64,000 bases of DNA, taken from Ramazzottius varieornatus. Its lineage: Eukaryota > Animalia > Tardigrada. The notes beneath the pieces are model-generated. The model had not been told where the DNA came from, did not search any database, and worked only from the letters and a program-made list of their open reading frames with translations. Of the stretch, positions 1 through 64,000 are shown one piece after another (the first letter of the stretch is position 1; each line of letters starts with the position of its first letter). The DNA is taken from positions 627,130 through 691,129 of the forward strand of contig BDGG01000013.1 in NCBI GenBank assembly GCA_001949185.1, written 5' to 3'. A program made the translations under genes and the position numbers.

Positions 1-46
1 CTGGATGAGCCTGTTTGGAACCGTGCAGAGTAGGTGTCGTATCATG

Positions 47-165
47 AGTGGCGCACGCTTCCAGCCACCAATAATGAAAACGTGCACCACTTCAACAAAC
101 TCGACAAGATAGTCTTCCCCAGTGGCGCACGCTTCAACCATTAATAACGAAAACGTGCGCCACTT
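47..165. repeat. Two direct copies (period 74 bp) of a ~45-bp self-complementary unit AGTGGCGCACG...CGTGC(A/G)CCACT
   Basis: 47-92 and 121-165 are near-identical. Each has inverted 11-bp arms around an AT-rich loop. Confidence 0.75.
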
Positions 166-295
166 GAGATAACGATTTTGTACGTTCATTTGTTCCGCTC
201 TCAACTAATTCTCACGGAATATTCGGTTATTTTGAATGTTCTCTCTTATAGCGGAGTGAATGTTGACGATGCAGGAAGGACCCTCCATAGAGTGA

Positions 296-1264
296 TGGCC
301 GAAAAGCGCTGGTCTCGAGAAAATCCGGCGTTTCACCAGCTTCCTTGCCTTCTTTGGAGCCCGTCCTGCCCTCGTGGCTGCCTTCGCTCTTCCGGTCGAC
401 TGCGTTCGACCTGCCCATACCTTCTCGTCTTGTGGAATCGATACAGTAGAATATAAGGAAGCCATGCAGTACGTTGAAGCCATCCTTCGACCCTTTTTCC
501 ACCGTGATGGAGGGAATATTGAGGTAAGCTCACCCCGATACTTTTACCGTGAAAAACAGTTCCGGCATTCTTCGCCATCAGAACTTCTTTCGAAACGTGG
601 TCTTGTTTACAGGTGATCAAGGCCACCTGCCTCGCATTGGGAACTCCCTTCTTCACCAACCTCATCTTTCCAGTTGACGGAGGTGCTCTCGGCAGTGAGT
701 TCCACAGCCGAAAGATCTTGGACAGCCTCCGTATCACTCTTCGAACAGAAAGAGACAGGTAAGCATCAATGCGGTCAAACATTAGTAGCTTGCGGTGGGT
801 CTTGACGGCTCGTTTCTCCGTCTTCAAGAAGCAACTCCGATCCAATCCGATGCTTGATGCGGTCGACCTCGCACTTCTCCTGTTCGGTAGCCACAAGACC
901 GCCATGGCCATTTGCACCGGCCGGAACTTCGGGCTGCAGGCCGCTCTAGGCCGTGATACCGTCATCGATATCACGGGTACGCTTCCTGAACACATACTTG
1001 TGGATAGTTCTGACGGTGCTTTGGGGACTCCCTAACTGTTTTGGTTTCGCAGGCTGGATAAACACTTATCATCCACACTGCGTGAAGAACCCGGCGGTTC
1101 ACATCAGTGTCGAAGACCTTCTTGGAGCTTTCAGCAAGCGTCTGACGTACTATCGGAAAGCAAGCTCGACAAGTGACTATGATCGATATGGGGCTGGAGC
1201 CTCTACCAGTAAGGAAAGGGATTCTCCCGTACCGTACATCGACGAGGAGGAAGGAGATCTGTAG
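296..1264 (+). CDS. Probable 3' part of a multi-exon gene or pseudogene of unknown function
   Basis: Good donors at 524 and 759 (GTAAGC) and acceptors at 612 and 1052. Open coding-like segments end ...VPYIDEEEGDL* at 1264. I could not make all exon phases consistent. Confidence 0.3.
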
Positions 1265-2935
1265 ACAGCAGTGTCGCTGTTCTCTCTGTCCGTTTGGGAA
1301 CTCCCTGCCTGTTCTGCTTCTCAGCTAGATTTCCATTGGACAACGCGTTAGCTCCGTCTGTCATTCTAGTTTGTCAGTTTGAAAACTTCGTCGTGGATGT
1401 TACGAGAACCTCGAGTGCTGCCAAAGTAAAACTACCACTCAGATCCGTGCTACCTTCGTCTCAGTCGTTAAAAGCCCCCCGCGAACGTAGGAGCTAGGAC
1501 GAACCGAAAAGCAGAAAATACTCCGTCTGTGTTGCCTAAACCGCAGCTTATTTCTGGATAGGGTCAGCCACGCAAATAATACTGCCATTTTTACTTCCGT
1601 TTAGACGAATACTGTGTTTCGTGTTGCGGTTCTTTTTACAGTAGACTCAATTTCCACTGTCAGATTGCGCGGGAAACCAAAAGTCGAAATTTTACGCACC
1701 GTTGTCCGTTCTTTGTACGAAAACTGTAGGCTGCAGCTGGTTGACGTATAGTTACCGCTCATCTAAATAAAAACGAGATCCACTTCTTAGTCCAGTTTTT
1801 TTGTCCCGCAATTCGGACAGTGTCCGAGTTACTCCACCATACCCATAAAAACGGTTCTGCTGTGGAGGACTTCAGTTTTGTAGAACTTTAACCGCGAGGG
1901 AGCGTTTTCTTGCACACGTAAAAAAATAAGAGGTTTTTTCTGTAGACAATCCTAGTTGGAGAATGGTAGTTTTTTGGAGATCCTGTCTTATGGAGAATCC
2001 TAGTTGAATTCCTTGAGATTTTCTCGAATCCCAGTTGACTGGATTGACTGATACGTGTCCTACTACTGCATTGAAATTCCGGCAACTGCACAAACGAGCG
2101 ACAATTCGCATACTACAGTAGCACAGCAGTAGCTCGTCCACCTATGACAGGTGCCCCATCTTCCGGAACGCCGAAGTGCGCGCTGTTCCAGTACATGGCA
2201 CCACGGACGTTCTTCACCCCCTATCCCGTCAACATGGTGTAAGTTGCGTATCTTAGTTTAATTTGCAGTCCGAGGTACGAAATTTTATTCACATCTGATG
2301 CCCTATTTCTGGTGACCGTTTTGTGACCACCAAATTGTGACACAGGTACTCGTCAAAATGGTCAAGATGGATTTAGAAACCTCACGATCCAGGGAACCAA
2401 ACTACGTCGTGCGGGTATGTTTCTCGTTATATGCACTACATACTGTAGGAGCGGTCTGTTTGGTCTGGTTCGTTTTCTCGCTCAACTCTGCACGATTTTA
2501 GCTTTACTTGTCCAACTCTTTTTGTAGGACTACATCCTACTCCAATTCTCTTTTCTTTGGCGAATTTTTCCAGTCGTTCACCAGAATAAACCGCAGAGAC
2601 GGGCTGATGCTGCAAGGTGGAAATCGCGCAAAACCTGCTACGTACTGCGCGTAGCAAAATAAAGTTTCTAAGTGACGATACCAATAACATGACTGCATCT
2701 TCCGGTTGAGAGCTCGAAGTTATCACTTTCTTCGGAATTGCTCGATCTTATTGTAGATATGTTCCTGTGATCCAAATGATGATGCAGCCACGCAATCCCC
2801 AGATGGTGAATTGTCGATGCTGCGGAAGGCAATATGGTCATTGGTCCATTGGTATCCACGAGCCCCAGTGCCAGAAGGTGCTTCAGCGCCCAGAACGACA
2901 AAATGTTTTTTACATCATTCCCGACTAGTTGAGTC

Positions 2936-3638
2936 ATGGGCTTATCCTTCCAGAAAAATCAGCAAGAGCAAGCCAACAACAGGCTAGCTGTCCGGCGGTC
3001 ACAGAACCTAAGCCGGGTCAGTGTAACGCCACTTGGCCACGGTTCGGATGAATCCGCCTTCGACAACCAGGTGGTCCCAACTCACCTAAATCGATCCAAT
3101 AATGAAATACAACGCCACAACGACATGCCTTTCCGGCCGAACAACCAGCAGATGCAACGACGCAGTCCACGAGATGTTCAGGGTCGTCCGCCCTTCGACA
3201 GCAACCCTCAACCCAACGATGATATCCTCGGTCATGTCCGTATCAGCTACATCAACGGCACAGAGTTCGGCTCGGACACGTATGCCATCCCACGACCACC
3301 GCGACCGCCACCTCGGGCACATGGACAGCCAGGAAGAGGGCAGTCGCACGATATGAGTACCTTGTTGGAAAATATGCCTCGCACCGTCATTCGAAGTACA
3401 GTACTCCGCCTTTCGCATGTTTATTCAGTGATGCTCGGGAAACAACATGGTAATGAGTTCTTGTTTTACGGGACAAGGTTGTCCTAGGCCAACGGAAGAA
3501 GAACTGAACGAACTGGCGTACCAAAGGTTCAAGCAGAATCTTGTACCCTGTAGGAACTGTGGAAGAACCTTCCTGCCCGATCGACTGCAAGTGCACGCTC
3601 GGGGTTGCGGTGGAAGTAATCAAGGGTTTCACAACTGA
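2936..3638 (+). CDS. ZNF474/ZC2HC1-like C2HC zinc-finger protein (upstream exons around 2140-2415 possible)
   Basis: Last exon encodes NELAYQRFKQNLVPCRNCGRTFLPDRLQVHARGC, a zf-C2HC_2 finger of ZNF474 type. The preceding exon (acceptor at 2953) is disordered and carries a degenerate finger. Confidence 0.7.
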
Positions 3639-6000
3639 ATCAGGCACACTGCCTCTTCACTTTTATCTTTGATATCGCTTCAACCCTATGCTACTTTCGG
3701 AGATTTTTTGCGTTGATCGTGATTAATTGTTTCTCCGGCCAATATATTTCTAACTTTTCCGCGCTTGGTGGAACTTTTGATGCTGGATGGATTGATTCCA
3801 TCTGCAAAACGGCTGAAAAGACTAAATACCTTGAAACCCTCAACCAGGCATGGTGCGACAGCCACTTTTCGGTCTTTTGTGAAATCCGAGCCGGAAGAGC
3901 AGAAATATGAAAACGTCGACTAGATCAACTACTATGTAATAACTGACAGTCCTGCGTTCCCGGCTTAGATTTATAGCGAACCGATCTAGACCGATCTGGA
4001 ATCAGATTTCTAGATTTTTAAGTATTTGGTATGCCGGCTCAAAGTCAAAATACACCTGGTGAAACTGTTCAGCAAATGCGGCTACTGATTCGAGCGAAAT
4101 TCAATTGTTTTCTCGAACTTTCGTTCCAGCTAGGTGCTCAATAGGAAAACTGCCAATCTAGCAGAACAAAATTCGCGCAGTATGTTTATGCTGTCTCTCG
4201 GTTATGCGGGTACCCGGGAAGTACTGGAGCTCGTTCGTTTGGTCAGGCTGATATTCGCCAAAGTATGGCAAAGCTTTCGGGGAGTATCGAGCCCACCGTT
4301 AACTGTCTACGGTATGTGAACCTGGGGAACGTACGGTCTGCTGGGAAACCATTTGCCCTAAAAACGCTAGATCAACCAAACACAGGTGAAGTTCGAGTTG
4401 GTCTGAACCACCAAGTTTCAAATGGTAGACGGAACTGGGACCAACTTTGTCAAGTTCTTCGCTTGTGACTAGCGAAAAAAGCACCACAGGACGATTCATG
4501 CGGCAGCGCACCGAGAGGTTCAGAATGGAGCTGCCTAAATTATTTGCTAGTATGCTAGACGTTGGGCTTCATTATGTAAACATTCAGGCGACGTAAAAAT
4601 TGCAAGAAAAAATCAACATTCGTACCGCTAGACAGAAAACTAAAATACTATCCACGTTGGGAACAGCTAAAAAAACATTGTTGAGTTTTGAGCAAAGTTT
4701 TGAACTGATTCGGACTGAAATTTGGCGAATGCAAGAGCGTACAGTGAAATTAGATGGATAGCAGTATTTATAAATTGGCATCTATGGTTCTATAGAGAAT
4801 ACCGTCTCCTTAGTGTCCTTTGTCGTTCCTTCTGGTCTAGATTCAACTGCTAGGTCGCATAATTGTTTTGCTGTTCAGGAGAATGCAGCTTCAAGACCTA
4901 CTTGACTGAATAATTTTTTTTGGCCTGCTCATGCTTCATAATCAAAGTCGGGTTTATCCGAACCCAATTGTTAAAAAGTTTTGCTGTGCACCTTAGCTCC
5001 CGATGCACTTCCATAGATCGTTCGCAGAGGGCAGTACAGTTGGTTTCGTGCTGCATCTTCTATCTGTCACTAGAGCGCTGTCTGTCTTGTGATAAAATTC
5101 AACTGGGCCCAACGGCGCGTGACTGCAGTTGTGGTGTTATCCGAACATGACAGTTTGCTAAGTTATGTCGACAACAATTTATGAAAGACTTCCAGCCATC
5201 AAGCGATAAGAATAGATATGCTTATGAGTATGACAACGAAAACTGCGCTGTTAACGCGTGGTACGCTGGTAACCATTGTTTTGCTGTTTCAAGTCAACGC
5301 GGTAGTACATATCTTGAAGAAGATACCCATTTGACAATACATTTGTGAAGGAGATTGACGGACAGCATGTAAGTAATTTGAGTGAGAACGAGCTACTATA
5401 CTAAAGTGAGTTTGCCACCTAGACTTGTTCTGAGAGGTCTTGAGGACAAGTGCCGAATCGCCGACCTTTTCCCATCTTAAATTCGTTAACAGACGGGGTT
5501 ATAGCATTTCTGCTTCCAAGGCTCAGCTTGCCGACGCTTGTTACCATGCCCATGGATTTTTCGACGAGCGCTTCGTGATATTTTTTGCCTTGGCAGTGCG
5601 TTCTGGAGAGAAAGTCTACGGTCATGTTGTATGTGAGTCAACCAGTATTTTAAGAGAGCTTTTCTGATGCATCCAGCATATATTATGTAATCGAGATGAT
5701 AAGTCAGATCTCCTCAATTTTCGTAAATGTAGGAAAAGTGTGGTCTTTTTTCAAGTCGTTGTGCATGGGAGCTGGTATGTGTAGCTGGGCCTGAAGAAAC
5801 GAGAAACTTCACGAGAGTACAGAGATTAAGCTGCCACCCCGGTTCATTTTGCAGCTGTGGCTAAGGCTTGCGCCGCCCCTTCCATGACGATGACAATCCG
5901 CTTATGCGTGACGTTACAGCTCATTTTCGCTATAGTCGGACTTTCATCCGGCGATGGCAACTTAATCTCTGTAGTCTGTACTCTCTCTATGCAACGACGG

Positions 6001-6113
6001 TACTGCTACCTAGCTAACGCTCTCAAGCGATGAAAGTACGTTGCGTGGGTTTTCAGCTTAACGGCAGTGGCTGTTACTTGACTGAAGGTAGGCAGCTACA
6101 GCGTACGCCAATG
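6001..6113 (+). repeat. Dispersed ~110-bp repeat (second copy ~46013-46131)
   Basis: The core TCAGCTTAACGGC(A/G)GTGGCTGTTA(C/G)TTGACTGAAGGTAGGCAGCTAC..TACGCCAAT is shared by both loci. Confidence 0.7.
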
Positions 6114-6272
6114 TGGTCTCCCAGAACTGGGTGGAGTTTTTGGGCGGGGTCTCCTTGCATGGCGAAAATAAAAAGCTGATTGTAGTCAGGAAATCAGCAG
6201 GCTACAACTGTCAATGTTCGATTGGTCAACCTCACCCAGACCAACGGACAGAGTAGGGTGACTATATTGGCG
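6106..6272. mobile_element. Possible small degenerate TA-flanked MITE
   Basis: Imperfect inverted ends CGCCAATGTGGTCTCCC / GGGTGACTATATTGGCG, with TA on both sides. Confidence 0.4.
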
Positions 6273-9200
6273 TACACTGTACGTTCGACTTTGATTCTAA
6301 CACCAATTAGTACAGTTAACTTGACTTTGCTATTCTGGACGGGTTAGATCTTCTCGCAAACAATACATGGCCTAGTTCGTTGAAATAAGGACCAAAAATT
6401 ACCGCACCCACCGTCTCCAAAACAGAAACCTTTACTGATAACATTGTGTAGCATTGTTGGTACGACGGGATCTGGGTATTTAGCACACAGCAAAACAAAA
6501 ATAGAGCCGCGGCTAGTCAGCCACTGCGTTTCCAAACCGGAACAAAATACAGCCGACGAAATAGATCCAATACATGACTTTTAGAATCATTCTGCTTTCT
6601 CGGAGCACAGCAGTCCACTGGAAGGAAGACAAGTTTAAGACCCCGACAGAAAGCCGAACAAATCCTGCAATGCTCAAACCTAACGCCCTACAAATGAGCG
6701 AAACCCGAGGTCTAATGGCTGTCCACTGCTCTGTCCATTCCACCATGCTTGCGCTACAGATACCCAAGTCTTTAGCCAACAAGAACACATCGACAATCAG
6801 CATCAAGTTGGAGAGCCATTTCTTCGCCAGCTTGCCCGCTTCTTCGAGCGTGTAATTCTTCCCCAACTTCGGCGTCCTGGTACTGAGTCCAATACCATTC
6901 TACGAGTAAAAGCAGGGTGAAGGTACAGTGTGTGTTAACTTGTTTGGTGCTGATGCCATTTAAAGCTGATGCCATTTTTCCCGTTCGAGCAATCAACCTT
7001 CCAGACTAGTACTAGAAAGTCTCTGGTTATAGTTAGGGAGTGCGAGGATCCACGTTTCTGATCTTTGGTGGAGCCCGATATTTAACAACTTTGAAGGGTA
7101 GTTCTTAGTGCTTCTGAGCCACAAACCCGACTGGTGTTAGAAATTGGTGAGCAGTGACCAATACTATCAATCAAACTGACGAGAAACCAAAGTGTCTTCC
7201 AGTATTGGAAATTCGTTTCTACCGCTGCCACGTATCTTTACGGCTGGTGGCCAGCCGGGTCGCGGGCAGCCAAGCATTCCAAAGATTACAACACTTGTGT
7301 TATCGTAAAGACGCTGCCTTATTACCTCTTAATTGCAATCGAAGTTTTACGGCATTATTGGTCGGGTCGCGTTTGCAATATGCAGGAACCGAGGGTAATA
7401 CCTGATTATCTGGCGATACCGCGAGGTCAGATGGAGTTTCTTCCCTTCCGTCGCCGAGTCCGGTCATTGTGATGCTCCCCATTTCGATCGGTTGTCGTCG
7501 GTTTCTGCAAAAATAACGGCGTCACATTGTGAGAGCCCACTGCAGGATGTGACTCGAAATTACCTTCAAAAGCGGGGATAGCGGGCAGGTGTCGAAAAGC
7601 GTAGTATGAGCACAATAATAACTCAGCCACTGCATGTCCGATGAGTATATTCCTGGCACCATTTATACGACCTCATTCGCTTCAGTGTACCGTGGGAGGA
7701 GTTCTACAGGTTTCGGCGATGGTTTATGGTATCTCCAGATCCAACTTTTCACGATAGCTCGTCGGTTCGTCCGTTGCTTTTTGTTTGCTAAGTCCACTCG
7801 TTCGAAATGTACTCCTTCTTTTTTGATTTTAAAATGAGTTGATCAGGAAAGTCACCAAGACTGCCCGCCATGCCCCGAAACAGTGGGTCAGCTGTGACTT
7901 GATTACTTGATCAATCAAACATTAGCATGATGTAATGTATGTGTTATGTGATTCGGCAACGCGCTTGGCATGCTTTATGTTGGACATATGGCAGGCCGAA
8001 AACTGAAATCGAAAAATAAGGAGTACATTTCGAACGAGCGGACTGTACACGTTTTACCTCATACAGCTTACCAGAACACGACCTAGTTGCCGCAGTCGGG
8101 GGCAGATTGGACTGCACGGACAAACCTTGGGCACATGACTCCCTCTTCTCGCGAACCGCTTAGGTGAGCCAGTGTCAACGAGCAAACCTTCCCGGACAAA
8201 ACAACTTGTCTTATCGAAGCTGCTCCCGAAAGAGAATTTAAACAAGGCTCAACTATGACCTCAGCGCTACCAGATTCAGTGCAGCGGTGTACTTGATTGA
8301 GAATCCGTAGGAAAAGACATATTTCCTCATTAACGGTCGTCGCTTTCGATCTTCCAGTTTTTGAGGGCTGTATTCCCGAAAGGCATTTGATGCGCTGACG
8401 CTTTTGTTGGTCGTTGTCTCAGTTATGCAAAATTTTGTCCGAGTTAAACGTCATCTCAATGTTCCCAGTGACCCCCCCCCCAAATCTGGAAAGATGGGGA
8501 ATCCAAACTGTTTGACATCGCGGGTGGTCAAATGAATTTCGTAAAACCGCGCTTCTTTCGTTCAGATACCGAGGTAACGATAACGGTTAGGCGCGATAAG
8601 GTCCGCCGAGGAAGGTGTAGTACCGGTTGGCGCCCACTAATTGTCACAAAACTTTATCTTTCCTCACCCTCCAGGGCACTGCGCATAACCGACTTATGAC
8701 ACACCGTTCGATGGTGAAAAACATTGTTCTATCAAGGGAGCAGTTTCGAGAGGCAAAAGTTGATCACGTTATTTCCTGATGCTAAAACCAGAACATGGTC
8801 TCCACTTGTCGTACTTTTAGGATTTTCCGTTCTGTATAGTGTGAACGGCTACTTGCAAGATTCTCTTCAGCTTGCGTGATGGGTAGGCCTCGAAAGGCCG
8901 TACGTTCGCCTACCGTGTGCAACAAAAGTTGGCTCAAATTCACTTGATGGTACACAAAAAAATTATAACCTGCGACAGGTAGATTTCTTCAAAAGGAAAC
9001 TTTTTACGGTCAAGAAAACATTCTATTTTTCCATTGCGCCTTGCGAATCGTCAGGCAGAAAACGTCAGTTATCTTCCGATAGAAAAGTATTTGGTACTGT
9101 CTTTAGTGATGGATGAACGGTTATTTGCTCTTTGTTCCCAGGAGGGTCTTTGAGCTTTCGTTATATTCACAAGACTTGCGCCACTGAAAATTAAGGCTGA

Positions 9201-9999
9201 TGCTTTCTAACAATACGAACTCCTGTCAAACTTTGACTTCTATACTTCAGAAACCAGCCAACTGATTTGTCGAAAACCTACTGTAGAATTGGCGAATTTT
9301 GGAGAAACAGCTTTGTTGAGGAAACGGAAATTTTTCCTCCAAAAAAGCCATCTTGCGAAATAATGCCAAAAAGCATTGTGAATCCGGCTACTTTCGAAAT
9401 AGTTCTTTCCTTCGATGAAGAGCCAATATTTCAACTGGCACTTCCCTCACCACGATAAATTGATGTTTGGCCTGTTCACCGTAACCAAAGCGGAAGTCAC
9501 TTCTCAGGTCATGGATTTGATGGTAGGGTGAAAAGTTAATGAGGCTGCGCCACGCGGTATCATGTAAGGGAGCTCACGACCTAGAATACTACTCCGTTTC
9601 GGCTGAGTGCATCCTTTCAGTTGCGAAGGTATGAACGGTCCCTTCGTTTTATTCGTATTTTCCTACAGTTTTTTTACTGCGTATTTATATTTGAGTCCTG
9701 TTTTATAGAAGGGTGTATTCTTGGGTTATTTCTAAATGTTCAGGACGAATTGTTTTCGGTTCTGACCCCGGGTGTGTGTCCGAGGGTCTCTGGGTAGTTC
9801 GATAGACCAACTCATGTGCTGCGTAGAGTATGTTAGGAGAGTGGTCTTTGACCGCTGGTCTGGGAGAGAGGCAGCCAGAAGCTAGGGGTCTAAAAATATG
9901 AGATTACCATAATTACATGACAAAACTGGGCAAAATCAACTGTACCAGAATTCAGCAACCACAGCACCGAGATTTTGCGAAAGTAGGACGTTTGTAGTA

Positions 10000-10879
10000 C
10001 ACTGACTTTCAATATTGAGTGACCCCCCCCCCATACTCCCACTAGAAAATTGATATCTCCACTTCCCTTCCACCGAATTCGATGATTACAGCATTGTCAT
10101 GAAGAACGATGTTTGGTCTTCAAGATCACGTGGCTTTCAGTTCCGGCCATCAATAAATCAATTGTTGGAACTTGGTCGGCATAGCTGCGAAAACTGCCCA
10201 GTTTTCGATGCACTGCTGCCCGGTCAGACCCTGCCCGAAAGAAACCTCCGTACTGTCAGAAAGTAGGGCATACATCAAGCTCCCGAATGACCATACGTAA
10301 GGATTTTTTGACGCTCTGTGAGAAAAATTTCGCTAAGGGAATACCCTGACACTTTTCACGCGAAATATTCCAGTTTTGAAGTTTTCTCTCAGAAATGCTC
10401 TGTTGTTAAGGCCAGAACGGTTTGAGATGAGGAGCCGTGACTGTTTTATGGGTTTGCAAATAGGGAGAATGATGTTTTCGTATAGATATACGAGAAACGG
10501 GCCACCTGAAGTATTTGCAGCCGAAAATCACCACCGTTACTTCCCTGTTGGTTTATTAGCGCAACTTTCTCACAGACCGTCTAAAAAATGGTCATTCGGG
10601 AGCTCGATATGTGCCCTACTTTCTGACAGTACGGAGGTTTCTCTCGGGCAGGGTCTGACGGGGCAGCAGTGCATCGAGAACTGGGCAGTTTTCGCAGTTA
10701 TGCCGACCAAGTTCCAACAACTGATTTATTGATGGCCGGAACTGAAAGCCACGCGATCTTGAAGACTGAATATCTTTCTTCATAACAGTCCTGGAATCAT
10801 CGAAATCGGTGGAAGGGAAGTGGAGATATCAATTTTCCAGTAGGTGTATAGGGGGGTGACTCAATATTGGGAGTCAGTG
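10000..10879. mobile_element. Non-autonomous Tc1/mariner-type foldback element, ~295-bp TIRs, TA TSD
   Basis: 10000-~10294 is the reverse complement of ~10589-10879 with scattered mismatches. Ends are TA|CACTGAC...GTCAGTG|TA. Confidence 0.9.
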
Positions 10880-11416
10880 TAAATATGCAAAGTTTCATCC
10901 AAACGAAGCGAATACCCACCACGAAACACTAATTATACATTATAAGGCTATCGAACATTAGGCTGGGGGCTTTTTAATTACCTATGGATGTTCCGGAGGG
11001 GAAGAAACTTCAAAGCAATTTCCCCAAGTTCCTATCGCCGCCCATGGTCGCCCAATTTAACTGGAGATACAGCTCGTCGAGCTCTACAAGCTCATGACAA
11101 AATCGATTTTTTCCGGATCATTTCAAGTATATACCCTTCTATAAAACAGGCCACATTTTCACTATAATCAAGACTTGGCCTCAGGCGGCTTTAACTTGAT
11201 GGTTTGGTCAGACAGACTTCGCTAATTACCGTATGTTCTCGTTTACTGTATACACGCGTCGTTGGTGAGTGCGAGTGAGCAAATCTCCAGTTTAGGCCAA
11301 ATTGTTTCCTAGGTGGCAAACAGAAGGCAGTCTCTGAACCGGAATTTTGTCGTGGTGTTTCTCACTCTAGCAGTCCAGCTGATATCAAGTGCCTATCAAC
11401 CTGCGCGACACGAACA

Positions 11417-11824
11417 ATGTGACAAATTTCTGTGCTTATCGCAAGCCGTTGTTCATCGTTTGCTGATGGAAATATGCACAACGCAACGACAGATTCACAA
11501 ATGTCTGCAGACCGTAAGTAAATATCGTCATTTCACGCCGAAACATCACAGCAAAGACCTTCTTCCCGGTCGTTCAAATGTTACAAATCAATAAAAGAGC
11601 TAGACTACACTCCAGATATTCTTATGAGAAGTATTCCTCCGTTCCTTACAGAGCTATCGACTTGGGAAGCAGTCGGAGTTTCCGTCGGTCTGTTGGCTGG
11701 TATGACGCTCATTAGCTTCGTCATATCCTACTTCAGCGTCCATTCCTGCCACAAATGTGTTGCGACAGTCGCACTGACTGTTGCCCACCCTCAACGGACC
11801 CAGGACCCATCAGCCGGACCTTAA
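11417..11824 (+). pseudogene. Small type-I membrane protein, array member 1 (probably decaying)
   Basis: The TM exon starts at 11652 in phase 1 (WEAVGVSVGLLAGMTLISFVISYF). The phase-compatible upstream frame has ATG at 11417 followed immediately by TGA. Confidence 0.45.
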
Positions 11825-12120
11825 TGGCATACTATCCCACTTTCCAGCCCGCACAGCAATGACCATGTAAGCTGCGAAGTAGTTTCCATGACTTCTCTCG
11901 ATTACCGCATTTCGAATTCTTTGCTGACCAGCGGCCACGCTGTACTAGCCTCTTTCTGTACTATTTCACCCTGGAAGATCCACCGTTGATTAATTTTTAT
12001 TTATGCGCATACTCCAGACTTGTAATAAGACCAATGTGCCGTAAGTTGACTGGTCCACCTTATCATCTGCTGGAAAAAGCCCAGACTCCAACCAGTTGAG
12101 TTGTGTTTTGTCCATTACAG

Positions 12121-12781
12121 TCGGCTGTGCAGGATCAGGCGGAGATGCTGCATATGGACTTGAAATCAGAGACAAGGATCAAGCATGGTTCGAAGAACAG
12201 GGAGCGCCAGCCAAAAATCACAGTAAGTTTCGACACGCTTTTGTGACTGTTGACTGTGATGCAGTATACCCACTTCCGGTCGTCCGGAAAGATGTCGATT
12301 GCTCGCCGGCTTAAGAATATAAGTATTCACAATCCTCAAACAATCCTTCATGGTTGATGTATGGCAGAGTTGACATCGCTTGTCTTCAGATGGACCGGCA
12401 CCGATTGCGTCCATCTCCATCATATTCGGCAGTTTGTTGGGAGTTGCCATCGTAGCCGGTGTCATCGCTTTTTCTTGCATATTCCACAAGAATTACAAAA
12501 AGAAGCGCTTCCTGAACCAACATGCTGGAGCCACTCGAGCTTCGCCTTCACATACCATCATTGGCTTCCTAGCACATCGCACCCAGCAGAATCCCGGCCA
12601 TGCACATCCCACTACAGCTGGAGCGCCTCCCGGACCACCGAAAATCCTAATAGATGTTCCGTCTTCGACAACAGAACCTCCTCCTCCTATGCCGCCCGAA
12701 CTGAAACCCACTCCATCCACCCACAAACTCCACCCAACGCTACCCATACGGCATGTACCAATAAGTCGGAGGCACAGCTAG
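12121..12781 (+). CDS. Small type-I membrane protein with Pro-rich tail, array member 2 (5' end unresolved)
   Basis: Exon 12121-12222, phase-1 intron 12223-12389, then TM SIIFGSLLGVAIVAGVIAFSCIF, basic KKKR and a PPPPMPP tail. Confidence 0.65.
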
Positions 12782-13159
12782 CAGTAATAAATCAACTGAA
12801 TGTTTACTGAGTGCTTCTTTTCCCTTCGGCCTGTCTTCGTATAGGTAACCTCTTGACAGGAACCATGACTACCATCTAGAATTATCTTGAACTTTTGATC
12901 TCTATCTTCCCTTCTTGAGGTAGTCTTGACGGTCATCCCAACACGACCGCTGGGTGAACCTGCGCGTGTGTCATTTACCCGCGGAGGCTCCCCGGTGTCA
13001 GTAATAAATTGAAGACACTAGTGTAGTATCATTGATCTCAGTTGCCACTGTTCAGGATTTGATGTGGAAGTAGGGTAAGGGTTGCATCGTGGTAGAATCG
13101 AAGAAATCTCAGCAGAGTAGTACGGCGTGCTTTTGTTTCCTTTGCGAACATACGCGGAT

Positions 13160-13612
13160 ATGAAAAACTATTTTCCGCATTTATTATCTTTGTTTGCTGT
13201 ACTCGCGTTGACTTACGGCATCGTACCTGGCGGGACCTACAGTAATATCCGCTACAAGTGCTGGAATAATAATTGCGACCACCGCCCGTTTTCAGATCGT
13301 TATCCGGAAACACATGTTTCTTCTCCAATACCTTGGGACAGTTTTGAAGGTAAACAATTACCCTCTGTTGTTGCAGATGGAGATAGAAGGGGCATGTTTA
13401 TCGGAATAGGTTGTGCCATATCGCTTATCGTTACGATCCTTGTCCTAAATTATTGCGGGAAACGAAGGCGCAGCAAGCTGGCCCTGCACAACGGCGGGGT
13501 TCCAGGCGGCACCGCCGTGTATCCAGGTGGCGTCATACACCAATCAGCATCTCCTAACCTGGCGCACCCAGCACAAGTTCTCACCGATGTAAACGCAAAT
13601 GCACCAAGATAG
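13160..13612 (+). CDS. Small type-I membrane protein, array member 3
   Basis: Signal peptide MKNYFPHLLSLFAVLALTYG. Probable phase-1 intron 13242-13376. TM GMFIGIGCAISLIVTILVLNYC, then KRRR and an HNGG...YPGG tail. Confidence 0.7.
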   Translation: MKNYFPHLLSLFAVLALTYGIVPGGTYSNIRYKCWNNNCDHRPFSDRYPETHVSSPIPWDSFEGKQLPSVVADGDRRGMFIGIGCAISLIVTILVLNYCGKRRRSKLALHNGGVPGGTAVYPGGVIHQSASPNLAHPAQVLTDVNANAPR

Positions 13613-13723
13613 TCCAAGAGACCATCCGCTTCGCACTATGTTTATACCTGCGGAATGGACGTGATGGTGTCACCCAGATTTTCCCTTCACATGCATCGAC
13701 AGCTTCTTAGACACTATAAAATA

Positions 13724-13878
13724 CGAGGGAAAAGTTGTAAAGTTGGGCAGCGTAGGCCGAGGTTGTAAAGGTAGCCGCATCTTATGAAGCTTGGGCGTTT
13801 TGATGGCCTATTCCTAATACTCGGTGGCTAACTTTACAACTCCAGTACCACCCCGCTAACATTATGACTTTTCCTTCG
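13724..13878. mobile_element. mariner-like MITE
   Basis: TA|CGAGGGAAAAGT...ACTTTTCCTTCG|TA inverted ends, with internal inverted GTTGTAAAG units. Confidence 0.75.
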
Positions 13879-14376
13879 TACGCACAACAACCCCTGTTAC
13901 ACGTACCCCAAAGCACCGCCTGAATCGCCACTCGGCCCATCGCCTCAACAAACGTTCCATCACCGGCGGTACAGCTTGATCTTCCTATGCATTTCGAGCC
14001 GACACCAGTTCATCTGGCTGCCTTTAACAAAGGTGCAAAAGATATTACGTACAGTATAAGGCGCTGCTATTGGATATTCGGAAGCGCAGCTTTCAGTAAC
14101 GGATTTTCTGTTAGTTACTTGCTTACTTCTTTGCGTTCATTCCCGAATGCGCGTTCACCGTCATAAGTCACCATGACTACCGCCTCATGCCACGAAAAAC
14201 TTTCTGCTTCCGGCTTATGCGAGTAAATTAAGCTGCTATATTCCTTTCATGTTGCTTTTGCCTGTGAACTGTTGTAAGTACAGTAGAAGATAGCCATATG
14301 TATCTCAGTTTGTACTACAATCTACTGCGGAAGTAAAATCGGAGAAATTAGGCGGGTGTACTCTGTGAACGTGTAG

Positions 14377-15677
14377 ATGGACACTTTGGTTCCATACCTG
14401 CTGACTTTATGTGTTGGACTCCCACAAATTGTCTGCTACTACTCCTCCCGAACTTGCGTCAATGGATTCTGCAAGACTCGGGCCTCCTATGGTAAGGTTA
14501 CTTTAGACAAAATAGAGTACACAAGTAGCCCGAACAACTTAACGCCGGACATCGATTTTTGCAGTTCGATTCTTTGACTTTGACGCAGTCCAACCACCCA
14601 ATCTGCCCACTGTAATCATTTATTGTTATTGATGTTTGATCGACCTCAGAAAGACCGTGGGAACGTTAGCGGTCTAGTCACAGCTTATCATTCGGAAGGA
14701 AGATTGAAGCGAGCAGAAAATGGTACACGCACGGAAGAGAAGTTTGGGTCAGACGATTCCGAAACAGCGGAGCGAAGTACGTACGTACTTGTGTAATTCA
14801 TACCCATGCACTTTTCGGCAGTTTTCTACCATTGAACTTTCAGTTTGCCGTCTTTCCGTTTGGCCCAAACTTTCTTTTCCTGCGTGTACGTAGCAAGGAA
14901 TTCCCAGATCGGCGCAGGAGGAACCAGATCTAAATTTATGAGTGAAATAAAAAAGTTTCTTTGTCGACGCACAGTCGAACTTTGACCTCTGTGTCATGCC
15001 ATCTGCTGTAGTCTCTGACGTGGTCTCTTTACATCTTTTCTTGGTATGAGATCCGCCATTAGAGATAGTAATGTGCGGTAGTTTTCTCTTTCCTGGATCT
15101 CCGAGCCACTGTGCGTCTATACTCTCTTCTAGAACATTGACTGCTCCACTTCTTCGATACCCCAGTCTACGAAGTCTTTGTCGGTCCCCTGATCGGCCAC
15201 AGCTAGTAGAGCATTTTTCCCCGCCACCTCAACATACCGACCTTCTCATCACTCTCTACGTAACACACATTCTTGTTCTCTGTTACAGGAGGTGGTAGGG
15301 ACAGTGGTGGAGGAATGTATGTAGGCATAGGAATAGCATGTGTTGTTGCAGCCATCATCATCACTGTAGCGTTGACCATCTTCTGCCGGAGAAGCCGGCG
15401 CAGGCGTTTCGTGCACAATGGCGGAATTCAGGGAATGGGCGGTTATCCCGGTGGTGCCATGCCCTATGGAGGAGCACCCTATGGTACAGCGTATGGTCAG
15501 CCCCTACCCATGCCCATGCCCCACGCTCAACCCTACGCCCAACCTGTGCAACCAAGTCAGGATACCCCGGCGAAGTTCCCTCGTATGTGTATCCGAAAGC
15601 ACCAGGATGATGGTGTATTTAAGTGTTCATACCGAAGGGTCTCTTGTGCCAACTTGTTCTTACTGATCATGAATTAA
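14377..15677 (+). CDS. Small type-I membrane protein with Cys-containing mini-ectodomain and Gly/Tyr/Pro/Gln tail (Shisa/WBP1-like architecture), array member 4
   Basis: Exon 14377-14491 (signal peptide plus RTCVNGFC), phase-1 intron 14492-15288, TM GMYVGIGIACVVAAIIITVALTIFC, then RRSRRRR and GYPGGAMPYGGAPYG. The 3' end may be spliced at 15583. Confidence 0.75.
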
Positions 15678-15865
15678 AAGAAACTGCAGTGGAATGTTTT
15701 AGCAGTATTGCGCCCCCTTCTGGTTATCCTCGTACTCCCTAATTCACCACTCATTTTCTAGCAGTCTTTCCTGCCCTGTGTTGCTACTAAAATTCGCGCA
15801 GGAATTCCAGCCCGTTGCGCCGTTGCCCAGCCAAACTCGGCCTGCTGTTGGAAGATACATACGTG

Positions 15866-16291
15866 ATGTGCTACGGCTATAGTTGAGAGTATGAGTACAA
15901 TCAGTACTATGTGGGTTCAGACGGAAACTTATACCGTAGAACTACTATCAGTAAGCTATGCCAGGCATTTGCGGTGATGTCCGGACCGAACGTTTTCGCA
16001 GGGACTGATCTTCTACTGTTACAGGCGGAGGAGGCATTGCTAGAATCGTCAGCGGCTCACTCATCCTGTTAGCATCTTCCTATTATCCTCTATTATTGCA
16101 CCAAGCAGAAACGACTACACAAACAGATGGCCGGTAACGCCATGATTTTCAACCAGCAACTAGCAGCAAACCAGCAGCCGCTGCCGGGATATTACGCCCC
16201 TCAGCTTGCACCTTCCTATGTTCAGCAGCCAATGTACGGCCCACCAGCACCACCTCCATATGGACCACCACCCGGACCAATCTACAGATAG
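15866..16291 (+). pseudogene. Array member 5: frameshifted copy with a PPPY-motif tail (not in the ORF track)
   Basis: In-frame TGA in exon 1. Phase-1 intron ending 16024. TM GGGIARIVSGSLILLA / IILYYC is split by a frameshift near 16080. Tail is KQKRLHKQMAG...LPGYYAPQ...PMYGPPAPPPYGPPPGPIYR*. Confidence 0.65.
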
Positions 16292-16584
16292 CTATGCCCC
16301 GTAATCGCACTACCCATATTTAGCTTCGGTTTAGCTGTTGACACTCCAGCTTTTGTCGACACTGCATGGTTACGACCATTACCATGTCAACTGTTTTTGA
16401 TTTGCGAGGAAGAGAACAAGGCTGTACTTTGAGTTTTCTCTTCGAAGTACTCCATCGGTCTTCCAGGACTTCTGCAATAGATAATGGTCCCCAAAAACTT
16501 GTGATAAATTCTGTTCTAATGATTGGGCTACTGATCTTCTTTACTCTGTAATACCCCGAAAACAAGCGAATTGTAAGACCCTGG

Positions 16585-16836
16585 TTGAATGAAATGGCGG
16601 ATATGAGCTTACCCATCATAATTTTTGGATGTATTGTTGGAGGCATCATCCTGATTGGTGTGGTCACTAGCTGTATAATCTGTTGGATTATCCGCAGAAA
16701 CGAAAACAAAAATCAGTTGTTGATGAGTCAAACTGGACAGTATGCACTGTATGCCCAACACAGGACGCCATACGCCGGACCATATCCTGCCCGACCGCAA
16801 GCAATGCCATCCGCCATTTACCCGACGCCAGGCTGA
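16585..16836 (+). CDS. Small type-I membrane protein, array member 6 (TM and tail exon)
   Basis: TM LPIIIFGCIVGGIILIGVVTSCIICWII, then RR and a Tyr/Pro tail TPYAGPYPARPQAMPSAIYPTPG. Confidence 0.6.
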   Translation: MNEMADMSLPIIIFGCIVGGIILIGVVTSCIICWIIRRNENKNQLLMSQTGQYALYAQHRTPYAGPYPARPQAMPSAIYPTPG

Positions 16837-17612
16837 GCATGAACTACTACCGGTACCTGGTCTACTGTGAACACTTTTGTTCCCTTTTGAAACATGATAC
16901 TGAGTGAGCAATATGTGGAAGCATTGTTATGGCGTTGCTGGTCCTCGGTCCGTGGCCACCGCGTGTATCTGATTGTCGTTATTGTTTTGGTCAGTACACG
17001 CGTGAGAATTTCCGATCGCGATAAAAAGGAATGGATGTTCTTGTTGTCGAAGTTTCTCAAATTGCTGTTCCGTTATGACTGGTCTGACCGACTGGCCCAC
17101 ACCAACAGCTGCGCTTGCTGTCGCCGTATTCCGCGTGTCTCACTCTTGCTCTGGCGTCCAGTTTGACCCATGCAAGCACAACAGGTAATAAAGATAGTCT
17201 TCTAAAGTTCAACTGGCCAGCTAAGCATTTACTCCTTAATTGGTCGTCGTTTTCAGTGCCGCACACGGCTTACCGTAGATGTTGAAAGAAACACTAAATT
17301 CTGCGCATTGCTCGGTCGTCACTATGCCAACTGGACGAAATCACTCTTTCCAGAGCACCTTTCAATATCGATGTACTGCGGTTGTCTGCCATTACCCACT
17401 TAGTCACCTTTTTTGCAGTATTACGCCCAAGTTTTATTTGTACTATCAGCTGCGTTCTTCTGTACTAAATTCTCTACCGCCAAGAACCCGACTGTCGGCC
17501 CTCACGATGGTGATTTACGACATCAGTGAGTTGTTGGCCCAATCTATCACTTTATTGTCGAAATTTCCCTACACTGGTCACGCAGATGAAATTCCTTTGC
17601 TCATTTTGCCAG

Positions 17613-17731
17613 GTCCCTCCGTTGTGCTTGGGATTGTTATGGGGTGTATTATCGGAACGCTGCTATTAGCTGGTGTGGTAACATACACGTTGCTTCAGAT
17701 TCACCGCCGGAGACAGGTTTCCATAACGTAA
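17613..17731 (+). CDS. Array member 7 (TM exon, truncated tail; possibly pseudogene)
   Basis: Phase-1 acceptor at 17612. Encodes GPSVVLGIVMGCIIGTLLLAGVVTYTLL then RRR, with an early stop. Confidence 0.5.
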
Positions 17732-18004
17732 AGGAAAGTGGTCGCCCAATCATGGAAGGAGGTCTGACGACTCCGTGCCCAGTCACTGATTCCACAACCT
17801 ATCGATCCTCTCCCGTTTGCTGCGAGTCACTATGACGACATCCCCATTGCAGTCCTTTACAGAACGGACCCATCCCTGCGATAAAAGGTGAAGTTTGTAA
17901 GAGTTTAGGGTGCCGTTTCTGGAATATTTCGGACTGTTTATGCGCTGTGTGATTGTCAACTACATCGTCGCCAATGACCACCAGCTGATATGTCACTGTA
18001 GTAG

Positions 18005-18649
18005 GGACTGGGATTTGTTTTTGTAATACTCATTGCTACTGTGGACCATCCATCATTTCCTCAGCAGTGCTTCGGGATCGTTATACCGTCTTCTACACCA
18101 ATCATGAGCACTCGACCCACCGAAGCCACCATTGGCGTAGTCACGGATCCACCCGCACCGGATACCCCGCCCGTCACCGAGAGCACTACCGTTAATATAA
18201 CATCGACCTTATCGAGCATAGCGACACCTACAGAAAAACCTGACAGTAGGCTTCGCATAAATAAAAATGTACTCAACAACACGGCGATGACGCGCATGTA
18301 GTTTTATCGACGGGTACATTTTTGTATTGATACATAGGTACCCACAGCACAGAATTGTACTTTTTCCTCGGTCTGTTTGTTTGTAGATAATGCCGAAATC
18401 AACTGGATAATAATAGGATCCGTCATGGCCATAGTTCTAGTATCGTTCGCCATCGCCATGTTTTGTGTCATATCAAGGAGAAGGAAAGAAAGGTCAGCTA
18501 AGCAAAACAGAGCAGGTGGCTTCTTCCCTGGCAGCAGCAGACCATCGGCTGGTGGGACATCGGGTCACAGAATCGGCGCTGGCGGTGGCAGAGTAACGGG
18601 CGAACCGGGCCAGATGCCTCAGCACGCTGTCAAAGGCATACCCGGCTAA
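18005..18649 (+). CDS. Mucin-stalk type-I membrane protein, array member 8
   Basis: Hydrophobic leader GLGFVFVILIA, S/T/P-rich stalk, phase-1 intron 18246-18386, TM WIIIGSVMAIVLVSFAIAMFCVI, then RRRK and a Gly-rich tail. Confidence 0.65.
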
Positions 18650-19025
18650 TCGCTTGTCGACTCTACTCTGCTCGACGTTCAGCGCTTTCATCACCCAGCT
18701 AAGACTGTTGCTCGAATACTTGCCGATCTTCTCTGTAAGTTGATTTGGTGACCCACTTACTTTGTACTCAACGCTTTCATGTACTCTCCTGATCAAGCCT
18801 TCAAGTCAAGACAAAAGAGCTGGTGACATACAGGTTCAGACCATTCCTTAATTCTCCTTTTTTTCTGTGCAGTAGGGTATTGGAATTACATGTCTAGCAT
18901 CAAAATTTCATATTCTGTCAGAATAAATTGTGTTTGCTTCGAAAGTACCGTTTGCCACACTAGACTTGCTAACAGCAACAACAATAACGCGGAAATGCTT
19001 CCAGGCATTCTTACATCACAACTTT

Positions 19026-19952
19026 CTACTGCTTCTCGTGGGTCTTGTGCACTGCTCGTCGCGGAGCTGGTTTCACGTTGTGCGAGTTGGAGTTAACCCC
19101 GACGACGTTCTTTCGCTTGGGGGCAGCAGCCACGACAGGCTTGTGAAGATTGCTGCCTTTGACCACTTTTCGTTCCTGCGCTCGCTGGTTAGAGCTCCTG
19201 ACGATGGCACCAGCATGCCTAGCACCAGCGTGCTTGGCACTAGCATTTTTCGACTGGCTCTGCGCAGTCTTCTTAACAGCAGTGCGCTGCACAGCCGAAG
19301 CGCTGGCTCCGGAATAGGTATCTAATCCAGTCCCGTTGCCCATAATCTGTGACTGGCCATTTCCCACCACGGAGGTGTTGTTGCCGGTGGAGCTGGCCTG
19401 ATCGAGATTCATGACGGAGCCCTGGGTTGCCGTCCCTGAGCTTCCTGCGTAACTGTCGGCGATGACGTTGGGGTTGGACATCTGGGTATTGTTCCTCACT
19501 GGAGTACCCATGTTCATGTTGTTGGAGTTGGTGGCTGAGGACGAAGCACTGGAGACAATGTAGGCGCCCTCTCCGGTGGCGTTGTTCTGGGTGACGGCGT
19601 TGGAAAAGAATCCGCCGTTCTGGTTATGGCCGGCTTGAGCGACGTTGCCAAGGTTGACGGTACCCGATGGGACATTACCGTTACTCAGTGCGTCGGCGTA
19701 CGCTCCCGGAGGATACTCTGTGCTGCTTCCCATGTCTGGCTGGCCGGTGTACTGACACGCCACGCAGTTTCCTTGATAGTCGTAGCAGCATTGCGCTCGC
19801 GCTGTGGAAGATCAAGATGCAGAAATTAGTCAAACCAACCGTTCGGGAAGGGTACGAGAACAGCATAGAATGGTGGTCGAATGTCCCATGATCTCACCTG
19901 AGCTGAACAGAGCGAGGAGTCCAACGGACAAAATCGAGGCTCTCAAAAACAT
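19026..19952 (-). CDS. Secreted N/G/S/A-rich protein, paralog A (276 aa)
   Basis: Exon 19952-19898 (signal peptide MFLRASILSVGLLALFSSA), phase-1 intron 19897-19802, exon 19801-19026. CCYDYQGNCVAC head, beta-meander-like core, K/R-rich tail. Confidence 0.85.
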
Positions 19953-20441
19953 TTTTCAGTACGGTGCTTCTGTCCAATTGGAAAACTTTCAACGTTGTTG
20001 CTGGAACTGCGACAGATCGTTGAAAAAGGTAACCGTGTGGATTGGTGACCAGGACAGCCATTTTATACTTTTTCCTGTTTCGTTTCTTGGCTCAGTCTTG
20101 TTCCTGGTGGGACGGAAGAACAGGACTGACAATAACACATTGTGCTTGGAGTACAGTGAAGTGCTAATCATTACCTGCGAGAAATTCGTACCATTATTGC
20201 GGAAGCATCGGCGAGACTCAATGTCAAAAACCTTACGTAAGTTGTAAAAATCCAAGTTCATGGTCGATGGTAGACTCCACTCATTCATGGTGTAATCCAA
20301 ATATCTGACGTTGTGCAGACTCACTGCAGTGACCGAGTACTTCACAGACGTCAGACAGTCACGGAGAAACTGCACCGTACACAAAGTCATGTACAGTGAG
20401 GGAAGTACTGCGGTGCAGTAATGTATAGCCAATAGAAATGG

Positions 20442-20654
20442 CTAAAAACGCCGCCGTGCTTGCCGCGATTGCACGTACGTGGTCCGTATCAAACGAGTGT
20501 TGTACGACGGCGTGCGTTTCTGTGCAAGCAGGCACATGCGGACATGGGTTCGCGTACGACGTCGTTTGTTTTCACTCTGGCACGTGGTGCAACACGAATA
20601 CTGCGCGGAGCACGTGGCCAGAAGGAGAACGGAAATTGCCTGAAGGCGAAACAT
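20442..20654 (-). CDS. Putative small secreted Cys/Arg-rich peptide, or degenerate fourth paralog
   Basis: Signal peptide MFRLQAISVLLLATCSA followed by QYSCCTTCQ and an Arg-rich tail. Same strand as, and between, paralogs A and B. Confidence 0.4.
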   Translation of the reverse strand: MFRLQAISVLLLATCSAQYSCCTTCQSENKRRRTRTHVRMCLLAQKRTPSYNTRLIRTTYVQSRQARRRF

Positions 20655-20903
20655 TTTTGCTGGCTTGCGTCCAGTCACTGGCGGTCAGTCAGTAGGGTTT
20701 GTATTTCGTCTCGGTGGTGAGTCGTGCAGCGTGCAGTCACGTCATGGTTTGATTGTCAATCAACGCAGGCAAGGACCAAAAGTTTGCCTCTACAGTAATG
20801 TGTCAACAAAGGCTAATTAAACCTGCAAAGCGGTTCTTTCTTCATTCAGCTGCCATACTCTACTTCCTGTGAGCGGTGTCTGTACTAACTTATCGCCCCA
20901 ACT

Positions 20904-21149
20904 CAGCGGTGGCCCTGCACACAAGACTTTGTGGACAGAAAACATTTTGTTGTATACGTCGCCTATGACGTTACGATCAGCTGATCGCTAACTCGGCTGA
21001 TTTAAGCGAACCCGACTCTTCTTACAAGACGGCTTCATGGGTGCAACGTACGTAAACGGCAAATGTTACGGATCGGCTCATGACGTAAGGGCCGACATTG
21101 ACATTCCCCAACTGTTTTCCACAAAGTCCTGTTTGCCGGGGCACCGCTG
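20904..21149. mobile_element. hAT-superfamily MITE (246 bp)
   Basis: Imperfect ~30-bp TIRs starting CAGCGGTG. Exact 8-bp TSD CCCCAACT at 20896-20903 and 21150-21157. Confidence 0.9.
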
Positions 21150-21451
21150 CCCCAACTTAGCACAGAGCAAACTCTGATGTCCGGAACCGTATTTACTGAA
21201 CCACGAATAAGTGCGGCGACGTTCTCGAAACTAAAGGTTACTCAAAAATATGCTATCTCTTTGTAATATTATTCGCATGTCTCATCTGACTTGATTGCCG
21301 GACTGGATCAAATCCAGAACAAACACTACCACTTACGTGATTTATCTATTGGTAAGTACTGCGTAAAGCAGAAAGATCAATCGTTCACATATTCAAAAGC
21401 AAAATGAAGTAGCGGCATTTTCCCGGATGGAGAAACTGGCATCACTCGCTG

Positions 21452-22246
21452 TTAATTGTGATGATGAATTCCGCGACGGGGAGCAACGCCGCTCTTTTTG
21501 GTACCGGCGTTCGCTTTCTTTTGAAGCTTGCGTGGAGCCTGTGGTGGGCCACGACCGCGCTGGACGACCGTGATGATCTTCTTGTTCTTCTGGGAAGACC
21601 TGAGCATCTTCATAGATCGCTGCTCGTTGGCATTTGCGTTGGCGTAAGAGTTACCGGAGACCGAAGTGCCGTTGCCATAAAACTGCGACTGCCCGTTGGC
21701 CATTGACGACGTCATGTTACCTGTGGCCGTAGCTTGGTCCAGATTGTTCACCGCACCCAGAGCAGCATTCCCAAAGCTGTTGGCACCAGCGGTATTCGAT
21801 ACGACTGGGTTCGAGGTGTTGGTGTTGGTGGATGAGACTTGGACGTTGGAGTTAACGGCTGCGGAGGGACCGCTGGCGTTGTTCTGCGATACACCGTTAG
21901 CGTGGAAACCGACCGTTAGGTTGTAACCGGCTACAGCAGCGTTCCCCAGGTTCAGTGCGCCCGATGGATTGCTACCGGAGCTACCTGCATAAGCTGAGGC
22001 TTGACCGGGAGGTGGGAAACTGGTGCTGGTCTTTGGGTAGCAGTAGTAATCTGCTGGACACGTACCAAAGTAGCAGCAGTCTAAGAAACCTTGGGAAGGA
22101 GTGGTCGACTGAGCGCAAGCTGAAAGAGAACTCAATGTAACGACTGGAACATATGGTAGACCTCGAAAAAGCCAGGCTCATCTGCGTAAACTTTTACCTG
22201 AAGCGACCATGACTAGGAGCAGAACAGTTACTTTCTGAAACGACAT
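21452..22246 (-). CDS. Secreted N/G/S/A-rich protein, paralog B (238 aa)
   Basis: Exon 22246-22198 (MSFQKVTVLLLVMVAS), phase-1 intron 22197-22120, exon 22119-21452. CCYFGTCPADYYC head. The core aligns with paralog A (NLGN, QNNA-G, NLDQA--TGN, NGQSQ--GNGT). Basic tail. Confidence 0.85.
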
Positions 22247-23425
22247 GGTTGGTAGAACGCTTGAACACAAACACCTTCAACCCCAACTCAAAAAGAAAAC
22301 CAGAAAATCTCCAGCTACCTACGTGGTCTTATTCACCGTCCGGCATTTTATACGCACTGGGGACAGTTAGGAACTTTCCACAAGCAGATAACTCTTGATG
22401 TATTACTGTTGATTTTATTTAGGCTCTAGAAAACTGGCAATATTGACTGCTTAAATCACGTGCGCGACATTTTCGGAGAAGCTTCTCGCATCAAACAGTA
22501 AAAAAGTTACGTAACTTGCATTCCAGCAAACGCTAAGTAGATCACCTGGGATGAAGATAGCATCGCTAACCGGCTCCTGTATATACTACCAGTAGCAATC
22601 GGATCACCAGCGGTGATTAATTTCGATAATTTTATGGTTTAGCAGTCGCCTAACGATCTACTGTAGTTGGCACAAAATGGTCATGTTACATAATCAGCGA
22701 AGCCCAGAGAACTCACGGGCTGGTAGAAGCCGAGCCGGATTGTGCTTACCGGTAATCGAACATTCAATCAAGTACAGGATTTGTGACCGATGGCCGGTCC
22801 TGTTGACGAATCACCTGCATAGCTCTGCAAAGGTGTCCTCTAGATGCACATCCACTATGTACAGTGTTGTTTTACAGTGTTTCGATGTTCGTACGAACGA
22901 ACCTGTGGACATCTCTTCGAACTCTGCTGAGATATTTTCAGCTGCTTTGGTTTATGCTTCTTGGTTTTTATTCAGTTTACATTTTTCTCAAAGCGATCAA
23001 TTACATGTGAATTTTAACCTCTATATGGGTATCGACAGCCCAGTTTTAGAGGTACCTTTTTTGGCTCCATCAACTCTTTTTCGACCTAGAGTTGTTAGTA
23101 ATATTCAGGGACAAGAGTTCCCCCGATGTTCCGACATCACACACCGTTCTCAGGTCAAGTGTGCTCTTGAGGTCCCAAATTGCTGCAGATTCAAACTTTT
23201 GAGTAGCAGTGGCATTCGCAAGACTACAACAAGCGATCTGCCAATAAACCAATAAAAAATGTGCACGTACACGGATGCATTTGTCAGTTGTAGCTGCAAA
23301 GTGTGATTGCAATACATGTGCAGCGGCAGTCAGCTAGTCCACTATGAACGAGGCGAAGGTCATATAAAATTAACGCGAAAGCAACGATTAAGTCATTCAG
23401 CCACCGAATACACTGGTGAAACTTA

Positions 23426-24468
23426 TTAAACGCGCCTGTGCAATTTTCTGCCCATCGGATGAACTACAGCCGTTTTCTGGGTACGTCGCCGCAAATCCGA
23501 ACTTCTGTCGGATGTGTGCGCTGTATCCGATTTGGTTGATTCCTTCCTCGTTGATAAGGTTTTTAAATGCCGGTGTACAACTCCCGTCTTCTTCACACCA
23601 GAGCCACCGGCGCGGGCTTTTTCAGAGCTCACAACTGTTGTGTTCTTCGCCAGGTAGACAAGTTTACTGGGAAAAACATGAGTCGGATGATTTGCAGCCG
23701 AACCGGAGAAACGGGAAGTATTCGGGTTGTTCAGAGCTTGCATCAAGTCGTTGAAGATGCTACCGATAGACGGGATATTAAGTATTCCGATCTCAGATAT
23801 GTTACCGCCAGAAGATCCGCTAGCCGATACGGAAGACTGTACAGACGGTGAAGAACCGCTGACGTTGTTGATCGAGCTGGCATTAGCATGAGAGCCGCTC
23901 TGAGCGGTCCACCCCGACTCAACCAGGTTGAGCATATTGCTTCCCCCTGCCGAGTTGTTGCCGGCACTGAATGCAAGTGCTTCAATGCCCGGAAGACTGT
24001 CAGGACCGGTGACGGAAATGGAGCAGTTGACCTGGCTGCTGAAGTTTGGGTTACCCATGGATGGCGGGAAACACGGAAACATCCTTTGCGATGTTCGAGC
24101 TGGAAAGATGCGGTACACGTACGATGAGAAATTTTGGGAGAGGCGGAAAGGACGGCAAAATGAGAATACAACCGTACACATGTGTTGAAAAGTCGCTTTG
24201 AGTGAATCAGTTACGTAATTACGTGCTTCCTGGCCGCCGTAACGAAAACGCCTGTCCCGGAGTGTTGATTGTCCCATAATTTCTCAGCGTGCGTGTACAA
24301 CACATGAGGCAGCGAAAAACTCAATCCTGAAATCTGGATCGGCATTCTAACTATTCTGCGGCACGCGACTAAAGGACGTTGTACGGCTAGTTCTTGAGTT
24401 ACTTTACCGTCGTTGAGGTCTACGGCAAAACAGACCATTAGGATCGACATCCACGTCCAGTGCATCAT
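23426..24468 (-). CDS. Secreted N/G/S/A-rich protein, paralog C (244 aa, more diverged)
   Basis: Exon 24468-24408 (MMHWTWMSILMVCFAVDLND), phase-1 intron 24407-24100 containing a MITE, exon 24099-23426. The first half of the core is homologous to A and B. Basic tail. Confidence 0.75.
24116..24295. mobile_element. TA-flanked MITE (same family as 45806-46002), intronic
   Basis: TA|CACGTACGATGAGAAATTTTGGGA...TCCCATAATTTCTCAGCGTGCGTG|TA. Confidence 0.8.
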
Positions 24469-26292
24469 TTTGTCATAATGGCCGCTACAGTTAAATGTAG
24501 TGTATATACAGTGAATATCGGCCAGAAGTAAGACGAATAGACGGGACAGAAGACGACGGAAATGGAGGAACAATAACCAAAATACAGCAACGAATGTTAG
24601 TCATGCCGTTTGCTGCCTAATCGCTCAACGCCGAAACTTGGGCTATGATCAAGACTAGTCGTTCAAAGTTTATAGGAAACGAAACGCACAACACCTTTGT
24701 GTCATTTATAAATGAAATGACCCAGCGCAAATTCAATAGCTTTGCTTGAGAAAATTCTTTTCTGAGGAAACCGGTATACCGTGTTGCAGCCAGCGCAGAC
24801 TTCCTTTTGAATACATTACCTGCTTTTGGTTCGCTAAACTGGTACGAAACAGAATGGAGTTATGTAAAGTCTAAAGGGAAAAAGATACTCTTGAGCTTTG
24901 TCTAGCGGTCGACGTTTCGTGGTCCGTATCTGCAAATTTGAATTCTCTTTGTCACGTTCGTACTACCGCTAATAGACAGGTTATCGATGGGGGCTGCCTG
25001 TCCTATCTTGTCTACTGAAGCCCGCAGTAGATCGAGCGCACTCAGTGCCTTTGTCAAGAGTCCTTCAGTCTCCGATGGTCGCGCATGTGTGGCGACACTC
25101 TGTGGTTCCATTACCGGCTCGGAGCTCGAGAGGTGCCCCCCGTCTGGAAGACCAACTGGTTCGCCAATCGAGCTTGACAATGCCACTTCCTGGTCTGCGC
25201 AGTGAGGTGCGACACAGTTTTCCGTCTTGATGCCTAAATACGAGCGCCTTTAAGGGAGACATAAAATAAGATCTTGTTCTAACCTCGTGAAAAAATCAAA
25301 TCAGACTTTACGTTACATATGGACACTCGATTTACTCGGCACTGGTCTACGATGAATGATAGAAGAGACGCAACCAATATTGATCCTGGAACTTACAATG
25401 AATCGCCACGATTTGCAGAGCGAGAAACCAATATGCGAAAAATATGGCCATTTCGTAAGGGAGGATTTTAACTTGTCGATAAGAATTTATACGAGGGTGC
25501 TGTCTCGTAGGAATCGCAAAATTGTTTCAGCGCACTGTATTCAATCTGGTCCGTTTACTGCCAAAACTTCGCTTGTCGATACTCATCTCATCATTTCCCA
25601 TCGACCGATGTCTGTTTGGTACTTACGGTTTGTAAGAACCATTGCTAGCCAGAGCGATCCTCAGCAGTTTTTCGAGAGGCTCCCTGTAGCTGAGGGAAGT
25701 GGGGTGCTGACTTCGAACCAAAAAATATGGTCTACGTCAAGAGCCCCACAATTGCATGAAGGGTAGTTCAAGAAAGCACGCATGCCGTATGTTTTCGGAA
25801 ATTTGGAGGAATGGATCAGTGGGAAATCTGGGAGAAGATTTCCAGCCAGGAAAGATGTTCGTACAAATTTTCCGCCCACGAATTCACAGAATACTTATAA
25901 TTATGAATTCTTTTGGGACGTATTCACGCTGGACTGTGTATGTTTTACTGTAATTCGAGAGACAATTTTCATCTTTCATAATCCCCGATCTCCTGCTGCG
26001 GTCACGCCCTCTACCGGTAGAAACGTACAGCCTGCTCAAGGAAATCTAACGTCAGCAGAAAACTTATCGCATCTGCAAAGTTTCACGCCATTACACAAAC
26101 CTTGCGTTGCTCGAAGCTTCTTAACACAGAAGCCTAACATGTAACTGGTTCACCTGTGGTCCATGCGAAAATCACTAGTTAGCCTCATTGTAACCAGTTT
26201 CCGTTCGCTAGCTGGGAGACTTGCGCTTCTGATCAGATCCCACTAACTCTGGTAATCGCTTAAGGTACAGTGCGTATTCCCACAAGTTCAGG

Positions 26293-27469
26293 ATGTCCGC
26301 TTCGCGCATGTCAAATCAGTAAATACTGCCCTCACCGCCGAACTCTCTCCATCCCAATCTCGTTTTCAAGAAAAATCATCCAGTGACTGCGGATGAACTA
26401 ATCGATCTGTATAACAGCTCGGGCCTGAACAGACCGACCAAGGACGAATTGAGAATGCAAGAGATGCTGGACAACAGCAACTTATTGGTCAGTGCTTGGG
26501 ATGACGGAAGGTTGGTGGGTGTGGCTCGTTCCTTGACAGACTGGGCCTTGTGCTGTTACGTTTCCGATCTGGATATACGGAAGGTAGACCTGAGGATGAT
26601 GTGGTTTCACCACACCACACCGAAAAAAACCACTCTTTTTTGTTTCGGTGTGCTTGAAACACCAAATCGAAAAATTGGTGTCCGAGTCACACCGAATTTG
26701 CCGTTTCGGTGTCTAGGAACACCACATCACACCAAACCGAAAACCTTTTGGTGCACCAGATTTAATGAGCTAGTCAGCTAGCTTGGGCTAGATGAGTATC
26801 GCATACTCGCTGTTTCGCCCCGTGGTTAATTCGACTAAATTTTGATTGTTTAAGCTGCGAAAATTTTCTTGTCAAAAATGGTGATTGACTTTATGGCTTT
26901 TTGCGCTTCTTCGGTCCCCTCTGAGCGATGGTTTTCGCGTGCTGGTAAGGTCGTTACCAAGCCTAGAAGTTCACTAGATAGTACGACCGTGCAAGCTTCG
27001 ATGTGTTTGAAATCTTGGTATTTTTTTGAGTTTCCTACAGCGCAGTTCGATTTGTCGATGACGGATCAATAAATTGGGAATTCGCTCTTTGAAACTTTTT
27101 TCGGTTTTTCGATTTGGTTTGGTGTGGTGCACCGAAAGAGTGGTGTCCGATCCACACCACACCGGAAAAAGTGGTGTGGCTTTCGCACCGAAAAACCAGT
27201 TTCGGTGTGGAGAAGCACCGAACCGAAAAACACCACACCACACATAACCACACTTTTCTCAGGTCTAACGGAAGGAGTACCAGAAAGGGGGTAGTGGAAA
27301 TCAGCTGATCATGCTCTCGAAGGAAGTAATCGGTCCACTCCCGGGCATCTTCCTGATGGCCGCACCCACCGCTATGGAGTATTACCCGAAACTCGGCAAG
27401 AAAAAGATAGAAAAGGGCTTTATCATACCGGGAACGGGTGGTTGCTTTGTGCGACATTCGGAAATCTAG
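26293..27469 (+). pseudogene. GNAT acetyltransferase pseudogene (paralog of 40795-41265), interrupted by a hAT element
   Basis: Near-identical to the 41265 gene. TAA at 26320 replaces a Glu codon. Removing 26585-27275 restores the frame DLDIRKEYQKGG...AAPTAMEYYPKLG to TAG at 27467-27469. Confidence 0.92.
26585..27267 (+). mobile_element. Non-autonomous hAT element (683 bp) retaining a transposase dimerization-domain remnant
   Basis: TIR TAGACCTGAG / CTCAGGTCTA. 8-bp TSD ACGGAAGG at 26577-26584 and 27268-27275. Many subterminal CACCA/CACCG repeats. 26869-27072 encodes ASSVPSERWFSRAGKVVTKPRSSLDSTTVQASMCLKSW (hATC motif). Confidence 0.95.
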
Positions 27470-27884
27470 ATGACCAATGGTGTTCATCTAAGAATTATTG
27501 GTGATTAAAAGCCAAGCAGTTCAAACTGGTAAAACAGCTGATGCTGTTGTCGAGAAAAAAACTCTACTCTTCAAGGTCAAATAAAATGAAAATCAAGCGC
27601 TCGGTTCTTGCTATCGGCTCCTCGCACTGCAAGCACTGCGGCGCTGTAACTTGAAACGACAAAAGTATAAGTTTTGTGTTTCTGATAGTTGAACAAACAC
27701 TTCAACGACTATTTTGGCCTAGCGATGACTACGCTACGCGCACGAAGCGGAAGTTTGGAACCGGCGGAATAGACGGCAAATTTAGAGTTTATATGTCAGC
27801 TAGAGATAGGAATTCAACTGTGTGACATAATCTCCTTGTGAGTCAGTCTGTGACGACATAGCTCGATACATGGGCTGAAGCGTA

Positions 27885-27979
27885 CGGTATTACCTCTAAG
27901 GTNNNNNNNNNNNNNNNNNNNNNNNNNNNNNNNNNNNNNNNNNNNNNNNNNNTTGCGCGAAACCTTAGAGGTAATACAG
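27885..27979. mobile_element. pogo/Tc2-like element whose interior is lost in an assembly gap
   Basis: TA|CGGTATTACCTCTAAGGT - 50 N - TTGCGCGAAACCTTAGAGGTAATACAG|TA. The TIR resembles the inner TIR at 57000. Confidence 0.8.
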
Positions 27980-28775
27980 TACATCATGTACGACTGTACC
28001 GCAGCGAAACAAAACGTACAGTTTGCAAGCCGTGGTGGTAAAAATCAGCTGATCGGTAACAATCAGCGAAAAAAGTCTTTGCGCATGGTGCCAGTTCATA
28101 ACCCAATGGCCCATCATTTGATGAGTTTCTTTTGAGACCAAAACAATGTTATGCCCTCAATGGTCCCGCCTACGGTCGGTCTTGCCAACTGTTATGTTCC
28201 GGTTCTTATCCCAAACCAATCACGCAACTCGCCCGATCAAGGAACTGAAGGAACTATCAGATCTTTCGACTCCAGAGGGAAAGCCATTTCTCTGCAACAA
28301 TTTGTGCGGCGAAAAAGAGTCTGAGAGAAATCTATTCGCTGTATGAGGAGCAGGACCGAAAAACGCCATTCCTGAAGTTCGTGAAATGGAGCTTAGTTTT
28401 TGTGTATTCGATTCATCTGTATGCTTGGAAATTTCCCTAAAAAACGTGTCACGGTTCGAGCCGCTCGTTCCAACACGCACCATGTACGTATAGCAGTATA
28501 TAGCCAGTAATGCTATCTGCCGCATGCAGCAAGAAGCACCTGCCCGTGCCGCCGTGGGCGAAACGGTTTGTTCCAAACTTTACCTTCGTGCGTGTATTCA
28601 GATTAAGATCTTCCATATGTATGATTGCGCTGACTTTTCCGCGCCAAAGGCTTAATAAGTTGGCTCAGACACACGGCACGGTTTGCCGTAAATAATCGAC
28701 GTTTGCTGTTCTGTTTCTGAGTATTCCAGATATTGTGCCCAAATCTTTCCTTCAAACCTAGCCATACTGCGGCTG

Positions 28776-28782
28776 TATAAAA
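28776..28782 (+). promoter_or_regulatory. TATA box of the 28870 gene
   Basis: TATAAAA about 90 bp upstream of the ATG. Confidence 0.5.
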
Positions 28783-28869
28783 GCCAGTTTAATACCTAAG
28801 CACCCGCACGTAAGAAAACCTTATCCTGGATCATTTACACTGGTACTACTGAATTACAATTATTTCATC

Positions 28870-29175
28870 ATGCCTACGGACCACTCGAAGGACAAGGAGA
28901 CCAAGCATGAGAGTGTGGAAACGATCCACAGTGGATTCGGGAAAATCACAAGTCATACTTTTACTGAGGATCAAGGAGGCGAGGATCCCGGCATGAATTA
29001 CAGGGATAAGCGATCGACCAAGGTCCTTCCCGACGGTCGAGACAGGGTCCGCGGGCCAGTTCAGGGTTCGAACTCTTCAGGAGACGCAGACGAGACAATC
29101 GAAAATATGTCCACAACAACCGAAGTTACCAACACCGAGAGCAGCAACGTGAAGACGCAAAAGACTCAGCGTTGA
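28870..29175 (+). CDS. Small hydrophilic IDP (101 aa) with a CAHS-N-terminal-like EDQGGEDPGMNYRDKR module
   Basis: Clean ORF with no Cys/Trp, upstream TATA, and clear paralogy to 31487-31780. Confidence 0.8.
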   Translation: MPTDHSKDKETKHESVETIHSGFGKITSHTFTEDQGGEDPGMNYRDKRSTKVLPDGRDRVRGPVQGSNSSGDADETIENMSTTTEVTNTESSNVKTQKTQR

Positions 29176-29394
29176 AGTTTTTACTCTCTCGTGTCTCGTC
29201 CTTCGTGACAGTAAAGGCTTGCGCCCTTGTTATTCCACTGTTTTCACTTTCAAACTCAATACCCTGACTCTGTCAATTTTGAATTTGCATACAGCCGGTT
29301 AGGCTTATGCGATATTGTCTGTGGCTTGTTGAAAGGAGATAAAATCGTAGCTTCGAAAGCAAGAAAAATCGTCGTACTGCGAAGTCTAACTTCT

Positions 29395-29430
29395 GTTGTG
29401 TTGTGTTGTGTTGTGTTGTGTGGTGTTGTT
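29395..29430. repeat. (GTTGT)n microsatellite
   Basis: Direct observation. Confidence 0.85.
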
Positions 29431-31486
29431 GTGATATGCCAGTGACACTGGTTATGCTGTTCGTAGAAAGCGTAGGCCTTGTAATTAACAAAGCCCGGTA
29501 CGGCGCAGACCTTCAAGTCGAGGCACCATGTTGTCGGCTGGATCATGGATGCCCCCTGCCATACGAGGTTCGTGCCATGATAGGGGTGGGTACACAAATG
29601 TTGCTGACCTTAATTTTTGGCACTGACCTCGGTGGTATACCGTTGACGGCGGTGTACCCTACGACTTGACAAAATATAGCGCAAGTTTAAACTTTTAATC
29701 CAGAAACTAAATCAAGAGTGAGTTCATCACTTATGCAGATGTAACGCGTCAGTCCATACATGATTCTAAAGAAGCTGAGATCGTAACGGAATTGATTTCT
29801 GAAATACCTGTCATTCTGTGTACATGTGAGTATCAAGGCGAATGTTCTATGAATTCCACACAGACAGTACGCTCACCGCGGCGTCTGTGTAATGTCAGGT
29901 AGACTTGCGATACAGATCACAACTTGAACCAAGTGGCTAAAGAACGAGGGATATTCAGGGATGCTAAAGTAAAATTTGAATATGCGTTATGACATTATTT
30001 GATATGTGAGCACGTGTCCGACCGAGATGCAAGCCATGGGATTCGATAGCATGATATGTGATAGAAAATGTTGGATGTAGGAAACTATCTTCCTCTACGG
30101 ATTACATCTAAATGCGTGTTAGCACGAAGGCAGGTCATCCTAGGCTTCGTGTTCTGTATATTTCAACGTCAAGGTGCCATAGTACGGACAAGTTAGATGA
30201 ATACCGCAAAGCAGAAAAAATGAATAAAAACTGTGAAATGAGGGAGACCAAAACGCCCAAACTATCTCCCGTTGAAAACAACTGGCTATACATCTGGCTT
30301 TGGCGTTCCCGTTGACATATGTTGCTTCAACGACTAACGAAATGGAAAACTTGCAAATAAGCTTGGATTATAAAGGACACTGAGATTACGCCGAGGGTTG
30401 TTGCTCCAGTGGGAAGTTGAATTCCAAATCTTCCATGGTCAGCTCTGCTGGAAGATCGGGATCGTCTTGAATATCCGGCATTGGAACATCAGGGTTCGGC
30501 GTGGATGGAGCTTCCGGCGGAATTCTGCGCTTCATCCTTTTTCAGAGAAATCTGAAGACGACTTCTTGATGGTCGACGATGAAGTCCTTGTGAACCATAA
30601 TCAGCGTAAGGAATGTCAGTTTATCGTTCTTCATTCTTGTTCGAAGATAAATTTGATTACGACGTGATGTTCATGGTAAAAGATGTATATCAACGCTAAA
30701 AGATTGCACGTGTCGATATGTCATGCTCCTTGGTTCAGTGGTCAATTTGCGTCTGACCAGCAGTGCAACTGACTCAAAATACAATTATTGATATCACACC
30801 ATAATTGCACAGCCATGCTGTGGTCCGTTTCCGGTTGGACCCTAAAACAAAGGGTCCGATACCCAAGTAAATGCTCCCTACTGACGGATCATGGCACACA
30901 CGTTTTGAATGGCGGCATCCATGGGCTGGATTAAGATCAGTGTTACTTAAATCATTAAAATAAGAAACCATTTTTAATAATCAAAATCGTTTTAGTTGTG
31001 CGGGTTGGTGCTCGCTTGATTGATTGATCCCTTATGAAAAAATCAAATTTCAATAATTGAAATTTCGCAGCGATAATTGATTTTACTTGCAGTCAGCTGA
31101 TCACATAGACTTAACATTAGGACGTGACTTTTAATAATTTCAATTGCATAGTATTGATAAAATAACACTGATTAAGATTGCAGCTGAGCGCATATGAGTA
31201 ACCGAGCCATTCGTGATGGCTTGACTGTTGTGCTACCGATTAGGAAACTGCCGCCCGCCATTTCCCATGTCCTGGAGGCTTTGACACTTGTGCGTTCGAT
31301 CCGTCTTTCCGTAAACAACAGCGCCGTTTCTTTGTTCTGATCGAAGTTTTCGATTTTTAAAGGTACTGTATGCGAATATTTTACGGCCGGTTGTTTTCAA
31401 AAAGTCAGGTAAGACTGCGCCTTGCAGCGACTTTGTACATTTCTTTTTGTAATCCACTTTTCCTGACCCCGTTTCAGCAGCACATA

Positions 31487-31780
31487 ATGTCGGGAAAGGA
31501 GGTAAAGTATGAGCGGGTGGAGAAGGCGCATGTCGACGGAGACGGAAACGTCGTTTCTGTAGATGTCCGCGAAGACCAAGGTGGCGAGGACCCCGGCATG
31601 AATTTCAAAGACAAGCGTCAAGCCGATTTGGTTCCGGATGAAAGAGTCCTTGGGATGACTCAAGGGACGACTACAGGGGGCGTAGGCAGCGATCTGACCA
31701 CTGGTGTGACCACCACACGCACAACTACTGTGACAAATGCGGAATCCGTGGACCCCACTTTGACAAGACATATCCACTGA
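31487..31780 (+). CDS. Small hydrophilic IDP (97 aa) with a CAHS-N-terminal-like KYERVEK...EDQGGEDPGMNFKDKR module
   Basis: True start is ATG 31487, after a probable 5'-UTR intron (GTAAGA at 31409 to CAG at 31477). AATAAA at 31914. Paralog of 28870. Confidence 0.85.
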   Translation: MSGKEVKYERVEKAHVDGDGNVVSVDVREDQGGEDPGMNFKDKRQADLVPDERVLGMTQGTTTGGVGSDLTTGVTTTRTTTVTNAESVDPTLTRHIH

Positions 31781-32494
31781 GTATGCTACCAAGTCTGATC
31801 TTAGCATAGTTATCTGGTGAGCCATTTTGCTCCGCGAATTTGAACTTTGATAATAATTTTACGATGAGTTGTCATAATCTGTGAGATCTTCTGCAGCCAC
31901 TTTTGTGACATGTAATAAAACTCGATTTTGTGGTCATAATTATGTTTACTTCGGTGGGAGGGATCAGTCATTGCGAAGGCAGTCGCGGTCTGTGACAGTA
32001 AACAAAAAACAGCCCTGGGCGATCACCAGCACAGCATGCAATCTGCCTGTCTTGCAATGGTCAGGGTACTGCACATATGCGCCAGTGACTTTTAGACAAT
32101 GGTCGAGAAGTCATTCTTACGTAATATGTGCACGCATGGAGTATTTTCTTGAATATTGAGTACCGCACTCAACGTTTACGGTAAATTCCACAAAGAAAAG
32201 TCGTGGGGGCCACAGTTCAGCAGAGGTAATAGTACATTCTTCCGTTAGAAATCGGTTTGCCTTGTTTAAAGCAGTGCACGGAAGAAAGCATGACTGATGT
32301 AGAAATTAATCGTTTTATTGACCACGAATATTGTTTACCGGCGTTCGTGATATTAACCGTCTCACATTTTCCTTGCGGCGCTAAAACTGAAGTTATTCAT
32401 GATATGACATTTCAGAGTGCACAAAAGACTGGACGAAAACATTTTCTTTTTAGAAATGGTGAAAAATTGTATGATGGTGTGGTTATGAGCAAAT

Positions 32495-33780
32495 CTATCG
32501 GCGTTCAGTGTGTTGTTCGGTATGTTTAATCTGAGTGACGGTGGTGGGTCCAGTCTTGGTGGTGCTGCTCTTGTCGGCGGAAGTCTGGATTGCACCCTTG
32601 GAGACGGTGGTACCAATAGCGGACTCGACCTTGACATTGACGTTAGTCTGGGCCTTGGCGCTTTCCAAAGCCTCTTTAGCGGCATTGCGCTCAAGCTCGA
32701 GGGCTCGCATTGCGTACTCAGCCTCCAGCTGGATTTCTCTCTCTTGTCGGTTGACTTGGTTCTCAACCATTTCCTTGCGGAATTCTGAAAACAAAAGACG
32801 TCAGGTTGAAAACAAAGCTACGAGCCAAAGCTGCAGGCCTAAACCTTACCAAGATCACGGATGTGTTGTCGCTCCAAGATCTGTCGGATGAGTTCGGCAT
32901 CACGCTCCACTTCCTCTCGGTACTGGGCAGCGCGCATACCCGCGTCTTGCTCATCTTGCCTGGCCAGTTGCTCGACCTGTAAGAAGGTAATCACTTTGAA
33001 ACTCGTGCTTTCGGTATTGCGATCAAAAAGGGGCGTGATCGGAGCAGTTTAGATTTATTACCTTGGCCTTGTAGCGAGCATACTCTTCAGGTCCCAAATC
33101 CTTGCGCTGGATCTTGCTCAAGTCAACGGTGGTCCCTGCGGTAATTTCAGCGCGAGCTCCACCGCCGAGGTTAAGGTCGAGGTTGCTGTGGATGGGAGCA
33201 GCGATGTTGGGAGCAGCAACGGTCAAGTTCTGTAAATTGCAAAAAAATAAATTGAAAATCGGGAATATCGAAGAACCTTCGCCCTACTGTAACCCGAGCT
33301 GAAAAACTATGCCGGTTGATTCTCTTTTTCCACGAGAGCTCGTGCTTTGTCGTACAAGTTCGTACCTTGTCTTGGGTGACGGTGAAGCCGGTTCGGACAG
33401 ATTCCATGTTGGTGCTGCCGAAAGTTGTCACTGGGACTGCAACCAAGAAAGAACATCAGACCGGTCTCAAACATACTTGGAAAGATTACCTAACGTTAAC
33501 GGGCTAACGTTGCTGTTCACTTACCGGTGACGACGTGGGTCTCGCTTTCGGTTTTGGTACCATGCTTGATGACCTCACGCTCCTCATGGACCTCGGAGTG
33601 AGATCCAGGGGGGACGGGGACAGTTCGCTGGGCTCCACCGATGGTAGGTCCTCCACTGCTGGTGTGGACCTCGGTGCGCGAGTAGCTGGAACTTCCTTGA
33701 ACACCTTGACCACCTTGACCACCTTGCTGGCTGGAGGACGAGTGTTGGCTGGACGATTGCTGGTTCTGTCGGGAAGACAT
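32495..33780 (-). CDS. CAHS3: Cytosolic abundant heat-soluble protein 3 (303 aa)
   Basis: Exons 33780-33525, 33436-33366, 33229-33062, 32976-32850 and 32784-32495 total 912 nt with all GT-AG introns. Protein runs MSSRQNQQSSSQHSSSS...LERQHIRDLEFRKEMVENQVNRQEREIQLEAEYAMRALELER...HTERR and contains the CAHS helical motifs. It matches R. varieornatus CAHS3 as I recall it. Confidence 0.96.
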
Positions 33781-33893
33781 GTTTGCGACAGGGCGTTAGC
33801 GAAAGGCTGCGAAAGAATAAACAAGAGCTGGGTAAGTGCTGCAAAGTACACGGGAATAGTGTGAAGCTGAACTGACACAGTCGGCAAGTTTTA

Positions 33894-33925
<32 letters not shown>
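33894..33925. repeat. (GAC/TCG)n microsatellite just upstream of CAHS3
   Basis: About 10 trinucleotide units, roughly 115-145 bp upstream of the CAHS3 ATG. Confidence 0.9.
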
Positions 33926-35272
33926 TTGTGTGCTCAGCTGAACTTTCTGCCAGGCTTTTTCCCGACGGAAAATGCTGCGAGTTGTACAGGTAGTGATCAT
34001 CAAAGCGCGATAACAACAGCTTGTGTGGTGTGATTTCCTGATATCACCAGCGTGAGAGGTCCTATGAGAGTTAATCCACGGCAAAAACCGGCTGTACGCC
34101 TGGAAAAGAATGCGAGTGGCCTGTCGTACAGACGGCAATATGTCATGAGAATATGCTTGTCGACTCGAGCGGCGAGCCGTCTGGTATTTCCAAAGCTTGA
34201 CTCATTACTTAAGAAGAAGAATAACAGCCCGTATAGGTTGAAGGCGATGTTTACAAGAGATGTGTCGTTCACTATCGATAGGTGCGAATAGCAAACAGAA
34301 TAAAGGTTTTTCGCGCATATTGCCAAAGAAAACCGCATTCCACCGAAATATTCTCTTCGAACACTAAGAACGTCAGCAAACAATTCAACGAAGTGGACGT
34401 TATTATATAGGTCTTTCAGTGGAAATTTGCCGTTTTTTGCGTCAAAATTGTGAATTTCGTATGTAAGTAACGCGACTTTTGAAGCTTGGCTGATGTCCAG
34501 CACCAGTAACAAAGTCTTTTGTTTTTTTTGCTCAAGATCCACTTGAAACACAAAAAGCGGGAAGAAGGAAGAGTTTTAGAATAATAGTGATGCATGTTTA
34601 ACCAGGATTATTTTACGATTTTTTTATCACACGGTCAGCTCCGCCATCGCACCGGCAACACGGCCACTATGCAGCAGCACCTTTGAGCTATCAGTACCGG
34701 AAAAGAAAGCAAGAAGATGGTCCTTGGGGATTTTACAAAGAAGAATTCGTAGAAATCGAGGGGGTGGATTCCCGAGAACAACGTGCCCCAATTAGTGGGG
34801 TAATGACCTTTTCCCTCTCCGAACAGGACACGCTTTGTCAAAACTGAAGCGTGCAATCGATAACTTTTTTGTTGTTGTACCTTTCCACCTCAAGCGCAGA
34901 ATTTCACAAGCGCTAGTAGCAACAAAAGAATTTTTCTGTTGATAACATGGACGCCAAAATTTTCCCAAACGTCACAAACAGCTCCAAGAATTGATCCTGA
35001 GGCTGAAGTGAAGTTTCCTTATGCTCCGACGGAAGACACCATACACCATGCTCAGTGAAAACGAGGGTATCAAAATATTGCTTCTGACGAGCTCGAGAGA
35101 TAGAATTTTTTGAAATAAGCGTAGGAAAGCAGCAATTTCATACTGGTAGACCTTATACTATTCTTTTCTCAGTACTAGAACTGTTAAACACACGGACGAC
35201 CTGGACGAAGCTCTTTACGTTGTACACTTTGAAAAGGGGATTCCCACGTGATGTTTATTTGATTTTTCGTGA

Positions 35273-35663
35273 GAGCTCGTCTCACCACCGCCACCACCCG
35301 TGGCTTATGGCACCACCATCCAGAATTTGATTTCGATTGGTGGTGACTGAGACACTACCAAGAGCACTTTTGTAGTAAGCAGATTCTGCTGAAATACGGA
35401 AAGCTAGTGTTGTATGTCAGACCCGCGCAGTTTGCTCATCCGAACCTACGTTTTGGCTCTGTTGCCCTTCTTTCGTTGCAGCTCGTAATGACCCAGCTCC
35501 TCAGGCTCATTTCTGAGACGTTTGGTAACGATATTGACAAGAACATCAGTTTCGCGGTGGTGGTAGTGAAATCGTGATTTTCTGGTTGATCTCACCACAT
35601 TTTGTCTAATTTAGAGAAGTGTTGAGAGGAGGCCATCGGTGGTGTCGGTGGAGAGAGGAGCCC
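35273..35663. mobile_element. Tourist/PIF-like MITE
   Basis: Imperfect ~30-bp inverted ends GAGCTCGTCTCACCACCGCCACCACC / GGTGGTGTCGGTGGAGAGAGGAGCCC. TNA flanks (TGA/TCA, not identical). Confidence 0.6.
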
Positions 35664-36469
35664 TCATCTTGGTTTTTCGTCTAGCTTCCACCTCCTTTCT
35701 CGAGTGTATGCAGTCGTCCTTCCACTTGCCGTCATGGTGCAGCTTCATCTCCTGATAACTTCATTAGCTTAGAGCCTATCGAGAAAACAAAACAACAAAC
35801 AGAACCGAGATGGCCATCAGTGATGCCGCTAAAAGAGGAGATAAAGGGTACAACCTTCTGGTCGGTAACTGTAATCCTGCCGCCAAAAACATCCTAGCTG
35901 TGAGAAAATGATGATTCCCGCCAAATTAAAGCGATCCCAGCTTCTAACACAGCTGTCTCCTAAAAGCGTCACGCCACACCACTTGGTCCTATTCATAAAA
36001 AAATTCGTTTTTCTTGTTCTGTAGTCCTCAAGCAAAACCGTTTTCCTGAGTATTGGCTCGGGGAAATAAAATTGTTTGTGAGGGGTGCAGGCGTATTTAG
36101 AGGGTCTGGTCAAGGTCGCCTTCTCCCGTGTGGAGGTCTGGCGGGTTCTTGTTGCAGTATAAAGTATGCTGGCAGGTAAACAGAAGTCCCAATACTCACT
36201 CAGGTGTGGTGTATATGCAACGATAAAGTTTATGCAATGACCTTCTGAATAGCCGCTAAGGGATGGCCTTCAAAAGACCGCTCTTGGCGGACCGAGAGAT
36301 AAGGTCCACTTTAACTGTTGGCAGTATGGACAGCAGTATAAGAAAGAGCTGGAGGGACAGAAGCCATGTCAGTCTTTCCGGTGCAGCTCCTACTGTAGTT
36401 TCTTTCAGTCGTGAATATAAAAGTATTGTGACGAGTAAGAGTCTGTCTTTCTACAGCGAACCATTAACC

Positions 36470-36972
36470 ATGTCTTCGAGTTTTGGTGGGAAAGTCAACA
36501 GGACCCAGGCGGTTACTGACCAGGCCGAGATGGACCGCATTCACGCCCTCCGTATCATCAAGATGGAGCGCGTTTGTCGCCCGTTGAGCGTGGGCTCTGC
36601 AGTGGCCAGTCACCTTCTTAGTGAGGTTGGAGGCAAACATGGAGGAGTCAAAGTCACCACCAGCACCGGAGAACAATTCCCTATCCATAAGGGAGACAAG
36701 TTTGGAGGTGAATGGGGAAATACTGTAGCGGTGCCTGTCGCGGAAATGGGCACAGGTTGGACGGTAAGCTTCGAGAACTACCTAGTGTAAATTATTACAC
36801 AGCGTTCCATCCATGTTTCCCCAACGAACGGCTTCTTTTGTAGACCATGGCGTCAAAAGAGATGGGCAATAGCCAGATGACCATCAGCGACGCCATCAGA
36901 AAAGGAGGGGAAAATTACAACCTCTTGTTCGAAAACTGCAACCACGCCGCAGATTCGTTGTTCAGACAGTAA
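36470..36972 (+). CDS. Small permuted NlpC/P60-type (LRAT/PPPDE-like) thiol hydrolase candidate, 140 aa
   Basis: Exons 36470-36763 and 36844-36972. Motifs HGGVKV...IHKG-FG...GG-NYNLLFENCNHAA give His-His-Cys order. Confidence 0.7.
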
Positions 36973-37400
36973 AATACAGCATATGTCTTCACGCTGTACT
37001 GATTTAAGTGATTTTATCTTTTTCTGGAACCATTCCATTTGCGCGCCTGGGGTCTGAGATACCGTTACATAGAGTCGAGAAATTTCGATTTGCGTCAACT
37101 TTTTCAGTGGCGTATAAATGAAGTTCTTCCCCTCTTTACTTCGGAACGGCATCTTCTTCCATCATTGTCTGTAGGTAAACGTTTAAAGAACCATAGGGCA
37201 GTAAAGTAACTAGTGTACAGATGCAGAAATCCTACAACTCTACAGGAAAAAAAGGAAACCATTCTTCGACCATCAACCTGGAGCTTATCTCGACTGTACA
37301 GCAAAAGGTAGAACATACAGCTTCACAGTTCAGAAAGCGAAATCGGGATCAAGTTCGTCATGAGAAAGCTCGGGCGTAGAAGCAAATCAGACTACCTGTT

Positions 37401-39834
37401 TTATCTATTCAAGGAGTGCCGTGAAGATACATCGCCAGCCGTAGCCAGCGTCTGCACAGGCGGTCCTTGATCCTCATCCCCTTCCGGCATGGCATTGATG
37501 GCTCTTTGATCGCCGAAGGGTCGATACGTCAAGTGCCTCCTTGGACTATTTAGCGAGCTGGTTAAGCTTCTCGTTAGTCGCGTGTTGTCCAGACCGGAGG
37601 TAGTCCGGCTGGGAATAGCTCCGGTGCTTTGTGTGATTTCATCGTTGGCGATACTTGTTCGCCTCGAAGATCCAAAAAGAAGCGAGCTGACGGTGGTCTG
37701 ACTTCCGGTCGGCTCGATCATCCTCGACGTCGTCTGCAACAAAGCCGCGCATTTCACACATTTTTATTGAATTCAATACGAAGGAAGGTCATTTATTACC
37801 ACGACGGTATCTGGTTTTCTGACGCGGAAGAAAATGACGACCAGAAAGGTCGGAAGGAATTCCCAGAAAAAGAGGACCAGCCCGAAGCTAAGGTAGCCAT
37901 AGCCTTCGTGGATGTTGAAGAGATCTCCCTGAAACCATATTTGTTTTTCTCTAGTGTGAGCCTAGAAGAGAATATGGGAGCTCAGCAAACAAACTCGACC
38001 AAATCGTTCGCCCAAATGGCGCAAGTACTTAACTCATATAGACTGGAAGCGCGCGCCACTCCGGTATTCGGCAAGATTATCTTCGCGAAAGGCGCACTCC
38101 TCCAGGCAAAAACAGTGCGAACGTGCGTCACTTGGGAAAACGATCTGGCCAAGTTCGCTTGCCGAGCTCCTATACGAGGAGAACATAGCGGATTTGTCAA
38201 TGCAAAATCGCATGGCGAACTTGTCAGCTTTCAGGGCGCGCGGTGGCGACACGTCCTATTGCATTACGTCCCAGAACTTGACAAAATGCGACACGCACGC
38301 CCCTGGCGGCTCTCTGAAAAACTTTCCCACAGGCTTTTTAACATTAGAAAAACCTTCTCCCTGTTAAACCCGACAAGAGACTCTCTCTATTCTCCTTAGC
38401 TTCTGGATCAGTACGGTTAGATTCTACAAGGGTTCTTTTATCTAAAGAAACCGAGAAAAAAGTAAAACGATCCAGTACTTCGTCAGAACCGACGCTGACA
38501 AGTTGGCGATGCGATTTTGCATTGACAAGTCCGCCATGTTCTCCTCGTAATTATGACGACTGACGGGGGAAAAACCATACCTCGTTGGATACGTTTATCC
38601 ATCCGTAATCGAAGCCCGGTATCTTTTCGGGACATGATAGAGCGATGAAGTCATAGATCGCTCTTGAAACGTAGAGACAGATGGTGACGACACAAAAAGC
38701 CGTTGCCTGACCCACTGTTGCTCCCTACCAGAAAAAACCCTGAAACTGAAACTGCAAGGAGTAAATTCGGAAGTTCACAATTTACCTTGGCTTCCAGGAG
38801 AATATTAGCGGAGGACATGCTGGCTAGTTTGTACACACAGAAAGACAAGGCGACGCTGGCCAGAATGAAGAGGGTATCACAGATGGCCACACGAGCGACG
38901 ATAATGGACAGCATGGACCCATCGTTCTGGTTTTTCTTCAGAATAGCCGCGATGATGTCCGTCGCAAGGAACAGAAGCATCACCAGACTCATACCCACTC
39001 GAAGGTACAGGTGATAGCGTCTCGGACCCCCATACCGCACTCGGGCCTTTATCAAGACCTGTCGAGAACCAAACATTACGCACTTTATCGATTATCCAAC
39101 TCACCGTACCTTCCGGTTAGTCATGTCTTGCTCGAACTCCGACTTGCCTGGGCGAAGTAAAGGACGAGTAGACACAGGAGAAAGAACTGGATACACACGG
39201 GAAAGCAGTACAGAAGCCAGTAAGCCGCAACGGGGAGATCCTGCAAAGAAAACAACAGTAGCCGATTGTATATCCAGCCCGGCTCGCAATGACGATAAAT
39301 GGACATGCTTTCAACATGCTAGACCATATCACAAGGACGTGTCTTGTTCGCCTAAGGTCCAGCCGGGTAACGGTGAACTGCTCTGTTGAAGCAGCCCCGA
39401 CGTCATCAACACAATAGGACGATGTACACTATTATATACTGCTGCAAATGTCAGCGTCGTGACGTCACGCGCGCTAGTCACCACTTGACGACTTTTCGCT
39501 ACGATATTTGCAGGCCGTTAGTCATTCCAACGGAAGCTGCACCTTCGACCTAATTCACATTCCAACTTACATTTGCGAGTCGAGTATTTCGAATATAAAA
39601 GGAGAACAGCGTAATGCGTAGACCAGCCCATAGAAGACAGGAAAACAGGAACACGGACTGATGGGAGAGGCGTTTGTGTCGATAGTAGAAGATCAGCCAG
39701 AGCTGGATGTAGGCGAGCAAGAACAGGCCGCAGTACAGGGTGATGAAGGCGATGGTCAAATCCTGATGCACAACGGGCGTCAAACCTGGCCCGATCGTCG
39801 GGAAGAACGGAGCGATGGTCGTAGTGGGATCCAT
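37401..39834 (-). CDS. GPR137: GPR137/TM7SF1-family lysosomal 7TM protein (~411 aa)
   Basis: Exons 39834-39571, 39240-39148, 39058-38786, 38724-38581, 37928-37800 and 37733-37401. Motifs [47 protein letters not shown] and [15 protein letters not shown]. Confidence 0.9.
38175..38547. mobile_element. mariner-like MITE in GPR137 intron 4
   Basis: ~55-bp TIRs TA|CGAGGAGAACAT(A/G)GCGGA...TGTTCTCCTCG|TA. Confidence 0.85.
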
Positions 39835-40794
39835 CGTAATTGATGAGAAGGTAGTCGGGGTGTTATGATGACTGCGTTGCATGCAGATGTCGTAACGATT
39901 ATCACATGCCAACAAGGTGATAAAAGTCCTTATGGAGGAGCGACCAGACGGAGGTAGCTGGACATGTTTATCCGCGAGCGACGTTTCAATGGGTTTATCA
40001 TGGACTGCCGCAGAACAAGAACTTGCTGGGATTGATCGTCTGATGGAGGACGAAGAAGCAAGGTCCAGAGTCCGACTCCAGTCTTCAGACGAAATTTCCG
40101 TTCCAAGGAAATCAACAACAAATCTTGTGTTGTCCCAGCGGTGAACGGATGATTTTCTCAGCCTAGTATCGAGATTTTCCCAGTTCTCACGTACGACCTG
40201 CCAGGAACTATTACAATACCGAATTTTGTCATCAGTGTGCAGATTCTACCCTACTGAAGCAGAAGTTGGGTGCTCGAACGACATTGGAAAGGGTGTTTTC
40301 CATATGGAAAAGTATTGATTGACTGACTGCCGTTACTGAGTCAGTTTCTACTTTGTGATGTTGCGCCGTTCCGTGTTCTCAGTAAGTCGCTGAGAAAATC
40401 ATTCGTCCACCGCTGTGTTGTCCGATGTGTGACAAGCATGACTTGCTGACGTAGACCAAAATAACGGCATGACTCAATGCGTTTCGCTTTGACACGCCGG
40501 CAGGTGGCGTTGCTCGTTGTGCCCCACAAAGGCTTCCGTTCCATACGCGCGGGGTTATAAGTTCATCGAGAAATTAGTACGTTTCTTGGCATGATCAAAC
40601 TTTAAGAAGAAAAATAGGGGATGAATCTAACATTATGCAGAGTTTCCGTATGGTATTGTGACTTCCCCCAAAATTACAGTAATCGAAAGTGTGCGTCCAC
40701 AACCACACGTCAGATATGGTAGAACAATTAACTTTCGAGCAGGGCAGGCTTTGAAGGAAGATCTGTCAGGATGAGCTTTGGACTACTGGCACAT

Positions 40795-41265
40795 TCACCA
40801 GCCCTCAGTTCGATGGATAATGAAACCGTTTTCCATCTTCTGCATGCCAATCTTCGGGTAATACTCCATAGCGGTAGGTGCAGCCATGAGGAAGAAGTCC
40901 GGGCGAGGACCGACTACTTCCTTCGAGAGCATAATCAGCCGCTTTCCAAGACCTCCTTTCTGGTACTCTTTTCGAACAGCCAGATCGGAAACGTAACAAC
41001 AGAAGGCCCAGTCTGTCAAGGAACGAGCCACACCCACCAACCTTCCGTCATCCCAAGCACTGACCAACAGGTTGCTGTTGTCCAGCATCTCCTGCATCCT
41101 CGTTCTGTCCTTGGTTGGTCTGTTCAGGCCCGAGCTGTCGTATAGGTCGATTAGCTCGTCCGCAGTCACGGGATGGTTCTTTTTGAATACTAACTTGGGA
41201 TACAGAGGGTTCGGTGGAGCAGGCAGTACTTCCGCGTTTTCCATTCGCAAAGCGGGCATTTTCAT
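40795..41265 (-). CDS. GNAT family N-acetyltransferase, bacterial-type, intronless
   Basis: LVSAWDDGRLVGVARSLTDWAFCCYVSDLAVRKEYQKGGLGKRLI carries acetyl-CoA motif A (QxxGxG), followed by AMEYYPKIGM. Confidence 0.92.
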   Translation of the reverse strand: MKMPALRMENAEVLPAPPNPLYPKLVFKKNHPVTADELIDLYDSSGLNRPTKDRTRMQEMLDNSNLLVSAWDDGRLVGVARSLTDWAFCCYVSDLAVRKEYQKGGLGKRLIMLSKEVVGPRPDFFLMAAPTAMEYYPKIGMQKMENGFIIHRTEGW

Positions 41266-41710
41266 CTCCGAGAAACGGACCTAGTATTCACCAAAAATTG
41301 AGTCGAAGGCGCTTCAGAATGCCACAAATGAAGAAAGTTTGCTGACAACGAAGCGAACTACCGATATAAGGGTTGAGCGGCTTGAGCGAGCTATGTATTA
41401 AATTAGCCCAAGTTGCATGTTGAGCCCATCCGTCAAATTTCAAGCAACGCATATGTTCTTCGTATCACGTGAAAGCGTGCAGTTGCGATAAGATTTGACT
41501 GATGATACAGACGTAAGCCGATCTCTTACATAATTCCATCGATTTCGACCTTGAAGTGCGCTGTATATCGTATAAGCCTGGACTAGGGGATGAAAAAGTG
41601 CTCGGCTCTGACTCACACGAGATTTCGCGGGCATGGGACGGAGGCGGGCGACTAGACATACCCTTTTTTGGCTAAAAACTCAGGAACTGTAACTATTGTA
41701 TAAGAAAACA

Positions 41711-42196
41711 TCAATTCTTGTCTCGAAAGAGTATAAATCCGTTCTTGATCGGCGACATCCCAATCTTAGGGTAATATTCCATCGCTGTGTCAACTGCCAG
41801 CAACATTAAGTTACTCTGTTCTCCCACAATTTCTTTCGTCAGTCGAATCAGCTCTTTGCCAATGCCGCCTTTTTGGTAGTCCTTCCTCACAGCCAAATCT
41901 GACAGGTAGCAGCAGTAAACAAAGTCCGTCACGGAGCGTGCTACACCCACTAGCCTGTCTTCATCCCAGACGCTAACGACCAAGTTGGAATTATCATACA
42001 TGGCCTGAATACGCGCCACATCTTCCACTGGCCTCGTCAACCCGGAAGCGTTGTACAACTCGATGGCTCTAATGACGGTGATGGGATAGTCTCGTCGGTA
42101 TTGCAGGTTGGGATACAGAGGGTTCGGAGAAGAGGAGAGTACTTGGCTGGACTGGGGCGGTTTCCTTGAGTCCTGCGACATTCTCCGAAGTATCAC
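41711..42196 (-). CDS. GNAT family N-acetyltransferase, bacterial-type, intronless (tandem paralog)
   Basis: SNLVVSVWDEDRLVGVARSVTDFVYCCYLSDLAVRKDYQKGGIGKELI...AMEYYPKIGM. Confidence 0.92.
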   Translation of the reverse strand: MILRRMSQDSRKPPQSSQVLSSSPNPLYPNLQYRRDYPITVIRAIELYNASGLTRPVEDVARIQAMYDNSNLVVSVWDEDRLVGVARSVTDFVYCCYLSDLAVRKDYQKGGIGKELIRLTKEIVGEQSNLMLLAVDTAMEYYPKIGMSPIKNGFILFRDKN

Positions 42197-43020
42197 GCTG
42201 CAACAACCGTAGAAACAAATCTCAGAAATTCTGGGTGGCGATACGCGATTGAAAGATTCCGTTCATAAAGATGATTTACTGTACCAACAGCGCAGCTTAT
42301 CAAAAGATTACGCTAGGTGGGATGTGCACCAGTTTCAAAATTATTTTTCACTCTCACAAGAAGCTTGCACTGTGTTGTCCTTTTTCAGCTGTTTCCATTG
42401 TCAGGAGGTCTGAGTTTCATCTGCTAGGAAATTGTGTAGTGTCAGCTGTTCAGGAAAGCATGGTACAATAGTGGCAGACCTTGCACCGACAACTGCTCAA
42501 GTTCCACCATGTGGGTCTTACGCAACTGCGCATCATTTTGCGAACACAACAGCGTTATCTTTCGCGAGTCATTCGTCCGCAAGAACTTTCTATGCTTTGC
42601 ATAGTAAATCCAGCCTAACATTGCGTCAGATCAAAAGTTTGTAGTACTGGAAATCGCAATACACTTCGAAATATACTTCGGAATAAAAAATTCGCAACGA
42701 TGCTCGTTCAGGAACATGTACCCGGTTGTTGTAAATTTACACGACAGGTGTCTCGTCCAAAATTCTGATCGGTTGATTGGAAAGGAAGCTGAAGGTCAGA
42801 AGTCACGACTTTGACTGCAGTTGTTACGAAGTAACGGTTGTCCAGTTTCTGTCAGAAACGACGTGGAGTTAACTTCAGCTTCGTCAACATACCTGAATTC
42901 GAAGGTGGTCACCCACATCCTAAAGTTTATCCTCGTTGTTGTCTTCCTCGCTGTCTGCTCCATATGGTTCGTCTTAATGTCTTGCCTTCGCGTATCTTTA
43001 CCACCGAGGAGCAGCAAGCT

Positions 43021-44285
43021 ATGAACAAGAAACGTAGGAAGCGCGAACGAGAAGATATCAGCAAGCTGACCGGAGGTAAGACCTAGGTATTTTCATTTTT
43101 TTTTAAATGAAAAAGCCGTAGATGGTGATACGCGCCGAAACATATCCCGAAGTTAAAAGTTTGGGCAATGCTTATTTTTTAGTTTCGCCCTCGGTTTCAA
43201 GAGAAGACTTGATGGAGGGAAGCCACGAAGGTCCTTCAAAGAACTCTCGACAAGGGGAGATGAGCGCCGACGCCGGCGCTGCTCCAACCCAGCAAAACAG
43301 TAACGATTCGCCTACCATGGAAGCCGGAACGACCGTATCTACTTCGCGGCTTGGCGCCAACGTTTCGAAGGACCTTCGGAGGTCTCCGCGAACGTCCCAG
43401 GGAAGCGGGGCTGCGAAAGTCAAGGCCAGCGGATCCAGAAACAGCCTTGGTCAGCGATCGGTTCCCGAAAAACAAGGAGGCCAGCAAGTCCGCGAAGCCC
43501 AGATCGGTAAGGGTAGTAAGAAGGCTGTCAGTGGCAGACGAGGCCCCAAGAAGAGGATCGATGGTCACGTGGCAAAGCCTTCCAAGAGAACAACCGCAAA
43601 ACTTGGGCCGAAGAGCAAGCGGACACAAGGCAATAAAGCGAACGCAGTCAGTAGCTTCTCGAACATTTTCGCCGCTTATCGGATGCCGAAGACTATCTCA
43701 ACTATGGAGCTCAAGCCGTCGAACTACGATGCGCTGGCACCACAAGAGGATGATGGTGATGTAGCTGGTGGCGATCCAGCGACCAAGCCGAAATCGAAAT
43801 CGAAGCCAAAGCCAAAGCCGCACGTTAGCGAGGCTCCGAGTTCGAAAGGGAATTCCAAAGGGGAAATGTCTCAAGATGTTTCAGCCATGGATCAGGTTGA
43901 CAATCCCGTCGTCAACGCTGCAGAGGACAAGCTCTCCAAGAAAAAGAATGTGAATACAAAACCGATCACGAAGAAGAAGACTGGCAAGGTGGCTCAGAAG
44001 GCGAAACTTGTGGCTAAAGGGAGGCCTGGAAAGAAAGAGAAAGCAACCAAGGGTGCGCAAAAACCGAAGCCGGTCGCGAAGAAACTGAAAGCGACACACG
44101 CTGTCCGCAAGTCGAAACAGTCGGTGAAACCTCCGACTGACAGGGAGAAGGCCGTAATCAAGAGGATTAAGAGTCTGTTACCGCCTTCTCACAAGAAGAA
44201 AGGCCAGGGTACGAAGCCGTTTGCCAGCGGTAAACGGAAAGTGGCTGCATCGAAAGTAGTGAAACGCAAGAAGACTGCTACCTAA
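43021..44285 (+). CDS. Highly basic Lys-rich intrinsically disordered nuclear protein (~385 aa)
   Basis: Exon 43021-43075 (MNKKRRKR NLS), phase-1 intron 43076-43182, exon 43183-44285. K/S/A/G/P-rich, contains RRSPRTS, has an H1-tail-like C-terminus. AATAAA at 44365. Confidence 0.8.
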
Positions 44286-45072
44286 TGGGACACTGGCTGT
44301 TTACCAAATTTATTTTCGTCTGGTACAGAATTTCATGCATCTAGAGTTTGCTCCGTCTTTCAGCAATAAAGTCTTTCCGGTATCGAGATTGTACTCCAGA
44401 CTACCTCAACTCTTGTTCCGCACAAACTTTACTGTTGTTTTATCAGCTGAGACTGAATCCTTATCAGGATATAACAAGAAATTGCCGATAGGAACTTTGC
44501 GCCTTGTTTGTTGTGAGCTATCAAGAGGGAATACATTTGTAATACTGGTCACTTAGTCCGGTGGGTAGTATCAGTTGACGTCTGGCGTCTCGTACTTCGA
44601 TCCCACCCGAAATATAATGTGCAGAGTGGACACGTATACATCTGGCAACCGGTCTTTCTCCATGGTACATGCGAAAGGAAACCACCGCCATGGTGGACAC
44701 GAAACCGTAAGTTAATCGTTAAACTCAATTATAGGTGGTGTTAACTCAGATCCACCCGGAAGTCGACAATTTCGTACGTCAAAAAATGACGGAAAGACCT
44801 CCGACACTACACCGTCCTTGTGTTGTTCCACCGTCACGCTGAGTCGACCGATTTGTGCAAGTGTACAGCAATGTTGAAAGGATATTAAATTTATTATGAT
44901 ATCCGTCAAGTGTATAAATTAATAGATGAAGCTTGCTGTCAAATAGCAATATCTCGTGCAAAACGAAGACAGAAGCCCAAGTGGACGGGACGATTCATTT
45001 CTCGTGACGGCTGAGATGATTTCTATTCAGGGTCAAATAACTCATACCATCGAGGTGCATTGCTGTCGCGTA

Positions 45073-45454
45073 TAGAAGGCTAGGCGAAGCTGAAATAAGC
45101 CGTTTTAGCCGTTCTTAGCCGTCTCTAAAAATATTTTAGCCGCGGCTAAAGCAGCTAAAATACTTTTAGCCACGGCTAAGATGGATTGTGAGGGCGATTG
45201 ATTGATTGATGTTGAGTCNNNNNNNNNNNNNNNNNNNNNNNNNNNNNNNNNNNNNNNNNNNNNNNNNNAATTCACGGTAAGCATAAGTTCGTGACGAAAG
45301 CGGACCTGGGTAAGATATCCGGGTACGCAACAGTACAGAAGGCTCAGTGAAGCTAAAATAAACCGTTTTACCCGTTCCTAGCCGCGGCTAAAACATTTTC
45401 AGCCACGGCTAGGAACGGCTAAAACGGCTTATTTTAGCTTCACTGAGCCTTCTG
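45073..45454. mobile_element. TA-flanked MITE of the CAGAAGGCT.../GCTAAAA-repeat family, spanning a gap
   Basis: Left end TA|TAGAAGGCTAGGCGAAGC, right end GCTTCACTGAGCCTTCTG|TA. Homologous to 51642-51886 and to a fragment near 46140-46162. Confidence 0.7.
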
Positions 45455-45805
45455 TACTGTTGCGTACCCGGATATCTTACCCAGGTCCGCTTTCGTCACG
45501 AACTTATCCTTACCGTGAATTCGTGATTCCTGATGATATCGTCCCAGGAAGAATCTTGAGTGGGCCACCTCCAGTTGTTCAGTAGCGACATCTAATGGGT
45601 TTTCATTTTCAGTAATCTCGTTCCTTAATCGAGCAGTGCTGGGAGCCACGTCTCGACCTGTAGTTGAAGCTATACTAGGCAGATCTCCCGGACTTTCTTT
45701 GCACTAGAGGTGGGTCAAGTTGCAAAACCATTCCGTATTTGTTGTAATTTAAAAGTTATTGTTTTGAAGGACCAGCGGGAAAGTAGTTTGCTTTAGTTTT
45801 GAGTA

Positions 45806-46002
45806 CACCTACGACGAGATATTATGGGACACAAAGGATTATAGGACAGGCGGAAGGGACGGCATAATAGAAAATCAGTCGTAGAGAAGCGTCGAAAAGT
45901 TTATTACTGTTAATCAGTCGCGTACGTACTTGCTTCCGTACCGTCGTAGTGACAAGGCCTGTCCCATAATTTTTACCTTCCCATAATTACTCATCGTACG
46001 TG
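45806..46002. mobile_element. TA-flanked MITE (family of 24116-24295)
   Basis: TA|CACCTACGACGAGATATTATGGGA...TCCCATAATTACTCATCGTACGTG|TA. Confidence 0.8.
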
Positions 46003-47600
46003 TACTGTCTCCGTACTACCACCTAGCTACACGCTGTCGCGCGATGAAAGTAGAGGTGCGCGGTGCTCATCAGCTTAACGGCGGTGGCTGTTAGTTGACT
46101 GAAGGTAGGCAGCTACCGTCTACGCCAATATTAATATGGCTTACTCTAGCTTCGCCGAGCCTCATGAATTTTCATACCCTTGATGCTGCAGCTGGACCGC
46201 GCATAGATCGCAGTCCGATGCTCTAGACGTCGCACTCCGTCCCTCTCAGTGACTAATTAAAGAAGTGAGAGTTATCAGTGTAACTCCAACCACAGCTGGA
46301 TACCGGCAAAAAGTACCACATGAAGACCAGTCGAATATCTGAAGCCGCTTTCCATCGTAATAAAACGACTCATGGCTCAAGTCAGTCGATAGACCTTGAA
46401 AAGTTGTATGAACAGTGTGAAGCAACAGACGAAACGGAGCAATCTGAATTTTTTCACCTCGAAATGCTAGGTGGTAGCGATGTGGCGTGAACGGGGTGTA
46501 TGTACAGGCTTTTCTTGCTTTCTAAACACACAAGGGCACACCGGACGCATACCGTAGACTAGAGTTAAGCTGGAGCAAAGAAATTGCAGCCACTTTTCGC
46601 TTGCACCCCTTTCGCCATTTTTTTCTGGATCAACGTGATCCGGCAAAAGAAATGATTTGGTATCCCGAATGCTCAGATATTATTTCATTTCATCACCATC
46701 AGAAATCTTTTGATTTTGACTTGCACAGTTCTTAAAAAGCATTTTCTAAAAACTCTACCGGAAAAACCGACCCGCACACTGCGCCAGTTTAGGGAGGTTA
46801 GAAAGTTTAAGCTTTTTTCTTCCTGACTTACCGAAACCGGTCAACGGTGGTCTCATTAGTTGCCTGAAGCTGTTGGGTATCTACATGCGGAGTGAAGTCT
46901 GGATCGGATTCTCCATGACTTTAGGAGAACTTGCATTTCGTCTGCTGGTTTCATCATGCTTCCCACCTGACTGTCTTCTGTTTCGTAACACACGCAGGCT
47001 AGGTCAAGAAAAATAGTGTCACGGTGAGTTAAGAACTTCTCAAAATTTCAGCGTAGATATCGCTATTTTTGCTGACTTCCAGAAGAGAGAGACCTAAGTG
47101 TTCTGAAACGTGTTTGGAGGAGAAGACTTGCTACTAGATTGCGGGAAAACAATGGGAAAGATATCCGCCTTCGCTTTGGAGAAAAAATTTTTAAAGTCAG
47201 GCGTGAAAAAAAACGGACAAGTCATACCGAAACCTCTGATATCGTGATGGTTTGCGACATTTTTTAGTTTGATTAAGATCCCTAGCAAAAAAAATCTTCT
47301 CCTGCCTCTTCAACATGATGCGAGCGTTCCTGTATATTCAACTCAGTTCATGAGTAAGGACCTTGAAGTAAGCTTCTGTAGCTTCATAAATTCTTCTAGA
47401 AGCTCTGAGTGGAACTCGAGGCCTGCTTGCAGTTGCTGGTTGGTTGCGGTACGCAGTAATTTACAGGACGAAAACAATATGTTTGAAGGATACGACTGTT
47501 TACAAGTAATGCTAATCAGACGCCGGAACGTTACCGCTGTAGAACAGAGTGCCGCTTTTGTTAGAAAAAAATATTGGAGTCAACTTTTTCATGTCAAATT

Positions 47601-48154
47601 TCACTGGCACAGCTTCATGAAGACATAAGAGATAGGGTCACCAGCACTCCGGCCAAGCTCCAGACCGTTCAGCGTAATCTGTCCACCGTTCAGGTTCGAC
47701 TGGAATATTCGCGTGTGAATGTACTGGAGTTGATGAGCTGGTGTCTGTATCAAAATCTGTAGAATGGAAACACAAATTCGTACTTTCGGTCACTGAACCG
47801 GGACCCGACGAATTTCTCTTTACCTTCATGAAGTAATTCACTCCACCGTTGACAGACTGGTAACGGTATGAAGCTAGCTGGTACCGTTGCAAAGGAGAAC
47901 CCAGCGCTTGTTGCACTGGCCCCTGGGCCTAATAAGCCACACCTTTAACCATTACTGCTTACCTGGCCCAATCGAGCACCATAACTTCTTACCCTGTTTG
48001 CGATCAGCTGCGAGTTTTGGTCCGGAGGAAAGGTTTGAGACATGTTTCCGCCATTGACTTGCGCCTCGACGACTACGCCAATTAGCAAAAGAAGTGTGGC
48101 TGCTGTCCACAGATTCCCGATTGACGCTGACCTACGAAAAGCTTGCAAGCTCAT
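47601..48154 (-). CDS. Stefin (type-1 cystatin)-like protease inhibitor with signal peptide, 140 aa
   Basis: Exons 48154-47993, 47928-47824 and 47756-47601. Shows GG, IANR...YRYQSVNGGVNYFMK (QxVxG variant), YIHTRIF and DPISY, the stefin pattern. Confidence 0.8.
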
Positions 48155-50144
48155 TAAACGATTCTAGCGGTGTACCTGCCAGCTACCGAGAAGAAACTTA
48201 CTTGGTCGAAGACTGGCACGATTGGGTATGCATGACGCGTACACGATGCGGAGATGAAATCGGGACAAACGGAACTGTTACGCGCACAATAAAGCTGTCG
48301 GCTTACGTAAAAAACTTCGAACTTCAACCGTACTGAGGAGCCTTATCAAGGTAAGCATCTTTCCTACGCCTCTCAATTTGCAAACTTTGCACAGGCTGGT
48401 CTAAGTAAGTGCTCTCTTCGGGTGAAGTGATTCCGGGAACCGGCTGCAGTTACAAAAACAAGCTGCCGGACATTCTGGAATACTGTGTTTGCCGCGGTGC
48501 ATCAGTACCACATCTGCTGACACCAAGTCTCCATACATTAGTTTTTTGCCAGCCTGAGCCATTTGTCCTGCCTTCAGAGAGCTAACACTCGTAAACATCA
48601 GCAAATCCTTACATAACACTAAAATTATTGCAGATCGTGCAAGGTTGGTTCAGGTGGTTCTGGAAGGATGACGCGAGATAGCCGGAGCACAAATAGATTA
48701 GACGTGCCCCGTAACCGTCGAAGCTTGCATCACAGCGGATCTAAACAAAGAAACACAAAACAGTGCAGACGAAGGAAAGTCGGCTGGAAGTCATGGGTAT
48801 CCTTCAGAACTGAAGAAGATAAAGTTCAGCTGAGCCGACGTCTTGCAGTCTCCTTGAGTTGTGTAGACGTTGTACTGCGCTCTCCCGAGCTTTCTCCTGA
48901 AAACGAAAGATGGTTCACATTGAGAGACCATTCGAGATCCATGGATCATCCGCGCGAAGTAGCGACTGGCAACCTTTGACAGATCTCAGCCAAAACAAAC
49001 ACCTTTATCCATAACTCACCGTGTGGATTCACAGCAGTAATCGTTCTTCGTTCGCCCATTATCCTCCAGTCAATGGTCCAGCGGCCTTCTCGCGTCAAGT
49101 TAGCAGAATCAAGTCCCCTGTTACGTATACCGCCCCGCTTCCTTCGGTTCTCCTTCGGTTGATTCGTCTGGTGTTGTGGTGCACTTGACCCAGCCCGCCT
49201 TTCGCCAGCCTGCGAGCTGAGCTTCGCTGGCGAGAATCTTCAGTCATCGTTTACCGTGATATGAACTTGTACTCTTCCTTGTGATTTCTCGTGATAGGAA
49301 TTGAGTGGTTGATTGATTGTCTTGGTCTCAAGATCGCGTAAGTACCTGTGGGAACTGAGGTCCAGACGTCTTCTAGACTCCCAAGTCTGCGTTTGGATAG
49401 GCTTTCGGGAAATCGGGATACTGACTGGCGCCAGGCAGCACCTTGAAGGAACAACTGGTGAGTAGGGATATATGGAATGTTTGTGTTTCTTCCTTGTAGG
49501 CAACTACGAGGAAGCGGATCTAGTCTACGTGGTCCGGAACTGGTCCGTACCACCCCACACGACTTGGATCCGACCCAGTAGATTGATTCGAGACCATGAA
49601 CGAGACTCAACAGTCTCGAGAATTAAATCAATCATGCGTGCCGAGCAGCCGAAATTTGAAAAGCAGGTTCGCAAGAAAAAAATGTTGGGCCATGCGGCCA
49701 AAATGCATCGTACATATAATGCGTAGAACTGGTACCCAAGCAGAGCGCGCGAGGGAGCATGAGCAACTGTACCGGTAAACTTGAAAACGAGCAGCTAACC
49801 ATCGGATTCCGGTTCTTTCTGGCCGGTTTTTTCCCAGAAACTAGCTGGAAATTTACGCTTTATCTCGACCTGCGTCAGGACTGTCAAGCATCTTCAACAC
49901 CTCGATTTTCAACAGTACACGAGAATGGCGCGATATCTTGAAAACACGAAGGACTCGCAGCAGAAGCAAGGTTCGGAGGACCACGAGCAAGCTGGCACTG
50001 TGTTCACATTTCCAGATGATGACAACTAGATCAACGGGGAACCTGCATAATGGAAACATTCACGTCGCACAAACGTACCATTGCGGTCAGGAACTGGCAA
50101 ATCAATCAATCAAAACGAAGGCGGAGTTCGCGGCGGGATTGCAA

Positions 50145-50984
50145 TCAAGAGATTTGATGGACTTTATTGGCCTGTTTGGTGGTACCGTGAACAATTTCCG
50201 GCGGCGATGCTGGTGCATCCGACGGCTGATGGGTGCCAACAGAGCGCAATGGGACCATTCCGCTCCAATCCGTTTTCACGGGTCGGACTCTTCCATGGAC
50301 ACGCTTCCAAACATTGTAGCATGCAACAGAGAAAACGGCCACGATGATTAACGTGGGTGCCACGAAGATCAACACCTGCATACTTCTCTTCCATTCTTTC
50401 GGTGCGCTAGTATCAGAACGACAGCCTTCGGTGAGCGGAGGTCGGTACAGCTAAAGGTCCAGTAAATTACCGGGTAGCAGACACACATGAAGATAAACCC
50501 ACACAGCGAGGCAAACGATAAGTGCAGATCTTCTCTTTTGATAGCGCCGATACGAGGCTGGAAAGGTCATGGCCCAGAAACGGTTCAGTGCAATTAACGT
50601 GTGCGCGTGAAGCATGCCGCCCATGATTATCCAGCCACCATGCTGGAACAGAGTGCAAACCGAATTGCCGAACCACCACACAGCATAAAGGCTGTCTAGA
50701 AGGTTGATGGTATCGTAGAATACTGAGCAAAGAATGTTCACGAGTGAGAGGTAAAAAGGGTAGATGGTGAATGTTGTTACAAGGGAAGGGTTTTGCTGCA
50801 ACAGAAAAGCCAGGGCACTGTTGGTTAACAAGGCACTAATCTGGACGAAGATCGCGAAGCCTGCCGTCAGGGACCAATTAGGTCCGACAAATAAATTGAT
50901 GTCGCTGGTAAAATTATTGGCAGAGGTGTTAGTAGACAACAACCCAACATAGGCATAGACTACTGCAGTTCCGTTTCCTTTCAT
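50145..50984 (-). pseudogene. Rhodopsin-like (class A) GPCR with an in-frame TAG after TM4 and no clear TM6-7
   Basis: TM1-4 include IALNRFWAMTFP (DRY-like NRF). TAG at 50451-50453 is followed in frame by LYRPPLTEGC...W and TM5 QVLIFVAPTLIIVAVF. Confidence 0.7.
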
Positions 50985-51641
50985 GGTTAGCTCTGATGTC
51001 AAAAGTGAGATGTTCAAAGAAGAAGTTCCGACTGGATACAATCGAATGCTAAATAGATGGGGAAAATCAGACAACCGAAGACTGACTCTACTTTGACTGA
51101 TCGACTGCGGCTTTTCAACCACCGGTGCCACTACCACCACCACCACCACCGGTGTGTTGAGGCGTTGCTACCGGATTAAGACTACAGGCTATGTACAGTT
51201 ATTTTAAACAACGCATTCGAAGGATTCCAAGCCCTGGGTTCTCCGTACCCTTTCTTGCTGACGGTCAGTTCGAGTAACTGGGTTGTTATCTTGCCTACAT
51301 TTGTCTTGACATTGCTGTGGGGTCCATTTCGAAAACAAGCCATTGGGGAGCCTTCTTCTCCCTCAATGCATTTCATCAATGTGCCGCCGTCGGGGTGCAC
51401 AATCACTGGCTAACCATATACTGTTCTATTGCACTGCCATCGTTGACTGGAAAGATGGAAGAGCTGGCTCGTACGGCGCCTCTTTGCGTCCCCCACCCCG
51501 TGCAATTCAAAACGCAGTAACTTTTCACTCACGCCGGCCAAGTGAACCTGACCTTGCTGCGTGGAGATGTACGTACGGCTTTTTGTCTAGCTCGATTAGT
51601 GTTGATGGAGTACTCAGCCGTAAAATCTGATTTGTATACTG

Positions 51642-51886
51642 TAGTAGGCTCGGCGAAGCTAAAACAAGCCGTTTTAGCTGTCTTACCCGTGCTTGAAAAT
51701 ATTTCAGCTGAGGCTAAACCAGCCAAAATACTTTTAGCCACGGCTAAAATATACTAAGCGTTCGATTGATTTATTGATGTTGAGTCGGCTAGGAAATGTT
51801 TCAACCCTTTTAACCGCGGCTGAACAGCGATTTGGCCTCGGCTAAGAACAAAAACACCGCTTATTTCAGCTTAACTGAACCTTCTG
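51642..51886. mobile_element. MITE, same family as 45073-45454
   Basis: Imperfect TIRs TAGTAGGCTCGGCGAAGCTAAAA / TTTCAGCTTAACTGAACCTTCTG. TG on both flanks. Confidence 0.7.
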
Positions 51887-52773
51887 TGCTGATTTCCTAC
51901 ATTACCGAGTTTACCGTGGAGACGAGTGCTCCCATTGACTCATCCCAAGGGAAAAAGACTCTACTTTTTGGCAACTATAAGACTGCCAGCTACCGGAAGC
52001 CGACAGTGACAAGAGTGGAAGCTGACTAAGTGGTGCGCACATGCGCAGATTGCCTGCACTCGTCACAATGCGCATCATTTCGACGGGCGGAGCTAATAAC
52101 TGACATATTTGCAGATTGATAGCTGTCTGTCATTCACGCGTTTCGTTTCCTATCTGCTTTTAATCTTTTCAATGGAGTGTCAGTTTTCAGACTTTTAAGA
52201 GTCGGTATTGATGTTTCTCGTCTTCTGACCAGTGGGGTACTGATTGACCCACTGTGTTTTGCCATGGAAAATTATGGTTATCGTCTGCAGAAATTACCTT
52301 GATTTGCGAAAGTGTCACATAAGCTCTGTCGTGGGGTGTGGTAGCTCCATTTTTACGAATGTCACTCGGATTTCTTACCACCTCGAGTAAGGGTCCATAT
52401 GCCTCACTTCGGAACTAAGCGCCGAGCACATGAGTGACCTCAGTTAATCCTGCTCCGCTCACGAGCTCGATATTGATTGGCTAGTCCTTAGATAAGTAAT
52501 TTACTCGCGTCATGAAGCAAGGTTTATGTCGCTACCTAAAACCGGTTGTGCCAAAACTACCTCTGAGCGAGAATCTAAAATCGTTGGTCGCAACCTGAAC
52601 GGGAACAAGCACAAGCACCAGAGTTTGCAACGCAAAATCTGTTGTTCCGAGTATAATATGACACATGTGCCACAGACAGCCAGTCTGCCACTGCAGCTGT
52701 CATACAATATGACTGCGATTTTCGAATTTTATTTCTCGCTCCTAGTTATACCATTCGTTTTCTCCATTGCAAA

Positions 52774-54377
52774 ATGGATCCCAGATCGACTCTGACTGCT
52801 TTGCTGTTAATCTATCGGCTTCGTCTACTTAACTTGCAACGGCGGAAGGTGGAATTGAAGCGACTACAGGCATTGTCTCGTCCACCACGTCAGCGGAAGG
52901 CACGAAGATGGTATGTCCGACCCAGAAGCCTGAACAGAGGAGAAACGGGAGAGTACATCAGAAGAGCAAAGACTTTTGAAACTGACCCAGAGTACTACAA
53001 GGAGTACTTCCGGATGACCGAACCACAGTTCAAACTGCTCTTGAAGCTGGTAACTCCGTTGATACTGCATGATCCAACCCACATACAGCCTATTACTGCG
53101 GAAGAACGGCTTGTTTTGACTTTAAGGTACCGTAATCATAAATATGAATATGGATACTTCATCACAACAGCCATAAACGTGTCAATAAAACAGTGCTTCC
53201 TAGGATTCTCGCTACCGGTATCTCGCAGACTGCTGATACGCATTCATTCGCCATCTGCCAGACAACCGTCGGGAACATCTTCAAAGAAACTACCAAAGCA
53301 ATTTACACGGCCTTGAAGGATGCATATATCGGGGAACCCAGCAAAGACAGATGGCAGCAGAATGCTGAAAGCTTTGAGGCCATGTGGAACTTTCCCAATT
53401 GTATAGGTGCAATCGACGGAAAGCATGTCCAGATCAAGGTGCAAATTTTCTATGTACATTATAAATATTCGTCCTCCTTTACCAGACAACACGCACACTA
53501 ATCTGCTGTTTGTCTTTTGTAGAAGCCGAAGAATGGAGGTAGCAAGGGGATTAACTATAAAGGGACACATTCAGTTGTTCTCATGGCTGTGGCGCGCGCA
53601 GATCATACATTCGTGTACGTCGACGTGGGAGGTTTCGGTCGGCAAAGCGATGGTGGTACTTGGCAAAACTGTACTTTGGGTCGCGCTTTCAGTGATGGAG
53701 AGTTGGTTCTGCCGACCGCAAGAAAGCCACCGCTGTGTGCCAAGAAGTTGCCGTACGTATTTGTGGCAGACGCTGCATTCCCAATGTCAGAAAACTTACT
53801 GCGACCATATCCCGGATACGAATCATCTAGCCTTGCCAAACAAGAACGTATATTCAACTACAGGTTCGATAGTGTTCATTTTTTACAGATCCATAACCAG
53901 AATATGCCGTGCGAATGATTATGGTCACTATATTACTGCAGGTTGTCCCGAGCTCGTCGAGTTGTCGAGAATGCCTTCAGCATACTTGCAGCCAAGTGGG
54001 AAATATTTCGGGGACCCATCGCGCTCGAACCACAACAAGTGATTTACCTCACGCTTGCCTGCTGTGCATTGCAAACTTTTCTCATAACGGAAAATGCCAA
54101 GGCGGGTGACAACTACATCTCCCCCACGCTGGTCGATAGCGGAGCTGCTGATGGCACTTTTGTACCTGGTTCTTGGCGGAAAACCATGCCCGCAAGTATG
54201 ATACCTCTTCGTGTTTCCGGAAATAGAGCTGGACGTGCTGCTATTAAGACGCGAGAAGACTTTTCTGAACATTTTAGTACGCATGGCAGTGTTCCGTGGC
54301 AAGATAACATGGTCTTTGGTTTGCTAAACAAGCGACTTTACCAGGACTCTAATAAACTAAAACACCATGAAAATTAA
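52774..54377 (+). CDS. Harbinger DDE transposase (HARBI1-like, 454 aa)
   Basis: Exons 52774-53126, 53204-53438, 53523-53863 and 53942-54377. Motifs LRILATG, IGAIDGKHV, NYKGTHS, SDGG, VADAAFP and RARRVVENAF. Confidence 0.93.
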
Positions 54378-55683
54378 CTACACAGAACTGAAATCTTGGT
54401 TGGAAAGGGTCTCACTGGGACGGTGCTCCGTTGAGCTTCCGGGGTACTGCGCGACAATGACGGGAAAGCCAAAGCCAGTTGCCTGTTCGTACAGAAACAA
54501 AGCTATGGCTTGTTGGATTTTCTGCCGAAGAATTTTACGATCGTCTTCGCTTTGGCTCAACAACGTGGCAGTGACATACGAACCTGCAACAAGCCATTTA
54601 GTACTGTAAGCAATATCGGTTACTTATAGTTTTTTAATAGAGCCTACCATATTGTGCTTGGGGGGAATCCGCCTTTGCTCCTATAATACCTAGAGCTTTC
54701 GTCAGTTCATCGGCTTGGCTGGCTAGCTTGTGCTCTTCGACCTCGCATTCATCCAGTTGTCGAGAACTTTGGCTTTCTTTGCTGCGTTTCTCTGACTTAC
54801 TGCCGCTGGACAACGTGGAAGCTACCATGAAATTGACGTCGGTCACTTGACCCACTTCAAATGGTTTTCGCCAGAATGCCTTCTCAAAAACCATAATTGG
54901 TCGCTCACCTGTCCACGAACGAATCGACGGTGGATCCGGAATGTCGGGCAATTCATCGTCAGGAAGGTTTCCGTCATACTCTTCGTCGTCGTCGTTTCCG
55001 GTGATGCCTTGTTCATCATCAGTTGTGGCGTCCACCAAAGAAAAATCATCACCAGCCCGAATAGCTGCCTTAGCTTTATCGAGAGTCGATACAGATCTGC
55101 AAAATACCCTTCATGATTACATAACTTACATATAGAAAATTATACAGTCGAAGAGTGGACGTACTCGTTCGGAGTAATATGGTCCTTGACGAACAGCATG
55201 CTCTCCCAGTGCGGCCAGCTTTCAATGACCGCCTGTCTTCCAGCACCGCTGGCAGGATGCTCCTTCAGCTTCTTTCCAAAGTTCCGACGAAGATTGGTCC
55301 ATAATCTCTTGACGGCATCGCCTGCGTAAAACGACATGTTCAGCTAGGGTTCAGCTAAATTAAAGAATAATGTTCATCGACTTTCACTGACCTGTCTTGT
55401 CCAGTTTCAATTCCTTAGCCATATCTTCCCAGATATCCAGTCGTTTGTCTTTACCTTTGTAGTAATCAACATGTCCAGTATCATAGACCACACTGTTCTT
55501 CTGTACAAGAGTGATCACGTTGGCGATGTCCTTGTCGCTCCATTCTTCTCTCGTCGCTGCTTTGCGTCGCGTCTTCCTGGGTGGCACATCAGCTGGTGTC
55601 GTCTTCTTTGCTGGTTTGGCTGTCCTAGGAGCTGCTCGTTTACCGCTACCTGCCGTCGGTGGCTTCGATCCTTGACTGCTCAT
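54378..55683 (-). CDS. Harbinger accessory Myb/SANT-like (MADF) DNA-binding protein with a BESS-like C-terminus (367 aa)
   Basis: Exons 55683-55392, 55321-55165, 55096-54648 and 54583-54378. Motifs WSDKD..LVQKNSVVYD..YY..IWEDMA..VKRLWTNLR..SGAG..WPHWESMLFV. Confidence 0.88.
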
Positions 55684-56723
55684 GGTTGCGTAAAGAGGAG
55701 TTAGAAGCATCAACAGAGAGGCAAGATCGCCGCCACCGTAGACAACAGGATCAAAAACTTCCAAATAAAAATGGGAGAATTCATCACAGTTTTCGATATT
55801 TGGAGCCTGTCTCATCGGTCAAGCAATACGGACGAAATCAACGCCAGCGACAATGATGTGGCCTTTGAGCTAAATCTTGCAAGCTCAAAGCTTTCTAATC
55901 GTGTTCCACGCTTGTTCCAGTCAAAAAATCGCTTGTGCCAGAGCTCGCTCAAAGCTCGCTCAAAGGGGTAATATACTTTTTCGATGGAGCAAGGCTAGGT
56001 AGCGACCCAAGTATAATTAGCCTTTGAGCCGGTTTTGGAACAAGGCTCGCTCAAAGCTTCCTGACGCGAGTAAATTACTGCCCTTACGCTATAGTAATGC
56101 TTCTCACCTCTTCAATACATCATACGAACGATTTTCACAGTCCAACTGCGATTATGAAACGTGGGCAGAATGTGCACGTTTTTTTGCAGGGACTCACTGA
56201 CAACGTCGTTTGGACCATTTGGGCTTATCGTTCTTCGATCCCTCTGCAGGCCTTCGATTCGTCTGAACATCTTCTGGCAGACGGATACTGGTTATGCTCT
56301 GCTCAGTTTGCAATGCTGGCCGCTATGATCCATACTGCCCCGTGATCACCCGGAATCCGTACTGTATGTTTTCTGAAGTTACATAGTGATTTTCTATCAG
56401 ATCTAGTCTTCCTATTAACAGCCTTATCCTCCGCTCTTTCGTTTTGATTTGATTATCAATCGAATAAAGTTCTGACTTCTCCATGAGAGCTGGTAAAGTA
56501 AAGTAGGAAAAAGGGAAGAAAGCGGTGGCAAGAACAGGCCTGGTGGGAGCTTGCAAAAAAGAGTTCGAAAAAGTATCAAATATCGGTCATAAGATGGGCG
56601 AAAAATAACGTTCAGTTTAGGGTTACCGATGTACCGCGAATTTGTTAACGTTGAACCCTACATTTTCCAAAAAAGGAACGAGATACTATACGAAAAATGA
56701 TTTTGTCGGACCAGGGTCATGTA

Positions 56724-58783
56724 CACTGAGCCTCATATTTATCTGTCCACCCCCATCTTTGCTCAAGAATTCATAACTCAGTTTGCACTCTCCCGATTTT
56801 GATGTAGAACAAGCATGATGTGCTATTTGCTGGCTAACACCCGCAACTCGGAGCCGAAAACAAGGCAGTTTGAGATGTTCGTAGGGATGATACTGCCAGT
56901 TGATTTGCTGATTGATTCATACGGGAGTCACGTGATCGTACAGATGAAACACTGATCTCTATAAAAACGTTCAAAATCAGGTTAGTGCGAAATAAGCTAC
57001 TGTATTCCCTCTAAGTTTCTGCGCAGTACGTCATCACGTAAGTGAATTATACCCCGCAAAAAATTTACGGTAAATCAGACTGATTGTTTGATTGTCGCCC
57101 ATCAGGTTGTCACTTATTGCTCATTGTTATCTGAATTTTCAACTGGAAGCACATTGCTGGGCTCGTTGCCGCAATGAGCTCTAAAATTCATAGTACTTAC
57201 TCTGTGGAGGAGGCCAAGCGTCATGTCATTGCACTGGAAAGGTGGGAGGGAAGCAATCGGAGTTACGCCAAGGCTGTTGGAATATCTGAATCGACATTGC
57301 GCCTTTGGAAGTAAGAACTGATTCAAGTTGTTTCGGATCCCTTTGTGTTTCTCCAATAACTTTCGTCATTCTCAGGTTTGGAAAGCTTCCAGAAAACAGC
57401 AGAAACTCCACAAAGCAGATTATGCACCCTGAACTCGATGCAGCGGTGTACAGCAAATACGAAGAGCGTCTCGCGCAGCTCAAGCCCACTCGAGATTTCA
57501 ACCTGCAAAGAATGGCTCTTGCCGCTGCTGTCAAGCTAGGAATCAACCGGGTTTAGGGCTCCGAAAGGATGGGTGGAGAAGTTCAGAAAGCGACGTGGAA
57601 TAGTTTTGAGAGTCACAACGAAGATTGGCCGAAAGTTCGCGCAAACGGACGAAGACAAGGTAAGAGGTCTGCTTATTACGGTGTGTGACGTCATGTCATG
57701 AAATTTTTGCTATTGCATTACGATTAGTGACGACATGCGCAAAATAAACTGCCATTCGCTTTTCCTATCTGCAGATCCAGGAAGAATTCTTCCTACACGG
57801 GATTTTTGAAGCTGTCTCCCTAAATCAACCTCATCCTTACCACATCTTGAACATGGACCAGACTTCTGTCAGACTGCAGAACACGTATAAGAACACGCTA
57901 TCTCCAAAAGGTGCGAAGAAAGTTCGAGCTGTCCAGCCTCCTGGAGATCCCGAATGCCTCACGGTTTGCGCCGACGGCTCAAAATTCCCCGCTTCCATAG
58001 TGTTCAAAGGCAACAAGAAGACCGGAACGCTTTCGCCAAGAATCCTAAACGACCGGAGAGCTGTCGCCAAGAATCCTAAACAAGTTGGTGATGCCCGAGA
58101 ACGTGCGCATTTTCAGTACTCATTCGGGGTGGTGGAATTCGGCTTGTGATCAGTTTTGGATCAGCGAAACGTTCGACGAAAGACACGATGGTGGAACCCT
58201 GATCCGCGATCGTGCGCCAGCTCATGGGAGTTTCGAAAGTCAGCTCCCCTGGAAAATCTGGGTATTGAACAGGTGTTCATTCCTGCTGGACTTACTGGTA
58301 CCTATCAACCCCTCGAGGTAGGTGTTAACTTTCCCTTTAAATCGTATCTGCGGCGATCTTACCATGTCTGGAGGGATGATCTCACCGCTGTTACCAAGAG
58401 TGGATACTTGAAGAAGACTTCATCCATTTTGCTTCGGAAGCTTGGGACAAAATCAAGGTTTCTACGGTAGAAAATTCTTTTGTTGGAGCTAATATTATGC
58501 CAGAGCCTTTGTACATGTTAGCTTGACAGGAAGAGATTATAGATAGTCGTGAGGATTTGTAGGCCTCTTTCGAGTGTAGTTTCAGCTCGGTGGAAGGATC
58601 ATTTACAGAAGAATAAAGCGTAACTGTATGGAAATTGATTGACGAGCCTTCAATTGACGACCTAGTTGTTTTTCTATACCCGGTAGGTAATATTTACGGG
58701 CCTGTCACGTGACTGCGCAGAACCTTACAGCATGAAGTTTTGAAACGGGGATGGGGGTGGACAGATAAATATGGAACTCAGTG
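56724..58783 (+). mobile_element. Decayed Tc1/mariner-superfamily element (2060 bp) carrying a pogo/Tc2-like transposase
   Basis: ~34-bp TIRs TA|CACTGAG...CATATTTATCTGTCCACCCCCATC. A second, inner TIR pair lies at ~57000-57027 and ~58712-58735. Confidence 0.85.
57200..58620 (+). pseudogene. pogo/Tigger-like (CENP-B HTH plus DDE_1) transposase pseudogene
   Basis: HTH PELDAAVY..., frameshift to FRAPKGWVEKFRKRRGI, then NMDQT, IRDRAPAH and YQPLEVGVNFPFK. Several frameshifts and an 18-bp duplication at ~58033/58064. Confidence 0.85.
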
Positions 58784-59690
58784 TACTACCAAAGTCCCAT
58801 GACGTTGCACAGTTCTTTCTTCTCGTACGAGGGACCGGTGCTCGGTGGGCGCCAGTGCTGCCATTGGTCTGACCTATGTGCGCACATAGTTCAGCGCGTC
58901 TGTGTGCGTAGTTGTGCATATTTTCAACTGAATTTCGTCGTCACTTCCGCTTCCTGCGGTGTTTTCCATGATTTTACTCCGCCGACGCATTCTATCTCAG
59001 GTTGTGGAGCAAACTCTCCTCTGTCTTTCTGTCGTATTGTTTTGGGGATCAGAGTGGACAGACTGGCGTGAACCCTTTGTCAGTTACTTCTCTGGCTTCC
59101 ACCTGACATACATATGGGGTTCAATAACTTTTAAGGCAGAGGCTACCCGAAAGCGCTATTTTTCAAAGAACGCTCTCGAGAGATCGATCATCTCTTCTCA
59201 CCACTATTCTCAAAAGATGAGGTACCTGGTACTCGAATAGAAGAAGAGATAGTGTTCTGAAAAGATGCAAGAAGTCATTTTTCGATTTTCTTCGTAAACT
59301 CGAGCATTTTGTGAGGTTATTCCTGTGTTATCCGCGCCGATGGTGAAAATACAGTTTTCCGAATATCTGAGATAGGGGATTTCTTGGCGCTTCAACAAAA
59401 AGTAACTGGAGTGTGAAGGGAATACTGAGCGACAAATAATTTTCATCAGGAATGGAATCGTGGCGCAGAAAACAGAAACGTTTCCAAAGTCCGTCTGGTG
59501 ATCAGGTAAGGCACCAGCTGATTTTTCCCCGTTTCACTTGCGCATTTTCACTTGGTGCAAAAAAGAAACTTTTTCTCGAGCGTGGACAGCGTTCTGACTT
59601 GACTTCCTTCTGCCCAGACTAGTTACTAGACATCCTTCTTTCATCCAGAGCTAAAGTCAAACTCAAACGTGCAATGGTAAAGGAGAACTA

Positions 59691-59848
59691 CTGTAGTGCA
59701 ACCAGATTATCGCGCACTTAACCACGTGCTGAGTCATCGCTGCCCAGCATGATCAGATATCATCACCGCTGCCATCGCGGATGACTCTCACCCTGGCATC
59801 ATTGACTGTTCACGTGGTTGAGTGCGCGATAATTTGGTAGCACTGCAG
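59691..59848. mobile_element. TA-flanked MITE (158 bp)
   Basis: ~38-bp TIRs TA|CTGTAGTGCAACCAGATTATCGCGCACTTAACCACGTG, with the reverse complement at the right end. Confidence 0.85.
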
Positions 59849-62800
59849 TACATAATTTCTTTGAGAACGCGGAGCTCTAAAAAACACTTCCCTTCATATA
59901 CCTTACAAATTTTTTAACGAATGACTTCCCAGCTGAACCTTCAATTTCGCAGTACTGCCAATAAGTTGCTTTCACTTCACGCAAAAGGTTGCCGAACGAC
60001 CACAGAATTTCTGGTGAACGCAGCTTTGAAAGTTATTGAACCCCCTATGTATTTGCTGTATGTTGATGAACCGAATCAAGTCGTCAGCTTCTCTAATGGG
60101 TTCAGTGAATGCTCAGAAAACTAAACAGCTCAGAGAACCAGATAGATTTATTTCAGCCTCGACGATCCAGTCATCGGTCTCCTTGATGTTCGGAGGATAA
60201 AAGATGAAAAAATATTTGAAAACATGCCAGATTCATTCGTAAAACTCAGCTTGAGTTCATTGCAAGAGTGGACGGTGGGTACAGGTAGGATTTGCGCAAG
60301 ACGAAGACGCGTGGTTTCCCGTATTGGCCAGTAAAACCTCTTGACACGCACTCGCTGAACTCAGAGCCGAGCCACGCTTGCATGCATCGAGTAAATCATG
60401 TGGCACATTGTGGTCGGCTGATTGAAGTTAGAATATACAGACCTTGATCAGTTTCCGGTAAACATTAACCGCTTTTGGGAAATTTCAAGTTTTCCGACGA
60501 GATTTCTTCAGTAGAACCGTGCCTCCTCGATTCTGTTCTGATTTCCGTCATTGCTCTTCTGAATTGTATTGTTATCACTGAGAACGGAATAGGTTTACGT
60601 GTCTTCTCGTGCGATTGCTAGTTACGGTCTACCGAAGGACGGCTGTTTTCAACTGAGCATCCACGTCGAACAGTCTGTGCCATTGTCTCTTCCTGACGTT
60701 AAGGCAGCCGCTTGCGAAAGGAACCTGGATATTCTGCTTCATCAAGCTCGTAAGGGAGAGATCATTTAGTACTTCTAACACCCGTAACCCTTCCTGTAAT
60801 TAGAGCCGTCCTCTCACAGCAATGTCAGCTTGGATCGGACTGACCATGCAGGTTAATGGGTGAGTGTTTGGGATACTGCCCAAGCCTTCTCGCTGGCTCG
60901 CCGAAGTTCCATACGGTGAGCGGAAATGCTCTCGTTGGAGCAGCATGTGGGGCTTCTAATGTGGAAAACCTAACTTCAACAAGCGGAATTTCGTGAGTTC
61001 GGAACAGCGATCTATTTCCAATGCGGAATTAAAAATGGAACGTAAAACGGAATGGGCGTCCGTAGACTATACAGCAGTGCGATTCGGGAATTCTGTTTTT
61101 GGGATTTTTGGAAAGTAAAGCCGGGTGGTTTGTCTAGATCCTCACTAGCCTTGAGGTTTTGCGTTTTGCCCCTCGAACAAGTTTCCGAAGTGCGTATCTA
61201 CCTTCACCAAACAGACATCCCCGAACCTGAATTCGTTCGCCCAATAGTGAAAAAGTTATGTACATATCCCTGAAAGCTTTGGAAGCCATGGGGCTGATCT
61301 GCACATACACGCTCTGTAGCGCACTGCACATTTATATTTAACCAATCAATCAACCTGAAGGTGTCGGAAACAAGCTATTTTGAAGACGGCTACAGGTGCG
61401 TGTCTCCAGACCTTGCATGCTGCGGAAGCCAAGACTGGCTCGTTTAAACCCCTGCGTATTCGATTCGAATCCTCATACTTTTCCATTTTTCTGATCAAGC
61501 TATCAAGTTTCGATGACTTCCAGTCATTTCCGGAACTTTCGCGGTTTTTCCCTAAGGGGGTTAGGCTCGCTGACTCAGGGCCGTGTCGGCCGGGGCTTTG
61601 ATCGTACTTAACGCAGGCTCTGAATACACCCATAATGCTCTGTAGCAAACCAGGACTGAAATGCTATATCCCAAATTCTATATCGTCAGTATAATGGATC
61701 GGAGGCTCTTTCGAACCGGGTGTGGGTTTACATGGTTTTGTCCGATTACAGTCCGCGGAGCGCTCACAAATGGAAGATTTGTTCTGGTATGTCTCAAACA
61801 TTAGATTTTGTTCGCGCTTCTTTGACACCAGAACTTACTGATATTCCCACCCGCCTTACCCTTTTCTTTTTCAAGTTTCTCCCGCTGTCGAGGGTTATTT
61901 TGTTTGTTCACACATTTACATACTGCTGAGTGCACCTACGTTTGTTCTTCCCAATGAATGTACAATTTATTACGTATCAGTTTAAAACTTATGTACGCCC
62001 AGGAACATCAAAGCTCGAATAAACGGCTTCAGACCTTCAAAGGCAGTATCCGACCCTGGCATGGACATATAATAGCGCGGTGATTCTAGCAGAGATATTC
62101 AGGATGCCAAGACTGATCATGTCCACCTGGCAAATACTCGGATAGAAGGCTTTCACATCTGAGGACCACACCACACTTTCGACCAAAAGCTGGCATTTTC
62201 AATAAAGAGCTCGACAATCTAAGATTCCACCACCGGCTGCGAACTTAACCCGAACCCAAGCAGGTACGAGGTAAACGACATAATTCGGGCATATCGATTT
62301 TCGCACGCGAAAAGTTTGAACATGATCGTTAACGCTTGATTCATCTCTCATTGTACGCCTGTTGATACACCGCTGGGCTTTTTGACATTGGACAGACCCA
62401 TCTTTCTCCCAGGCCAAATTCCCGTGATTCACAACGCTTTGTCGTTCTCAAACCTATGGAAATCTCGAGAAAAGGGATCAGTCTACATCACAAAACAAAA
62501 AGCAGTTCAGTACACGCAGCAGGAGGTGAGAAAAAATAGGCCCAAATTACGAGTGAAAAATCACGATGCCCGAATTATGTCGTTCACCTCGTAGCGGAAG
62601 GAATATGTGTCACGAAAGTTCCTGACGGAATGCGCTATGTCATTTGTGGTGCGGGCTAACATGATTCCACTGAAGAACTTGTAAATTGCGGCAATAATGG
62701 TTTCAAAAGGCAATATACTACAAGCCAAGGTTGGTCATGACGAATATGTAATCACGCTGTTCGGTTATATGTTTATGATTTGACCTAAACAAAACATATT

Positions 62801-64000
62801 CTTGTTCACATGCGGTGCGTGTTGGACTATAAATTCGACCACCCGTTGATGACAGAAACGCACGAAAAATGATCCTTCTGAGTAAAGAACGGAACGTGCA
62901 GATCCAGACGCAAGCCGGCGACTTCTTTAACAATTCCCTCCGATTGCATGGTGGTGAGTTTGAGTAATCAGTCGTAATCAAGCATCGTAACAGCGCCTCG
63001 AGGTGGACCGAAGAATCCAGAGAAGTTTCCAACTTGTATCAGATCCCTTAACATCATAGCCTTTCCGGTTTAAACTAGTGCTACCGGCGAGACACGGTTA
63101 AAAGGAAAACGCGATACAAGAGGCGGTTGGATTCAAGAGTGGCGACACATTTGTTTCTCAAAAGCTTCCGCTTATGATATGATTCTCAAGTAGACATTAG
63201 AGGAATGTTACAGCCCTATATCGTCAGCTGTACAAGGCCGATCAATGGTGTGATCCGCCAACACGGCTTAAAATTAAAACACCGACCCATTAACAATGTT
63301 GTATTTCCAATGACCAACAAAGGTACGCTCTAATAGGAAATTTATGCACTTGTTACGGATCAAAAGTCTAAGATCATTCATACATGGTAGCGGCAACAAT
63401 ACATAGCCCAGCGGATGCTCAGCCATGAGCGCATTTGAGATTCTTTGAAAGACTGATTGCCGCTGTCCAACGCGCCGTTTTGACCGCGTCGATAAAGTTT
63501 ATGTATGCAGCTTGATCTCGCATATTTCGTAATTTTCCTAGCGCATCGTTTATCAGTTTGAGCCCTGTTTACGTCGTTTTCTTGTGCCACGGATCCTAGG
63601 TCTTAGGCGTCCGAGCTATCATGGGGGACATTACCAGATCAATGGAGCGGAAATGGTCCTGTGGAATTGCGGCCATTACACGCTGTCACAAGTACAATCT
63701 GTCAGCTTATGACGTTATGTCATGTTGCCCGAGTTTTGTCTACTTGCGTTTTCTCCTTTGTGGAGCCCCAGCGCCACCAAGTGACGAGATACCTGTATCC
63801 GAGAAGAACGTCGGGTGGAGAGCTGCAAGGTACCTGCGGTTTATTTTACCGTCCATCATAGCCGTCGCCTTCTGTATTGACTTCGGAGACTGGATCGTAA
63901 ACGGCGAAGAGAACCTCCACTTGCAACAGACAAGGATAATCTCCATGCTGACGTATCTCGACAGTCAGTTCGGATTATGGCTCGGTGCATCGACCACCTT

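What the first reader, a model, noticed from the sequence alone, without database searches (positions are those of the whole stretch)
28870..33780. Two stand-alone 'CAHS N-module' genes beside CAHS3: a split version of a long CAHS protein?
Seen: two ~100-aa hydrophilic genes (28870-29175 and 31487-31780, + strand) lie immediately downstream of, and convergent with, CAHS3. They share KE-K(H/Y)E-VE...EDQGGEDPGMN(Y/F)-DKR---(L/V)PD and a Thr-rich TTT-(E/T)VTN-ES segment, and they lack the CAHS helical motifs. Recalled and needing verification: the long Hypsibius CAHS 89226 begins M-xKESKYERVEKVNVD-DG...EDRGKEDPGMNFQDKR and only later reaches the GAQRTVP...GPEEY region shared with CAHS3, whereas CAHS3 here lacks that N-module. 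Inference: fission (or fusion elsewhere) leaves this module as independent mini-IDPs in the CAHS3 locus. They could be an unrecognised small-protein arm of the anhydrobiosis system, for example modulating CAHS3 gelation or filaments in trans. Annotation based on the C-terminal motifs would miss them.
Basis: partly seen in the sequence, partly recalled or inferred. Interest (0 to 1): 0.88.

Follow-up and report, generated by a model that had tools for sequence, protein, structure and literature searches.

The report
Stand-alone CAHS N-module mini-proteins
Next to the tardigrade desiccation gene CAHS3 lie two real, translated genes for ~100-residue disordered proteins that are free-standing copies of the conserved "head" found at the start of the long CAHS proteins; this small-protein family is annotated only as hypothetical and has not been linked to CAHS in the papers I could search.

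Summary
In this Ramazzottius varieornatus window, 28870-29175(+) and 31487-31780(+) encode paralogous hydrophilic proteins of 101 and 97 aa, convergent with CAHS3. Both are already annotated as hypothetical proteins (RvY_16233, RvY_16235). Both were detected by mass spectrometry in Tanaka et al. 2022's fraction of proteins that condense reversibly in 20% TFE, together with CAHS3.

Their first ~50 residues are clearly homologous to the N-termini of long CAHS proteins: CAHS11/14/15 in this genome and CAHS 89226 of Hypsibius (E 3e-19). They lack the CAHS helical core. The module is tardigrade-restricted, matches no Pfam family, and is predicted with moderate confidence to form a beta-hairpin followed by an invariant acidic loop. 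R. varieornatus has seven copies, three on CAHS genes and four stand-alone.

A simple fission of CAHS3 is not supported. The genes are convergent, the two copies are old (dS saturated), and no module relic lies upstream of CAHS3. Partial duplication of the first exon of a long CAHS gene fits better.

Action in trans on CAHS remains untested; the complex prediction gave no verdict. Other first-stage notes of this scan flagged the module copies on other contigs of this genome.

The parts
28776..28783 (+). TATA-like box (TATAAAAG), 87 nt upstream of the ORF1 start codon
   Evidence: Read directly from the sequence. Function as a promoter element not tested.
28870..29175 (+). ORF1 = RvY_16233: single-exon CDS, 101 aa. 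N-module at about aa 8-56, then a Thr/Ser-rich tail. The faster-evolving copy.
   Evidence: An identical protein (P0009) is in NCBI. A module HMM scores 75.6 bits, E 3e-22. Detected by MS with 68% coverage and 3 peptides in the T-DRYP fraction. AF2 gives only a weak hairpin.
31370..31408 (+). Annotated 5' exon of RvY_16235, containing an upstream in-frame ATG. Probably 5' leader rather than conserved coding sequence.
   Evidence: The P0001 model (113 aa) compared with the DNA. The orthologue P0002, CAHS11 and CAHS 89226 all start at the Met directly before the module.
31409..31477 (+). 69-nt GT-AG intron with a tandem CAG-CAG acceptor. The annotated isoforms are 113 aa, 112 aa and an intron-retaining 136 aa.
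   Evidence: P0001, P0026, P0027.
31487..31780 (+). ORF2 = RvY_16235 conserved CDS, 97 aa. N-module at aa 3-51 (predicted beta-hairpin 8-16/22-31 plus an acidic loop), then a Thr-rich tail.
   Evidence: The module HMM scores 95.1 bits, E 2.5e-28. AF2 pLDDT is 76-81 over residues 11-30. One MS peptide in T-DRYPs. A full-length 96-aa orthologue, P0002, is 57% identical.
31914..31919 (+). AATAAA, 134 nt downstream of the ORF2 stop codon; candidate poly(A) signal
   Evidence: Not verified with reads.
32495..33780 (-). CAHS3 (RvY_16236), five exons (about 33780-33526, 33452-33366, 33277-33038, 32979-32851, 32785-32495). Lacks the N-module. Convergent neighbour of ORF2.
   Evidence: tblastn of database protein P0031 on the window. 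No module by HMM.

Best explanation
Shown: the two ORFs are paralogous, expressed, protein-coding genes (RvY_16233, RvY_16235). Each encodes a ~100-aa acidic, hydrophilic, mostly disordered protein. Each protein consists of one copy of a ~50-aa tardigrade-restricted module followed by a poorly conserved Thr-rich tail. The same module heads the long CAHS proteins of the CAHS3/11/14/15 clade (Fleming et al.'s 'CAHS6', which also holds Hypsibius CAHS 89226). It also occurs in a second family of small stand-alone proteins, such as RvY_12774 next to CAHS11. The mini-proteins lack the CAHS helical core, so they are not CAHS proteins in the defining sense.

Inferred origin: a partial duplication of the 5' part of the intron-less first exon of a long CAHS gene of the CAHS14/15 type, not a split of CAHS3. 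CAHS3 lost its head separately.

Inferred mechanism: the module is a charged beta-hairpin followed by an invariant ED-x-GGEDPGMN(F/Y)-x-DKR-P loop. This gives the long CAHS proteins an extra terminal interaction element. The mini-proteins carry one such element and no filament-forming helices. On water loss they condense reversibly along with the CAHS proteins; the published fractionation shows the co-fractionation, not binding. There they most likely act as monovalent heads. They would either occupy the sites used by the heads of CAHS11/14/15, tuning network cross-linking, or bind the same unknown client.
For: Identity and reality:
- Exact ORFs; paralogy at E 9e-17; tails alike beyond composition.
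- GenBank entries RvY_16235-1/-2/-3 and the 101-aa protein.
- MS detection of RvY_16233.1 (68% coverage), RvY_16235.3 and RvY_12774.1 among 336 T-DRYPs, all 'tardigrade-unique'. Their assigned H. exemplaris and P. metropolitanus orthologues rise by log2FC 3.3-6.1 on desiccation (PMC9592077 S1 Data).

Homology to CAHS heads:
- Own-genome hits to CAHS15 (E 1.4e-16), CAHS14 and CAHS11, where the module lies in one open frame with CAHS exon 1.
- CAHS 89226 at E 3e-19.
- 18 of 21 clade members carry the module; CAHS3 does not.

Restriction to tardigrades: 16 true hits in 1.84 billion representatives, and every named one is a tardigrade protein. No Pfam family and no PDB relative.

Selection: the module has dN/dS of about 0.2 while dS is saturated. 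A 96-aa orthologue in another organism has the same start and a similar C-terminal end.

Origin:
- Module trees put these genes with the CAHS-borne modules rather than with the RvY_12774 family (90/93 and 80/97).
- Like CAHS14/15, they have no intron inside the module, unlike CAHS11 and RvY_12774.
- The ORF2 and P0002 tails align in the same order with the CAHS segment just before the G-A-Q-R-T-V-P motif (10/500 and 3/500 shuffles).

Structure: AF2 predicts a hairpin at residues 8-16/22-31, pLDDT 76-81, with the rest disordered.

Mechanistic analogy: beta-beta contacts between terminal regions build CAHS D gels (PMC10949331).
Against: - No direct evidence that the mini-proteins bind any CAHS protein. 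Co-fractionation after TFE treatment is not binding, and the CAHS3+ORF2 complex prediction gave no verdict.
- The hairpin is only moderately confident for ORF2 and weak for ORF1.
- The trees rest on 49-57 columns. They cannot root the family or date the mini-genes. A clade joining both small-protein families is only borderline disfavoured (AU p 0.068), and a Paramacrobiotus member may make the lineage older than the Ramazzottius CAHS duplications.
- The tail-to-CAHS similarity is modest. It is not seen for ORF1 and was not recovered by an HMM of that motif.
- The expression data come from best-hit 'orthologues' in other species, which are probably members of the other small family.
- I could not examine R. 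varieornatus reads.
Confidence: 0.6

Rival explanations
1. Gene fission. An ancestral long CAHS3 was split, leaving its head as an independent gene beside the now head-less CAHS3; the head gene was later duplicated.
For: Of the four clade members in this genome, CAHS3 is the only one without the module, and the only one with stand-alone copies of the CAHS-like module type next to it. The mini-gene modules group with CAHS-borne modules. ORF1, ORF2 and CAHS15 share the E-D-Q-G-G variant of the loop.
Against: The mini-genes are on the opposite strand and downstream of CAHS3, so at least an inversion is needed. Both CAHS3 and the ORF2 tail appear to keep the segment that precedes the Q-R-T-V motif, so the parts overlap rather than complement each other. 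dS between the copies is saturated. No relics were found. A 300-aa head-less CAHS3-like protein from another source (P0030) shows that the loss is not recent.
Confidence: 0.15
2. Independent small protectant proteins. The mini-proteins act alone, for example as molecular shields or as condensate or vitrification components, and have no specific relation to CAHS networks. The shared module only reflects common descent.
For: They are hydrophilic, disordered and desiccation-associated. They are recovered in the reversibly condensing fraction, which also holds LEA proteins and many unrelated proteins. No predicted contact with CAHS3 (one search gave no verdict, so this is not evidence either way).
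Against: The module is far more conserved than the tails (invariant E, V, D, G, D and N positions; dN/dS about 0.2 against about 0.9). That argues for a specific interaction surface rather than a bulk physicochemical role. The same module is kept at the N-terminus of filament-forming CAHS proteins across at least three genera.
Confidence: 0.2
3. Expressed but functionless remnants of truncated CAHS duplicates.
For: The tails evolve almost neutrally. ORF1 is a long branch with a degraded hairpin prediction.
Against: The ORFs stay open although dS is saturated. The module is under purifying selection. There is a full-length 96-aa orthologue with matching start and end. The protein is detected, with 68% coverage for ORF1.
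Confidence: 0.04
4. The ORFs are exons of a larger gene.
For: ORF2 has an upstream exon and intron.
Against: All three annotated isoforms differ only at the 5' end and stop at 31780. ORF1 is annotated, and detected, as a 101-aa protein. The orthologue P0002 is 96 aa. No CAHS-like exons lie downstream.
Confidence: 0.01

Closest known systems
Long CAHS proteins of the CAHS3 clade (R. varieornatus CAHS11, CAHS14, CAHS15; H. exemplaris CAHS 89226 = HdCAHS14; P. metropolitanus PrCAHS14)
   Same: They share the ~50-aa N-terminal module, 44-71% identical and at the same position directly after the start Met in several members. ORF2 and P0002 also share a weak collinear match to the Thr-rich segment before the Q-R-T-V motif. 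Both groups are tardigrade-restricted, disordered, desiccation-induced and recovered in T-DRYPs.
   Different: The mini-proteins stop after about 100 aa. They have none of the CAHS helical motifs (CR1, CR2, H1) that define the family and drive filament formation (PMC9592077).
RvY_12774 family of small module proteins (134-287 aa: H. exemplaris BV898_09039 and BV898_09042; P. metropolitanus XP_055337188, auto-named 'CAHS 89226-like')
   Same: Stand-alone N-module proteins encoded next to a CAHS gene of the same clade. Detected in T-DRYPs and strongly induced on drying.
   Different: They form a separate module clade. They have a different, conserved tail (P-I-G-V-V-P-S, then I-P-G-P-F), introns flanking the module, and a tandem position upstream of the CAHS gene rather than a convergent one.
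CAHS D (H. exemplaris) terminal regions
   Same: A functional analogy only. These are short terminal regions with transient beta-structure that mediate inter-molecular contacts needed for gel networks (PMC10949331).
   Different: No sequence relation was tested or claimed. CAHS D belongs to another CAHS clade and lacks this module.

Membership tests
CAHS protein family | Conserved C-terminal helical motifs CR1 and CR2, present in 40 of 40 and 39 of 40 CAHS proteins (Tanaka et al. 2022) | tested here: not met
   ORF2 against CAHS3: no HSP better than E 0.4. ORF1 and ORF2 against full-length CAHS 89226: only the N-module aligns significantly. AF2 predicts no helices.
CAHS protein family | Restricted to (eu)tardigrades | tested here: met
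   16 true hits among 1.84 billion representatives. Every hit that carries an organism name is from R. varieornatus, H. exemplaris or P. metropolitanus.
CAHS protein family | Heat solubility and high abundance in the cytoplasm | not testable with these tools
   There is only indirect evidence: recovery in the 20% TFE reversibly condensing fraction, with low spectral counts.
CAHS N-module family (unnamed; defined here) | A ~50-aa module: K-E-x-K-Y-E-R-V-E, a turn, a second strand, then E-D-x-G-G-E-D-P-G-M-N-(F/Y)-x-D-K-R-P. Invariant positions in ORF2 numbering are E5, E9, V11, D30, G32, D35 and N39. | tested here: met
   The module HMM scores 95.1 bits (ORF2) and 75.6 bits (ORF1) against the six-frame translation of the window. 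Alignments A1 and A3. ORF1 has substitutions at some near-invariant positions.
CAHS N-module family (unnamed; defined here) | Module placed at or near the N-terminus | tested here: met
   It starts at residue 3 in ORF2 and residue 8 in ORF1, as in CAHS11 and CAHS 89226.
T-DRYPs (operational class, Tanaka et al. 2022) | Precipitates in 20% TFE and re-dissolves; identified by nanoLC-MS/MS | not testable with these tools
   Taken from the paper's S1 Data, which lists RvY_16233.1 and RvY_16235.3. The raw data (PXD030241) were not re-analysed.

The most novel reading that the evidence does not exclude
The N-module is a dedicated docking head of the anhydrobiotic CAHS network. The stand-alone mini-proteins (RvY_16233, RvY_16235, RvY_12774 and RvY_12760, with their relatives in other eutardigrades) are monovalent regulators. 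By capping or competing with the heads of long CAHS proteins, or by supplying a head in trans to the head-less CAHS3, they would set when and how densely CAHS filaments cross-link into a gel during drying and rehydration. That would be a small-protein control layer for tardigrade gelation that has not been recognised.
Probability: 0.2. Interest if true: 0.8.

Novelty: new variant of a known kind. Interest (0 to 1): 0.55.

Why it matters
Work on CAHS proteins has concentrated on the helical C-terminal core and on short family members such as CAHS D, CAHS1, CAHS3, CAHS8 and CAHS12. Tanaka et al. defined ten sequence motifs. Every one of them occurs in CAHS3 or CAHS12, and both proteins lack the N-module, so the module is not among those motifs.

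The module is nevertheless the best-conserved non-helical element of one CAHS clade. It also exists as at least four separate small genes in R. varieornatus. Three of the four products are detected as proteins in the dehydration-mimic condensing fraction, and their assigned relatives in other species are induced 10- to 70-fold on drying.

Recognising these genes as one family gives unnamed 'tardigrade-unique' desiccation proteins a structural handle. It also provides a natural experiment: the same head occurs fused in CAHS11/14/15, absent in CAHS3, and free in the mini-proteins. That makes the function of the CAHS N-terminal extension directly testable with existing cell, gelation and DIPA-CRISPR assays.

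Tried and rejected
As a result there are no transcript ends, and the source and gene neighbourhood of the orthologue P0002 are unknown.

2. Complex prediction with CAHS3 (P0031) and ORF2 returned 'no answer' (score 0.00). This is not evidence for or against binding.

3. I tested whether the tails match the CAHS motif around Y-Q-R-T-E-V through Q-R-T-V. An HMM built from ten CAHS proteins scored no mini-protein tail above shuffled controls. A second, composition-controlled local-alignment test was positive for ORF2 and P0002 but not for ORF1. I therefore treat this similarity as suggestive only.

4. A search for decayed CAHS exons downstream of the mini-genes, or a decayed module upstream of CAHS3, found none.

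5. A blastn comparison found DNA similarity only inside the module-coding stretch, both between the two mini-gene regions and between the ORF2 region and the CAHS14/15 and C8 loci; the ORF1 region matched none of those loci. The size of the duplicated unit cannot be recovered.

6. Pfam, PDB sequences, the ESM Atlas and a JGI metagenome scan all gave nothing usable.

7. Two distant hits in the representative search, P0018 and P0019, are repeat proteins that match only a short piece of the query. I set them aside as spurious.

8. dN/dS between ORF2 and CAHS15 could not be computed because dS is saturated.

9. I built no exon-joined protein model. CAHS11 and CAHS14 exons were handled as separate pieces. 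The full-length CAHS sequences I used are the database entries returned.


Full report
**What is in the sequence**

The window is from Ramazzottius varieornatus. It is G000 contig C13, 627130-691129, and the ORF2 product is GenBank 'hypothetical protein RvY_16235-2'.

- ORF1 (28870-29175, +) encodes 101 aa. ORF2 (31487-31780, +) encodes 97 aa.
- They share 54% identity over 50 aa, E 9e-17.
- Their Thr-rich tails are more similar than composition allows: 0 of 2000 shuffles reach the observed score.
- Both proteins are acidic and very hydrophilic, with no Cys or Trp.
- CAHS3 (database protein P0031) maps to five minus-strand exons from 33780 to 32495. ORF2 and CAHS3 are therefore convergent, with stop codons about 715 nt apart.
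- ORF1 has a TATAAAAG box 87 nt upstream of its ATG. ORF2 has an AATAAA 134 nt past its stop codon.
- RvY_16235 has a short 5' exon (31370-31408) and a 69-nt intron (31409-31477) with a CAG-CAG tandem acceptor. These explain the three annotated isoforms of 136, 113 and 112 aa.
- The conserved start is the Met at 31487. The 96-aa orthologue P0002, CAHS11 and CAHS 89226 all begin at that point.

**They are real proteins**

Published proteomics fills part of the gap. The source is S1 Data of Tanaka et al. 2022 (PMC9592077), which lists 336 proteins that precipitate in 20% trifluoroethanol and then re-dissolve ('T-DRYPs'). It includes:

| Protein | Length | Coverage / peptides | Note |
|---|---|---|---|
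| RvY_16233.1 | 101 aa, 11.1 kDa | 68% / 3 | ORF1; IUPred 0.86 |
| RvY_16235.3 | 112 aa | 11.6% / 1 | ORF2 |
| RvY_12774.1 | 134 aa | 29% / 3 | stand-alone relative on contig C8 |
| RvY_16236.1 | 303 aa | 77% / 18 unique | CAHS3 |

The three small proteins are classed 'tardigrade-unique' (as is CAHS3). Their assigned H. exemplaris and P. metropolitanus orthologues are up-regulated on desiccation, with log2FC 5.8-6.1 and 3.3-5.2. Those orthologue assignments are best hits driven by the module, so the induction applies to the family rather than to strict orthologues. ORF1's identity with RvY_16233 rests on the matching length and mass and on the 101-aa NCBI entry P0009.

**Homology to CAHS N-termini**

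A search of the whole genome with ORF2 finds seven module copies:
- the two in this window;
- CAHS15 (RvY_16825; E 1.4e-16, 69% identity) and CAHS14 (RvY_16824), in tandem on C14;
- CAHS11 (RvY_12773) on C8;
- RvY_12774, directly upstream of CAHS11 on the same strand;
- the divergent RvY_12760.

In CAHS14 and CAHS15 the module lies in one uninterrupted open frame with the CAHS exon-1 segment that CAHS3 also has, the stretch around the Q-R-T-V motif. That exon-1 segment occurs in only four genes of the genome: CAHS3, 11, 14 and 15. These four are exactly the Ramazzottius members of Fleming et al.'s CAHS6 clade (PMC10799326).

An exhaustive HMMER search of 1.84 billion representatives gave 16 true relatives. 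Every one that carries an organism name is from a tardigrade.

Hypsibius CAHS 89226 (P0034) begins with the module. ORF2 matches it at E 3e-19 (60% over 50 aa) and ORF1 at E 1e-10.

Of 21 clade proteins retrieved, 18 carry the module. CAHS3, a 300-aa CAHS3-like protein (P0030) and P0039 do not. Neither mini-protein matches the CAHS helical core. Pfam has no model for the module, and no solved structure is related by sequence.

**The module**

Across 18-27 sequences, the invariant positions in ORF2 numbering are E5, E9, V11, D30, G32, D35 and N39, with about ten more nearly invariant.

AlphaFold2 with the family alignment predicts a beta-hairpin at residues 8-16 and 22-31 of ORF2, with pLDDT about 76-81. 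The rest is disordered (mean pLDDT 59). For the more divergent ORF1 the hairpin is short and low in confidence.

Between ORF1 and ORF2, dS is saturated (1.4-2.0). dN/dS is about 0.2 in the module and about 0.9 in the tail. These values are rough, but they indicate an old duplication with selection concentrated on the module.

**Origin**

Trees of the module (49-57 columns) are poorly resolved but consistent.
- ORF1, ORF2, P0002 and a 116-aa P. metropolitanus protein (P0008) fall on one side of a branch, with support 84/85 and 75/87.
- That group sits with the CAHS-borne modules and apart from the RvY_12774 family (90/93 and 80/97).
- A position as sister to the CAHS15 lineage is not rejected (AU p 0.57).
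- One clade holding both small-protein families is borderline (AU p 0.068).

Gene structure agrees. The mini-genes and CAHS14/15 have no intron in the module, whereas CAHS11 and RvY_12774 do.

The tails of ORF2 and P0002 align, in the same order, with the CAHS segment just before the G-A-Q-R-T-V-P motif (10/500 and 3/500 shuffles). ORF1's tail does not, and an HMM of that region found nothing.

Together these results favour a partial duplication of the 5' part of a long CAHS first exon.

A simple fission of CAHS3 fits poorly:
- The mini-genes lie on the other strand, downstream of CAHS3.
- There are two ancient copies.
- No module relic lies upstream of CAHS3, and no core relic lies downstream of the mini-genes.
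- DNA similarity is confined to the module-coding stretch.

The direction of change (truncation or fusion) and its date remain open.

**Mechanism**

This is inferred, apart from the co-fractionation. For CAHS D, beta-beta contacts between terminal regions are needed to build the gel network, while the helices bundle (PMC10949331). By analogy, the N-module would be an additional terminal contact element on CAHS11/14/15. A protein with one such element and no helices would behave as a monovalent cap or competitor, or would bind the same client.

The published TFE fractionation shows that the mini-proteins condense reversibly under the same conditions as CAHS3, 11, 14 and 15. It does not show binding. 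The only binding test available here, a complex prediction of CAHS3 with ORF2, returned no verdict and counts neither way.

**Novelty**

The genes are annotated as hypothetical and appear in a supplementary proteomics table. NCBI's automatic naming already calls one core-less Paramacrobiotus relative 'CAHS 89226-like'.

I found no paper that names these locus tags or describes the module or its free-standing copies. The library searched is limited to open full text.

Tanaka et al.'s ten MEME motifs (CR1, CR2, H1-H4 and 1-4) all occur in CAHS3 or CAHS12, both of which lack the module, so the module is not one of them (this is an inference).

Other first-stage notes of this scan independently flagged the copies on C8 and C14. 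I checked those loci myself.

Exons were searched or aligned separately by reference, and the full-length CAHS proteins used were database entries returned.

Noticed in passing
window 31476-31480: A tandem CAG-CAG (NAGNAG-type) splice acceptor in the 5' intron of RvY_16235. It accounts for the annotated 113-aa and 112-aa isoforms. Intron retention stays in frame and gives the 136-aa isoform.
   Followed up: partly
L007:1489-1794 (G000:C8, about 231.7 kb): RvY_12760 is a 101-aa ORF with a strongly diverged copy of the module (E 2e-6 to ORF2) and a Pro-rich tail. It lies about 20 kb from the CAHS11/RvY_12774 pair and is absent from the T-DRYP list.
   Followed up: partly
L005 (G000:C8:250970-254104): RvY_12774 (a three-exon, 134-aa stand-alone module gene) ends about 1 kb upstream of the CAHS11 start on the same strand. 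H. exemplaris has the same neighbourhood by locus-tag order (BV898_09038 CAHS 89226, then BV898_09039 and BV898_09042). P0011 and P0038 both sit on an ENA contig of 130,849 nt, possibly the same contig in a third species.
   Followed up: partly
window about 27.85-27.95 kb: A run of N (an assembly gap) shows up as X residues in the ORF at 27814-27987.
   Followed up: no
window 29385-29430: A short (GTTGT)n-like microsatellite lies downstream of ORF1.
   Followed up: no
window 29200-31350: By locus-tag numbering, an annotated gene (RvY_16234) should lie between the two mini-genes. I saw no convincing long ORF there and did not identify it.
   Followed up: no
window 26383-26781 (+): A 132-aa ORF whose first half looks, by eye only, like a fragment of a GNAT-type acetyltransferase. 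It may relate to the GNAT copies that another first-stage note places at about 40.8-42.2 kb of this window.
   Followed up: no
L007:2542-3102 (+): A 186-aa Gly/Tyr-rich repeat ORF (G-G-Y-G-G type) next to RvY_12760.
   Followed up: no
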